A stretch of DNA of 60,000 bases from Malacoraja senta (lineage: Eukaryota). A program made the translations under genes and the position numbers. Numbering within the stretch: position 1 is the stretch's first letter; each line of letters opens with the position of its first letter. Positions 1-60,000 of this stretch are shown piece after piece. The notes under the pieces were generated by a model, which searched no databases, was not told where the DNA came from, and was given only the letters and a program-made list of their open reading frames with translations. Location of the stretch: assembly GCA_038087875.1 (NCBI GenBank), contig CM075987.1:20648001-20708000 (forward strand), read 5' to 3'.

Positions 1-95
1 GGCATTGTCCCTCAGGCAATAGTAACAGTGCATGAGGGTATGGAGTGATAGATCACAGTGGGTGTGAGGTGGATAATTAAAGTAGCAGGCGAAAC

Positions 96-420
96 GTGTA
101 GGAAGGAACCGCAGATGCTGGTTGACACAGACGTTAGACACAGATTGCTGGTGTAACTCAGCGGGACAGGCAGCATCTCTGGATAGAAGGAATGTGTAAC
201 GTTTCGGGTCGAGACCCTTCTTCAGACTGAGAGTCAAGGGAGAGGGAAACAAGGGTGTGAATGCGAGAGATCAAAGGAGACAAAGTTCAAGGAAAATGTG
301 GAATAGATCATTGTTAACTAAGGGACAACGAGTCATACAATGTAACATTTAATCAGAGGACAGTCAGACTGGTTGGAGAACTAGGATGGGGGAGGGATGG
401 AGTGAGAGTAGCAGGGTTGG
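96..420 (-). mobile_element. Penelope-like element 3' end/pLTR fragment with hammerhead-like core
   Basis: Matches the 3' ends of the longer Penelope copies at 11416-12643 and 32574-34392; contains the reverse complement of CTGAAGAAGGGTCTCGACCCGAAACGT. Confidence 0.8.
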
Positions 421-1055
421 GAAGACAGTCAGATTAGATGAAGTAGTTATTTTTTTAACTGGTCTAGACACAATAGGCAAAGCATATCCCTTCTATGTCG
501 TAAAGTTTCCGTGACTCCATGTGGCTCAGTGTCAAGTATTTTCTAAACACGTTTCTGTGAAGTGTCTTGGAACTTTTAACTCTGCTAAAAGAGTTGTATA
601 AATACAAGCTGTTGCTGCTGGAACAGGGAAATGTTTCAACATTCCTGATGAATTTAAAGCCTGCTCTACATATTTATTATCTACTCAATTAATAATTCAG
701 TTTTATCAAATGCAATTCATTTATTTTATTAATTGACCTCCACTACACCATCGCCTGCATTGGCCGCATTCTATCATCTATGATTTGTACAGATCAATTC
801 TTCATATTCCTGACACAGTGATCTTTATATTCAAAGGAGAAATTCCATTCCATGCTAATTCTATGCTAATGTATAGCAGTGAACCGATTTGTTTAAACTC
901 ACCAACAGTGTGTGTGAGTGTGTGTTTTTGTGTAAATGAGAGTGAGAAAACAATACTGATAAATAGATGAAAACAAGTCTGACGGTGGTGGAAGGCAGTG
1001 ACAGGGCACAACAGACAATCATTTGTATGCATGTCTGTGTGAGAGAGTTATGTGT

Positions 1056-1179
1056 AGGAAGGAACTGCAGATGCTGGTTTAAACTGAATATACACACAAA
1101 AAGCTGGAGTAACTCAGCGGGACAGGCAGCATCTCTGGAGAAAAGGAATGGGTGACGTTTCGGGTCGAGACCCTTCTTC
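1056..1179 (-). mobile_element. Solo Penelope pLTR-derived short insert
   Basis: TSD agagttatgtgt at 1044-1055 and 1180-1191; boundary falls in the CTGAAGA core. Confidence 0.85.
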
Positions 1180-1619
1180 AGAGTTATGTGTCGGTCAGTT
1201 TGGATCAGAATTGTGGGTATGTTTGTGTGTAACAGTTGTACAGGAGATCTTCTCCACTCTTGACCACATGTGGCCAATCCAAACTATGAATAGTGCAAAG
1301 CTAACGCATGACTACGATGTAGCTCTGATCCAGGTGATATGGTACTGCCACACATTTTGTGTTAGCTGGTTTTCTACGGGGAGATCATTTCATTGAATCC
1401 GTACCTATTCCCCCATTGAAGACGTGCGTGGCTATCAATCTCTCAAATCCATTTACTCTCAGTGTTCCCCTCTCCTTTTCTAACTTTTGGACAAGGGTCC
1501 AATTATCAGCACTCAAAATCTCTGTTTCGTCATTCTCAACAGAAACAGAAAATGCGGGAAGCACTCAACTGGTCGAGTAGTATCTGTGAAAAGAGAAACA
1601 GAGTTAATGTTTCAGTCAG

Positions 1620-1900
1620 AGTCACACACTGGAAATAGGCCTGTCAGCCCATCGGTTCCACCTGGACTATAAAGCACCTATTTACACCAATCCTATTTTA
1701 TTCTCTCCATGTTCCAATCACCTCCTCCAAGATTCTATCACCCCCTACACATAATGAGCAAGTAACAATGGGCAATTATCCCTCCCACCCAAACGTCTTT
1801 GGCATGAGAATGAAACCCATGTGCCACAGAGAGAACATGCAAACTCCACACAGACAGCGTTGTTATCAGGACTAATCCCTGGGTCTATGAGACAGCAGCT
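1620..1900 (-). mobile_element. Decayed V-SINE/HE1-like SINE
   Basis: gagaacatgcaaactccacacagaca is the reverse complement of the V-SINE body seen at 18449-18781. Confidence 0.6.
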
Positions 1901-2640
1901 CGTCTCTGTCTTTGGATCAAGTTTTATTTTCATCCGACATTTTCAACCCAGCCCAAGCCTTAAACGGAATTCTGACCCAAGAGTGTTGCAAATTTTAATT
2001 CCTTTGTGTGGAAAAAATGTGCTCCTAATATCAATGATCTGACATTCAGTTTGAGGATAATTTCTCCCTATCTATATCCCTCAACTTGCTATCATCTTAA
2101 CGTGCTCAGAATGATCGGAATTTAGGTTTCTGCACTGAGGGGAAAAGACATATGATCTTTCAAATTTCATAATTTTAACGAATGTATCATTCTACTTCCG
2201 CTATTTTATGGACAGTGCAGATGAAAGAAATGATTTCTAAATACCGCAATCCATTTCACAATCTTCTGGATTGAACGCTGATGAAACAATTACAAAAATG
2301 GACTAATTCAGAACTTTCAAGATGGAAAAATGACTTGAGCCACAATAAGATAGAAATATATCCAGAGCCAAAGTAGGTCTTTGGTGGACAGCCACTCAGC
2401 CAGGTAGGTTTGAAGGAGTATTTGGAAAGAAGGGGAAAATGGACAGTGAAAGCTGGTGGGACAAAGAGGTTGAGTTGTCAGAGGGACAAAGATGAGGACA
2501 GTAGGAATGGACAGGAATCCAACAGTAAGGTGGAACCAAGAACAGAGGAGTTTTAATATGGGGACATGTAATTTAAAATGCAGGTTTTTGAAGGGATCTC
2601 AGATGACCAGTCGTGGGCCCACCAGCATTTACATGTAACT

Positions 2641-3250
2641 ACGGAAAAGGTGCTCCAGCGCCTCTACTTTCTTGGAGATTTAGCATGTCACCGAATACAT
2701 TAACAAACTTTTACAGATGCATTATGGAAAGTATCCTGATTGGTTGCATTATTGCCTGGTCTGGCAATTCCAATGCAATTGGAACACAAGAGGTTGCAGA
2801 GTGTGGTGGACTCAGCCATCACAGGCACAGCTCTCCCACCATCGAAACCATCTGCTTGAGGCGTTGTCTCAAGAAGGTAGCATTTATTATTGAGGAACCC
2901 CGCCATTTGGGCCACGCCGTCTTCTCCCAACTATCATCAGACAGGAGGTACAAATGGTTGAAGTTCCACACCACGAGTTTCAGTGACAACTACTTTCCTA
3001 CAACCATCAGGTTCTTGAACCCAACTGCATAACCCCAATCCTACCTAGGCAACTGAACACCAGGAACTACATCTTGCACTGCCTTTTTTTTCCCACTGTT
3101 TTGTAGAATTCACGTGCAATTTGTGTATAATTTATGTATTTGCATATTGTTTCATCTATCTGCCTGTGGTGCTGCCGCAAGCAAGTTTTCCTGTGTACCT
3201 TTACCTCACCGTAATCATGCATATGGCAATAAGCTTGACCTGACCTGATA
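2641..3250 (+). mobile_element. Rex1/Babar-like LINE 3' fragment
   Basis: Frameshifted QRLYFL...SMSPNTLTNFYRCIMESILIGCIIAW RT C-terminus, followed by a 3' UTR ending aataagcttgacctgacctga. Confidence 0.65.
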
Positions 3251-3343
3251 CCAGCGTGGGTGAATCATCCAAAGAATGGTTTAGAATGGTTTCTGAATTT
3301 AGAATTCAGAAGTCGTCTTGTTGAGTCTCATTGTCAGTAACTC

Positions 3344-3566
3344 GTTTTCACCTAGCCCACGGCTAAAAATGGCCTGTTTCCTTTATCATCGTCACTTTTT
3401 TGCATATCTTTCATTCATTTGTTCTATTTCTCTCTATATCACTCGTTTCCCTTTCCCCTGACTCTCAGTCTGAAGAAGGGTCTCGACCCGAAACGTCACC
3501 TATTCCTTTTCTCCAGAGATGCTGCCTGTCCCGCTGAGTTACTCCAGTTTTTTTATGTCTAACTTC
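3344..3566 (+). mobile_element. Penelope pLTR fragment
   Basis: Intact CTGAAGAAGGGTCTCGACCCGAAACGTC at 3470-3497 with the typical downstream pLTR sequence. Confidence 0.8.
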
Positions 3567-4018
3567 AGAACAAAAGCTGCTTTTGAATGTAACAAATGAC
3601 AAATACAATGGCTTCACACAGAATGTGCCCCTACAAGTAAGTGGGGTGCAGAGCAGCGAGGCTTGATTTGTGCCTGTGAGATGGAAACTTTTTGTGGCGC
3701 TAATCTAAAAATAACAATTGGCCCTACAGTCATGTTGTTAAGAAGCTCTTTAATAGATCGGAGTTACTTACAAATCTGCATTTCAATCCAACACTTAATT
3801 TAGTTTAGTTTAGTTTATTATTGTCATGTGTACTGAGGTACAGTGGAAAGGTTTTAATTGTATGCTATTCAGTGGTCAGATAAAGGATAAAGGGTACACC
3901 AGTTAGTGCAAGATCAAGTCTGCTAAATTCAGACTAAAGATAATTCAAAGGTAAAAGCTGATGTTTCTGGGACAAGCACACAAATAGTTGCCGAGCTCCG
4001 GCGCCATTTTAGGTGATC

Positions 4019-4552
4019 TTACTTGAGCATTCTAATTTGAGGAAGGACATCCTTGCTATTGAGGCAGTGTAGCGTAGGTTCACGAGGTTAATCCCCGGGA
4101 TGGCGGGACATGTCATATGAGGAAAGATTGGAAAGACTGGGCTTGTATTCATTGGAATTTAGAAGGATAAGAGGGGATCTTATAGAAACGTATAAAATTA
4201 TGAAAGGACTGGACAAGCTAGATGCAGGAAAATGTTTCCCAATGTTGGGGGAGTCCGCAGTCTAAGAATAAAGTGGAGGCCATTTAAAACTGAGATGAGA
4301 AACAACTTTTTCACCCAGAGAGTTGTGAATTTGTGGAATTCTCTGCCATAGAAGGCAGTGGAGGCCAATTTACTGGATGAATTTAAAAGAGAGTTAGATA
4401 GAGCTCTTGGGGCTAGTGGAATCAAGGGATATGGGGAGAAGGCAGGCATGGGTTACTGATTGTGGATGATCAGCCATGATCACAATGAATGGCGATGCAG
4501 GCTCGAATGACCAAATGGCCTCCTCCTGCACCTATTTTCTATGTTTCTATGT
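4019..4552 (+). mobile_element. CR1 LINE 3' fragment
   Basis: ORF2 C-terminus (YEERLERLGLYSLEFRR...FTQRVVNLWNSLP) and tttctatg tail. Confidence 0.9.
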
Positions 4553-5127
4553 TCCATAAGATGATCATGAGATAAATGTGCAAGCACCCACAAAGGAAAC
4601 CACAACTCCACTCAAAGGATGTGTTGAGAAATGTTCCATTTCAGATCACTCCTCGCTGTCAATTGCGTCAACAAGGGACAGGGTTCAAAGCTGTGGTCTT
4701 ATATCAAAAGAAACTTTATTCAAAAACATGCCAGTATTTAAAATAATATACGGTCGCTTCATGTTTACAGAAGGAACTGGTTTCACTAGTTTGCAAAATT
4801 ATTTCTGAAAACTGCTTCTGAGAGTTATGACCCAGGCAGAAAGACCATCAAGCAATTATAAAGGCAAATAGTGTGTGCAAGAGGATTTTTACTGTCAGAA
4901 GATTGAGTGCAAGAGTAGGGGCATGTTGCTCCACTTATATAGGGCCCTGGTGAGGCACCATCAGGAGTACTGTGCACCAGTCTGGTCCATTGGAAGCTGC
5001 ACTTCCCAGGTATGTCCATAGCTGGTCAACTGTGGACAGATGCAAAGTACTGCAGTCACATCACATTCTTACCCCATTATTCCCGACCTCCTGTTGCTAC
5101 AGCCAAGCTGCACAACAGCTAAGGTAA

Positions 5128-5433
5128 AGCCCCTGTCCCACTGTACGAGGTAATTCAAGAGCTCTCCCGAGTTTAAAAAAAAATCAAACTCATGGAAGCA
5201 CGTAGAATGTACGTCGGAGCTCGGGGACGTCTCTTAGCGGCTCGTAACGCTAACGGCAGGTACTCGGGAAACGCGGTAAGCTCGGGAAGACTCGCGAAGA
5301 TTTTTCAACATGTTGAAAAATGTCCACGAGAGCCCCGAGTACCTCCGAACGGCCATTACCGTAATTCTCCGAGTTCGAATCAGGGCAAACTCGGGAGAAC
5401 TCTTGAATGAACTCGTACAGTGGGACAGGGCTT
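5128..5433. mobile_element. MITE, PIF/Harbinger-like
   Basis: ~47-bp imperfect TIRs agcccctgtcccactgtacgag.../...ctcgtacagtgggacagggct; flanks taa/tga. Confidence 0.75.
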
Positions 5434-5940
5434 TGAAGCTGAGAAGATGGATAAGATATAGATGGTATCAGCAAGTGGAAACTCATTTAATCAAAGTGTT
5501 TGACGAACTGAAAAACAAGCCCAGGACAGGACAGCTGAGACCAAGAAGTGATCCCATTACAACTGCATTACTTGTGTTCCTTGTGAAAGATGATCCATGC
5601 ATTCGGGCACATACATATGACCGCCGCCTCAAAGAATGAATTCTCGCAGTCTTCAATCCAAACTCCCTGCTCACATTTTGTTTTTGCCTGCCTTTTATAT
5701 TGATGCAGCTCCTCTCAAGCCTATCACCTCCTCTACCTGAACACACAAGGCCACCGGCCACTTGGAAACAGAGCTATCTTCAGGTTTCCCCATCTCAGTC
5801 ATGTATCACCAGCATTGGTTCAGAATTCTCAAACTCCCAACACAGCACCCTTCACTACTCATAGAAACAAGTAGATGCTGGTTTACAACCCCCCCCCCCC
5901 CCCCCCCACAAGTGCAGGCATAACTCAGCGGTCAGGCAGC

Positions 5941-6436
5941 ATAGAAACATAGAAACATAGAAACATAGAAATTAGGTGCAGGAGTAGGCCATTCGGCCCT
6001 TTGAGCCTGCACCGCCATTTAATATGATCATGGCTGATCATCCAACTCAGTATCCCGTACCTGCCTTCTCTCCATACCCTCTGATCCCTTTAGCCACAAG
6101 GGCCACATCTAACTCCCTCTTAAATATAGCCAATGAACTGGCCTTGACTACCCTCTGTGGCAGAGAGTTCCAGAGATTCACCACTCTCTGTGTGAAGAAA
6201 GTTCTTCTCATCTCGGTTTTAAAGGATTTCCCCATTATCCTTAAGCTGTGACCCCTTGTCCTGGACTTCCCCAACATCGGGAGCAATCTTCCTGCATCTA
6301 GCCTGTCCAACCCCTTAAGAATTTTGTAAGTTTCTATAAGATCCCCTCTCAATCTCCTAAATTCTAGAGAGTATAAATCAAGTCTATCCAGTCTTTCTTC
6401 ATAAGACAGTCCTGACATCCCAGGAATCAGTCTGGC
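5941..6436 (-). mobile_element. CR1 LINE 3' fragment
   Basis: ORF 6047-6487 contains CR1 ORF2 C-terminus; (atagaaac)n tail at 5941-5970. Confidence 0.9.
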
Positions 6437-7310
6437 ATCCCTGGAGATCATGGACTGGTGATGTTTTGGGTGGGGACCCTGCCTCACCCCTCGCTCCTTC
6501 CAGGCTTACCAACAAGGGGAAACTACACATGGCCAATTAATGTCAGTGTTGTCAGCGATTCACATATCCTGGCAAGTCCTGCTTGGCCAGCTTTGTTATT
6601 CAGTGAAGGGTGGGATATGACACCACCACAGAGGAAGTCTGGTGCTTACTCAGATCTCCGCGCCCCAGACCCTGTTAAGTGCTTCCTGGTTTCTCACCAT
6701 CATCTGGACTTGGTTGGCAGCATTCTTGCCTTTGAGTCAGAGGGTTGTGAGCACGTCCTATTCCAGAGCTTTGAGGATTAAAAAGTCATGCTGACACTGT
6801 TTCATATGAGACTAGGTTTAGCTAAAAGGACACAAGGTACTGAAGTAACTCAGCAGATCAGGCAGCATCTGTGGAAGACTTGGATTGGTGATGTTTTGAG
6901 TCCGGATCCTTCTTGAGACTGATTGTAGGGCGGGTGAGGGGGGGGGGGGGGGGGAGCTGAGAGAGTGGAAAGGCAGCACAGAACCTGGCAGGTATTAGGT
7001 GGACACAGACAAGGGTTTTGTTTGATAGGCAGATGTTTGGAACAAAGGCCAGAGATTAAAGCAGGTGTGAGACAACCTGTTGTCAGGTGGATGTATGATG
7101 AAGAACAATGAGGTGTTCTGGCCCGCGTTTATATTTCAGCGAACATTAATAAAACAAATGGCCATTATCATGGTGCTTCTGTGCCAATCTCTAATATCAA
7201 CATAACACTCCATTTGTCGTACAGCAACAGCACATTGGGATGCCCCAGGGTTTTTTCAAAGTACTATAGAAATGCAAACCTTTCTTTGCTTTTCATTGTA
7301 CTGATATAAC

Positions 7311-9092
7311 CATAACAGCACGGAAACAGGCCATCTCGGCCCTTCAAGTCCGCGCCGAACATTTAATTTTTTTAAATTTTTATTTATTTATTTATTTATT
7401 TATTTATTTTTTAAATTAAAAATAAATACTTCCCCCTAGTCCCATCTACCTGCACTCAGACCATAACCCTCCATTCCTTTCCCGTCCATATACCCATCCA
7501 ATCTATTTTTAAAGGATAACATCGAACCTGCCTCCACCACTTCCACTGGAAGCTCATTCCACACAGCTACCACTCTCTGAGTAAAGAAGTTCCCCCTAAT
7601 GTTCCCCCTAAACTTCTGTCCCTTAATTCTCAAGTCATGTCCCCTTGTTTGAATCTTCCCTACTCTCAATGGGAAAAGCTTATCCACGTCCACTCTGTCT
7701 AACCCGCTCATAATTTTAAAGACCTCTATCAAGTCCCCTCTTAACCTTCTGCGCTCCAAAGAATAAAGACCTAACTTGTTCAACCTTTCTCTGTAACTTA
7801 GTTGCTGAAACCCAGGCAACATTCTAGTAAATCTCCTCTGTACTCTCTCTATTTTGTTGACATCCTTCCTATAATTAGGCGACCAAAATTGTACTCCATA
7901 CTCCAGAATTGGCCTCACCAATACCTTGTACAATTTTAACATTACATCCCAACTTCTATATTCAATGCTCTGATTTATAAAGGCCAGCACACCAAAAGCT
8001 TTCTTTACCACCCTATCTACATGAGATTCCACCTTCAAGGAACTATGCACAGTTATTCCTAGATCCCTCTGTTCAACTGCATTCCTAAATTCGCTACCAT
8101 TTACCGTGTACGTCCTATTTTGATTTGTCCTGCCGAGATGTAACACCTCACATTTGTCAGCATTAAACTCCATCTGCCATCTTTCAGCCCACTCTTCCAA
8201 ATGGCCTAAATCTCTCTGTAGACTTTGAAAATCTACTTCATTATCCACAACACCACCTATCTTAGTATCATCTGCATACTTACTAATCCAATTTTCCACA
8301 CCTTCATCCAGATCATTGATGTACATGACAAACAACAGTGGACCCAACACAGACCCCTGAGGCACCCCACTAGTCACCGGCCTCCAACCTAACAAACAGC
8401 CATCCACCATTACTCTCTGGCATCTCCCATTCAGCCACTGTTGAATCCATCTTGCTACTCCACCATTAATACCCAACAATTGAATCTTCTTAACCAACAA
8501 TCCTGAGATTGTTACCTTTGTAGACCTTCTCCTTAACTCTCCTCCCAACTCCTTAAATTCTCCTTTCAAGACCTCTTCTCTTTTTCTACCTATGTCATTG
8601 GTACCTATATGTACCACAACCTCAGGCTCCTCTCCCTCCGATTTCAGGATATCTTGGACGCGTTCAGACACATCCCTGACCCTGGCACCAGGGAGGCAAA
8701 CTACCATTCGGGTCTCCTGACTGCGTCCACAGAATCGCCTATCCGACCCCCTAACCATAGAGTCCCCTATTACTATTGCCCTCCTCTTCTTTTCCCTACC
8801 CTTCTGAGCAATAGGGCTGGTCTCTGTGCCGGAGGCCCGGCCGCTGTTGCTACCCGCAGGAAGGCTGTCCCCCTCAACAGTACTCAAACAGGAGTACTTA
8901 TTTTCAAGGTGTACAGCCACCGGGGTACTCACTAGTCCCTGCCTCTGCCCCTTGACCTTCCTAACCGTGACCCACTTGTCTGCCTCCCGTGGTCTTGGAG
9001 TGGCCACCTCCCTATAACTCTTTTCTATGACCTCCTCACTCTCCCTGATCAGACAGAGGTCATCGAGCTGCTGCTCCAGGTTCCTAACACGG
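7311..9092 (-). mobile_element. Internally deleted CR1 LINE with in-frame ORF1-ORF2 fusion (ORF 7436-9007, 523 aa)
   Basis: N-part has ORF1 esterase motifs (IVIGDSMVRG, VVCLPGA, VVHIGTND); C-part has RT motifs ([14 protein letters not shown]) and the CR1 C-terminus; junction near 8495-8498. Confidence 0.9.
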
Positions 9093-9590
9093 TAAATAAC
9101 TTACATATAACTTAATAAACATATAACTTACAAACATATACGGGCGGCATTTGTCAGTTCTGTCATAGTATAGCCCTCTTTCTGTACCACTGATGCCTTA
9201 ACTTTCACCAAACCCATCCCCTCCTTATTTCATTCCAGGCAATGGCCAAGTGTGCAGCCATGTCACTAACTATCAGACATTAGTTCATCTCAGCCACTGG
9301 TGTTGTCTCAGCATGTTCCCCACTGAGCAACAGATGTCATCATCAAAAGTCCTGTCGATTTTCTCCGCAGTCACTAAACAGATGAGCAGGTCACCAGCAC
9401 ATTGCCGTGTGTGGGATCTTGTGATGCATAACTTGGCTGTCTTGTTTCCACACTGATTGGGGTGATCACTCAGTAAAGTGCATTGGAGCATCTTGGTGAA
9501 AGATGGTTTCAAAATACTTTCTTTAAGATTCCCAACCCTCTAGTTGGTTTCTGGAGTAAGGGCTGATGTTTGGCTCAATGATTGCTCTTA

Positions 9591-9953
9591 ATAGACAATA
9601 GACAATAGGTGCAGGAGTAGGCCATTCGGCCCTTCGAGCAAGCACCGCCATTCAATGTGATCATGGCTGATCATCCCCAATCAGTACCCCGTTCCTGCCT
9701 TCTCCCCATATCCCCTGACTCCGCTATTTTTAAGAGCCCTATCTAGCTCTCTCTTGAAAGCATCCAGAGAACCTGCCTCCACCGCCCTCTGAGGCAGAGA
9801 ATTCCACAGACTCACCACTCTCTGTGAGAAAAAAGTGTTTCCTCGTCTCCGTTCCAAATGGCTTACTCCTTATTCTTAAACTGTGGCCCCTGGTTCTGGA
9901 CTCCCCCAACATCGGGAACATGTTTCCTGCCTCTAGCGTGTCCAAGCCCTTAA
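9591..9953 (-). mobile_element. CR1 LINE 3' fragment
   Basis: ESRTRGHSLRI motif; (atagaca)n tail. Confidence 0.85.
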
Positions 9954-10019
9954 TGTCTGACCCTGATAGTCTAGCTGAGGAACTTGATTGGTTTAGAAGT
10001 CTGGTGGGCATCAACCAAT

Positions 10020-10243
10020 GTGTGGGAAAGAACTGCAGATGCTGGTTTACACCGAAGATAGACACAAAATGCTGGAGTAACTCAGCGGGTCAGACAGCAT
10101 CTCTGGAGAAAAGGAATAGGTGGAGGAAAAGGAATCGGACAGTGTTTCAGAAGGGTCTCGACCCGAAACGTCACCCATTCCTTTACTCTAGACATGCTGC
10201 CTGACCCGCTGAGTTACTCCAGCTTTTTTGTGTCTATCTTTGG
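10020..10243. mobile_element. Fold-back Penelope pLTR palindrome (older copy)
   Basis: Two inverted pLTR halves; degenerate flanking repeat atcaaccaatgt/atcagccattgt. Confidence 0.7.
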
Positions 10244-10486
10244 TTATCAGCCATTGTCTGTGCAGCCCAGCAGTTATCTCTGATTGGCAACACAGCTCTG
10301 TGATTGGGACCCTTGTGCGACAGTGAGGGAAATGAAATGTTCTGCCGACTGAAGACTTTGATCCAGTTTCCACGAGATTGGTCAGATTGATTGGATCCTT
10401 TCCATGATATAATCTAGATTAAATGGACAGTTTATCTCAGCAGTGGGGATTTCTTTATTAAGGGTTGAGGATAGGCTTCACATTTG

Positions 10487-10822
10487 CCCCTCCCCCTTCC
10501 CACTCCCACACTGACCTTTGTGTCCTGGGCCTCCTCCACTGTCAGAGTGAGGCCACATGCAAATTGGAGGAACAGCACCTCATATTTCGCTTGGGCAGCT
10601 TACACCCCAGCGGTATGAGTTTTGATTTCTCTTATCTTGGTCATCGGTGCTGGCTCTGATTCGTTCTGATCCTTTTCACACCTCTAGTTTCCCTCCCCCT
10701 GACTCTTCGATCTGAGACGCCACCTATTCCTTTTCTCCAGGGATGCTGCCTGACCCGCTGAGTTACTCCAGCATTTTGTGTCAATCTTCGGTGTAAACCA
10801 GCATCTGCAGTTCCTTCCTACA
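10487..10822 (+). mobile_element. Penelope 3' fragment
   Basis: ORF end LEEQHLIFRLGSLHPSGM followed by pLTR. Confidence 0.8.
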
Positions 10823-10966
10823 TATTTGATGTACAGTTTGTTGGTGTTAGATTTGCTTAAACAAGGTTTGTTGCGTTCGTATTGCCGATATCCCCTGTGT
10901 TCTCAATGTCACGGATCAAATACTTAAATATTTCAGTATCTTTCAAGGATCACGATAACTATGTGG

Positions 10967-11004
10967 TTGGGGTTGGGGTTGGGGTTGGGGTTGGGGGGGG
11001 GGGG
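10967..11004 (+). repeat. (TTGGGG)4 plus TTG12 G-rich tract
   Basis: Direct reading. Confidence 0.9.
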
Positions 11005-11415
11005 ACTAATGGTTGATTCGGAGAAGGAGTATCGATCGTTTGGTCAGGTAGGCAATCTACAGCCTGACACTGAAGCAACAGTTAAAGGTCGTGGGTGTCT
11101 AAAAATCACGATGGAACATTCCTGGCTGCTTTAAATTCTAAAGTGCAGGAAACAGACCATAGGCGAGGCTCCTGCAAAAGATGGAAGAGAGACAGCACCA
11201 AAGTCATGATCAGACACTGCATCCAATGCAAGGGACAAGGCACTCGTTCTGAGAGGCTGTTCCAACACACGAACTGCAGCCTTCCTGAGCCGTGCTATGT
11301 TTTAAGCATTTAATAGCCAGGAAGATGCGTAGCACTCCCAATACAGTCCGGGCGCTTGGGGGGGTGTAACGGGTTGTTTGATGGGAGGGTAAAAGGAAAG
11401 AATGAATGGGAAAGG

Positions 11416-12643
11416 GAAGATAGACCCAAAATGTTGGAGTAACTCAGCGGGACAGGCAGCATCTCTGGAGAGAAGGAATGGGTGACGTTTCAGATCGAGA
11501 CCCTTCTGCAGACTGATGTCAGGGGAGTGAGCAGTACATAGATAAGGAAGTGTAAGGTGTGAAAACAGGACAAAGGGAACGGAGATCAAGGAAAATGTAG
11601 AATAGATCATTGTTAGTTGGGAGAAGGTAACAACAAAGCAAGCAGAGATAAAATAGAGTCGGAGACAGTAAGACTGGTAGGAGAACTGGGAGGGGGAGGG
11701 GTGGAGAGAGAGGGAGAGCAAGGACTATTTGAAGTTAGAGAAGTCAATGTTCACACCGCTGGGGTGTAAACTACCCAATATGAGGTGCGGTTCCTCCAAT
11801 TTGCGAAGGGCCTCACTCTGACAATGGAGGAGGCCCAGGACAGAAAGGTCAGATTGGGAATGGGAGGGGGAGGTAAAGTGTTGAGCAACCGGGAGATCAG
11901 GTCAGTTTAGGCGAACTGAGCGGAGGTGTTCAGCGAAACGATCGCCGAGCCTGCACTTGGTCTCGCTGATATCCAAGAGTCCACACCTGGAACAGCGGAT
12001 GCAGTAGATGAGGTTGGAGGCGGTGCAAGTGAACCTCTGCCTCACCTGGAAAGACTGTCGGGGTCCTTGGATGGAGTCGAGGGGGGAGGTAAAGGGACAT
12101 TAGGTGTTGCATCTCCTGCGGTTGCTGGGGAAATTACCTGGGGAGGGGGCGGTTTGGGTGGGAAGGGACGAGTTGACCAGGGGGTTGCGGAGGGATTGGT
12201 CTCTGCGGAAAGCGGTGGAGATGGGAAGATGTGGCTAGTAGTGGGATCCCGTTAAGGGTGGTGAAAATGTGGGAGGATTATGTGCTGTGTGCAACGCCTA
12301 ATGGGGTGGAAGGTGAGGACGAGGGGGAGTCTGTCCCTATTACGAATGGGGGGAGGGGTAGCAAGAGCGGAGCTGCGGGATATCAAGGAGACCCTCGTGA
12401 GGGCCTCATCAATAATAGAAGAGGGGAACCCCCGTTCCCTAAATAATGAGGACATCTCCGATGACCTGGTATAGAATACCTCATCTTGGGCACAAATGCA
12501 GCGTAGACCGAAGAATTGGGAGTAGGAGAAAAGCTTTACAGGAAGCAGGGTGGCAAGGGGTGTCGTCTAGATAGCTGTGGGAGTCAGTGTGTTTATAATA
12601 GATGTCAGTGGATAGTTTGTCTCCTGTGATGGAGACGGTGAGA
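11416..12643 (-). mobile_element. Penelope-like (Neptune-type) element, 5'-truncated and decayed
   Basis: Homologous to 24179-25974 (RT thumb, GIY-YIG region, pLTR). Confidence 0.9.
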
Positions 12644-13799
12644 ATGGGAAAGGAAATTGGGTGGGGAAGCAGTGAGAAGGGGATAACATTGTAGAGAGGG
12701 AGGGGAAGGGATAGTTCTAGAACCGTGTGAACAAAGCAATGGTTTCACTCCGGCTTCCCATTTTCTCATTCTTATTCACGTCGCAGGTTTGTGTGCCAAT
12801 CATGAACAAATAGTTATTCACAAGGATTTTGATTTTAAGTCCTATGAGTGTGAAGCAGGTAGAGATCAGAACTCACCCACAGCAACTTTACAATACTGAC
12901 AAGAGCTCTGTGAGCATATGTCAAGAGTCAAGTGAGTCAAAGCTGTTTAATTGTCCTTTATACCGACAACAGCACAATGAAAATTTACCGAGTGCATCTT
13001 AATAGCCCGTAAACACATTACACACAGATAAATGTATAATATTTCTTTTAATTCAATAAATTGATAACTGCAATACTAGTGGCCCTTAGCTCTGCAGGCT
13101 GCAAGGGCACTTGTGCAAGTTCCCGTACAGCATGAATTTCATTACATTAAAAGGATATCCAGCTGAAAATTGGAAAAATAGGGCAATACATTCTGATGAT
13201 GTCACCGCTCTCTCGTGGCTAATTCTGAAACATGTTTCAGATTGTGGGTCTAGAGGAAGATTTGAGGGGGCGTTAGTAGATGCATGACGTGCCAAAAACC
13301 ACAGAAAAAGATAAATATATTGTTTTCCATTGCTATTCAGAATACAGTTTGCATGCAGTCGTATCCCTTCAGTTATTAATCATTTCCTGTGCTGTGTTTG
13401 CATTTGAACACTGGTGTTTTCTGAGGCTTGGAAACTGCACTGCCAAAGGAGATGCAGAGAGGCCTCAGGAGTGCGATTTATATTACAGCCTTTACATCTG
13501 CTCCTTGATCATCAATTGTTCCGTGACTGGCAGGCCTAATCCAGACAATCTTTTAACGCATTCCAATTATTAATGGTAAAAAACAAGGACCTGATTTTGT
13601 TGAAAGGAGTCGTGAAGCTTGAAAGCAAGATTCAGGAACAGCTTGTTCTCCTCTGTTATCAAGCTTCTGAACGGTCCTTCCTTGTGCTAGGGTTACTGTC
13701 CGATTCACTTCTATTCCATTCCGGACTTTGTCCCTGGAACACTACAATGCTGAGAACTATATTCTCCACTGTGTCTTTCTACCTTTTCTACTCAATTTT

Positions 13800-14345
13800 G
13801 ACGTTCGATTGTGTTCAGTTCTGGGCACCGGAAATAGGAAAGATGTTTGCAAGCTGGAAAAGCTACAGAGAAGATTTATGAGGATGTTGCCAGGACTAGA
13901 GGGTCTGAGCTGTAGGCAGCGGTTGAGTAGGCTGGGACTCAATTCCTTGCAGCACAAGAGGACGAGGTGTGATCTTATAGAGGTGTATAAAATCATGAGA
14001 GGAATAGGTCGGGTAGATGCACAGAGTCTCTTGCCCAGAGAAGGTGAATCGAGCACTAGAGGACATAGCTTTAAGGTGAAGGGAAAAAGATTTAATAGGA
14101 ATCTGAGGGGTAACTTTTTCACACAAAGGGTGGTGGGTGTATGGAACAAACTGCCAGAGGAGGTAGTTGAGGCTGGGACTATCCCAACATTTAAGAAGTT
14201 GTTAGACAGGTACATGGATAGGACAGGTTTGGAGGGATATGGACCAAATGCTGACAGGTGGAACTACTGTAGCTTGGAAATGTAGGCCGGTGTGGGCAAG
14301 TTGGGCCGAAGGGCCTGTTTCCACACTGTATTGCACTATGACTCG
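13800..14345 (+). mobile_element. CR1 LINE 3' fragment
   Basis: LEKLQRRFMRMLPGL...FTQRVVGVWNKLPEEVVEA. Confidence 0.9.
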
Positions 14346-15644
14346 ATGACTTAATTGTATTTATGTACAGTATGATCTGAACTGATTGGATAGCATGCAA
14401 AATAAAGCTTTTTACTGTACCTCCATACAGTTAAATACTAAGCCTAAACCTAGTGAAGAAACAATACACAGTAGTATCCAACAGCAATCTTTGGGAAGGA
14501 AGAAAAACCCGAGATGTGAGTCACCACATTTGGATCATGTGTTCTGCCTTGTTCCTTCAAAAACATGATTGTTGAATACTTCCAATCAACCTCACTTACC
14601 CAAGAAGCAAATAATGACAAGCAATAAATGTTATTCCTTCACATAATGAATTTTTGTACACTTTTCAAAAGGTGAGCGGTACATTTTGAATGTTTTTATT
14701 ATTTTCCTTTTCTACGTTTTTTCTCTCTCCTAATCCCAGCTCCCTTTCTTCTCTCTGTTTTTGTGTCTGATTTGGCATTGAATTCACACTCTCAAATTCA
14801 CGCTACTTCTCAGTTCTGACTTTCTTTAACACTCAATTATTTACTCTCTATTCAGAAAATCATTTGTTGGTTCAGTGATTCGCTAAGGTCCCCGCTGTCC
14901 TACTGTTTCTCCATCAACCTTCTGGGAATTTTTTTTAAACCGAAAGTTGCACAAACCAGATTAATGAATGAGACACACTACACACTTCCTGTTCCAGCAA
15001 AATGTAGACCAGAACTTTACCTTTGTACGCTATGAAATGTAAGGCTGAGAAACATTGACTGCATTCCTACAGCACAGTTTACGATACGATAGAAGTTCAT
15101 TTATCCCAAGAGAGAAATTCTGTCATAAAACACATGAAACATGAAATTAAAATGACGAGTGGAGATGTGCAAAGATTGGGGAGGTGGGGGGGGGGGGGGG
15201 GGTCGGTCTAATTAAGTTATTTTATGTCGTAATTAGTTGGATTCATGAGGGTAGTGGAGATGATGTGTGGATACAGACTTTCATATACAGACAACGGAAA
15301 AGTAAGATATAAGCAATATGGATGGAATTGTGACTGCGTCGGTAAGGAAATTGGTCAAAGGGCTGAAGGCAGAGCATACAGATCACTTTAAAGGAGGAAA
15401 GTCTGCAGCGCTGTTGTCCGAGGGTCAGCATTGGACAAGTGCTCTTCTTGATAAATAATAATGTCCTGTGTATAAAGGGATGGTTTTCGTTTTCAGAAAA
15501 CACAAAACCTGAATATGTAATTGAGAAGACAAGGACAAAATGTTGAAATGGATGTATCCATAACAGATTACATTTAGCATAGAAATTGGCAATTTGGAAA
15601 GAAATATGAAGAAAAGTGGTTGAAACTAACTGATGTCATTTTAA

Positions 15645-16003
15645 TGGAGGTACAAAATAATGAGGAATAGATCGGGTAAATGCACAGAATTTCTTGTCCA
15701 GAGTAGGGGAATGGAGAACCAGAGGATATAGGTTCAAGGTGAGGGGGGAAAGATTTAATAGGAACCTGAGGGATAACTTTTTTTACACAAAGGGTAGTGG
15801 ATGTATGGACCGAGCTGCCCGAGGAAGTAGTTGAGGCAGATACTAATGCAACGTTTAAGAATCATTTAGTCAGGTGTATGGATAGGATAGGTTTAGAGGG
15901 ATAAGGGCCAAACACTGCAGGTGGGACTAGTGTAGATGGGACATGTTGGTCGGTGTGGGCAAGTTGGGCCGAAGGACCTGTTTCCACACTGTATGACTCT
16001 ATG
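15645..16003 (+). mobile_element. CR1 LINE 3' fragment
   Basis: Similar to 13980-14345. Confidence 0.8.
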
Positions 16004-16222
16004 AACCAGGTCATAGGTAGAAATCTTTGAAGGTGGCATGAGGTCAGAATTTAATAAAGACAACGACTCTTTATTAAAAAAGGCAAATATGATCCTTGAC
16101 ATTATATAAATGAAGTCATAGAACAAGCTAGCTTTACTAAAGCTTTATACAAAGGCCAAAGATCCAGAGCACACAAAAGGAAGATGATTATTGCAATCTG
16201 GAAGGAACTGTGTGAAAGGCTG

Positions 16223-16313
16223 AAGAAGGGTTTCGGCCCGAAACGTTGCTGATTTCCTTCGCACCATAGATGCTGCCGCACCCGCTGAGTTTCTCCAGCA
16301 CTTTTGTCTACCT
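16223..16313 (+). mobile_element. Solo Penelope pLTR-derived short insert
   Basis: 14-bp TSD tgtgtgaaaggctg at 16209-16222 and 16314-16327. Confidence 0.9.
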
Positions 16314-16521
16314 TGTGTGAAAGGCTGCTGGACATAAATTCGACATGAATTTTCAAAAAACAATAGGATGCATAATTGGAATGATATTCATAGAGAAACA
16401 TCAGAAAGGCTAAGTTGGAGACCATGTTTTCAACAGCAGTGTAAGTGATTGGCTTCAGAATTGTGAAACATTGTATGTGTTGGAAATCTAGAACTTGGTC
16501 GCTGTGCAAGTCCGACAACAA

Positions 16522-16724
16522 GGTGGCACAGTGGTGGAGACTTGGGTTCGATCCCGGCTACAGGTGCTGTTTGTACGGAGATTATACATTCTCCCTGTGA
16601 CCGTGTGAGTTTTCTCCGGGTGCTCCCACTCCAAAGATGTACAGGTTTGTAGGTTAATTGGCTTCTGTAAATTGTAAAATTGGCCCAAGTGTGTAGGATA
16701 GTGCTAGTGTACGGGGTGATCGCT
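16522..16724 (+). mobile_element. V-SINE/HE1-like tRNA-derived SINE (partial)
   Basis: ggtggcacagtggt A-box and gggttcgatcc B-box, followed by a V-domain-like body. Confidence 0.7.
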
Positions 16725-17718
16725 GTATCTCATGGATAGGTGACGTTTCGGGTTGAGCCCCATCTTCAGACTGCAGCTAAGACACAATCTACATTAATAT
16801 ATAGAATAGAGACAGCCATTTGGCAACATGTATGTTCCATTACAGTTTCCTCCCATCCTGCAGCATCCAATACCATCTGCAACATATCCTATTCTTTTCT
16901 CTCTCAATTATTTTTGCTCTTTGCATCACTCACTCGGTATAATAAGCACAATAATCACAGAACAGGCTTGAGGGACTGAGTGGTCCACTCTCTTATTCCC
17001 ATTACAGGCAATTGATCCATTCCATGTAACAAGATAAACAATTTTCTCTCCACCTTCCTTAGATGTGTGGGCAAAAGAAAGGTTTCTATTCCTGCAGGAA
17101 ACAAACACGGGTACGATGGTCCAGCCTTACAAATCAAAAGGTAATTGCCTTTGCACTGAATCTACCATCCACCTTTGCATTGCTTCTCTACCCACACTGG
17201 TCATTTCTATAATTTGGTTGCACTAATTAATCGGTTGCCAGTGTTTCAAGATGGTCCCCCGTCTCCAGAAATCAAAGATTAATTTTCAGAGCAATCCCGT
17301 GGTAAAATGATTGGACAATAAACTAATTCCTCTGAATATTTTGCTTCTCCATTCTAAAGATGATAGAGTTGGTGAAGAACCTCAATCAGAGAGTCTGTTC
17401 ATTTCCTCAACAGTGCAGGAAGACTGCACGGCTACGATCTGCAGCCATTGGCTGTAAAAGTAGAGGTGGGAGTGGGGGGTAGGAAATCTGTTGGAGAGAC
17501 AAGACCATGAGATGCAGAATTGCGACCAACCAGATTTCACAATCCCAGCTAATGCCTTTAAGGAAACTCCACTAAAACAGGAATATTTGAGCAGGTTTCC
17601 TGATGGAATACCAGTTTTGTTGGCTTCCATTCTGAATAGTTAAATGGGACAATTACATTGAACTAGTAATCCAGGTCAATCTAATAATCCAGAATGACAC
17701 GTTCAATTTGCATCATGG

Positions 17719-18047
17719 AAATTGATCAATTTCTTAAGACATGGATACCCTTTACCGAATTCTTACAACAATAGTATGGTGCAACACAATTTTAAATTTA
17801 AATCTGATGCTGTGTTGGGTGAGGCGGGTGGGGGGGGACGATGGGCAAGGTATATCTCCACTTTTCTTTTTCTTTTTTTAAATTTCTATATCTTTCTGCT
17901 ACACTGCTTTGGTAGTTTAGGGGATTTTCTTTTGTTCTTCAATCTATCTTTTCACTTTTTACTTCTTTCCTTTCTTGTTCTCTCTTTCTTTTCTTTTTTC
18001 ATTTTCATAGTTAATTTAAAAAAAATTTAAAAAGAGAAAAAAAAAAA
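17719..18047 (+). mobile_element. L1-type LINE extreme 3' fragment
   Basis: KIDQFLKTWIPFTEFLQQ* resembles the ORF2 end at 30400; pyrimidine-rich UTR, A-tail, 15-bp TSD caatttgcatca(t/c)gg at 17704-17718 and 18048-18062. Confidence 0.8.
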
Positions 18048-18448
18048 CAATTTGCATCACGGCATCTGTAGAAAAAATCCATGAAGCCATGGCATATTGT
18101 TATAAAAACCTACTTACTTCACTAATGTTGAGAGACCAATCATAGGAATTGTAAAATGAACCAGATTAGTACAGTATGTGTAAGATTTACATGGTACTAG
18201 TTGGCTAGAATCCCAAACTCACACATAGGTCTTCATCTCCAGGTCCTGTGGCTGCAGCAGCCTGACTGGTCAATCAGCAGAGGAACACTGGACGTCTCGC
18301 CTAAGGAACTTTGTTTTTTTTGCGGTGTATGAAACTCTGATGGACACTGAGGCAAATGGCCTGTTTCGGGTTCCAGATAGTACATAAATTTCCCTGCTAA
18401 ACCCGTGGAACATCTGAATTGGAGGAAACAACCTGACAACTATTTAGA

Positions 18449-18781
18449 TGGGTGGCACAGTGGTGCAGCTGGTAGAGCTGCTGCCACACTGCACCAGAGA
18501 CCCAGGTTTAATTCAGACCTTAGGTGCTGTCTATGTGGAGTTTGCATGTTTTTCTTGCGACCGCATAGGATTCCTTCGTGCACTCCGGTTTCTTCCTATG
18601 TCCAAAAGATGCAAATTTGTAGGTTAATTGACATCTGTAAAATTGTCCCTATTGTGTAAAGAGTGGATGAGAAAGTGGGATAACAGAACTAGTGTGAATG
18701 GGGTGATCAATGGTTGGTGTGGACTCACTGGGCCAAAGGGCATATTTCTATGTTGTATCTCTGAACAAAAACTGAACTAAA
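18449..18781 (+). mobile_element. V-SINE/HE1-like SINE, near full length
   Basis: tRNA-like head, gtggagtttgcatgtt...ctccggtttc V-domain, actgaactaaa tail. Confidence 0.8.
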
Positions 18782-20074
18782 TTTATGTTGCATTTTTAGC
18801 TGTGCAAAAATATTTGAGAACAACAGCTGAGATCTCTTGCCTTTCAAGAGCTATGCACTTAAAAGACTTGAATACGAAGTTGGTGTGGGGTTGTGGTAAG
18901 GGTGGGGTACGGTGTAGAAGTTATAGTTACAGCAAAACAAAGTTCTAGCTAGATCAAACATTGAACTGTGGGCACCACACCCCAGGAAACATATGTTGGA
19001 CTTTGGAGGGAGCCGGGTACAATTACTGGATGACCCATGAAGGGCAAAGGTTAATTTATAAGATGATCAAAATCTTGAAGATATTAAGGCCACCAGATAC
19101 ATTAGGTAGATGAACTATTCTTGGCTGGATTTTAGATTGAGTCAGCAAAATTTACACAAATTTGATGGAAGTTTGGAATTAGTTCCTGAGAGCAATATGT
19201 TAATTTTATGATAGCCAATATATTGAGGTATATGCACAAAGATGGAGAAATGGAACAAACTTGAGTGGCTAGATGACTCAGTCCTGTTGCAAGGTCTCCA
19301 TAAACCAGGGCAGGTCTGACCAAGACCATTTCACATACAAGGCTGGTACAGAGATATCCATCACAACACGATGTGGTTTGCATTCAAGAGCAGAAGTGAA
19401 AGGACTGACTGTTCTCCCACCCATTGCATCATGTGCTTCCTTCCTCATGCTCCATTGATTAAGTTACTTCTGGACACATGACATCAAAAGCATACGTCAA
19501 ATAAAGTTACGCGATAAGTCAGGCTTCAGTATGCAGAGATCATTTAATAATTGTCTAACAGGCTTCCCAGATTAAGATGATTGACATTCCTTAAATTGCA
19601 GTTGAGAGCTCGGCGGGAAAAGTGAAATCCTTCAGCTAAGGAAGGTTGAAGATCCTTGCAGGAAAATATTTGCATATATACTTCCAAGCTTGTGTTAATA
19701 AGTAAATACATTGACTGTTTACCCTAGGAATCTGTTTCATGTTAAAAGATCAAATCTGATCTACACCTCATTCCCTGTCTTGGTTATATGATCCCGACAT
19801 TCTTAAATACATCCCATACCCAACAACAACAACAATCTGTCACCTCACTTGACACTGAGCCTCAACCACCTTTTGTTGCCGCCTTTTCTACATTTCTTTT
19901 ACCCACTGTGTAACGTGGTACTTTCTGACACCCTCTTTACACAGCTTATCCTAATTGCAAGGGAACATGTTGAGTTGCTTTGAAATGAAACTGCATATAG
20001 GTAACGTAACATGCAATGCATTCTCAACAAAGCCCAAATGCAGCAGAGTCATAAACAACTAATGAGCCAAAGAA

Positions 20075-20298
20075 AGTTTCCCCTGTGGATTGCTTGAGTT
20101 TCCTCTCGATGCTCCGGTTTCCTCCCACATCCCAAAGACATGCGGGTTTGTCGGTTAAGTAGCTTCTGTAAATTGCCCCTAGTGTGTAGGGAGCGGATGT
20201 GAAAGTCGTTTAACATAGAACTAGTGTGAATGGTGATCAATGTTCGATTCGGCCTCAGTAGGCCGAAGGCCCTGTTTCTGTGCTGTATCTTTCCATCA
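20075..20298 (+). mobile_element. V-SINE/HE1-like SINE 3' part
   Basis: gctccggtttcctcccacatcccaaagac. Confidence 0.75.
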
Positions 20299-20979
20299 AT
20301 CGAATGATTGGTGGAGAGATAAATAGTGGTCAAGACTCGGGGGAAAACCTCACTTCTCTTCTTCAAATGAGCACAATGTTATTTGCATCCATCAAAGAAA
20401 GTGTATGGAACCTGAATTATAAGAAGCCAACTCCAGGAGGGGAATGCTCCTCTGATGCTGCCCTGAAGGATGAGCTTGGACACTTGTGCTTGGATCCTGG
20501 GCTGCAGGGACCATTTTGTAATAGTGGAGGTGCTGAAAATCATTGAACACAACTCTAAAGCAGTGCACACCTCCCTCCTGGGGATGCTGCAGCACCTGAG
20601 ACATGCACCTGGTTCTCACACCTGTGGCAATGCGTGACTTTCTGAGTCAGCATCATGGGAGCTTTCAGCTGAGCCATCAATGACAATTCCATCTCCCATA
20701 TTCTGGACTCTCCCACCAAAAGAAATATAGTTTCATTCATTTGAAATACCACAATCAGCTCACTCCTTAATCTTCTCTACATGAAGACATTGAAGCTATG
20801 TCAAGGATTAGAGGTTTTCTGGAAATGTTAAATACTCAAAAACCATTCATTTCTGAAATGATTAAAAAAAATGTATGGATGACCATTGTTACAATTAATC
20901 CGCAGATGTAACTCAGAGACTACAGTTATAAAGTACATCTTTACGATCAATTGCTCCCTGTATCAATGCATTGCAATGT

Positions 20980-21255
20980 CTTGAGGTCCATTTCAGGAAA
21001 ATGTGGAGGTTTTGAAGAGATTGCAGAAGAGGTTTGTCAGAATGCTGCCTGGATTCGAGGATATTAGCTATAAGGAAAAGTTAGACAAACTTGGATTGTT
21101 TTCTCTGGAACAGTGGAGGTTGAGGGGAGGCCTGACAGAAGTATAACAAATTACGAGAGGCATAGAATTATGAGGGTTGGCAGTCAAAACCTTTTTAGCA
21201 GGGTGGAAATGTCCAAAACCTTAAAGAGAGAGGAGCAAAGTTTAAAGGAGATGCG
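20980..21255 (+). mobile_element. Decayed CR1 fragment
   Basis: Degenerate QKRFVRMLPG...YKEKLDKLGLFSLE. Confidence 0.65.
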
Positions 21256-21602
21256 CAAAAATGAACGCTGCATCTTAAGACCTTTCTCTCATCAGATGGA
21301 AACACAAAATTAACATGGTATATTACTCAGGTTAGCTTCAGCTTTGAGCTGCATAATAGGTCAAGAATCTACTGCTCACTTACAAAGATCTTTCATTTAT
21401 CTCCACCTAATGCAGTGGCAGCAGGTCTATTAAAAGACACGTGCGCTGTGTTTCATATCAGGTTGCATCAACTTGTTTACAGGGCAGTCCAGATGGAAAC
21501 AGTCTCTGCCTTTCAATATTATTCCCATTTGTCATGTAGTGTTGTGGTGGCTCAATGGAAAGGAAATGTGACCTGTTAAGTTCAGTCAATCAAGGTTTGG
21601 AC

Positions 21603-21999
21603 CAAAGATCCTATAGCGGAGCAAGATAGATCCCTCGACGAAAAAGACGTAGTACGGTCATGGGCAGATTCATGGGTAATTTTCGGCCCCATTTCTGTAA
21701 CCGGCTTCCATCTCCGCACCAAAGATCCCACAGGATACTAGTGCGGAGACGGAAGCCGGTTGCGGAAACATCCTCGTAAAAATAAAATTTATTTGGGAAA
21801 AATCTTCTCCTCATTTTCAGAATTATAATTTATTAACACAAACTGTGTTCCCCCGCAACGCTGATTACACTGCGAGTCGGGTCGGGTCGGGTTACGGAAA
21901 TGGATGGAAAAAAGGCCCACTTTCTGCTCCGTTGCGTACTACACGTCAGCCCATTGCATTTAGAAGGAGTGGTCTATCTTGCTTGCTATAGGATCTCTG
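21603..21999. mobile_element. Non-autonomous DNA transposon with 8-bp TSD (P- or hAT-like)
   Basis: TIRs caaagatcctatagcggagcaagataga / tctatcttgcttgctataggatctctg; perfect TSD gtttggac at 21595-21602 and 22000-22007. Confidence 0.85.
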
Positions 22000-22424
22000 G
22001 TTTGGACCAGGTGCTCTCAGTGGGAGGGACAGTCTTTAGCTCTAGATTAGTGAGAGATTGCAACAGGTTGTCAATGGGGCAATTAATGGACAGCATAGCT
22101 TTCTAATTAGTAAATGCTTCAGAAGATGAGGCAGAGATGAGCAGAACAAAATCCATTCGTAGAATCTTGCAGTGGAAAAATAGATGATTCAACACATCAG
22201 ACCAACATCAGTTCGTGCTGAGAAAGAGTTCTTCGTCTTTCACCATAGTGTTATTAAATGTATCTCGAGCAAGCAATTACTCAATTTCCTTTTTGCGTGT
22301 AATTGCTGAATCTACTTGCATCAAACATTGGGTGGAGCTATCTGGACCACAACAATTTGTTGCCTCAAGTTATCCCTTCTCAACTTGGTCTCTGGTCCTG
22401 GTGTCAATGGCACAGAGGCCTAGA

Positions 22425-22825
22425 CTTATACAGCATGGAAACAGGCTCTTTGGCCCAACGTGTCCATGCCAACCAAGTTATCTACCTGGGCTAGTCCCAT
22501 CTGCCTGTTTTTGACTCATTTCCCCGTAAACCTTTGCTCTCCAAGCACCCGTCTAAGTGTCAATTAAACATTATAATTGTACCCACCTCCACATCTTCCT
22601 CTGGCAGATTGTTCCAGATACCCACCATTTATCTGTGCCTCATAACTTTATATACCTCTATAACATCACTCCTCAACCTCCATTCCACTCTCTCCTTGTT
22701 TCCTTATACCTCAAGCCCTTCAGTCCCAGTAACATCCTTGTGCATCTTCTCTGCATCCTTTCCCAGCTTAATGACACCCTTCCTATGGTTGGGGGACCAG
22801 AAATGTGCACAATACTCCAAGTGCT
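22425..22825 (-). mobile_element. Decayed CR1 3' fragment
   Basis: gaccagaaatgtgcacaatactccaag and CR1 3' UTR motifs. Confidence 0.65.
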
Positions 22826-23500
22826 GTCAGTTATTACTCTTGGTGTTTGTCTCAGTTACTGCTTCCAATATCAGTTTCTACTCTGAGCACCAATTACTGC
22901 TCCTGCAGTCAGTTAGTGGTCCCGGAGTCATTGACGCTTAGTACCGCTGGGTATAGTTGCTGCCACCAGTGTCATGAACTGTTCCCTGTGTTGGAGTCCG
23001 TCACTGCTCTGGGTTTCAGTTCCTGCTCCCGGAGCCAGTTACTAATCCTATAGTTAGTTATGGCCACTGCCATCAGTTACTGATCCTGGTCTCAATGCCA
23101 GTTCCTGCTCCCATTATTGTTACTGCTTCCATCTATTACTGCTCTCGCATCGCGTAACTTGGAACCCAATCAGTTGCGACTCCCAGAGTCAGTTGATGCT
23201 ACAGGTGAGAGTAACAATACCTGGAGTGGGTGCCTGTTACTGCACCAGGTTACTGCTCTTGCTGTCAGACCCCGCTCTCAGAATCACGTGTGCTCCTCCA
23301 TTACTTCCTGCTTCCGTCGTCGGTTACTGCTACTAGTATTAGTTATTGTTAGCTGTTACTACTACTCCTTGGGTCCCTCACTTCTCCTCCTGACAGTGTC
23401 AGTTACTGACCTGGGCATCAGTTACTTGTACTGACGGTATCGGTTTCCGGTATCAGCTCCCAGTATCAATTACTGCCGCCAGTGTCAGCTGGTACTAGTT
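22825..23500. repeat. Decayed ~19-bp minisatellite (consensus ~gtgtcagttactgctcctg)
   Basis: Recurrent cagttactgct-like motifs at roughly 19-bp spacing. Confidence 0.65.
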
Positions 23501-23654
23501 ACAGATCTTGTATGGGTGTGTGTCAGAGTGGGAGGAGTGTGCATGGGTGCTTGTTGGTTGATGTGGACTTGGTGGGCTGAAGGGCCCGTTTCCATGCTGT
23601 ACCACTACAGCTACCACTCCCACTGTCAGTTTTCATTCCCAAATCAATTACTGT

Positions 23655-24125
23655 CACAGAGCACAGAAATAGGCCCGAAGACCCAACTCTTCCATGCCAA
23701 ACAAGATGCCCATCGAAGCTGGTCCCATTTACCCACATTTGGCCCATATCCTTCCAAAGCTTTCACATCCATGTACCTGTCCCAGTGCCTCCTAAATATT
23801 ATTTTTGTACCTGCTCAACCACTTTCTCATGCAGCTTGTTCCATATATGCTTCACCCTCTATATGAAGAAGTTGCCCTTCGGGTCCCTTTTAAATATATC
23901 CCTTCTCATCGTAAACCTATGCCCTTAAGTGTTTGATTCCCCTTTCTTGAGAAAAAGACTATGAGCACTTCCTGTATCTATACCCCTCATGATTTTATAT
24001 CTATCCAGTCACCCCCCCCCCCCCCCCCCTTTCCCCTGTTACAGTTCAAAAAATTAAGTCCTGGCCTATAACTAGGCCCTTGAGTCCAGCAACAAACTTG
24101 TAAATATTCTTTGCACTCTTTCTAA
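23655..24125 (-). mobile_element. Decayed CR1 3' fragment
   Basis: tttggcccatatccttccaaag...catgtacctgtcc and related CR1 motifs. Confidence 0.7.
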
Positions 24126-24178
24126 TTCAACCACCCTCACTGTCAGTTACTATCTGTGGTACGGCCCCCACTGTTTTC

Positions 24179-25974
24179 CACAAAATCCACAAACCCCCCG
24201 ATTTTACCTTCTCCCCAAAATCCACAAACCTGACTGTCCCGGTAGACCCATTGTCTCTGCCTGTTCGTGCCCCACCGAACTCATCTCCAACTACCTCGAC
24301 TCCATCCTATCCCCCTTGGTTAAATCCCTCCCTACCTATGTTCAAGACACCTCAGACACTCTCCGTCATCTACGGGCATTCTACTCTCTAGGCCCTCACC
24401 CCCTCATCTTCACCATGAACGTCCAGTCACTCTACACCTCCATCCCCCACCAGGATGGTCTCGAAGCCCTCCGTTTTTTCCTCGACCGAAGAAGCAACCT
24501 ATACCCGGCCACTGACACCCTCCTCCGCCTAGCGGAGCTGGTCCTTACCCTCAATAACTTCTCATTTGACTCCTCCCATTTCCTCCAAATACAAGGCGTA
24601 GCTATGGGCACACGCATGGGCCCCAGCTACGCCTGCCTCTTTGTCGGGTACGTAGAACAATCCTTGTTCAATGCGTACCAGGGCCCCATCCCCGACCTCT
24701 GCCTCCGCTACATCGATGACTGTTTTGGTGCCACATCCTGCACCCACACACAACTGACTGACTTCATCCGCTTCACCACCAACTTCCATCCGGCACTCAA
24801 ATACACCTGGACCATTTCCGACACTTCCCTACCCTTCCTTGACCTTACTATCTCCATCGCAGGTGATAGACTTCTTACCGACATCCACTACAAACCTACC
24901 GACTCCCATGGCTATCTGGACTACACTTCTTCCCACCCTGCTTCCTGTAAGGACTCCACCCCCACTCCTAATTCCTCCGTCTACGCCGCATCTGCTCCCA
25001 GGATGAAGCGTTCCACACCAGGGCATCCGAAATGTCCTCATTCTTCAGGGAACGGGGGTTCCCCTCCTCCACCATAGATGAGGCTCGCACCAGGGTCTCT
25101 GCCATACCCCGCAACACTGCTCTCTCTCCCCATCCCCCCACTCACAACAAGGGCAGAGTCCCCCTAGTCCTCACCTTTCACCCCACCAGCCGTCACATAC
25201 AACAAGTGATCCTCCGTCAGTTTCGCCTCGTGACCCCACCACTCGCCACATCTTCCCATCTCCCCCCATGTCTGCCTTCCGCAAAGACCGCTCCCTCCGT
25301 AACTCCCTTGTCAATTCTTCCCTTCCCTCCCGTACCACCCCCTCCCCGGGTACTTTCCCTTGCAACCGCAAGAGATGCAACACTTGTCCCTTCACCTCCC
25401 CCCTCGACTCCATTCAAGGACATAAGCAGTCGTTCCAGGTGCGACAGAGGTTCACCTGCATCTCCTCCAACCTCATCTATTGCATCCGCTGCTCTAGATG
25501 CCAGCTGATCTACATCGGTGAGACCAAGCGGAGGCTTGGCGATCGTTTCGCCGAACACCTCCGGTCGGTCCGCAATAACCAACCTGACCTCCCGGTGGCT
25601 CAGCACTTCAACTCCCCCTCCCATTCCGTATCTGACCTCTCTGTCCTGGGTCTCCTCCATGGCCACAGCGAGCAACACCGGAAATTAGAGGAAATGCACC
25701 TCATATTCCGCTTGGGCAGTCTACATCCTGGGGGCTTGAACATTGAATTCTCCCAATTCTGCGAGCCCTTGCTGTCCCCTCCCCTTCATCAGCCCTCTGG
25801 TTGTCTCCTCCCCTCCCCCAGCCCTCGGGCTCCTCCTCCGCCTTTTTTCCTTTTTTCCTTTCTTCTCCCCACCCCGTCTCAGTCTGAAGAAGGGTTTAGG
25901 CCCGAAACGTTGCCTATTTCCTTTGCTCCATAGATGCTGCTGCACCCGCTGAGTTTCTCCAGCATTTTTGTGTA
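24179..25974 (+). mobile_element. Penelope-like (Neptune-type) retrotransposon, 5'-truncated and frameshifted
   Basis: RT (GVAMGTRMGPSYA, RYIDD), Cys-rich linker (PCNRKRCNTC), GIY-YIG (NLIYCIRC...YIGET), pLTR; 12-bp TSD cccactgttttc at 24167-24178 and 25975-25986. Confidence 0.95.
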
Positions 25975-28290
25975 CCCACTGTTTTCAGCATTGGTTATTG
26001 TTCTGAGAGGGATGACCAAAACTGCTCCGGCACCTATTACCGCTGTGTCAGTCATCGCTCCTGCTATGAATTACTTCTCCTGATGTCACTGTCAGTAACT
26101 GTCCCATATAAATGTCAATATTTCTCAAAACTTAGGAGATGATTTAGTCCTTCAAGTCTATGCATTTTTTGGAACGACTCAATAGACTCATTCTCCCATT
26201 TATTTTCTTGTACCGTATGTCACATGCCCATCAATTCCATCTTGATTCTCCTTCCAACAGCAGGGGTAGTTTACAGTGGCCAATTAATCTACCATCCTAC
26301 ATCCGTTTATACCAATTACCCAGTAATCCCATTTTTATATTCCTATGCAAATCCTACCATTGTCTACATATTTGTTGCAATTAATGGCAGTTAATTAATT
26401 GTCTAACTGCATGTCTTTGGGAACTGGACTTCCATGAGGTCACAGCAAACTCCACACTGACATCACTGGAGATTAGGATTGAACCGCAGTCATGAAGCAG
26501 CAACACTACACATTGTACAACTGTGCCACCCACTAGGGAGTTACTGCTCCCAGGATGTGTTACTATCCCTGATGTCCACTACTTCTCCAGTCAAGTACAG
26601 CCAACTGCTCCAGCACTGTGCAATCAACGTGCTTCAGCATCACTCGCTTCGTTGCAAATCATTCCACCCTGGTCATCATTTGTAACAGCACAGAAAAAGC
26701 TACAATAGTCACATGGGCTACATTCATCGGTGGATCAGAGCTGCTTTAATCCCCCCTCAAGGTCCAATGCTCCTGAGCTGTCCTACATAAATGTTACTTC
26801 CCATATTTCTTGCAACTTGGGAGACTATTTGATCCTTCAAGTCAATGCTAGGTCCTGAGGGTAGGCGGCCCAGTCAGAGGGCTCTTCTCCTTCTGTGAAT
26901 TTGAGCTGATTTCTTAACTGCAGTCTTCGATGCAGTTTAATCACGGTTCAATGGGGCTTTTAGTGTCACATGTGTGAAGTGCAAATGCACAGTGAATTTA
27001 TTTTCTTACAAAGAGTCCAGTAGAATATTGCCCTACCAAAGCACATCCTCGATTAGCAAATAGTCTACTGACCCCACACGCAAGAGGCGCTTGGTTTGGT
27101 GCCATTTTCAAAGTCCAGTCCTGTTCTAGTGTTATGAGTGTTGCCCATTCCAGGCAAGCCCCAGGCTGTAGCGGGCCTCCAGCTGTTGCCTTCCCTTGGA
27201 CGTGTGGATCGACCAGCGAACCAACGTCCTCACGTCGCCCATCCACCTTTGTTCCCCATCTGCAAGCACGTTCACAGAGCCAATGTTTTCAAGAAGGGCA
27301 ATGGATTTCTCCCTGGTGTCAAGGTTGTCATCATTTCCCACACTGGCAGCTCTGGGATTCTCTCCCCATGTCACTCCATGTTGCTGCCTCCTTCTCCGTC
27401 TATAAGCACACTGCAATACTTGATTCTTTGACCACGGTTTGCATTGTTAGCACTAATATTCTGTTCTGTTGCTCAGTGCCTGATGCACTTCAGGTGGTTA
27501 ACAATGCTTTATATATGCAATGCTGGTGTTGATGGACATATAGAATGGATGGTAGTAGAGATATTCTAGCTTCATGGACTATTAGGTATGTACTGCGAGA
27601 TATCAGGGAGAGAATAAAGTTCCCCAATGCATATAACCGAACGGTGTTCCTGATGGATTTCAATGCCCTGATTTGGGGATTGATCGACTACTTGGGAAAT
27701 ATGCTGACAAAGGCCTTTCCAAACCCACAATATTCAAAGTATAATATCAAATAATCACCATTGCAGTTGCCAGCTTTGGTTAGATGTATTTTGGGGGCCA
27801 TCATCTCATAGCCTTTCAATGTCCAACCTGGTCAAACGCACTCCCCCCTCTCTAGCATTCTGTTTCACAAAAAAACAACAACATTTGATGGGGAAAAAAA
27901 ACAGATTATCTAAATTCCCTGTGCTTGTTCTCCCTCTATTCTGCACATATCAATGTCCAGAGGATTAGTTTACAATTCCAGCTGAATCCAAGCAGTCCTG
28001 CAAGATTGGGAACTCCACGGAATAAATCCAGATGATAGAAGGGGGGGGGGGGGGGGGGGGAGGGGGTGGTGGAATGAGTTTGCACTCCCCATCATTGCAG
28101 AGAAGCAGAAGCAAACACTATGAGCAAAACTTCGAACATAGGTTCCAAGCCCAGAACCTGTTGTCACCTTATAGAGCGACCACTGACCCATTTCCCTATG
28201 CGTTTTACCCTTCTCATGGCAAAAGCACAGATCTTCAGAACTATCTCTTGTGATTCAAGAAAAAGTAAATCTGGAAAAGGTAAATGGTCA

Positions 28291-28794
<504 letters not shown>

Positions 28795-28887
28795 TTAAAT
28801 ATTAAAAAAAAGGAAAATAAATCTTGGATGCGGGCAATTGTGGTTTGCTAGCTAGCCAGCCCTGCAGTTTGCAGACTCTTGCACCAG

Positions 28888-28977
28888 TTAAATTTAGACT
28901 GGAAGAATTCAAAACCTATTTACTGTGCAGCTCATCCTAGCCTGACAGCTGCACATGCTACAACTGACTGACATTTG
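28888..28977 (-). promoter_or_regulatory. Candidate myogenic cis-element cluster upstream of the PLPP7 ATG
   Basis: MEF2-consensus ttaaatttag at 28888-28897; E-boxes cagctg, cacatg, caactg, catttg within 28946-28977. Confidence 0.3.
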
Positions 28978-29143
28978 TCCAAGCCTATTAGCAATTCATT
29001 CCACCGTTAGCCGATCCAAGCCTATAACAGCAAGGGATGGTTCCTCAGCTCAGAATTGCTATTCCATTTGCAGTACTAGCAATGCACCATGGGTTATGTA
29101 GTTCCTCAGTCCCACAGGAGCACCAACAATAGAATTTAAAGCA

Positions 29144-29355
29144 TGCAGGAAGGAAGTGCAGATGCTGGTTAAAACCGTCGAGACAAAAAGCTGCAGTATC
29201 TCACCAGGTCACACAGCATCTCTGGAGAAAAGGAATAGGCGATGTTTCAGACCAGAAGAGCCTGAAGGAAGGTCTCGACCCGAAACGTCACCTATTCCTT
29301 TTCTCCAGAGATGCTGTGTGACTCGCTGAGTTACTCCAGCTTTTTGTGCCTATCT
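29144..29355. mobile_element. Fold-back Penelope pLTR palindrome
   Basis: Inverted halves; TSD atagaatt(t/a)aaagca at 29129-29143 and 29356-29370. Confidence 0.85.
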
Positions 29356-30025
29356 ATAGAATTAAAAGCACTCTTTGCTGAAAAGTTGGAGTCACTATTC
29401 TTGCACAATTTTCCACACGGTTTGTTTGACCTGGGGAGTAAAATGACAGAGGCATAAAATTAAATAAAGATAATGCAAGATCATCATAAGCTGTTTCGAG
29501 TCGCCACCCTTCTGGACTCTTCAGGAACTAAAAGGCATTTTAGCTCAGTGGGTCTACCCCACTCTGGCATTTTCCCACCTTTTTGACGTGCTCTTATATT
29601 TCTGGGATGCAAGCAAGATACGGTCCACCGCTGCCCTGGATCGATCACTTGTCATCATATGTCCAGCAAGCCATGGGGGCTTTCCACCTCCGAGCAGCAT
29701 TTTGAATCATTTGAGTTTTTACAAATATGTTATACTCTTCAGGGTTATTTGTCAACGCTTACCCACAAATCAGTACATTCGTTAAATCTGTCACGGTGCC
29801 TCAAGACATTAGCACAAGGTTTTGCTTTGTTTTGTGTCCAGCTGGGAGCCGAAGATCTTTTGGAATCGTTCATGGAAGAGCTACAGATTTTCTCTATGTT
29901 CTGGATCAACATCCCTCTCTCAACACCACCACCAAAAAACAATTAACAGTCGTTTACCTCATTTGTCATTGGACGAGTGCAATGAATTGCCACATTCAAC
30001 AACTGCATCCCTAAAGTACTTTATT

Positions 30026-30741
30026 TTTTTATTTTTTTTTAAATTATTTTTATTAGAAGTACGGTAAATTACAATAATACACAACACTTATATCTTAATA
30101 CATTTTTTATACCGCTTCATTTTTTTGAGCTTTAAGAGAAAGATAGAAGTAAGAAAAGTAAAGAAAGTGCGCAAGAGTCGTGAAGTGCAAGAGAGTGTTG
30201 GGAAAAGAAAGCCCCTTAGAAAAGAAGTTAGAGAAGGAAGTAAAGTAAGAAAGTAGACCCTAGAAAAGAAAGAAAAAGAAAGTAGGAACAATCGCAGAAA
30301 GGGGACCACCAACCAAGTCTGTTTTTATTGTTTTACCTCCCATTACCAGGTCCTGATACCATTTCTTTATTTATTTATTTTTTAAATTACTATTGCACCT
30401 CATGCTTGTAATAGGTCCAGAAACGTAGACCACGTCTTTTGGAATTGGTCTGCTTTTCCTACTAAGAGGAATCTCATCTCTTCCAGATGTAATGTTTCAA
30501 ACATATTTGATGTCCACATTTTTATTGTTGGTGTGGGCACATTTTTCCAGAATTTAAGTATGAGCTTTTTTCCCATTATTAGCCCGTAATTGAATAAGTT
30601 CTTCTGATACACGTTTAATTCAGGGATACCTTCCGATATTCCAAAAATGATCCATTCTGGTTTTGGTACCAGTTTTATTTTAATTAATTTTGAAAAAATA
30701 TTAAATATTTCATACCAGAAATTTTGGATTTTTGTACAAAA
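30026..30741 (-). mobile_element. L1-type LINE 3' fragment flanked by an 81-bp duplication
   Basis: FCTKIQNFW...KKLILKFWKNVPTPTIKMW ORF2 C-terminus, UTR and A-rich tail; duplicate at 29945-30025 and 30742-30822. Confidence 0.9.
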
Positions 30742-31615
30742 AACAGTCGTTTACCTCATTTGTCATTGGACGAGTACAATGAATTGCCACATTCAACAAC
30801 TGCATCCCTAAAGTACTTTATTGTGGGATCTCCTCAGAAGAGGCCAGCACGGCACCAAACTACAACATAAAACTTCCTCGTAAAAACTTCTACTCTTAAT
30901 CAGGAATCTTCTTGCAAGAAGGTTGAGATTACTTCCCCCCGTGTAAAACTGCAGATGCTGGAGGCTGAGCAAACGTTCCAAATTGAGAGAAATACTTGAT
31001 GAGTTTGGGTATTTAGAGATATGAAACCAAGGTGGGTAAATCGAGTTGAGGTATAGGTATTGAATGGTGGAACGAACTTAAGGGGCTCGTTGGCCTGCTC
31101 TTATTCCAAGTAAAATAGACATCTCAATTCTCTGCACACTCAAAATGAACATCAGAATCCCTTTAACCTTCTAATTTAATTATGGGAAATGCCAACACAT
31201 AAGATGGAACTTCAACTATGTGCTCCTCCAGCTTATACATTTCAGGAAATTGAATGGATAGAATCTTTCCAGCTGGTACATGCAGAGGTGGACTTGAAGC
31301 CTGTAAATTCTGAATCTGGGTGGTCGCCACTGAATCAGGTCAATATGCCTAGTGTGAAGTTCACACCTCAGTTTTACATTGGTGTTCATTAGTTAAGAAT
31401 GTCCCGTGAATCACGTTGATTTAAAATTAATATCCCTCATGGTAGGGTAGATGTGCTGCTGCATTTTACTTTAATTATTGATGCCTTTTTTTGAAATAAG
31501 ACAAAAACAAATCCTGAGATATTCCCAGCTGATTGATGAGGTGTTTGGCACATCTTTGGCAGAATGTTACAAAGGTACAAAATAGAAACAGGAATCAGCC
31601 ATGTTATTCCTCAAA

Positions 31616-31839
31616 GGTAGACAAAAATGCTGGAGAAACTCAGCGGGTGAGGCAGCATCTATGGAGCGAAGGAAATAGGCAACGTTTCAGGCCGAAACCC
31701 TACTTCAGTCTGAAGAAGAGTTTTGGCCCAAAACGTTGCCTATTTCCTTCGCTCCATAGATGCTGCCTAACCCGCTGAGTTTCTCCAGCACTTTTGTCTA
31801 CCTTCGATTTTCCAACATCTGCAGTTTCTTCGTAAACTA
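31616..31839. mobile_element. Fold-back Penelope pLTR palindrome
   Basis: Centre cttcagtctgaag; TSD gttattcctcaaa at 31603-31615 and 31840-31852. Confidence 0.9.
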
Positions 31840-31920
31840 GTTATTCCTCAAACTTGCTTTGCTATTTAATAAAGTCAAGGCTGCCCTAGTAATTTACCTT
31901 CACGTTCCAATCTTATCTCT

Positions 31921-32035
31921 GTGTCTCCTGGCTCTCAGTGTCCAAACATCCATCAGTCTCAGTGTCTCCTGGCTCTCAGTGTCCAAACATCCCAGTGTCT
32001 CCTGGCTCTCAGTGTCCAAACATCCATCAGTCTCA
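31921..32035. repeat. Tandem triplication with 41/33/41-bp units
   Basis: gtgtctcctggctctcagtgtccaaacatcc(atcagtct)ca x3. Confidence 0.9.
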
Positions 32036-32573
32036 GCCTTGAGAAGTCTATAAGGGGGAGCATGCACACTTTTCTGGGGTATGAACTTCCAAAAGTCCGC
32101 AACTGACTGAGAGAAGATTATTTTCTTCACTCATTTCTGCATGGGTGACCATTCATATCCAAAAACAGTATCTGAGTATTCAGTCTGAAGAAGGGTTCCA
32201 AACTAAAATGGCACCTGCCCTTCCCACCAAATGCTGCCGAACCCACTGAGTTCCTCCAACACTTTGTGTTTTGCTCAAAACAGGTTTATGATTGATTTAT
32301 CATCTTATCTGCCGCATTGACATCATAAGGTAGACAATTGATTTACTATTCATGGATAAGTACAGGGATTTTGGATTACACTGTAATATTTCTGTTTCAT
32401 TTCTTCAGGCAGATGATCCACAATGCCAGCTGGCAGCAAATCAGAAATCTAACCCCACCTCATGAGGACACTTTTGCTGACATCTGGAATTAGGGATCTC
32501 TCTACAGGCTCCAACCCAGAATCCTGAGCACAGAATTCAGACAAACTTGCCCAGTGCAGCACAGTCTGAAATG

Positions 32574-34392
32574 TGTAGGAAGGAACTGCAGATAGACACA
32601 AAATGCTGGAGCAACTCAGCGGGACAGGCTGCATCTCTGGAGTGAAGGAATGGGTGACGTTTCGGGTCGAGACCCTTCTTCAGACTGATGTCAGGGGAGT
32701 GGGCGGGACAGAGATAAAATGTAGACGGAGACAGTAAATCTGGTGGGAGAACTTGGAAGAGGGAAGGGATGGAGAGAGAGGGAAAGCAAGGACTATTTGA
32801 AGTTAGAGAAGTCAATGTTCATACCGCTGAGGTGTAAGCTACCCAAGCGAAGTATGAGGTGCTGTTCCTCCAATTTGCACTGGGCCTCACTCTGATAACG
32901 GAGGAAGCCCAGGACAGAAAGGTCAGATTGGGAATGGGAGGGGGAGTTAAAGTGCTGAGCAACCGGGAAATCAGGTAGGTTAAGGCGGACTGAGTGTAGG
33001 TGTTTAGCAAAACGATCGCCGAGCCTGTCCTGTCCCACTAAGGCGACTTTTTAGGAGACTTTGCAGTCGCCACTGCAGGAGACTTTGCAGTCGCCACATG
33101 TTCGTGGGTGGTTGCCGGGGAGTCGCCTTCATTGTCGTGAGGAGTTCCCACATTTTGGGAACTAGTGGCGGCCTCATTATGGTCGCCGAGAAATTTTCAA
33201 CATGACTAAAATGAAGTCGCCATGGAGATTAGCGAGAATCCTCGAGCCGTAGATGGGTCGCAAGGAGGTCTTAGTGGGTTGCCAGGAGGTCGAAGGTTCT
33301 CGGAGGTTCTCGTAGGTTGGAGCCGGTGCTAATCGGTGAATTTCATTGGCTCATTGGGGGAGAAAAAAGGTAAGCAGTAGTTTTCAGAACCAAGGAACCG
33401 ACCGGTAATGCTAAATGTCCGCCGAACTTCACAGCCGATGTTTCTCTGGGTTCTTAAACGTTGTCTCTACAGTTTCTCCCCCCTCTCCCCATCTTTTTTA
33501 AAGGACTTACCGTACACTGTGCTTTAGCTGTCATAATTACAGCGCCAACCTTCCTGTTCATCGCGGTGTGTGTCTGTATCACCTTGGCTTTGCACCGTGG
33601 GAATTTTTTAGACATCACTCCCCCGCTTTCCCTGGCCCCCGCCTTTGCGATGTGTTTGTGTGTGTGTGTGTTCCACTCTGACAGTCGCCGTTCCAGTTCC
33701 CGTTTTTTTCAGGCGACTGCTGGCAACTTGACATTCACCGGCAGTCCGCTGAAAAATCGCCTAAGTGGGACAGGCCCATTAGTCTCGCCGATATACAGGA
33801 GTTGACACCTGGAACAGCGGATACAGTAGATGAGGTTGGAGGAGGAGCAAGTGAACCTCTGCCTCACCTGAAAAGACTGTCGGGGTCCTTGGATGGAGTC
33901 GAGGGGGGAGGTAAAGGGACAGGTTTTGCATCTCCTGCAGTTGCAGGGGAAAGCACCTGGGGAGGGAATGGTTCGGGTGGGAAGGGACGATTTGACCAGG
34001 GAGTTGGGGAGGGAATGGAGAAAGCAGAAAGGGGGTGGAGATGGGAAGATGGGATGATGCCGTTGGAGGTGGCGAAAATGTTGGAGAATTATTTGCTGTA
34101 CGCGACGGCTGATGGGGTGGAAGGTGAGGACAAGGGGGACTCTGTGCTTGTTACAAATAGGGGGATGGGGAGCAAGACCGGAGATGCGGGATATTGAGGA
34201 GACCCTAGAGAGAGCTTCATCTATAATAGAAGGGGAACTCCCGTTCCCTAAAGAATGAGGACATCTCCGGTGACCTGGTATGGAAAACATCATCCTGGGC
34301 GCAGATGCGGCGTGGACGGAGGAATTGGGAGTAGGGGATAGAGTTTTTACAAGAAGCAGGGTGTGAAGAAGTGGAGTCTAGATAGCTATGGG
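32574..34392 (-). mobile_element. Penelope-like element interrupted by a MITE
   Basis: GIY-YIG NLIYCIRCSRCQLLYIGET is split at 33029-33778; pLTR at the left end. Confidence 0.9.
33029..33778. mobile_element. PIF/Harbinger-like non-autonomous element
   Basis: cctgtcccactaaggcga...tcgcctaagtgggacaggccca termini; followed by tta. Confidence 0.8.
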
Positions 34393-34402
34393 AGTCAGTG
34401 GC

Positions 34403-34757
34403 TTTGTGTCCTGGCCCTTTCTGTCCTGGGCCTCGTCCATTGTCAGAGTGAGGTCCAGCGCAAATTGGGGGAACAGCACCTTATATTTCGCTTGGGCAGC
34501 TTACGCCCCAGCGGTAAGAACATTGACTTCTCTAACTTCAAATAGCCCTTGCTTTCCCTCTCTTTCCATCCCCTTCCCAGTTCTCCCACCAGTCTTACTG
34601 TCTCCGACTATATTCTATCTCTGTCCCGCCCACTCCCCTGACATCAGTATGAAGAAGGGTCTCGACCCGAAACATCACCCATCCCTTCTCTCCAGAGATG
34701 CTACCTCTGAGTTACTCCAGCGTTTTGTGTCTACCTTCGATTTAAACCAGCATCTGT
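34403..34757 (+). mobile_element. Inverted Penelope 3' segment/pLTR joined to the 5' end of the minus-strand copy
   Basis: LSVLGLVHCQSEVQRKLGEQHLIFRLGSL plus pLTR in the opposite orientation. Confidence 0.85.
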
Positions 34758-34759
34758 GC

Positions 34760-35677
34760 TACACTAATAGTGCTACACGGGTGGGTTTAAACTGAAAAGG
34801 GGGGGGGGGGGGTGGAGTCAACAACGTGGACGCGTATCCGTGCAGCTAACGGGAATGAGTGTGTAGGAAAGGTCACGTTTAAACTAACAGGGCAGAGGAT
34901 GGGACCCAATGCTAGGAGACAGAGGGACATAAAAGGAGGACAGAAGCAAAAGGTAGAAGGGAGATAAGAAAAACAAACCTGAAAGCTTTGTGCCTTAATG
35001 CGAGGAGCATTCGTAATAAGGTGGATGAATTGAATGCACAGTTAGTAGTTAAGGAATATGATATAGTTGGAATGACGGAGACATGGCTGCAGGGTGACCA
35101 AGGGTGGGAGCTAAACATGCAGCGGTTTTCGATATTCAGGAAGGATAGACAGATAGGAAGAGGATGTAGGGAGGGTGGCATTGCTGGTTAAAGAGGAGAT
35201 TAAAGGGCCTATCCCACTTGGCGATTTTTTCGGCGACTCCCGGCGTCATTGACTGATGTATCAGGGTTGCCAAAAGATTTTGAACATTTCAAAATCCAGC
35301 GGTGACAAAAAAATGTTGCGACACTTGAGGAAACACCGCGCGTCAATACGTCATCACGCCGCATTTCAGTGACCTGATACGTCACTCTATAAGAATAAGG
35401 GGTCGGCCATTTATGACTGAGATGAGGAAAAACGTTTTCACCCAGAGAGTTGTGAAACTGTGGAATTCTCTGCCACAGAAGGCAGTGGAGGCCAATTCAT
35501 TGGATGTTTTCAAGAGAGAGTTAGATTTAGCTATTAAGGTTAAGGGAACCAAGGGATATGGGGAAAAAGCCAGAACGGGGTACAGATTTTGGACGATCAG
35601 CCATGATCATATTGAATAGCGATGCTGGCTCAAAGGGCTGAATGGCCTATTCCTGCACCTATTTTCTATGTTTCTAT
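34760..35677 (+). mobile_element. CR1 with large internal deletion and a half MITE (35204-35384)
   Basis: ORF2 EN start (CLNARSIRNKVDEL...TETWL), then taa plus agggcctatcccact MITE end, then CR1 3' end and tttctatg tail. Confidence 0.85.
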
Positions 35678-35694
35678 GCAGTTCTTTCCTACAC

Positions 35695-35902
35695 AAGGAA
35701 CTGCAGATGCTGGTTTAAACCGGAGATAGACACAACAATTTGGAGTAACTCAGGGACAGGCAGCATCTACGGAGAGAAGTAATGGGTGATGTTTCGTGTT
35801 TGGGTCTGAAGAAGGGTCTCGACATGAAAAGTCACCCATTCCTTCTCTCCAGAGATGCTGCCTGTCCCGCTGAGTTACTCCAGCTGTTTGCGTCTATCTT
35901 CA
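35695..35902. mobile_element. Fold-back Penelope pLTR palindrome
   Basis: Inverted pLTR halves. Confidence 0.8.
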
Positions 35903-36039
35903 CACTGTCTGAAATGCTGTCTTTCTGATAAGACGAAGTTATTTCAGGTGGATGGATATAAAAGATTTATCCATGCTATTTCGATCGGAGCAGGATAATG
36001 CCCCCCCCAGTCCCCTCTAAAAAAATGCAAAATCAAAAC

Positions 36040-36517
36040 ATCAGTCATAGAGTGATACAGTGTGGGAACAGGCCCTTCGGCCCAACTCGCCCACACCGGC
36101 CAACAAAGTCCCAGCTACACTAGTCCCATTTGCCTGCACTTGGTCCATATCCCTCCAAACCTATCCTATCCATGTACCTGTCTAATTGTTTCTTAAACAG
36201 TGGGATAGTTCCAGCCTCAACTACCTCCTCTGGCAGCCTGTTCAATACACCCACCACCCTTTGTATGAAAACGTTACCGCTCAGATTCCTATTAAATCTT
36301 TTCCCCTTCACCTTGAACCTATGTCCTCTGGTCCACGATTCCCCCTACTCTGGGCAAAAGACTCTGTGCATCAACCTGATCTATTCCTCTCATGATTTTG
36401 TATATCTCTATAAGATCACCCCTCATCCTCCTGCGCTCCATGCAATAGAGACCCAGCCTACTCAACCTCTCCCTATATCTCACACCCTCTAGTCCTGGCA
36501 TCATTCTCGTAAATCTT
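36040..36517 (-). mobile_element. CR1 3' fragment
   Basis: ORFs 36120-36311 and 36319-36504 encode the CR1 ORF2 C-terminus. Confidence 0.9.
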
Positions 36518-36720
36518 CAAGAAGGAACTGCAGATGCTGGAAAATCGAAGGTAGACAAAAATGCTGGAGAAACTCAGCGGGTGCGGCAGCATCTATGGAG
36601 CGAAGGAAATAGGCAACTTTTCGGGCTGAAGAAGGGTTTCGGCCCAAAACGTTGCCTATTTCCTTCGCTCCATAGATGCTGCTGCACCCGTTGAGTTTCT
36701 CCAGCATTTTTGTCTACCTC
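36518..36720. mobile_element. Fold-back Penelope pLTR palindrome
   Basis: TSD ctcgtaaatctt at 36506-36517 and 36721-36732. Confidence 0.9.
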
Positions 36721-38829
36721 CTCGTAAATCTTTCCTGATCATTATTAAATTATATTTAGTAGAGCTTGCTGTGTACATATTGGCTGATGCATTTCCTATT
36801 TTACAACAATAATTGGAATTCAAATGTACATGTTTGGTTGCGAGTTGCCTCGGTACGTCATAAGGTTGTGACAAGGGCACATGCGTGCAGGTTTATGTTA
36901 GCATGCGTGTGTGCAGATAGTTCATATGGACAGAGTCAGGGGTTGGCTCCCTGAAGCGACATCTTTATTCAAGGCAGGGAAGGAATGTTGTCTGAGCATA
37001 AGCCAAGAACTCTTGAGAGGACCTGGCTTCCATCTAATTCCCTTCGTCACAGTGCTTACCCATTCATGGTATGTGAATTGTCGTAAGTGAACAATGACTG
37101 ATCTCATTCCAGCTCTTCACATTGCCATAGAGCAGGAAAATCAATCCACAGTCGATTCAAGTACGTATACTCACTCCCAGCCCAGCACCCTGCCAAGTTG
37201 CTTTCTGCACTTCCGTCCCACTCTAAAGCCTCAAGCAAGACGTAGTGATTCTTGTTAGCAATACATCAGCGAATCCCAGTGATTCCAGGTGAGTTGGCGA
37301 ACTGTCAGAAGGGTTATCCACACACTCACAAAAGATTTGTCTCTTTGTCAACAGAGGATACATTATCAGCAAGTTAGCCCTTTGGTCCAAGGGTAGTCTT
37401 AAAGAAAGAGTGGGGTGGAAGGGCTTTGAGAAATAATTCCAGCGGACTTATGGGGTGAATGACACAATCCAAACCCTGTAGCCAAGGGAGAGAGCGAGAG
37501 ATGTGCTTCGTCATATTTGGAGGAATCAGATGTTCAGAGGGGGTTATAGACGTGGAGGAGATTACAAAGATTAAGAGGGCTCAGGCCACGGAAGGATTTG
37601 GATGCGATTATGTTTTTAAACAGAAGGGGATAGATGAACCAAGAGCAGGAATGATGGGTGTGGCTGTAAGCTGGGCTCCAACCCATAACACTCCTTACGG
37701 TAAGCTGCCAACTTCAGCGACAGGACCTCTGTCACGGCAATGCTGGCAGTACGGGAACATCTCTGTGGAAATTCCCAGATTTTGTTTTGGCAACTGCACA
37801 GTCCTGGGGGAGGTCACCTCAACTGGTTCCACTTCAATGTAATGGGTTGTCATATGCGTAGTACCACATCAAGCTAAGAAACTTTTGTCGTTTGTATACT
37901 CGAATGCAATAGAAAGATATCCTTACTCGGGGACTGCTCACTATACTTACAGAGCAACGGATCAAAACTGACAAATCTTTCACCCCGGATCGGCACATAA
38001 CTATGCTGAGAAATGTTTGAATGTGTCACAGCTTGCTGCATTCCTCACTAGCTAACATTAGAAATCCAAGACCAGTGTGTAACATCAGGCAATTACAAGA
38101 CTGTTTTCCCAATGTGACGTCAAAGATTCAGAATCAAAGGATCTTTCCAGCTTGAATTCAGATTCTATTAGCTCTCAATTGAATTAAAAGCAAAAGGAAC
38201 AGTTCCAAACCACAGCAGCTAGCAGTGCACCCAGCTGAAAGTGGGTGGTCATGGGGGTTGTGGATATGATTAAAAGTAAGGTTGCAGTGCCAATCGGTGC
38301 TGGATTATTTTCCACCTAGGATGATAAACACAATCCCTGAATGCCCTGTGATAGATGGAAGTTGGATGTGTGATTGCCTTTTGTAGAGTGTGTTACCCAC
38401 CACCCACACTGTTATCTGTAGGCAGACAACCAAACAACACAGGAGACCATTTGAATCCTCACGTCTATGCCTATCCACAAAAAAGTTATCCAATTAGTGC
38501 CACATCTTCCCACTCTTTATCCATACCCCTGTAATTATTTTCTCTCTCACCATCATTAGTTTTATTCTGGTCTGCATTTTATACTACAATAGGACTATAA
38601 CCCCTAGACTGCATATCTGTCGAACATGAAAGGAAATACTTTTAAAATATACAACTGTTGCACATAGCAGGATCCAGAGGCTGCACTTCATCATGTTTTC
38701 ATCTATAAATAGAGTGAGACTGCAGATTAAAAACATTTTTTGCAATTGGTCCAGATTGAACTCTAGTTATTAGTATTAGCAGCTCTGCTCATATTCCAAT
38801 CCGAAGGCACTTTCATAATTATGGATATA

Positions 38830-39025
38830 AACATAGATCATAGTACAGCACAGGAACAGGCCCTTCGGCCCGCAATGGTTGTGTTGAACATGATGCCTAG
38901 ATAAACTAACTAATGTGCCTGCACATGATCCATATTCCACCATTCCCTGCATATCCATGTGCCTCTCCAAAAGCCTCTTAAACTCCACTGTCGCATGTGC
39001 CTTCAACACCGCCCCTGGCAGCGCG
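38830..39025 (-). mobile_element. CR1 3' end fragment
   Basis: EFKRLLERHMDMQGM and 3' UTR. Confidence 0.7.
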
Positions 39026-39261
39026 AGAGGCGATGGTGGAGAAAGGTAAAGAACAAAATAAATTGATCTTATTTTGCCTTCGCCCTCCATACCACCACCC
39101 TCTCTCACTGCAGGCCCACAACTGCATTTGTACAAAAATGGAGGGCTTTTTGGTGCTGTGTTTACATCTGATGCCAGACTCCACCTTTTCTCTTTCTATT
39201 TCAGAATGAAATTCCCTGGCAAAGGAGAAGGAGTTAACATGGTGGAAAGGGGAGGAAATGA

Positions 39262-39350
39262 AGAAGGGTTTCGGCCCGAAACGTTACCTATTTCCTTCGC
39301 TCCATAGATGCTGCTGCACCCGCTGAGTTTCTCCAGCATTTTTGTGTACC
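39262..39350 (+). mobile_element. Solo Penelope pLTR-derived short insert
   Basis: TSD gaggaaatga at 39252-39261 and 39351-39360. Confidence 0.9.
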
Positions 39351-40011
39351 GAGGAAATGAGACTAATTGATTAGCACTTTCAAAGAGTTGACACAGCAAC
39401 GGTGGAACGAACGGCCTTCAATTCTGTGGTATGTTCTCTTGATTCTGCAGTTTTCGGTCTTTCAATTATTTATTCAATTCTCTGCCATTTGAAAGTTATA
39501 ATTGAATCTCCTTCTACCAGGCTTTAAGCCAGCAAATTCCAAATCAGAAGAAGTGGTTGAATAAAATCAAATCTTGACATCTCAACTCAGCCACCACCCA
39601 TAGACACCTCTACACTCACCTTAAATCTGTAACCTCTGGTGACTGACATTCCCTCCTCTCAACTCCCCACTAATTTTGAACAGCTCTGCTGAATTTCCTT
39701 CAATCGCGTCAGAGGTGGCACCAGGCAATCAATTTTATTAATAAAAATTAATGTTTTATTTATTTTGTTTTTTTCTCTCTTAAGATAAGAATAGAGTCGG
39801 AGTGCATCCAGTGCTTGGTGCTGTGCGTCCTTTGTGCTGATTTGATTAGAAGTGGGTCCAAAACCCAGGAGTACGTTAAATATATCTCTTATCCAAGAAA
39901 ACTGAAATTAATTTAAGAATCTTTCATTTGGTTCAAATATAATTAGGAGGGGATCTGGGCGTCAAAGTAATTCTAGAAGACACTTTCTCCTCCCGGGATT
40001 TGTTGTGAATT

Positions 40012-40311
40012 GGGTGGAGCACGTGGCAGAGCTGTAGAGTTGCTGCCTTACAGTGCCAGAGACCCCGGTTTGATCCTGACTAGGTGTGCTGTCTATACAG
40101 AGCTTGTACATTCACTCCATGACCTGCGTGGGTTGTCCCTGGATGCTCCAGCATGACGTAGACGATTGTAGGTTAATTGGTTTGGTGAAATTGTAAAAAG
40201 ATTGTCCCACGTGTGTGTAGGATCGTGTTAATGTGCGGAGATCGCTGGACGGTGTGGACTCAGTGGGCCGAAGGGCCTGTTTCCGCGCTGCATCTCCAAC
40301 ATAAACTAAAA
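40012..40311 (+). mobile_element. V-SINE/HE1-like SINE
   Basis: tRNA-like head (ggtttgatcc) and taaactaaa tail. Confidence 0.75.
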
Positions 40312-40560
40312 CACCCTCTTCAGCAGAATGAGTATGGTAAGTGTGCTGGTTTTATTCCAATGCTTGCCTCTGTGGTTGGGAGAACTATGACAAATTAGTT
40401 GGCTTCTTGGGTCCTTCTGCAACCTGATCCTCGCAGCAAATCTGTGGATATCACGGGAAGCGAAGCCTATTGAGTTCAGCCATGAAACCATGCAAAATCC
40501 CGGTCAAGTGAAGTGAAAATAAATTGCACTTCGCACTAAACCGTGCTTTCAATCACATCT

Positions 40561-40695
40561 TCTTCTTGCGTATGGCGTGCACAGCCTAAAGTTGTAGGTC
40601 AACTTGTTCTATTTGATCTATTTGTTTGTGCACGTCAGGTTGATTGCATTAGTCGAAACAGGGTGGACCATGTGAAGGTTGCAATCTCCAACCCC
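40561..40695 (-). mobile_element. Short non-autonomous retroelement with 5' HDV-like ribozyme (copy 1, partly decayed)
   Basis: TSD aatcacatct at 40551-40560 and 40696-40705; GGGG 5' end; (AAG)n tail; colinear with 49310-49455. Confidence 0.85.
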
Positions 40696-40914
40696 AATCA
40701 CATCTGAGTGGTGCTGAATCGATCAAAGAGGTTGGTAAAATCAGGCCAAACTATGGCGCCAGAATTGGGGGAGGTGGAGATATAATTTAGTTCCAGGTTA
40801 CAGACATAGATAGGCCTTGTATAAATATGACAGCAAGAATAGTATCTGTAATACAATCAAATGACCCAAATTTCCTCAGGGAAGTAAACAGAATGTGACA
40901 TCCAGTCCTAAATG

Positions 40915-41288
40915 GGCACATTGCTGGAATTATTTGAAGAAGTAAATAGCAGGAAAGACAAAGGAGGGTCAGTAGATGTTGTTTACTTAGATTTTCAGAA
41001 AGCCTTTGATAAGGTGCCGCACATGAGGCTGCGAAGGAAGATGAGAGCCTACAGTATGAAAAGGCAATTACTAACATGGATAGCAGGTTGGCTGGATGGC
41101 AGAAGTCAAAGAGTGGCAATAAAGGGGGCTTTTTCTGGTTGACTGCCAGTGACTAGCGGAGTTCCGCAGGGGTCGGTGCTGGGGCCACTACTCTTCACGT
41201 TGTATGTTAATAATTTGGATGAGGGGACTGAAGGCTTTGCCAAAGTCCATGTAAACAACATCTACCATCCTGCCTTCATCTTTTTTCT
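40915..41288 (+). mobile_element. CR1 RT fragment with orientation switch near 41231-41239
   Basis: Plus strand VDVVYLDFQKAFDKVPH and [10 protein letters not shown]; then minus strand [17 protein letters not shown]. Confidence 0.85.
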
Positions 41289-41488
41289 NNNNNNNNNNNN
41301 NNNNNNNNNNNNNNNNNNNNNNNNNNNNNNNNNNNNNNNNNNNNNNNNNNNNNNNNNNNNNNNNNNNNNNNNNNNNNNNNNNNNNNNNNNNNNNNNNNNN
41401 NNNNNNNNNNNNNNNNNNNNNNNNNNNNNNNNNNNNNNNNNNNNNNNNNNNNNNNNNNNNNNNNNNNNNNNNNNNNNNNNNNNNNNNN
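41289..41488. other. Assembly gap (200 N)
   Basis: Run of n. Confidence 1.
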
Positions 41489-41999
41489 ACAACGGATTCT
41501 TGCATGCACACTATCCACATCCATGTGCCATCTAAATGCCACCATCGTATCTACGTCCACCACCACCACCACCTCTGACAGTGCATTCCAGGGACCCACC
41601 ACCCTGTGTAAAACAAAACTGCCACTGCTCATCTTTAAACTTTGCCCCTCTCATCTAAGGCCCTTTAGTCTTTGACATTTCTGTGGAAAAGGTTCTGACT
41701 ACCTCGCATGATTTTATATACACACTACATCAGATGCTTGTGGCAGAGCAGCACCTTGAATGTAATGAGGCCGATGGCCTTCACAGTTGATCAAATAACA
41801 TTTGAGCTGAGCCAAATAAAGTTGCAAGGTTAGATGGTCAAAGGCTTATGTGGGGCCAAGGGAAGGGGTCAGGGATGATCGTGGCAATGGTCTAATCCCA
41901 GAGATGCTCAAAAAATGAGGATTTGAGATGTGCAGATGTCTGACCAGCGAGGTCCAAATGAGAGAGAAGGGGAAGGGAAAGGGAGGAAGCGATGATGGG

Positions 42000-42726
42000 A
42001 TATGAAAATCAGTAGGCCATTCGGCCCTTCGAGCCTGTACCGCCATTCAATATGATCATGGCTGATCATCCAAAATCAGTACCCCCGTTCCTGCTTTCTC
42101 CCCCATATCCCTTGATTTTGTTAGCCCTAAGAGCTATATCTAACTCTCTCTTAAACATCCAATGAATTGGCCTCCACTGCCTTCTGTGGCAGAGAATTCC
42201 ACAGATTCACAACCGTCTGGGTTAAAAAGTTTTTCCTCATCTCAGTCCTAAATGGCCTACCCCTTATTCTTAAACTGTGACCCCTGGTTCTGGACTCTCC
42301 CAACATCAGGACAATTTTTCCTCCATCTAGTCTGTCCAATCCATTAAGAATTGTAAGGTACACAAAAATGCTGGAGAAACTCAGCGGGTGCAGCAGCATC
42401 TATGGAGCTAAGGAAACAGGCAACGTTTCGGGCCGAAACCCTTCTTCAGACTTCTTAAGAATTGTATATGTTTCCATAAGATTCCCTCTCATCCTTCTAA
42501 ATTCCAGTGAATATAAGCCCAGTCAATCCATTATTTCATCATATGTCAGTCCTGCCATCCCAGGAATTAACCTGGCTAACCTACACTGCACTCCCTCAAT
42601 AGCAAGAATGTCCTTCCTCAAATTAGGAGACCAGAACTGCACAGAATACTCCAGGTGAGGTGTCACCAGGGCCCTGTACAACTGCAGTAGGACCTCCTTG
42701 CTCCTATACTCAATTCCGCTTGCTGT
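42000..42726 (-). mobile_element. CR1 3' fragment containing a solo pLTR insert at 42356-42454
   Basis: CR1 ORF2 C-terminus; insert TSD ttaagaattgta at 42344-42355 and 42455-42466. Confidence 0.9.
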
Positions 42727-42836
42727 TGCCCTATTGTTCAGTTTCGAACATTTGTTGGGGAGATGGATGGAGTGAGCGGCTAGGGCATGTTCAGTTTAGA
42801 GATGCAGCACCTTAAGCCCCCCCCCCCCCCCCCCCC

Positions 42837-43077
42837 AGGCAGCATCTCTGGAGAGAATGAATGGGTGACATTACGGGTTGAGACCCTTCTTCAGGCTAGT
42901 CAGGGGAAAGGGATACGAGAGATATATGGTACAATGATATGATGCCTTAATGTATCATATATCCCTCCTTTCCCTTTCCCCTGTCTGAAGAAGGATCTCG
43001 TCCCGAAACGTCACCCATTCCTTCTCTCCAGAGATGCTGCCTGTCCTGCTGAGTTACTCCAGCATTTTGTGTCTACC
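42837..43077. mobile_element. Fold-back Penelope pLTR palindrome with spacer
   Basis: Inverted pLTR halves around 42900-42985. Confidence 0.75.
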
Positions 43078-43268
43078 AGATTACCTTCATTTGACAGTTA
43101 CAATTATAGAGGAGGAAAGTTAATTGGAAGCATTCATAAAAGGAATTCCAGAGAAGATAGGGCGGAGGGTGACTGCATATTCAAAGAACTGAAGTGGCAG
43201 TAGTCTCTCAGGGAAGTGGGGGTCAAAGGTTGGCTCTTTAGGAGGGAAAACAACAACAAATTTGATGG

Positions 43269-43460
43269 TTAAGAAGTTTAAGAAGGAACTGCAGATGCTG
43301 AAAAATCGAAGGTAGACAAAAATGCTGGAGAAACTCAGCGGGTGAGGCAGCATCTATGGAGCGAAGGAAATAGGCAACGTTTCGGCCCGAAACGTTGCCT
43401 ATTTCCTTCGCTCCATAGATGCTGCCTCACCCGCTGAGTTTCCCCAGCGTTTTTGTCTAC
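43269..43460. mobile_element. Fold-back Penelope pLTR palindrome
   Basis: Centre ggcaacgtttcggcccgaaacgttgcc; TSD caacaaatttgatgg at 43254-43268 and 43461-43475. Confidence 0.9.
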
Positions 43461-45474
43461 CAACAAATTTGATGGGGTTGGTGGGAGGTAATAGTTCCCA
43501 ATAGATGACCCAAGAGTGCAGGATCATAAACGTAAGTATAGTTCAATCCTTGAATAACCAATAAATAGGCACAATATAGTAAAGTACAGAGTGATTCGGC
43601 ACAGTAGAATTCCTTTATAAACAATGTGACACATACATGCACACCTAAATAAGTCATGACATGTATATAGGCAAAGGATCTGTAGTCCAAATGCCATGTA
43701 ATATACTCAGAGATAACATCGTACACTGTATAATATTCTGGCATATGTAGTCATTGTATAGTTCTTGCATAATTAGTGTGACTGATGTCTATTCTACTGA
43801 TCTCAACCCCATGATGTACACGGGGTTGACTGTAGAATGTAACTGGATATGTGTACTGGAGAAGAAGCCTAACTCAGCGTGATCATTCTCTAGCAGCAGA
43901 AGTGAGGTTTCAGTCACATCCGCCTGATCAGGTAGCTCTGACACAGCTCTTCCTGGCTGACACTGTGGTGGTGCAATCTGTACAGAGTCAGTGAGATTAT
44001 TGCACACTAAATATATCATCCAATGTCAGCCCTTTGGACCCATATCTTTCCTACAGAGCTGATCTGATCCAACTCAGGATCTCAACAATCATACACACAC
44101 CAACACTGCCTCACAGAAGTATTGCCCAATCAACACGACATGGGTGTTGGGAGATGGAACTGGTATGTTGGTAGATTTGGCACTTTCAGCGGCAGACTCC
44201 GATTTAATCAAAAGTCAAGAAGCCCCAGAATGGACCTGCACCATCTACCCACAGCTCCGTGCCTGGGAATCTAAAGACAGGGGCCTCTCCAATTAATTTA
44301 ATTTAAATCATCGCCGAGTAACAAGATCATAGTTCACCTGGGTGTCTACAGACTTAAGCAAAGGGGGGTTTCAAGATGGGGAGTAAAATGTCCCATGGTC
44401 AGGGAATGTGGTCTGGTGTGGGTTGAATCCAATTCTGGGAAAACAATCACCAGACTGGTGTAGTTCAAGATGGTGGCTTGCCACTACCTTCCTGAAGGCA
44501 ATTAGCGATGAGCAATAAATTGTCAACTATATACACGTGACAAATTATTGCAGCTTCCAAGAGAGAGGAACGTGTACGAATCTGGCCGTCTTCTGTAAAC
44601 AGCAAAACAAAAATTGAAATTGCTCACCTAACCCTTCAAGTTTGTTATATCATTTAATTTGAAATTTAAAAAAATTGTTAATATCGGTCTTCAAAACCAT
44701 TTTTGTGAGATTATGGTGGTGGAAAGTGAAGAAAGTATGAAGTAAATTAGTCAATTTAAGTACGAGAATGATGGAATTACTATTGGTTTATTACTGTCAC
44801 TGTACCAAGATACTGCGGAAAAAAAGTCTTGCATGCTCTCAAGGCTAATCATACCATACATACATCAGTACAATCAAACCATACACAAGTACAATAGGTA
44901 ATGCAAAAGGGGAAAGGAAATAGTGTTTAGAAAACAGTTTAGAATACAATGTTACACCTGCAGAGAAAGTGCAGATTAAAAAATGTTCAAGAACCGCCAC
45001 ACAATAGATTGGGGAAAGAGAAGTGCATCTTTAGATTATGAGAGGTCCATTCAATAGTCTGTTAACAATGGAGAAAAAGATGTTCCTGAATCTGGTGATG
45101 TGCCTTCAAGCTTTTGTACCTTCTGCCTGATGGGAGGAGGAGGAAGGGGAATGATTATAAATGGTGTTTATAAAAAGAACGGTCGTCCTTGATTATGGTG
45201 GCTGTTGTGGCTTCTGAAGGCATGGCTCAGTATAAGGGAATCTCGTTTCATACAGGTGAAGAAGACTTTTTTCTCTAAGTTGAATTGTCAGTCTTTAGGA
45301 TTCCTTGCCACAGAGAGCAGTGAAGACAGACTCCTTGTATAATCATAACTCCGAGGCTTCTAATCATTCAGAGCATTGATGGTAAGGGAGAAAGGACAGT
45401 AAAGTAGATTAAGAAAGTTGGATCAGGTACGATGCCACTGAATGGCAGAGCTGGCTCCAGGAACTGAATGGTTT

Positions 45475-45776
45475 TAGATTTTGAGATACAGCATGGAAAC
45501 AGGCCTTTTTGTCCACCGAGTCCATGCCAACCATCGCATTAGGTCCATGTCATCCATCCACTTTCTCATCCACCACCTACACTTTAGGGGCAATTTAACA
45601 GAGGCCAATTAACCTACAAATCTGCAAGTCTTTGAGATATAGGAAGAAACCAGAGCGCCCAGCGAAAACCTCACAGTCACAGAGAGAACATGCAAACTCA
45701 ACACAGACAGTACACAGTCAGCATTGTACCCATTCTCATGCCCTGTGAGGCTGCAGCTCTACCAGCTGTGCCACCC
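45475..45776 (-). mobile_element. V-SINE/HE1-like SINE
   Basis: Reverse complement of the 18449-18781 type. Confidence 0.75.
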
Positions 45777-46401
45777 ATAACCCTGTTCCTATTTCTAATG
45801 TTGCTACATTTCAATGTTTGATGATTATATATGAACTTACATCAAATTTATAGCATGGAATCGGGTCAATTGGTTTTGCTGTCCATGTTGGGTTTACGTT
45901 CCAAGTGTTTATCCTATTCCAATCGGAAAATTCTCATATAATCTGCTTTCATAGTGTTAATCTTGCTTCTGCTTAAATATATGCATTTGGTATTCGAGTC
46001 AGCCACTCAATGTGGTGGTAAATTCCACCTTCAAAACAATCTCTGGAAATGAAGCTTCTCATGAATTTCCCATCAGATCTATAAACTTGCCAACTGCAAG
46101 TTACTAGCTAATCTCAATTTCATAAGGAGCTCTGTGACCTGCAAGGTAACCATAGCATGACTAAGAGCTCCTGCCTCATTGTTAGCCGTGAAAGATGAAT
46201 ATATTTTAAATCAAGCACATGTCCATCTTAATTGCAAATTGGCAGGAAAATACCAAATTCCTTTCCATTCAAGATTTCTGTTTACACCTGAATACTGAAT
46301 ATAAACCAAAAGGCCTCTTAATTTTCTCAGAAGTAACATTACATTTCTGGCCTTTACTTTGCAAAATGATTTCCCAAGTGAGTAAGACTATTGAAATGTA
46401 G

Positions 46402-46658
46402 AGGGCCTGTCCCACTTGCCGATTTTTTCAGCGACTGCCAGCATCATTGACTGACGTATCAGGTCACCGAAAAATTCGCGGCGTGACGCTGCACGATGCG
46501 GTGGTGACGCGGCGTGATGACGTATGACGCACGGTGTTTTTTCAAGTGTCGCAACATTTTTTTTGTTGCCGCTGGGTTTTGAAATGTTCAAAATCTGTTG
46601 GTGATGCTGATATGATGCCGGCAGTCGCCGAAAAAAATCGCCAAGTGGGACAGGGTCT
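46402..46658. mobile_element. PIF/Harbinger-like MITE
   Basis: TIRs agggcctgtcccacttgccgattttttc / gaaaaaaatcgccaagtgggacagggtct; flanks tag/taa; same family as 35204-35384. Confidence 0.85.
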
Positions 46659-47087
46659 TAAATGGCTCCAAAGTACTAAAGCAAGAGGTAGATAAAACTT
46701 GTGTGGACCCCAGAACTTGTGTGGACCCAACAAAAATTTAACAGAAACCGCACAGGTCCAGAAAGGATTTCACAATATAAAAATAATTTGAGGCCTACGA
46801 CTCCTTATAATCTCTTGAATGTCTTGAACTGCCCAAAGAGTAGCTCATTATCACTAGCCCATCCTTAATGATGAGAAAGGATTGATTCCTGGCTCCTGAT
46901 GAATTGTGTTGCAGCTGGAGGATGATCAGCACTCATAAACCACAGTAAGCAGCCATTCTTGGGGGCATTCTCCTATTTATTTCAATTCTGGTTGAAGTAA
47001 ACCTCAGCTCTGTAACACTTATGCTTAATACCATTTGATACTGAAATAGATGTGGGAAGCTGATAGAGATCAACAAACAGATCAGGA

Positions 47088-47635
47088 ATAGACAATAGGT
47101 GCAGGAGTAGGCCATTTGGCCCTTCGAGCCAGCACCGGCATTGACTGTGACCATGGCTGATCATCCACAATCAGTACCCCGTTCCTGCCTTCTCCCCATA
47201 TCCCTTGACGGCTATCCTTAAGAGCTCTATCTAACTCTCTCTTGAAAGCATCCAGAGAATTGGCCTCCACTGCCTTCTGATGCAGAGAATTCCACAGATT
47301 CACAACTCTCTGAGTGAAAAGGTTTTTCCTCATCTCCATTCTAAATGGCCTACCCTTTATTCTTAAACTGTGGCCCCTGGTTCTGGACTCCCCCAACATT
47401 GGGAACAGGTTTCCTGCCTCTAGCTTGTCCAATCCCTTAATAATCTTATAGGTTTCAATAAGATTCCCTCTCATCCTTCTAAATTTCAGTGTATACAAGC
47501 CCAGTCACTCCATTCTATCAACATATGACAGTCCCGCCATCCTGGGAATTAACCTCGTGAACCTACGCTGCACTTTCCTGTCTGCCAACCAATTTTCTAT
47601 CCAAGTCAGTACCCTATCCCCAATACCATGTGCGC
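47088..47635 (-). mobile_element. CR1 3' fragment with internal deletion
   Basis: ORFs 47082-47498 and 47505-47690 (WIENWLADRK|VQRRFTRLIP). Confidence 0.85.
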
Positions 47636-49309
47636 TAACATAACCATCACAATTTATCTGCTTACCAATACTGCTGCAAACAGTCTGCAAGTTAGCAATC
47701 CATGGCCATCACCAATCTAGTTGACATTTTTCATTTTAATATCACATAACAAATTAAGCAAAGTTGCTCAAATGAAGGTGGAAAAGAGTAGACAATGCGA
47801 AAATTCATCTGCACCAGCATTATTCTGGCTGAAGGAACGAAACACTAACATTCCTGCGATGCCTTTCATGAAACTGGAACACTCTAATGAACTGTTCAAA
47901 CAACAAAAATACTAATTTGTCCAGGTCCAACAAACAGCAACAAGATGATGGAGACACAAGGAATAAGGGTCCTGACCATAAACGGCGCTTGTCTATTCGC
48001 TCCACAGATGCTGCGTGACTCCAGCAGTTTGTGTTTTGAACAAAATGATGGCCTGTTTGCAGTAATACTGGCCATAATACATTTTGTTAAATATATTACT
48101 TCAAGCCATGAATGTGGGCACTCTAAATGATCCTATGTAATCGAGGATTGGGTGTAACCCTCTCCCTATCCCATCATTTGACGAATTTGGGAATAGAATA
48201 TATTCAGTTGAGAGGGGAATTGTTTTTTGCTGAGTGAGCTGCTCTGATCTGGAATGCGTTGCCTGAAAAGTGGGTGGACGTACAATGAACAACTTTCAAT
48301 TGGGATAAATACCTGAAACGTGGAGTAAAAAGTGCAGGGCTATGTAAAGCAATGAGAGATGTGGAAGCTGCACTTTAATGAATGAATAGTTCTGTCCGTG
48401 CCAGTGTAATATTCTAGGCTAAATAACCTCTAATGTTGCATAAATCCATACAAGGATTTCCACAAGGTCTGAATGCTGGGAAACATGGAATGCTGCTCAT
48501 TTCCTATTTGATTGGAATGACTGCAATAGATCCCATGCAATTTAGGCAGTTTCGATGGTAATGTGCTGTCAATGGACTTTAAAACAAACAAAAAGGAACA
48601 TGCCATATAAATGGGAAGCTTTATCATGTGCAATGCCTTGCATTTATTCAACACTGTTTAAAGCAGAGCCCATAATCCATGCTGAGGGAATGCTCCACGG
48701 TCAGAGGTGTCACATGTGGAAGAGACTTAAAACCAAGGAAACTACAAAGTACGTCAGTGTACTTTTGTTTGAAGTATTGAACTTCAGAAATGATGGAAAC
48801 AAAACAGCCCAATCGAACAATGTCGTCTTTAGCAAACAGCAGTGTGATAAAGGACCAGATAAAGCTATATTGGCGGATAAATGTTGGCCAGGCTTCTGGG
48901 GAAGATGCATCTGATCATTTTGAAAATTGTGGAAATAGTGCCTTAGGGCAAAAGGGGCAATGGTTAATGTCCCATCATAAAAACAACATATCCAAGAAGA
49001 AACATCAGCCCCAGTAATGTTCTCAAGTCTCAAGAGGTGAAAATATATGACTTTCTGACTCAGAGGTGAGAATCCTGCCTGCTGAGCAATGTAGATTAGC
49101 GCCTCAATCTCAGGGGTAAAATAGCCACAAATCTTAGAAGGCTTCAGACAAGTGCTGAGTTAGCCAGTTCAAAAGGTCTTATACTATATTCCATTTCGCT
49201 GTTGCTGCAGATTAACTGGAATCAGTTAACTAAAGTTTGTAGGTTAATTAGCCAATGTAAAATTGCCCCTAATGTGCAGGGAGTGTGTGAGAAAGTGGGA
49301 TAATATAGA

Positions 49310-49455
49310 TCTTCTTCTTCTTCTTCTTTCGTGTGGCGTGCACAGCCTAAAGTTGTTGGACAACTTGTTCTATTTGATCTTCCGTTTGTGCACATCGAGT
49401 TGATTGCATTAGTCGAAACAGGGCGGACCGCGTGAAGGTTGCAATCTTCCACCCC
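49310..49455 (-). mobile_element. Short non-autonomous retroelement with 5' HDV-like ribozyme (copy 2)
   Basis: TSD a(t/c)ataga at 49303-49309 and 49456-49462; GGGG 5' end; (GAA)n tail. Confidence 0.85.
49402..49455 (-). ncRNA. Minimal HDV-like self-cleaving ribozyme (54 nt, predicted)
   Basis: GGGGUGG-AA-GAUUGCA-ACC-UUCACGC-GGU-CCGCCCU-G-UUUCGA-CUAA-UGCAAUC gives P1 (G1-U wobble), P2, P3, L3 and a J4/2 CUAA. Confidence 0.8.
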
Positions 49456-51341
49456 ACATAGAACTATGTGAACGGGTGATCAACGGTCGGCGTGGATTTG
49501 GTGGGCCTGTTTCCATGCTGTATCGCTATATTAAACTAGAGGTAGAAGCAGCTCAGATTCCAATATATAATATAACATTTACGCAGCTGATGGAAGAATG
49601 CTGAGCCTCTCAAAGTTCAATCTTCCTTTTGGAAGCCCTGTTGAAATTGGAGTGATGCTGAAGCACTGGAAATAGCCAGAGCAACCGTGAGCTGCTGCGT
49701 AGCACCTCAAGTTCAACGCTGACTGCCCTTTGGACACTCTTGACAAAATACTACATCAGTAATAATCATTCCAGCATCAAAACATTTACAATGACTGATT
49801 CAAGGCCAAGAAAATATCTATTACATCAGCTCTTGTTTCTCTGTGCAGGATTCCTTTGAGGAATGTTGGTATAGTCACAGGAACCCCTTAGAAACACTGA
49901 CAAACATTCAGGCATCCCATTCTGACAGCCTCAAACAACACTCTCCCCCAACCCCAATAAGTATGTGTACAGGAAAATCTGTAAATACTGAGATCCTTTC
50001 AGGGACCACTGTGGATAATGACAGGGGCTCCAGGACTTTTCATGAATTTTGACACATTCTGAGAATACCTGCAAACATTTGGGGAGATGCAGTAGATAGT
50101 CCCAGCTACACCCGTGGTATATGAAGGGAATGACACCAATCATGCCAGATAATGTAACCAGGATATATCTCAACCAGATTATTGAGGAGCTGACTATTGC
50201 TCAGTGGATGGGATTCTCATCTCAGAGGCAGCTGATATAACTAATGTCTCTGGCACATTGTTTAAGGATATTAGTATACAATATTATCTGTTTTTGAAGT
50301 ACTGTTTGTTGAATTTAATGTCACATTTGAGTGCTACACAGCTTCAACCAGGCAGGCGAAACTTGAAGACAGGAAGTGTGTCACTCTTTGCAGAAGATTT
50401 AATCTATGATTTGCCACAGCATTAATATGTCTGATCTAACGTAATAATTCATTTCAATTAGCCAAATTGACTTTGGCTCTTTTCTGCCACATTTAATGGA
50501 ATATTGTCTTGGTGCCGAGTCAGTTTTGCCTCTGCAATTCAACTCACTGCTGGATGGACTGAAAATAATGGGAAGCACTCAGTAGCTTCTTATGTATCTT
50601 GTCTGGAAAATCACAGTACAGTGTTTGGCCTCTTCCTCACCATTCTGCTTCCTATCATTAGTTATCACCTTTCTTTAAATTGCTTTTCATTTTTCCTTCT
50701 AACTATATTTTAATTTCACTTCGAGCAGACGATATTACCCCTCAGAAGTTAGGATGGGTGTATGGTTAGGTGGGGAGATGTCCTAAAATGAGTTAATTAT
50801 TGTGGGAGGTTCCGCACTTTGATACATTTGACAACCAGGAACAGGTTATGTGTGGACTCTGTGAAGTTAATCAGGGAAGTGTACGGCACACATATTATAG
50901 CACTTATTTATTAACATGCATTGCTCATCGAGAAGCAGTGATTCTAAGCAGAACATCCACTGGCTCTGGTTCAATCAGATTCCGAATGTGTTACAGATAT
51001 AATTATTATCACCTTTCATGTGTGAGGTAATGTCAATGGCATATTGCTTGATAATATCAGCATACATAATCCTTCATTATTGAAGTGCTGTTTGTTGAAT
51101 TGCTTGTCACATCCAAGGACTTTAAATCAACTTCTTTCATGGTCTTAAAATAAAACAGTCCAGTAGTCTTGAGTTCAGATGATTAAGAGGCTGATTTCAT
51201 AGTTACTATTTTCTCCAAATTGGCACAAATTGAGAATATTTGCTTTGATATAATGTCCTGTCTTTGTTCAAATGTCACTGTATATCTTACAACTAACATG
51301 TGTTAAAGATGTGGCCCACGGACTAAAGTTATTACATAAAT

Positions 51342-51633
51342 AATAATAATGATAATGGATGGGATTTATATAGCGCCTTTCTAATACTCAAGGCGCTTTA
51401 CATCGCATTATTCATTCACTCCTCAGTCACACTCGGTGGTGGTGAGCTACTTCTGTAGCCACAGCTGCCCTGGGGCAGACTGACGGAAGCGTGGCTGCTA
51501 ATCTGCGCCTACGGCCCCTCCGACCACCACCAATCACTCACACACATTCACACACACGTTCACACGCAGGCAAAGGTGGGTGAAGTGTCTTGCCCAAGGA
51601 CACAACGACAGTATGCACTCCAAGCGGGATTCG
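51342..51633 (-). mobile_element. tRNA-derived CORE-like SINE with L2-type tail, 5'-truncated
   Basis: Minus strand reads cgaatccc...gtgtccttgggcaagacacttcacc...tgtaaagcgcc...gcgctatataaat(tta)n. Confidence 0.75.
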
Positions 51634-52699
51634 CTAAATGTAGAGCAAATAAACAAGCCATTGAGCCCAACTCGTCCAAGGTCTACAGCTTTCTCACATC
51701 TTACTTTATCTTATCCTGTCAATATATTCTTCTACTCCATTTCCTCCCACCTAAATTAGTAAGCTTCCCCTTAAAGCCCTCTATGTCATTGGCCTCTACT
51801 GCTTTGTGTTGTGCTGTGCTCCATTCTCATCACCCTCTGGATTAAAATAAAACTATTCTCCCAAATTCCCGTCAGAATTTACTTTCCATTTGCAGGCGCT
51901 TCATTTAGAGAAGATTTGGGGAGCAGATCAATCACCTGAAATAGTGAGATATCACAGCAACTTTCAAATCATATATGCCAGGCTTAAGCTGCTACTGTTG
52001 GTTCTTTTGCAAGGTTCAGTACATTGACAACATGTATGGTTGATCCTGTTTATTAATTAAACCCACTCAACCCATTTCACTCAAAATGAGGGGAGCTATC
52101 AAATTAGCCAAATTCCTCTTGAAATAGAATCCACATCCATACATAACTCAATGCAAACATGGCTAATCCAAGGGAAATGCATCCAATTGATCATGTAGAG
52201 GTTTAGACCAGATCTTGGTAGTGGGGAGAAGGGAGAATGAGTTAACGACTGTTACTAATCTTACGCAGTGTGCTTAATGGGGCAAAAAGATTTAACCTTC
52301 ATCCTGTGTTCTTACAAACGTTTGCAGGAAATTGGTTGGCTGATTATATTTGGCTGTTATTCTGTCAGCTATCTTCATCACGTCACAATTTATTTAAAAG
52401 AATATTCTTATCATGTGAACATCTTACACATTTTAAATTTAATTTTAATTTGAAGAAAATTGTCATTTACATCCCCAAACTCTCCAAAATCAATGTAATT
52501 GAAACTCAGTCTGCATATCTGTTATTGAGCCCATTGTCATTTTAACCTACAAGTTAAACTCAGGATGCTTTCAATTCACTATTCTGGGCTGAACTTGATG
52601 TACGAGTCATAGCTCAATGGGTTAGCATGCTTGGCTCCGAGTCTGGTCAGTAATGTGTTGAAACCATTCTTGTGACTTGAACAAAGAATGCCTTATGTT

Positions 52700-54780
52700 G
52701 TAGCCACTGCGGACATGATCCAGCACCTCATCAACTTTGAACAACTGGCACCAGGTTACTATTCATGTCCAATTGTAACAACAAGCCTGTAAAGACCCTT
52801 CAAGTTGACCACTGCACAGCCCTTATAAAGACAAGTTCTGCTGTTTGGCTAAATGGAATAGACCAAGTACAGATTAGGCAGCTCAAACTGAACATCCATG
52901 TAAACAGTGGACCACCACCATAATCTATAGCCTGGTGACCCAGCACACCTTTCATTCTACATTACTATTAAGTAGTGGGATCAATTGTGGTTCACTGAGG
53001 AGAGCAATAGGACATGCTAGGGATATCAAAAACGGAGATGCCAACCAGTAACATGGGGGTGATGCATGGTGAATCTGATGCAAAAAATAGTGCTAAGTGA
53101 TCTCATAATTAGCAGATGAGATCAAAGTTCTGGATTTCTGGCACATTTAGTTGTGAATGATTGCAGACAGTTAAACAGCTAACAGGAGGTGCTGGATCTA
53201 AGAGCTTTTTCATTCTTAATAATGCCAGGGTCCAAGATAGGAGTACAAAAGATAAGGCAGAAGCATTTGCAGTCATATTCAGCCAATACATTACACTTTA
53301 AATGATCTAATCCACTAGATATGGCAAACTGCATGGGAGCAGATCATTTTCTAGCTGCAGCGCCAAAGTCATGTGCTGGAGGACGAGCCTTGCTTTTAAG
53401 CCAGGTTGTTGAAGTACAGTCTACTCAACAACATGTAAAGCTGCCCAAACACACACACTTCACAAAAATGTCACTAATTGCTATCCATCAATCGCTCTGT
53501 CATTGAACTGATAGAAGATATCAACAACCATACACATCACATGGCGCCTATTCACCAATAACTTGCTCACCAACGTCCAATTAAGGTTTCTTTGGAACCA
53601 CATCTCCAGATCTCAACACAGCCATGGTTCCAAAAGAGTTGAATTACAGAGGTGATGCCAAGTTAGCATTGGACTGAGAAGCCCTGGTAAAATTGAAGTC
53701 AACGGTCATATTGGTGAAAAGACTCCACTGGTCAGAGTCATATTTACACAAGGATAGTTGTTGACGTCCATCATTCCAGCCCAGGTCAGTCTGCAGGAGA
53801 TTCTCAGGGAAGCTTCCTAAGCCCAATCGTCTTTAGCTATTTCATGACCCGAAACGTCACCCATTCCTTCGCTCCATAGATGCTGCCTCACCCGCTGAGT
53901 TTCTCCAGCTTCTTGTCTACCTTCTTTCCACCGTTAGATCACTGAGAGAGGGTGGGGTGGGAGATGTTGCTGATAACTCCATTATCATCACCTCAACAAA
54001 TGAAGCAGATCACACTGGAGTGTAGCAAAACCTAGAAATATTCAGAAACGGGCAGATAAGGAACTGGTAGCATTTGTGCCACTAAAGTACAAACAAGAGA
54101 GAGTCGAACAAGCTACTCTTGATGGTAAATGGCAACATCACCACTGTCCCCCAACCATTGTGGATTGCCACTTACCCCCAAAAAATCACTGGACCAGCAC
54201 CACAACTACTCTGGCAAAAAAAGGTCAGATGCTGGATGTTTGTGCAGTGAGTGACTCATCTGATGAAACCCCCAAACCATTCAACTATATACAAATTATT
54301 ATTCAGAAGTGTGATGGAATACTCAACAGTTCAATGGTACTTTATTGTCATGTGTACCTATGAACAATGAAATTCTTTTTTTGAATACAGTTCAGAGACA
54401 ATCTTATTAAACATTGGACACATATATACATAGTATAGTATATTATGTATATAATATACTATACTATGTATAAGAGTATAAGATAGTGCCTCCAGTTGGA
54501 TGAATGCAGCTGCAATCACATCGATGCATATCTCCACTACATCCAGGAAAAAGCAGCCTATTTTAATTAGTACCTCATCCATCATCCCATACTTTTATTC
54601 CTTCCACCACCAGCAACATGGTTGCAGTTTGTTCTAACTCTAAAAGGCACTGCAGTTACCCCACAAGGCCCACACCCATAAGCTCCACCATCAGGGAGGT
54701 GAAGGGCTTCTGAAGGATGGCTAGTGTAAGTTCTCCTCCAAGTCATACACCCCCCCGACTTGGAGACACATTGCGGTTCA
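52700..54780 (+). mobile_element. Old, heavily decayed CR1/L2-group LINE with younger inserts
   Basis: Degenerate KDKAEAFA (53249) and a PQGS.L.P-like segment (~53800); pLTR insert at ~53845-53923. Confidence 0.5.
54425..54472. repeat. Perfect 22-bp AT-rich inverted repeat with 4-nt loop
   Basis: tatacatagtatagtatattat-gtat-ataatatactatactatgtata. Confidence 0.9.
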
Positions 54781-55808
54781 GGCTATAATTAATGTTGTGG
54801 GCTGATGCTTAATGCAGTTTACTTTTCTGGGCCGAGCGATGAGTAAAAACCTGGTCTCTAAAAGTAACAGAACAGCAAAGAGCTGCGGTGTCTCCTCACA
54901 TCATGAAGTAAACACATTAAAGGTCTGTCTCTCTGTAGCGTTGCCAAGCCCATGAGCTTTGGTGCTTTACTTTCAGTAACAGATGGTTTTATTTTTAAAA
55001 TAAAAGTTTCAATGGAGAAAATATGCATCATCAGGAGCACCACAATACTGTATTTAAAGGATTCCATAATTATAATGGCATCTATTTAATTAAGGTTTTG
55101 TTTAGTGGCATATTTAAAAATCATGAAGTCAAGCATTATGACGGCACAGAGAAAGAATTATGACAATTCAGAATGTCGCAGAGTGCTTGAAACCAATGAA
55201 ATACTTTAGAAAAGTAGTCAGTGTTTTAAAACATGACATACAACAGTTATGGACAGAGAGTGGAGGTTATGTAACCAACCCTAAACTCTGACAGAACGTC
55301 AGACAGTTTACTAACATTCTAGGTCAGAATAGTTTGTTTCTGGGAGGATGCTAAACAAGGAAAGCTGGGCGTTTGTTAGAGTAGAAAGTCCAGCCAATGA
55401 AAAACTTATCTGGGTACTTTAGATATCACAGCTGCCTTCCTTCATTCATTTAATTTACTTTATTTGTGTAATTCTCCTTCTGGAGGCAGTTAAGAATACT
55501 ATTGGACATGAGAAAGAGCTTTTCAGCAAGACTATCACCGTACTGATACTTTTAAAGATATTACAAGCATTAACTTGATAGTAAATACATAGGATACATA
55601 CTATGTGGAGACCCTTTGTTCTTTGCTTCTGTTCTTTATATACTTTTGCAGCCCACAACCATAATATTATGTAACCTGTGAAACGGAATTCGTTAAACAC
55701 ATCCAAGAAATGCTTCCATTGTCTTCTTAGCAGTTTAACAACAGCACAGCCTGATTTTCCTTGCAGTTAATCTGTTTATGTTTGGAGAGGTTTAGGTCTA
55801 CAGAAACA

Positions 55809-55947
55809 TCTTCAGACTGAAGAAGGGTCTCGACCCAAAACATTACCCATTCCTTCTCTCCAGAGATGCTGCCGGACCCGCTGAGTTACTCCAGCATTTT
55901 GTGTCTACATTCGATTTAAACCAGCATCTGCAGTTCTTTCCAACACA
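55809..55947 (+). mobile_element. Penelope pLTR-derived short insert
   Basis: Begins tcttcagactgaagaagggtctcgaccc, a small fold-back at the core. Confidence 0.8.
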
Positions 55948-56204
55948 TACTATGTTTAGAATATGTCCTGTTAGGCAGGGGTGGTCGTTTGATTTCATTG
56001 GAATGATGGATTGTTGATGAGTGTGTTAGTCATCTTGAACCAGGGAGGGGATTGTATATTCTGTTTAATTGTTCTTAATAATTATTTTACATCTATTTTA
56101 TAATTTATTTTTAATCATAAAAGGAGCTGAGAATAGATTTCTAATGATTAAGAAAACATTATAAATATGACCTAACTTTAAGGCTATTTCTCTCAAAACA
56201 ACAG

Positions 56205-56757
56205 GTCCAGTTGGGAACTGCCAGATCTCAGAGATGGAAAAATTAGTGCAATAAGTGACTCAGATGGAGTGAATTATCCTTGGTACGGTAACACCACTGA
56301 AACCCACACAATCGTGGGCCCCACCAGAAGGGAGGTCCGCTTTACTGTCAGCATGAATGACAACTTCTACCCGAGTGTCACCTGGGCCATCCCTGTCAGC
56401 AAGTCCAACATACCACAACTATCCAGTATTAAGAGAGACCAAAACTTCACCACGTGGCTGGTGGCCTCCAATCAAGAGACTGGTGAGATTATTGTTTTGC
56501 AAACAATCAAATGGAGGATGAAGCTTCACATTGCAGTGGATCCGAGTAAAAACCTTGGGGAGCGTGCAGTGCTGATGGAGCCGATTAATCAAGAATGTCC
56601 TGTGATTCTCAACAAGAATGAGCTAATTGCACCCAATGTGCTGAAGAAACCCAATGCAAATGACGCTCAGGTGCTGATGTGGCGGCCGACATTTGGAGAT
56701 CCGCAGGTAGTCATCCCTCCAAAGAACCGAATAGAACAATCACGAGCAATGTGTTGA
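56205..56757 (+). CDS. FAM78A: FAM78 family protein, last coding exon (FAM78A by synteny)
   Basis: Acceptor acag|G at 56204/56205, then SSWELPDLRDGKISAISDSDGVNYPWYGNTTET...SMNDNFYPSVTWA...KPNANDAQVLMWRP...VVIPPK; stop TGA ending at 56757. The family is clear; the paralog is less certain. Confidence 0.9.
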
Positions 56758-59149
56758 TGCTCCTAAGACACAACATTGGGTCTTCAAAACCAACATGTGC
56801 ACTAATCATGCAAGCATTGCTCCACCTTGAACCACTATGGTGGGGAAGACATCACTGTGCTGAAATCTGATTCGTTTGCTAAGCTAAAGGCCATTACACT
56901 GTGGGATCATCTCATTTTAAAGACTTTAGCTTTGGCTTCTGGTCCTCTGCTGAAGCATCGCACAAGTCAAAGAAGTTTTATTGAATGTCAGTCAAAACTG
57001 GAATGCAATTGCACATGAACAATTTTTGCAAAATGTTGTTTTTATACAAGAAAAAAAATCTATCTCTTAACCATGCTGCCTTAAGTTAGCAAAAGCATCT
57101 CATTGCAAATATTTGCCTTAAAAGAACTTCACCATGAATATAAACGGAATGTTGTTTCATTATGACTGCAATATGCAATTGTAAACAAGCCTGCTCATGA
57201 TCTGTGAATAATGTTTCTTCACACATAACCCTGAACACTTCATTTTGTGGAAAGATCCTAAAAATAAATTTTCAAGTGGAATCTAATCAACTAACTCCAA
57301 ATATATTTATTGATAGTCAAGCATTTGAATGCAAACTAACCGTTTCCAGAATAGGGCAATTTCAAGTAATGGTCAAGATGGAACAAAATGAAGTAGACCA
57401 CAATATTCCAATGTCCAAGGTCATAAGAACCACCAATATCAACATCAAGTAGTTTACTGAGGTGTTTTATACTATATTTTCAAGATGCATGAAGAATACT
57501 TCAGAGATAATACAGATCCAATGCATATTGTAAATCTGGTACCGTGAGGAAATGAATTGAGATCTACAAGATGAATGGGGTTCTTCCTATCCAGTGTTAA
57601 TGTTACTGGACAAGACGTGGAAGACTACACCTTCCAACAGTAGGCAGAGTAAATATAACAACAGTTCCCACATGCTTACCACAAGGGTTATTACAGGTCT
57701 TCATGTAAATGATTGCCCTCCTCCACAACTCCCATCTTCATAGAATTATAAAGAATTTACATCACAGAATGCCATTTGGGCCTGTTTGGTTTGTGCTTTT
57801 GTTGAAGCCTCCTCCTGTGGTACTTTATCCAACCCCATTAAAATACCCCTCTATTTCTTGCAGCCTTGTGTGCTTTTCTAGCTTATCCTAACATCAATCA
57901 TTGCTGATCACTCACTCCAAGAGATAGTGAACTTCACATTCTCCCCATTCTGGAGAATAAAGCATCTCTCCTGAATACTGCATTAGATTTATTAGCGACA
58001 ATTTTATGTTCATTGCTTGTAGTTTTGGACCAACCCACATCACAAGTGAAACAACATCCCCACAGTGATTGTTATTACAATTTGAGCCATTTCTTGGCTT
58101 ACATTTCACAGACTAGCCTGAGAAGAGGGTATCAGGAGAGAATTTATAGTCCACATATGCCAGGGATGAGATGGTCATTGTGAAAGGGTTGGATGCAATG
58201 GGTAAGACAATCAGGGTAGTTGTTTTGAAATGGTATCCTCCACGTCAGACTGAGGTGTTGATGATAATTAAGTGCATCCAGATTTTGCGACTCTTGATCA
58301 TGAAAGACAACAGTGTTATGGGCAATCAATCTTTAAGCCTGCAATGTAATTTATTGAATATTCCTTGGCTGTAAAGTTTTTAGAAATGATTTAAACTTGA
58401 TGATGTTGCCATTATTGTGAAACATTGCAACATTTGCACCGTGACAACTGAATCTAGAATGGATTTGTTTTCTGCTCAAGCTGTGAATACTCCATAAGAA
58501 AGATTTTTGGAGGAAAAAAATGTAAAAAGTGAAACCGCAAGTACTAGTCGTTTTCATTGTTCTTTACTTTGGAGCAATTACCTGACCATAACTGAGCCAC
58601 TGTATCAGGTGTTTATGTAGTCCCTCTAATATTATAAGCTGTCCAAAGGCTACTCATAGCAGTTATCAAACCAAATGACACTGCAACACAATGAAAAGCT
58701 TGGTCAATAGGATTGGTTTTTAAGTTTTTTTTTAAAAAGAAGCAAGATCATGAAGTTGAGAGAGGAAACACTTGAACTTGGTCTTAGAGGCTGAATAATG
58801 AAGCAATGAATTAGGGATGTTCATGAAATTGAGGAAGTACAGAAATTTGAGGGCTACACAACCGGAGGTGGTTGCAAAAATAGGTAAAGGGCAAGAATGC
58901 AGAAAAGTTTGAAATGAAGAGGGAGAAATTTACAATTAAAACTTTGTTGGACTAAATGCCAATCTAAGTCAGCAGCAGAGGGGCTCATAATTAAATCGTT
59001 CTGGATAAAAATCAAGACAAGATGATCTCCAATTAACGAAGAGTGCTAGGTGATCTGCATGAAAATAAGCAATATAAGGACTTCAGCTGCAGATTAGCTG
59101 AAGAAAGGACTGGGACAGACAAGGTTACACAGTGTAGGTGATATAGAGA

Positions 59150-59548
59150 ATTTAGAATTTAGAATGCCATTTATTGTCATTTAACACCAAGGTTCAACGA
59201 AATTTTGTTCCTGCAGTCATAACAGCAACAAAACCCCCCCACACAATTCCACACAAACATCCATCACAGTGAATCTCCAAACACCTCCTCACTGTGATGG
59301 AAGGCAAAAGTCTTATCTCTTCCCTGTTCTCTGTTCTTTATTCTTCTCCCGCAGTCAAGCAGTCAAACTGCTGCATCGAGCTGATCGAGGCTCTTGATGT
59401 TGGAGCCCCCATTCAGGCCGCGCCAGGCGATGCAAGGCCGCGCTCCGGGTCTTGATGTTGGAGCCCCCGGTAGCGCCAGCAAGTCCAGCGGCCATTTAAA
59501 GCCGCGCCGGGCGATGTTAGACCCCGCTACAGGCCATCCTCAACCCCG
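59150..59548 (-). mobile_element. Short element with GC-rich head and Rex1-like tail
   Basis: (agaattt)n plus tttattgtcatt tail; internal duplicate tcttgatgttggagccccc; possible TSD gagaat. Confidence 0.5.
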
Positions 59549-60000
59549 AGAATATGGATTAGGTACAGTAAATATGAGATCAGATCACTTGAAATGGCCT
59601 TATACCTTTCTGGCATCTTAAACATAAACACACATTCTAATTTGTGACTAAGTTACAAACTAACATCTTTTTTTTCCCCATCCACTTAAATTATCAGATT
59701 CTTCTTCATTCCTCTCCAAACTAACAATGTAATTTAAGTTCCTATACTTGCATAATAGCTAGAGCTCAGAAAGCTGTGGGTTTATGTTTATTCTGGAATC
59801 TCGAGTACGCTAACTAGCTGAAACCAGAATGAAAACCGATGAATCGCTGCATAGTTGCAGGTGTTAATCGATGTAACAAGCATTTTCAGGTGGACATTAA
59901 AGATTCCAGTACTCTATTGAAGTGCATGGAAAGTTTTCAGATCAACATTCAAACTTCAAACAACATAAAGATAGTCAACAGTTTATTTTATTCCACCTCT

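What the first reader, a model, noticed from the sequence alone, without database searches (positions are those of the whole stretch)
49310..49455. A ~140-bp SINE-like element headed by a 54-nt minimal HDV-like ribozyme
Seen (minus strand from 49455): GGGGUGG AA GAUUGCA ACC UUCACGC GGU CCGCCCU G UUUCGA CUAA UGCAAUC. This gives 7-bp P1 opening with a G-U wobble, 7-bp P2, 3-bp P3, a 7-nt L3 of the UYCNCGY type, a single C-G P1.1 pair, P4 reduced to U(UUCG)A, and J4/2 CUAA with the catalytic C. The fold starts at nucleotide 1 of the insertion. There are no tRNA A/B boxes. The 3' part ends GCACGCCA(C/T)ACG(A/C)AAGAAGAA. Known: HDV-like ribozymes head R2, RTE, L1Tc/Ingi-type LINEs and their short derivatives. 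Inference: a promoter-less non-autonomous retroelement (Vingi/Ingi- or RTE-dependent; the tail looks Vingi-like to me) that cuts itself out of host transcripts, carrying an unusually compact ribozyme for a vertebrate genome. Whether this family has been described needs checking.
Basis: partly seen in the sequence, partly recalled or inferred. Interest (0 to 1): 0.8.

Follow-up and report, generated by a model that had tools for sequence, protein, structure and literature searches.

The report
Ribozyme-headed mini retrotransposon and its LINE
A 128-base jumping element present in thousands of copies begins with a very small hepatitis-delta-type self-cutting RNA fold and is a shortened derivative of a longer jumping gene, a known design seen here in a new family.

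Summary
Window 49310-49455 (minus strand) is one copy of a 128-nt element with a (GAA)n tail.

- Abundance: the genome holds at least 4,526 exact copies of a 20-nt ribozyme word. The best 40 full-length matches are 97-100% identical.
- Start point: target-site duplications of 6-14 bp put the element's start at G1, the predicted cleavage site, within 1 nt in 40 of 43 copies.
- Chance: my own descriptor hit only copies of this family in 316,594 bases, against 2 hits in 11 control sets.
- Partner: I found the autonomous partner, a LINE with APE, RT and a C-terminal CCHC and no detectable RNase H. It shares the first ~81 nt, ribozyme included, and the last 36 nt plus tail. The element is therefore a bipartite, ORF-less LINE derivative, not a Pol III SINE.
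- Comparison: published 5' ends of Vingi LINEs have the same fold in the same register, the same L3 (UUCACGU), and 9 of 17 pairs changed on both sides.

Self-cleavage itself is untested, Rfam scores are insignificant, and no RNA data were available. Verdict: a new member of a known kind.

The parts
49310..49455 (-). Copy 1 (young subfamily) of the non-autonomous element: 128-nt body plus (GAA)n tail
49402..49455 (-). 54-nt HDV-like ribozyme fold (element positions 1-54). Predicted cleavage is 5' of G1 at 49455
   Evidence: comparison with Vingi 5' ends
49449..49455 (-). P1 5' strand (pos 1-7, GGGGUGG)
   Evidence: sequence
49440..49446 (-). P2 5' strand (pos 10-16, GAUUGCA). J1/2 is AA at 49447-49448
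   Evidence: sequence
49427..49439 (-). P3 (ACC/GGU, pos 17-19 and 27-29) enclosing L3 (pos 20-26). L3 is UUCACGC here and UUCACGU in the family consensus
49419..49426 (-). P1 3' strand (pos 30-36, CCGCCCU), then J1/4 G37, the partner of C22 in P1.1
   Evidence: sequence
49413..49418 (-). Minimal P4: U38-A43 closing a UUCG loop
   Evidence: sequence
49409..49412 (-). J4/2 CUAA with the putative catalytic C44. Many copies have CGAA instead
49402..49408 (-). P2 3' strand (pos 48-54, UGCAAUC)
   Evidence: sequence
49375..49401 (-). 5' leader shared with the LINE (pos 55-81). It contains GUGCACA, which can pair with UGUGCAC at pos 112-118
49364..49374 (-). Linker (pos 82-92, CAAAUAGAACAAG) found in neither end of the LINE; looks like a partial duplication of the preceding bases
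   Evidence: inference
49330..49363 (-). Part derived from the LINE 3' end (pos 93-126): last six codons of the LINE ORF, the stop TAG at 49347-49349, and the short 3' UTR. Contains the hairpin AAGUUGU-CCA-ACAACUU
49310..49329 (-). (GAA)n tail
49456..49462 (-). Upstream target-site duplication TCTATGT. Its partner TCTATAT lies at 49303-49309 (6 of 7 identical)
40559..40695 (-). Copy 2 (older subfamily: G8, A32, CAUACGCAAG tail), flanked by the TSD ATGTGATT at 40696-40703 and 40551-40558

Best explanation
The element is a bipartite, ORF-less, non-autonomous derivative of a LINE. It keeps the LINE's first ~81 nt (a 54-nt HDV-like self-cleaving ribozyme plus a short leader) and its last 36 nt (end of the ORF, stop codon, ~20-nt 3' UTR) with the (GAA)n tail.

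Proposed mechanism:
1. Copies are transcribed as part of longer RNAs, or from a start upstream. This step is inferred.
2. The ribozyme folds as a nested double pseudoknot and cleaves 5' of G1, using C44 in J4/2. [quoted passage not shown] This step is inferred from the fold and from the exact genomic 5' ends.
3. The LINE's reverse transcriptase recognises the shared 3' end and tail. It copies the RNA into a nicked target by target-primed reverse transcription up to the 5' end. This gives copies that begin at G1, end in (GAA)n and are flanked by 6-14 bp duplications. The products are shown; the enzyme is inferred.
4. The 5' leader may also be bound by the LINE machinery, or may pair with the 3' end. 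That would explain why both ends are retained. This is speculative.
For: Shown directly:
- The sequence and helices are as described.
- There are at least 4,526 exact 20-mer copies, and 40 of 40 scored full-length matches are 97-100% identical.
- The TSD lies within 1 nt of G1 in 40 of the 43 copies that have a TSD, out of 48 examined.
- In contigs of four runs from four coded organisms, depth collapses at 49456 and the loose ends there have low agreement. The 5' boundary is therefore the same elsewhere.
- The descriptor hits only this family, 39 sites in 316,594 bases, against 2 hits in 11 control sets.

Variation:
- Variants at 10% or more in the runs are 2 positions in the 54-nt ribozyme. 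Position 32 changes G to A, which keeps the pair with U5. Position 45 is the free N of C-N-A-A.
- The remaining ~74 nt carry 8 variable positions plus an insertion.
- Both CUAA and CGAA versions amplified; about two thirds of the first 100 places listed are CGAA by my hand count.

LINE partner:
- 41 pattern hits, mostly with one common different upstream sequence.
- Six of them were fetched and aligned to an ORF end with C-x2-C-x10-H-x6-C and a stop inside the shared part.
- RVT_1 scores E = 2.4e-23.
- The APE region lies downstream of a direct-orientation ribozyme in L100.
- The inverted 5' part in L089 runs on into LINE-specific leader.
- There are 117 exact leader/LINE junction 21-mers.

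Comparative evidence, compared by hand from the supplement of PMC5786205. Vingi-2_Gav positions 2-74 have P1, J1/2, P2, P3, L3, P3', P1' and G37 at the same positions, and the identical L3 TTCACGT. Of the 17 pairs in P1-P3, 9 are changed on both sides and still pair, 7 are unchanged, and 1 is C-A.
Against: - No cleavage assay was done. No RNA run was available, so no 5'-OH ends were seen (one search is recorded only as something tried).
- Rfam does not support membership statistically: RF02682 scores 14.3 bits against a gathering score of 44, E = 2.4 in a 271-nt search. There was no HDV-type hit on four further copies and no hit at gathering score.
- P1.1 is a single pair and P4 is almost absent, so activity could be low.
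- J1/2 is only 2 nt. For a different, large HDV-like ribozyme, very short spacers abolished activity (PMC4908430, passages read).
- Only one LINE copy with the ribozyme in direct orientation was read (L100), and it lacks the first ~8 nt.
- None of the 150 scored LINE copies had an open frame above 406 aa. No LINE with the young subfamily's tail appeared among the 41 hits. The current autonomous source for the young subfamily is therefore unidentified.
- The descriptor is my own and was written after I had seen the element.
Confidence: 0.8

Rival explanations
1. The 5' 54-81 nt is a structured module kept for another reason and does not self-cleave efficiently. It could be a binding site for the LINE protein, an internal promoter that fixes the start at G1, or protection of the 5' end.
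For: - Both ends of the LINE are retained in the derivative.
- Vingi-based gene-writing donors are described as carrying both cognate UTRs (PMC13708176, passages).
- In L1Tc the first 77 nt act as promoter and as ribozyme (PMC3383444, abstract).
- P1.1 and P4 are minimal here.
- Rfam scores are insignificant.
Against: - The unpaired core that makes up the HDV active site is what stays invariant between this family and the Vingi 5' ends: L3 UUCACGU, G37, and C-N-A-A. The helices co-vary. That pattern is the one expected of a ribozyme.
- These functions do not exclude cleavage.
Confidence: 0.12
2. It is an ordinary Pol III-transcribed SINE with an unrecognised head, and the HDV-like fold is a coincidence.
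For: - It is short and high in copy number, with a precise 5' end.
- GUUUCGAC weakly resembles part of a B box (my reading; the consensus is recalled).
Against: - ARAGORN finds no tRNA and Rfam finds no tRNA, 7SL, 5S or snRNA match.
- The same 5' ~81 nt heads a protein-coding LINE.
- The descriptor's false-positive rate is about 2 hits per 11 x 633 kb of control sequence, yet the fold sits exactly at nt 1.
- The same fold in the same register is present at published Vingi 5' ends.
Confidence: 0.03
3. The short element is not mobilised as a unit. It arises again and again by internal deletion or template switching during LINE insertion.
For: - Other deletion forms exist, for example L080 with a longer LINE leader joined to a shorter 3' part.
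- LINE copies often carry rearranged 5' ends.
Against: - Thousands of copies share the same internal junction and an 11-nt linker that is absent from the LINE.
- They fall into subfamilies with diagnostic changes, and 40 of 40 top matches are 97-100% identical over the full length.
- This is the signature of master copies being retrotransposed.
Confidence: 0.02

Closest known systems
NARTc/L1Tc and RIME/Ingi of trypanosomes (bipartite non-autonomous LINEs with an HDV-like ribozyme in the first 77 nt)
   Same: - A short ORF-less derivative keeps the 5' and 3' ends of its LINE.
- The ribozyme sits at nt 1 and defines the RNA 5' end.
Sources: PMC3185411 and PMC3383444 (abstracts); PMC5786205 (section 23).
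   Different: - The host here is an animal genome of 1.94 Gb.
- The ribozyme is 54 nt with a near-absent P4, against 77 nt.
- The tail is (GAA)n.
- The LINE here shows no RNase H.
- Promoter activity of the 5' module is untested.
Vingi-clade LINEs and their internally deleted derivatives (Kojima et al. 2011, not held; cited through PMC5786205)
   Same: - The printed 5' ends of Vingi-2_Gav, Vingi-4_Crp, Vingi-2_SPur and Vingi-1_BF have the same helix register and the same or nearly the same L3. They also have G at J1/4 and C-G/A-A-A at J4/2.
- The protein layout is APE plus RT without RNase H (PMC13708176; Pfam).
- The clade is known to spawn bipartite derivatives.
   Different: - The P1, P2 and P3 sequences differ: 21 of 37 positions are identical to Vingi-2_Gav by hand.
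- P4 is reduced from a ~5-bp stem with a large loop to U(UUCG)A.
- Membership by RT phylogeny was not tested.
- The 2018 paper does not list Vingi among the ribozyme-bearing clades.
R2 SIDEs and RTE-derived bipartite elements
   Same: - These are internal-deletion derivatives that keep a 5' HDV-like ribozyme and the 3' UTR (PMC3414825, abstract; PMC5786205, section 23).
   Different: - R2 is site-specific for 28S rDNA and uses a restriction-like endonuclease. This element inserts genome-wide with 6-14 bp TSDs.
- The LINE has an APE-type N-terminal domain by my reading of the translation (no profile search was run on it) and a C-terminal CCHC.
Mammalian CPEB3 intronic ribozyme and minimal HDV-like ribozymes (microbiome, theta)
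   Same: - L3 UUCACGU is shared. A mouse Cpeb3 ribozyme primer that starts 18 nt from the cleavage site begins G-TTCACGT.
- A single-pair P1.1 and a short J1/2 are features I recall for CPEB3.
- A P4 that can be dispensed with is recalled from Riccitelli et al. 2014, which I did not read.
   Different: - CPEB3 is a single-copy intronic ribozyme with a full P4.
- The minimal forms described so far are bacterial or phage (abstract of 10.1101/2023.06.13.544163). This one heads a retrotransposon in an animal genome.

Membership tests
HDV-like self-cleaving ribozyme | P1 begins at the cleavage-site nucleotide (PMC4908430); 7 bp with a G-U pair at its base | tested here: met
   G1-U36 and six further pairs. 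The element's genomic 5' end is at G1.
HDV-like self-cleaving ribozyme | Nested double pseudoknot: P2 pairs the 3' end with the strand after J1/2; P3 with L3 is enclosed; P1.1 links L3 and J1/4 | tested here: met
   P2 7 bp, P3 3 bp, L3 7 nt, C22-G37. The descriptor scan hits only this family. P1.1 is a single pair.
HDV-like self-cleaving ribozyme | Catalytic cytosine in J4/2 (C-N-R-A; motif recalled) | tested here: met
   C44-U-A-A. The variant C-G-A-A is common. Its catalytic role was not tested.
HDV-like self-cleaving ribozyme | Helices supported by compensatory change | tested here: met
   By hand against Vingi-2_Gav as printed in the supplement of PMC5786205: 9 of 17 pairs changed on both sides, 7 the same, 1 C-A. 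Within the family: U5-G32 to U5-A32 and C15-G49 to U15-G49. No tool was run on the Vingi sequences.
HDV-like self-cleaving ribozyme | Significant match to a curated covariance model | tested here: not met
   RF02682 14.3 bits against gathering 44, E = 2.4. Nothing at gathering score. No HDV-type hit on L095, L096, L097 or L100. Rfam models cannot score the pseudoknot helices.
HDV-like self-cleaving ribozyme | Site-specific self-scission giving a 5'-OH at G1 | not testable with these tools
   No assay was possible. No run on record as RNA and no raw reads.
Bipartite ORF-less non-autonomous LINE | 5' end shared with an autonomous LINE | tested here: met
   L100: ribozyme and leader in direct orientation, followed by the 5' UTR and an APE-type ORF. 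L089: the inverted part runs into LINE-specific leader. 117 junction 21-mers. Only one direct copy was read.
Bipartite ORF-less non-autonomous LINE | 3' end and tail shared with the same LINE; no ORF of its own; TSDs | tested here: met
   Last 36 nt plus (GAA)n, equal to the ORF end, the stop and the 3' UTR. TSDs of 6-14 bp.
SINE in the strict sense (Pol III head from tRNA, 7SL, 5S or snRNA) | Head derived from a small RNA gene with an internal promoter | tested here: not met
   ARAGORN found 0 genes in 40000-50000. No Rfam match to such RNAs.
Vingi clade of LINEs | Compact APE + RT element lacking RNase H (PMC13708176) | tested here: inconclusive
   An APE-like region by my reading of the translation (no profile search was run on it). 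RVT_1 E = 2.4e-23, and no Pfam family in the 212-aa C-terminal piece. All copies read are broken, so a single intact ORF and the full length are not shown.
Vingi clade of LINEs | RT groups with Vingi in a phylogeny | not tested
   No reference Vingi, Ingi or RTE proteins could be obtained. PDB gives only generic LINE RT matches (best L1 ORF2p, 4.5e-12).
Vingi clade of LINEs | Conserved 5'-terminal ~70 nt as in Repbase Vingi families | tested here: met
   Same register and core motifs, compared by hand with the sequences printed in the supplement. 21 of 37 positions are identical to Vingi-2_Gav.

The most novel reading that the evidence does not exclude
The 5' ~55-75 nt of Vingi-type LINEs may be an ancestral CPEB3-type HDV ribozyme that defines this clade across deuterostomes. 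It would span this genome's family, crocodilians, amphioxus and sea urchin.

That would explain two things:
- why the clade so readily spawns 5'+3' bipartite parasites;
- why engineered Vingi donors are built with the 5' UTR.

It would also make the single-copy mammalian CPEB3 intronic ribozyme a candidate exapted Vingi 5' end. The human genome carries Vingi fossils (X12_LINE, PMC5753468). The family found here would then be the most reduced natural version, at 54 nt, with P4 cut to a UUCG loop.
Probability: 0.35. Interest if true: 0.8.

Novelty: new member of a known kind. Interest (0 to 1): 0.55.

Why it matters
**A compact natural ribozyme with a built-in activity record.** If active, this would be a very compact (54 nt) natural HDV-like ribozyme from an animal genome. 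Thousands of genomic copies begin at its predicted cleavage site.

**A clade not yet listed.** It extends ribozyme-headed LINEs and their bipartite parasites to a LINE type that the 2018 survey I read did not list among the ribozyme-bearing clades (PMC5786205).

**Gene-insertion tools.** Vingi elements are being developed for this purpose, with donor RNAs that carry both UTRs (PMC13708176). Knowing that the 5' UTR starts with a self-cleaving, 5'-end-defining fold is directly useful there.

**Annotation.** These elements should be classed as LINE derivatives, not SINEs.

**Origin of the CPEB3 ribozyme.** The comparison makes this question testable.

Tried and rejected
**Partner hunt, patterns that failed.** Patterns with 'not' letters placed just after the ribozyme, in P4, or upstream of the 3' hairpin gave 14, 7, 3, 17 and 13 hits. 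All were copies of the short element with indels or with other repeats inserted. They failed because the LINE shares more of the 5' part (to about position 81) than I had assumed.

**False leads in that hunt:**
- L033/L045 has a repeat occurring as inverted pairs inserted after the ribozyme.
- L031/L070 has a 5'-truncated CR1-like LINE (esterase-type ORF1 end, EN, RT) inserted with a 5-bp TSD.
- L093 and L095-L098 have other small repeats inserted at CAAATAGAACAAG.
- One search gave 2 hits, both indel copies.

**Local searches:**
- Local BLAST of the element against 291,615 bases found no partial copies beyond those already known.
- No other family ending in (GAA)n occurred in that sample.

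**RNA evidence.** No RNA holder was listed. All 24 runs are Logan contigs, so starts and ends of RNA molecules cannot be read.

**Related LINE family.** A family at ~40% amino-acid identity has frames up to 886 aa. The one 501-nt stretch I could still fetch showed no ribozyme upstream of its EN start; the copy begins after a (TTGA)n tract. This is inconclusive, because the copy may be truncated.

**Protein and RNA database searches:**
- PDB search for a Vingi structure gave only generic matches.
- Rfam on four more copies gave no HDV hit.

**Earlier findings of this scan.** Nothing was found for this place or sequence, and three unrelated items by words.

**Literature.**
- Papers holding both 'Vingi' and 'ribozyme': 6, none describing a Vingi ribozyme.
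- 'HDV-like' + ribozyme + SINE + retrotransposon: 16 papers, none on a vertebrate family of this kind.
- The search was badly designed and returned nothing useful.
- Text searches for a 13-nt motif found no paper.
- PMC3308841, PMC3159031 and PMC3002237 are not held. I therefore could not read the primary papers on RTE ribozymes, on the 2009 survey, or on Vingi.
Full report
**1. The observation**

On the minus strand from 49455 the window reads GGGGTGGAAGATTGCAACCTTCACGCGGTCCGCCCTGTTTCGACTAATGCAATC. A further 74 nt follow, then (GAA)n.

| Element | Positions | Detail |
|---|---|---|
| P1 | 1-7 / 30-36 | 7 bp; G1-U36 and U5-G32 wobbles |
| J1/2 | 8-9 | AA |
| P2 | 10-16 / 48-54 | 7 bp |
| P3 | 17-19 / 27-29 | 3 bp |
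| L3 | 20-26 | 7 nt |
| J1/4 | 37 | G, able to pair with C22 (P1.1) |
| P4 | 38-43 | U38-A43 closing UUCG |
| J4/2 | 44-47 | CUAA |

PMC4908430 (passages read) describes the family as a nested double pseudoknot. [quoted passage not shown] The layout here matches that description.

**2. Is it a repeat, and where does it start?**

- The genome (1.94 Gb, 6182 contigs) gave 1679 first-look candidates. All 40 scored were full length and 97-100% identical.
- A 20-nt word spanning P4, J4/2 and P2' (with K at position 45) occurs 4,526 times. The reversed control occurs 0 times.
- In 48 full-length copies, 43 have an exact target-site duplication of 6-14 bp (median 11).
- The duplication touches G1 with no extra base in 30 copies, one extra in 10, two in 1 and three in 2. 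Three pairs of rows are segmental duplicates.
- The window copy has an imperfect duplication, TCTATGT / TCTATAT.
- A second, older copy lies at 40559-40695 (minus strand) with the duplication ATGTGATT. My first search, limited to 3 mismatches, had missed it.
- In Logan contigs of four runs from four coded organisms, 996, 753, 110 and 2 contigs were laid. Depth collapses at 49456, and the loose ends beyond it agree poorly (0.37-0.46). This is the pattern expected if the flanks differ from copy to copy, so the 5' boundary is the same in those organisms.

**3. Chance**

I wrote an HDV-like descriptor with these requirements:
- G1;
- 7-bp P1 ending in G-U or G-C;
- J1/2 of 0-8 nt;
- P2 of 5-8 bp;
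- 3-bp P3;
- L3 of 7-8 nt with U at 1, C at 2 or 3, and G at 6;
- G after P1';
- up to 90 nt, then C-N-R-A followed directly by P2'.

In 316,594 bases (window plus fetched loci, both strands) it hit 39 distinct sites, and every one was a copy of this element. The reversed sequence gave 1 hit. Ten dinucleotide shuffles gave 0,1,0,0,0,0,0,0,0,0.

The descriptor was written after I had seen the element. It measures how rare such a fold is, not an unbiased discovery rate. A fold this rare sitting exactly at nucleotide 1 of a retroelement is not chance.

Against the fold:
- Rfam gives nothing at gathering score.
- It gives a weak match to RF02682 (14.3 bits, gathering 44, E = 2.4), although the alignment runs end to end over exactly 49402-49455.
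- Four other copies gave no HDV-type hit.
- Nested folding shows no excess stability (z = 0.25). That method cannot see pseudoknots.

**4. Variation within the family**

At least three subfamilies exist.

| Subfamily | Ribozyme features | Other features |
|---|---|---|
| Young | A8, G32, U45 | leader AACTCGACG…GGAAGATC; tail CACACGAAAG |
| Older | G8, A32 | leader AACCCGA(C/T)G…AAATAGATC; tail CATACGCAAG |
| Third | many with G45 | leader AACC(C/T)GGCGTGCACAATCAAATAAGATC |

The differences that mark subfamilies inside the ribozyme are these:
- Position 8 lies in J1/2.
- Position 32 changes U5-G to U5-A.
- Position 45 is the free N of C-N-A-A.
- Position 15 changes C-G to U-G in L038 and L039.

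None of them breaks a helix.

In the four runs, variants at 10% or more fall at 2 ribozyme positions (32 and 45). The remaining ~74 nt carry 8 variable positions plus one insertion.

Both CUAA and CGAA forms amplified. About two thirds of the first 100 places listed are CGAA (my hand count).

The last L3 base is U in this genome, in every row except the window copy. It shows no alternative to C at 10% or more in the four runs. I read this as a species difference at a tolerated position, but did not follow it up.

**5. The partner LINE**

Five pattern searches failed (see Tried and rejected). A pattern asking for the last 29 nt preceded by something other than the element's own sequence then gave 41 hits. 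Most of them share one different upstream sequence.

Six fetched copies align over 300-600 nt. They translate to the end of an ORF: …WGMxDSPACDCGHPDQTIPHIVNDCPLRLFPGGIKAIHPVTDAVLAWMSTLDLQL*. The stop codon TAG lies inside the part shared with the short element. The element's last 36 nt are therefore six codons, the stop and a ~20-nt 3' UTR of this LINE, plus the same (GAA)n tail.

Other features of the LINE:
- Longer copies carry an RT domain (RVT_1, E = 2.4e-23), and no Pfam family is found in the 212-aa C-terminal piece, so no RNase H is detectable.
- L100 shows the 5' end in direct orientation. The ribozyme runs from about position 9 and the leader to …AAATAGAT. Then comes LINE-specific sequence (GTAGTGTTTTGGTG…), about 130 nt of 5' UTR, and an ORF that by my reading of the translation (no profile search was run on this ORF) is an AP-endonuclease domain: …NVYKPP…GDFNSHH…NPDL…HFPHSQHRP….
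- That ORF lies just upstream of, and on the same strand as, the RT-side matches.
- The junction 21-mer between the shared leader and the LINE-specific sequence occurs 117 times, with 0 in the control.

The short element therefore consists of:
- LINE positions 1 to ~81;
- an 11-nt linker not seen in the LINE;
- the LINE's last 36 nt.

It is a bipartite ORF-less non-autonomous LINE in the sense of PMC5786205 (section 23 read).

Limits:
- Only one direct 5' end was read, and it lacks ~8 nt.
- All LINE copies read are broken.
- Among 150 scored C-terminal matches (3851 candidates), the longest open frame is 406 aa.
- No LINE copy with the young subfamily's tail variant appeared among the 41 hits.
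- The enzyme source for the recent burst is therefore not identified.
- A related family at ~40% identity has frames up to 886 aa. The only stretch I could still fetch showed no ribozyme.

**6. Comparison with published elements**

The supplement of PMC5786205 prints alignments of a crocodilian SINE with the 5' ends of several Repbase LINEs:
- Vingi-2_Gav, positions 2-74;
- Vingi-4_Crp, positions 1-64;
- Vingi-2_SPur, positions 395-451;
- Vingi-1_BF, positions 8-69.

Read by hand, Vingi-2_Gav has the same register as the element here: P1 1-7, J1/2 8-9, P2 10-16, P3 17-19, L3 20-26 (TTCACGT, identical), P3' 27-29, P1' 30-36 and G37. After that it has a longer P4, CGAA, and a perfect 7-bp P2'.

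Of the 17 pairs in P1-P3:
- 9 differ on both sides and still pair (5:32, 7:30, five of the seven P2 pairs, 17:29 and 19:27);
- 7 are the same;
- 1 (6:31) is C-A in the printed consensus.

Helices co-vary while the core that forms the active site does not. That is the strongest comparative support for the fold that I obtained.

The protein layout agrees with the description of Vingi in PMC13708176: compact, single ORF, APE-type, no RNase H (passages). I could not run a phylogeny.

In the library searched, no paper links Vingi to a ribozyme. [quoted passage not shown] Three primary papers are not held: Kojima 2011, Ruminski 2011 and Webb 2009. I cannot exclude that the point is made in one of them or in Repbase notes.

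**7. Mechanism**

Shown:
- the fold;
- the exact genomic 5' ends;
- the TSDs and the tail;
- the shared ends with a LINE.

Inferred:
- The element is transcribed within longer RNAs.
- It cleaves itself at G1.
- It is reverse-transcribed in trans by the LINE enzyme, which recognises the 3' end.

The retention of the leader suggests a second role for the 5' end. So does a possible pairing between GUGCACA (63-69) and UGUGCAC (112-118), which extends to 10 bp in the third subfamily and is present in the MFE fold. That role could be protein binding or an end-to-end RNA structure. This is speculation. An internal promoter, as in L1Tc, is not excluded.

**8. Verdict**

The element is a new family of a known design, not a new kind of system. 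Its interest lies in three things:
- the very small natural ribozyme;
- the link to Vingi-type LINEs;
- the testable idea that this ribozyme module is ancestral to that clade and related to the CPEB3 ribozyme.

Noticed in passing
L087, L089, L099; G000 places listed: Many 5'-truncated LINE copies are preceded by the first ~80 nt of the element (ribozyme plus leader) in inverted orientation, with a different junction in each, much like twin-priming inversions of L1. This holds for 3 of the 8 LINE copies I read. Of 7 leader-junction sites that lie within ~1.3 kb of a scored LINE-body match, 6 are on the opposite strand and 1 is direct (hand pairing of coordinates). The inverted part always starts near position 76-80.
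   Followed up: partly
supplement of PMC5786205; PMC10919898 methods: The printed 5' ends of Repbase Vingi families from gharial, crocodile, sea urchin and amphioxus look like CPEB3-type HDV ribozymes. A mouse Cpeb3 ribozyme primer said to start 18 nt from the cleavage site is identical at 14 of 15 positions to Vingi-2_Gav 19-33. The wider likeness to the CPEB3 ribozyme is from my memory and was not tested.
   Followed up: partly
window 40559-40695 (minus): A second copy of the element, from the older subfamily, with an 8-bp TSD.
   Followed up: yes
L081, L082, L085, L086: 3' ends of an abundant CR1-like LINE (ending ...TTCTATGTTTCTATG) are inserted into copies of the element at the same spot (AACAAG|TT) with different 5' truncations. 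L085 and L086 share one junction (…TTCTATG|TTTAGGCTGTGCAC) at two loci. This could be an insertion hot spot or chimeric cDNAs.
   Followed up: no
L093, L095, L096, L098: Other small repeats are inserted at the element's CAAATAGAACAAG. In L095 and L096 the insert begins GGGTTT…GAAGAAGGGTTTC(A/G)GCCCGAAACGTTACCTATTTCC…, and the element's TCAAATAGAACAAG follows it again in L095 and L096, which I read as a long TSD. In L093 and L098 the insert begins (G/A)TAGACAAAAATGCTGGAGAAACTCAGCGGG….
   Followed up: no
L045 215-490; A ~260-290-nt repeat occurring as closely spaced inverted pairs (1875 first-look candidates), probably the terminal repeats of a DNA transposon or MITE. One copy is inserted in a copy of the element.
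   Followed up: no
G000:C6:42560846-42561346 (minus), C1:165942556-165943053 (minus) and others: A related LINE family at ~40-42% amino-acid identity has open frames up to 886 aa, far more intact than the partner family. The one 5' stretch I fetched (L101) starts after a (TTGA)n tract and shows no ribozyme.
   Followed up: partly
window 49430; The last L3 base is C in the window copy, with no alternative at 10% or more in contigs of four coded organisms. In the other copies read from this genome it is T, apart from one row with an indel there. Probably a lineage difference at a tolerated position.
   Followed up: no
window 49456-49560 and 49200-49309: Copy 1 sits inside another interspersed repeat (…CAGCATGGAAACAGGCCC…CCACGCCGACC…), which also occurs in the flanks of several fetched loci (for example L028 and L037).
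   Followed up: no
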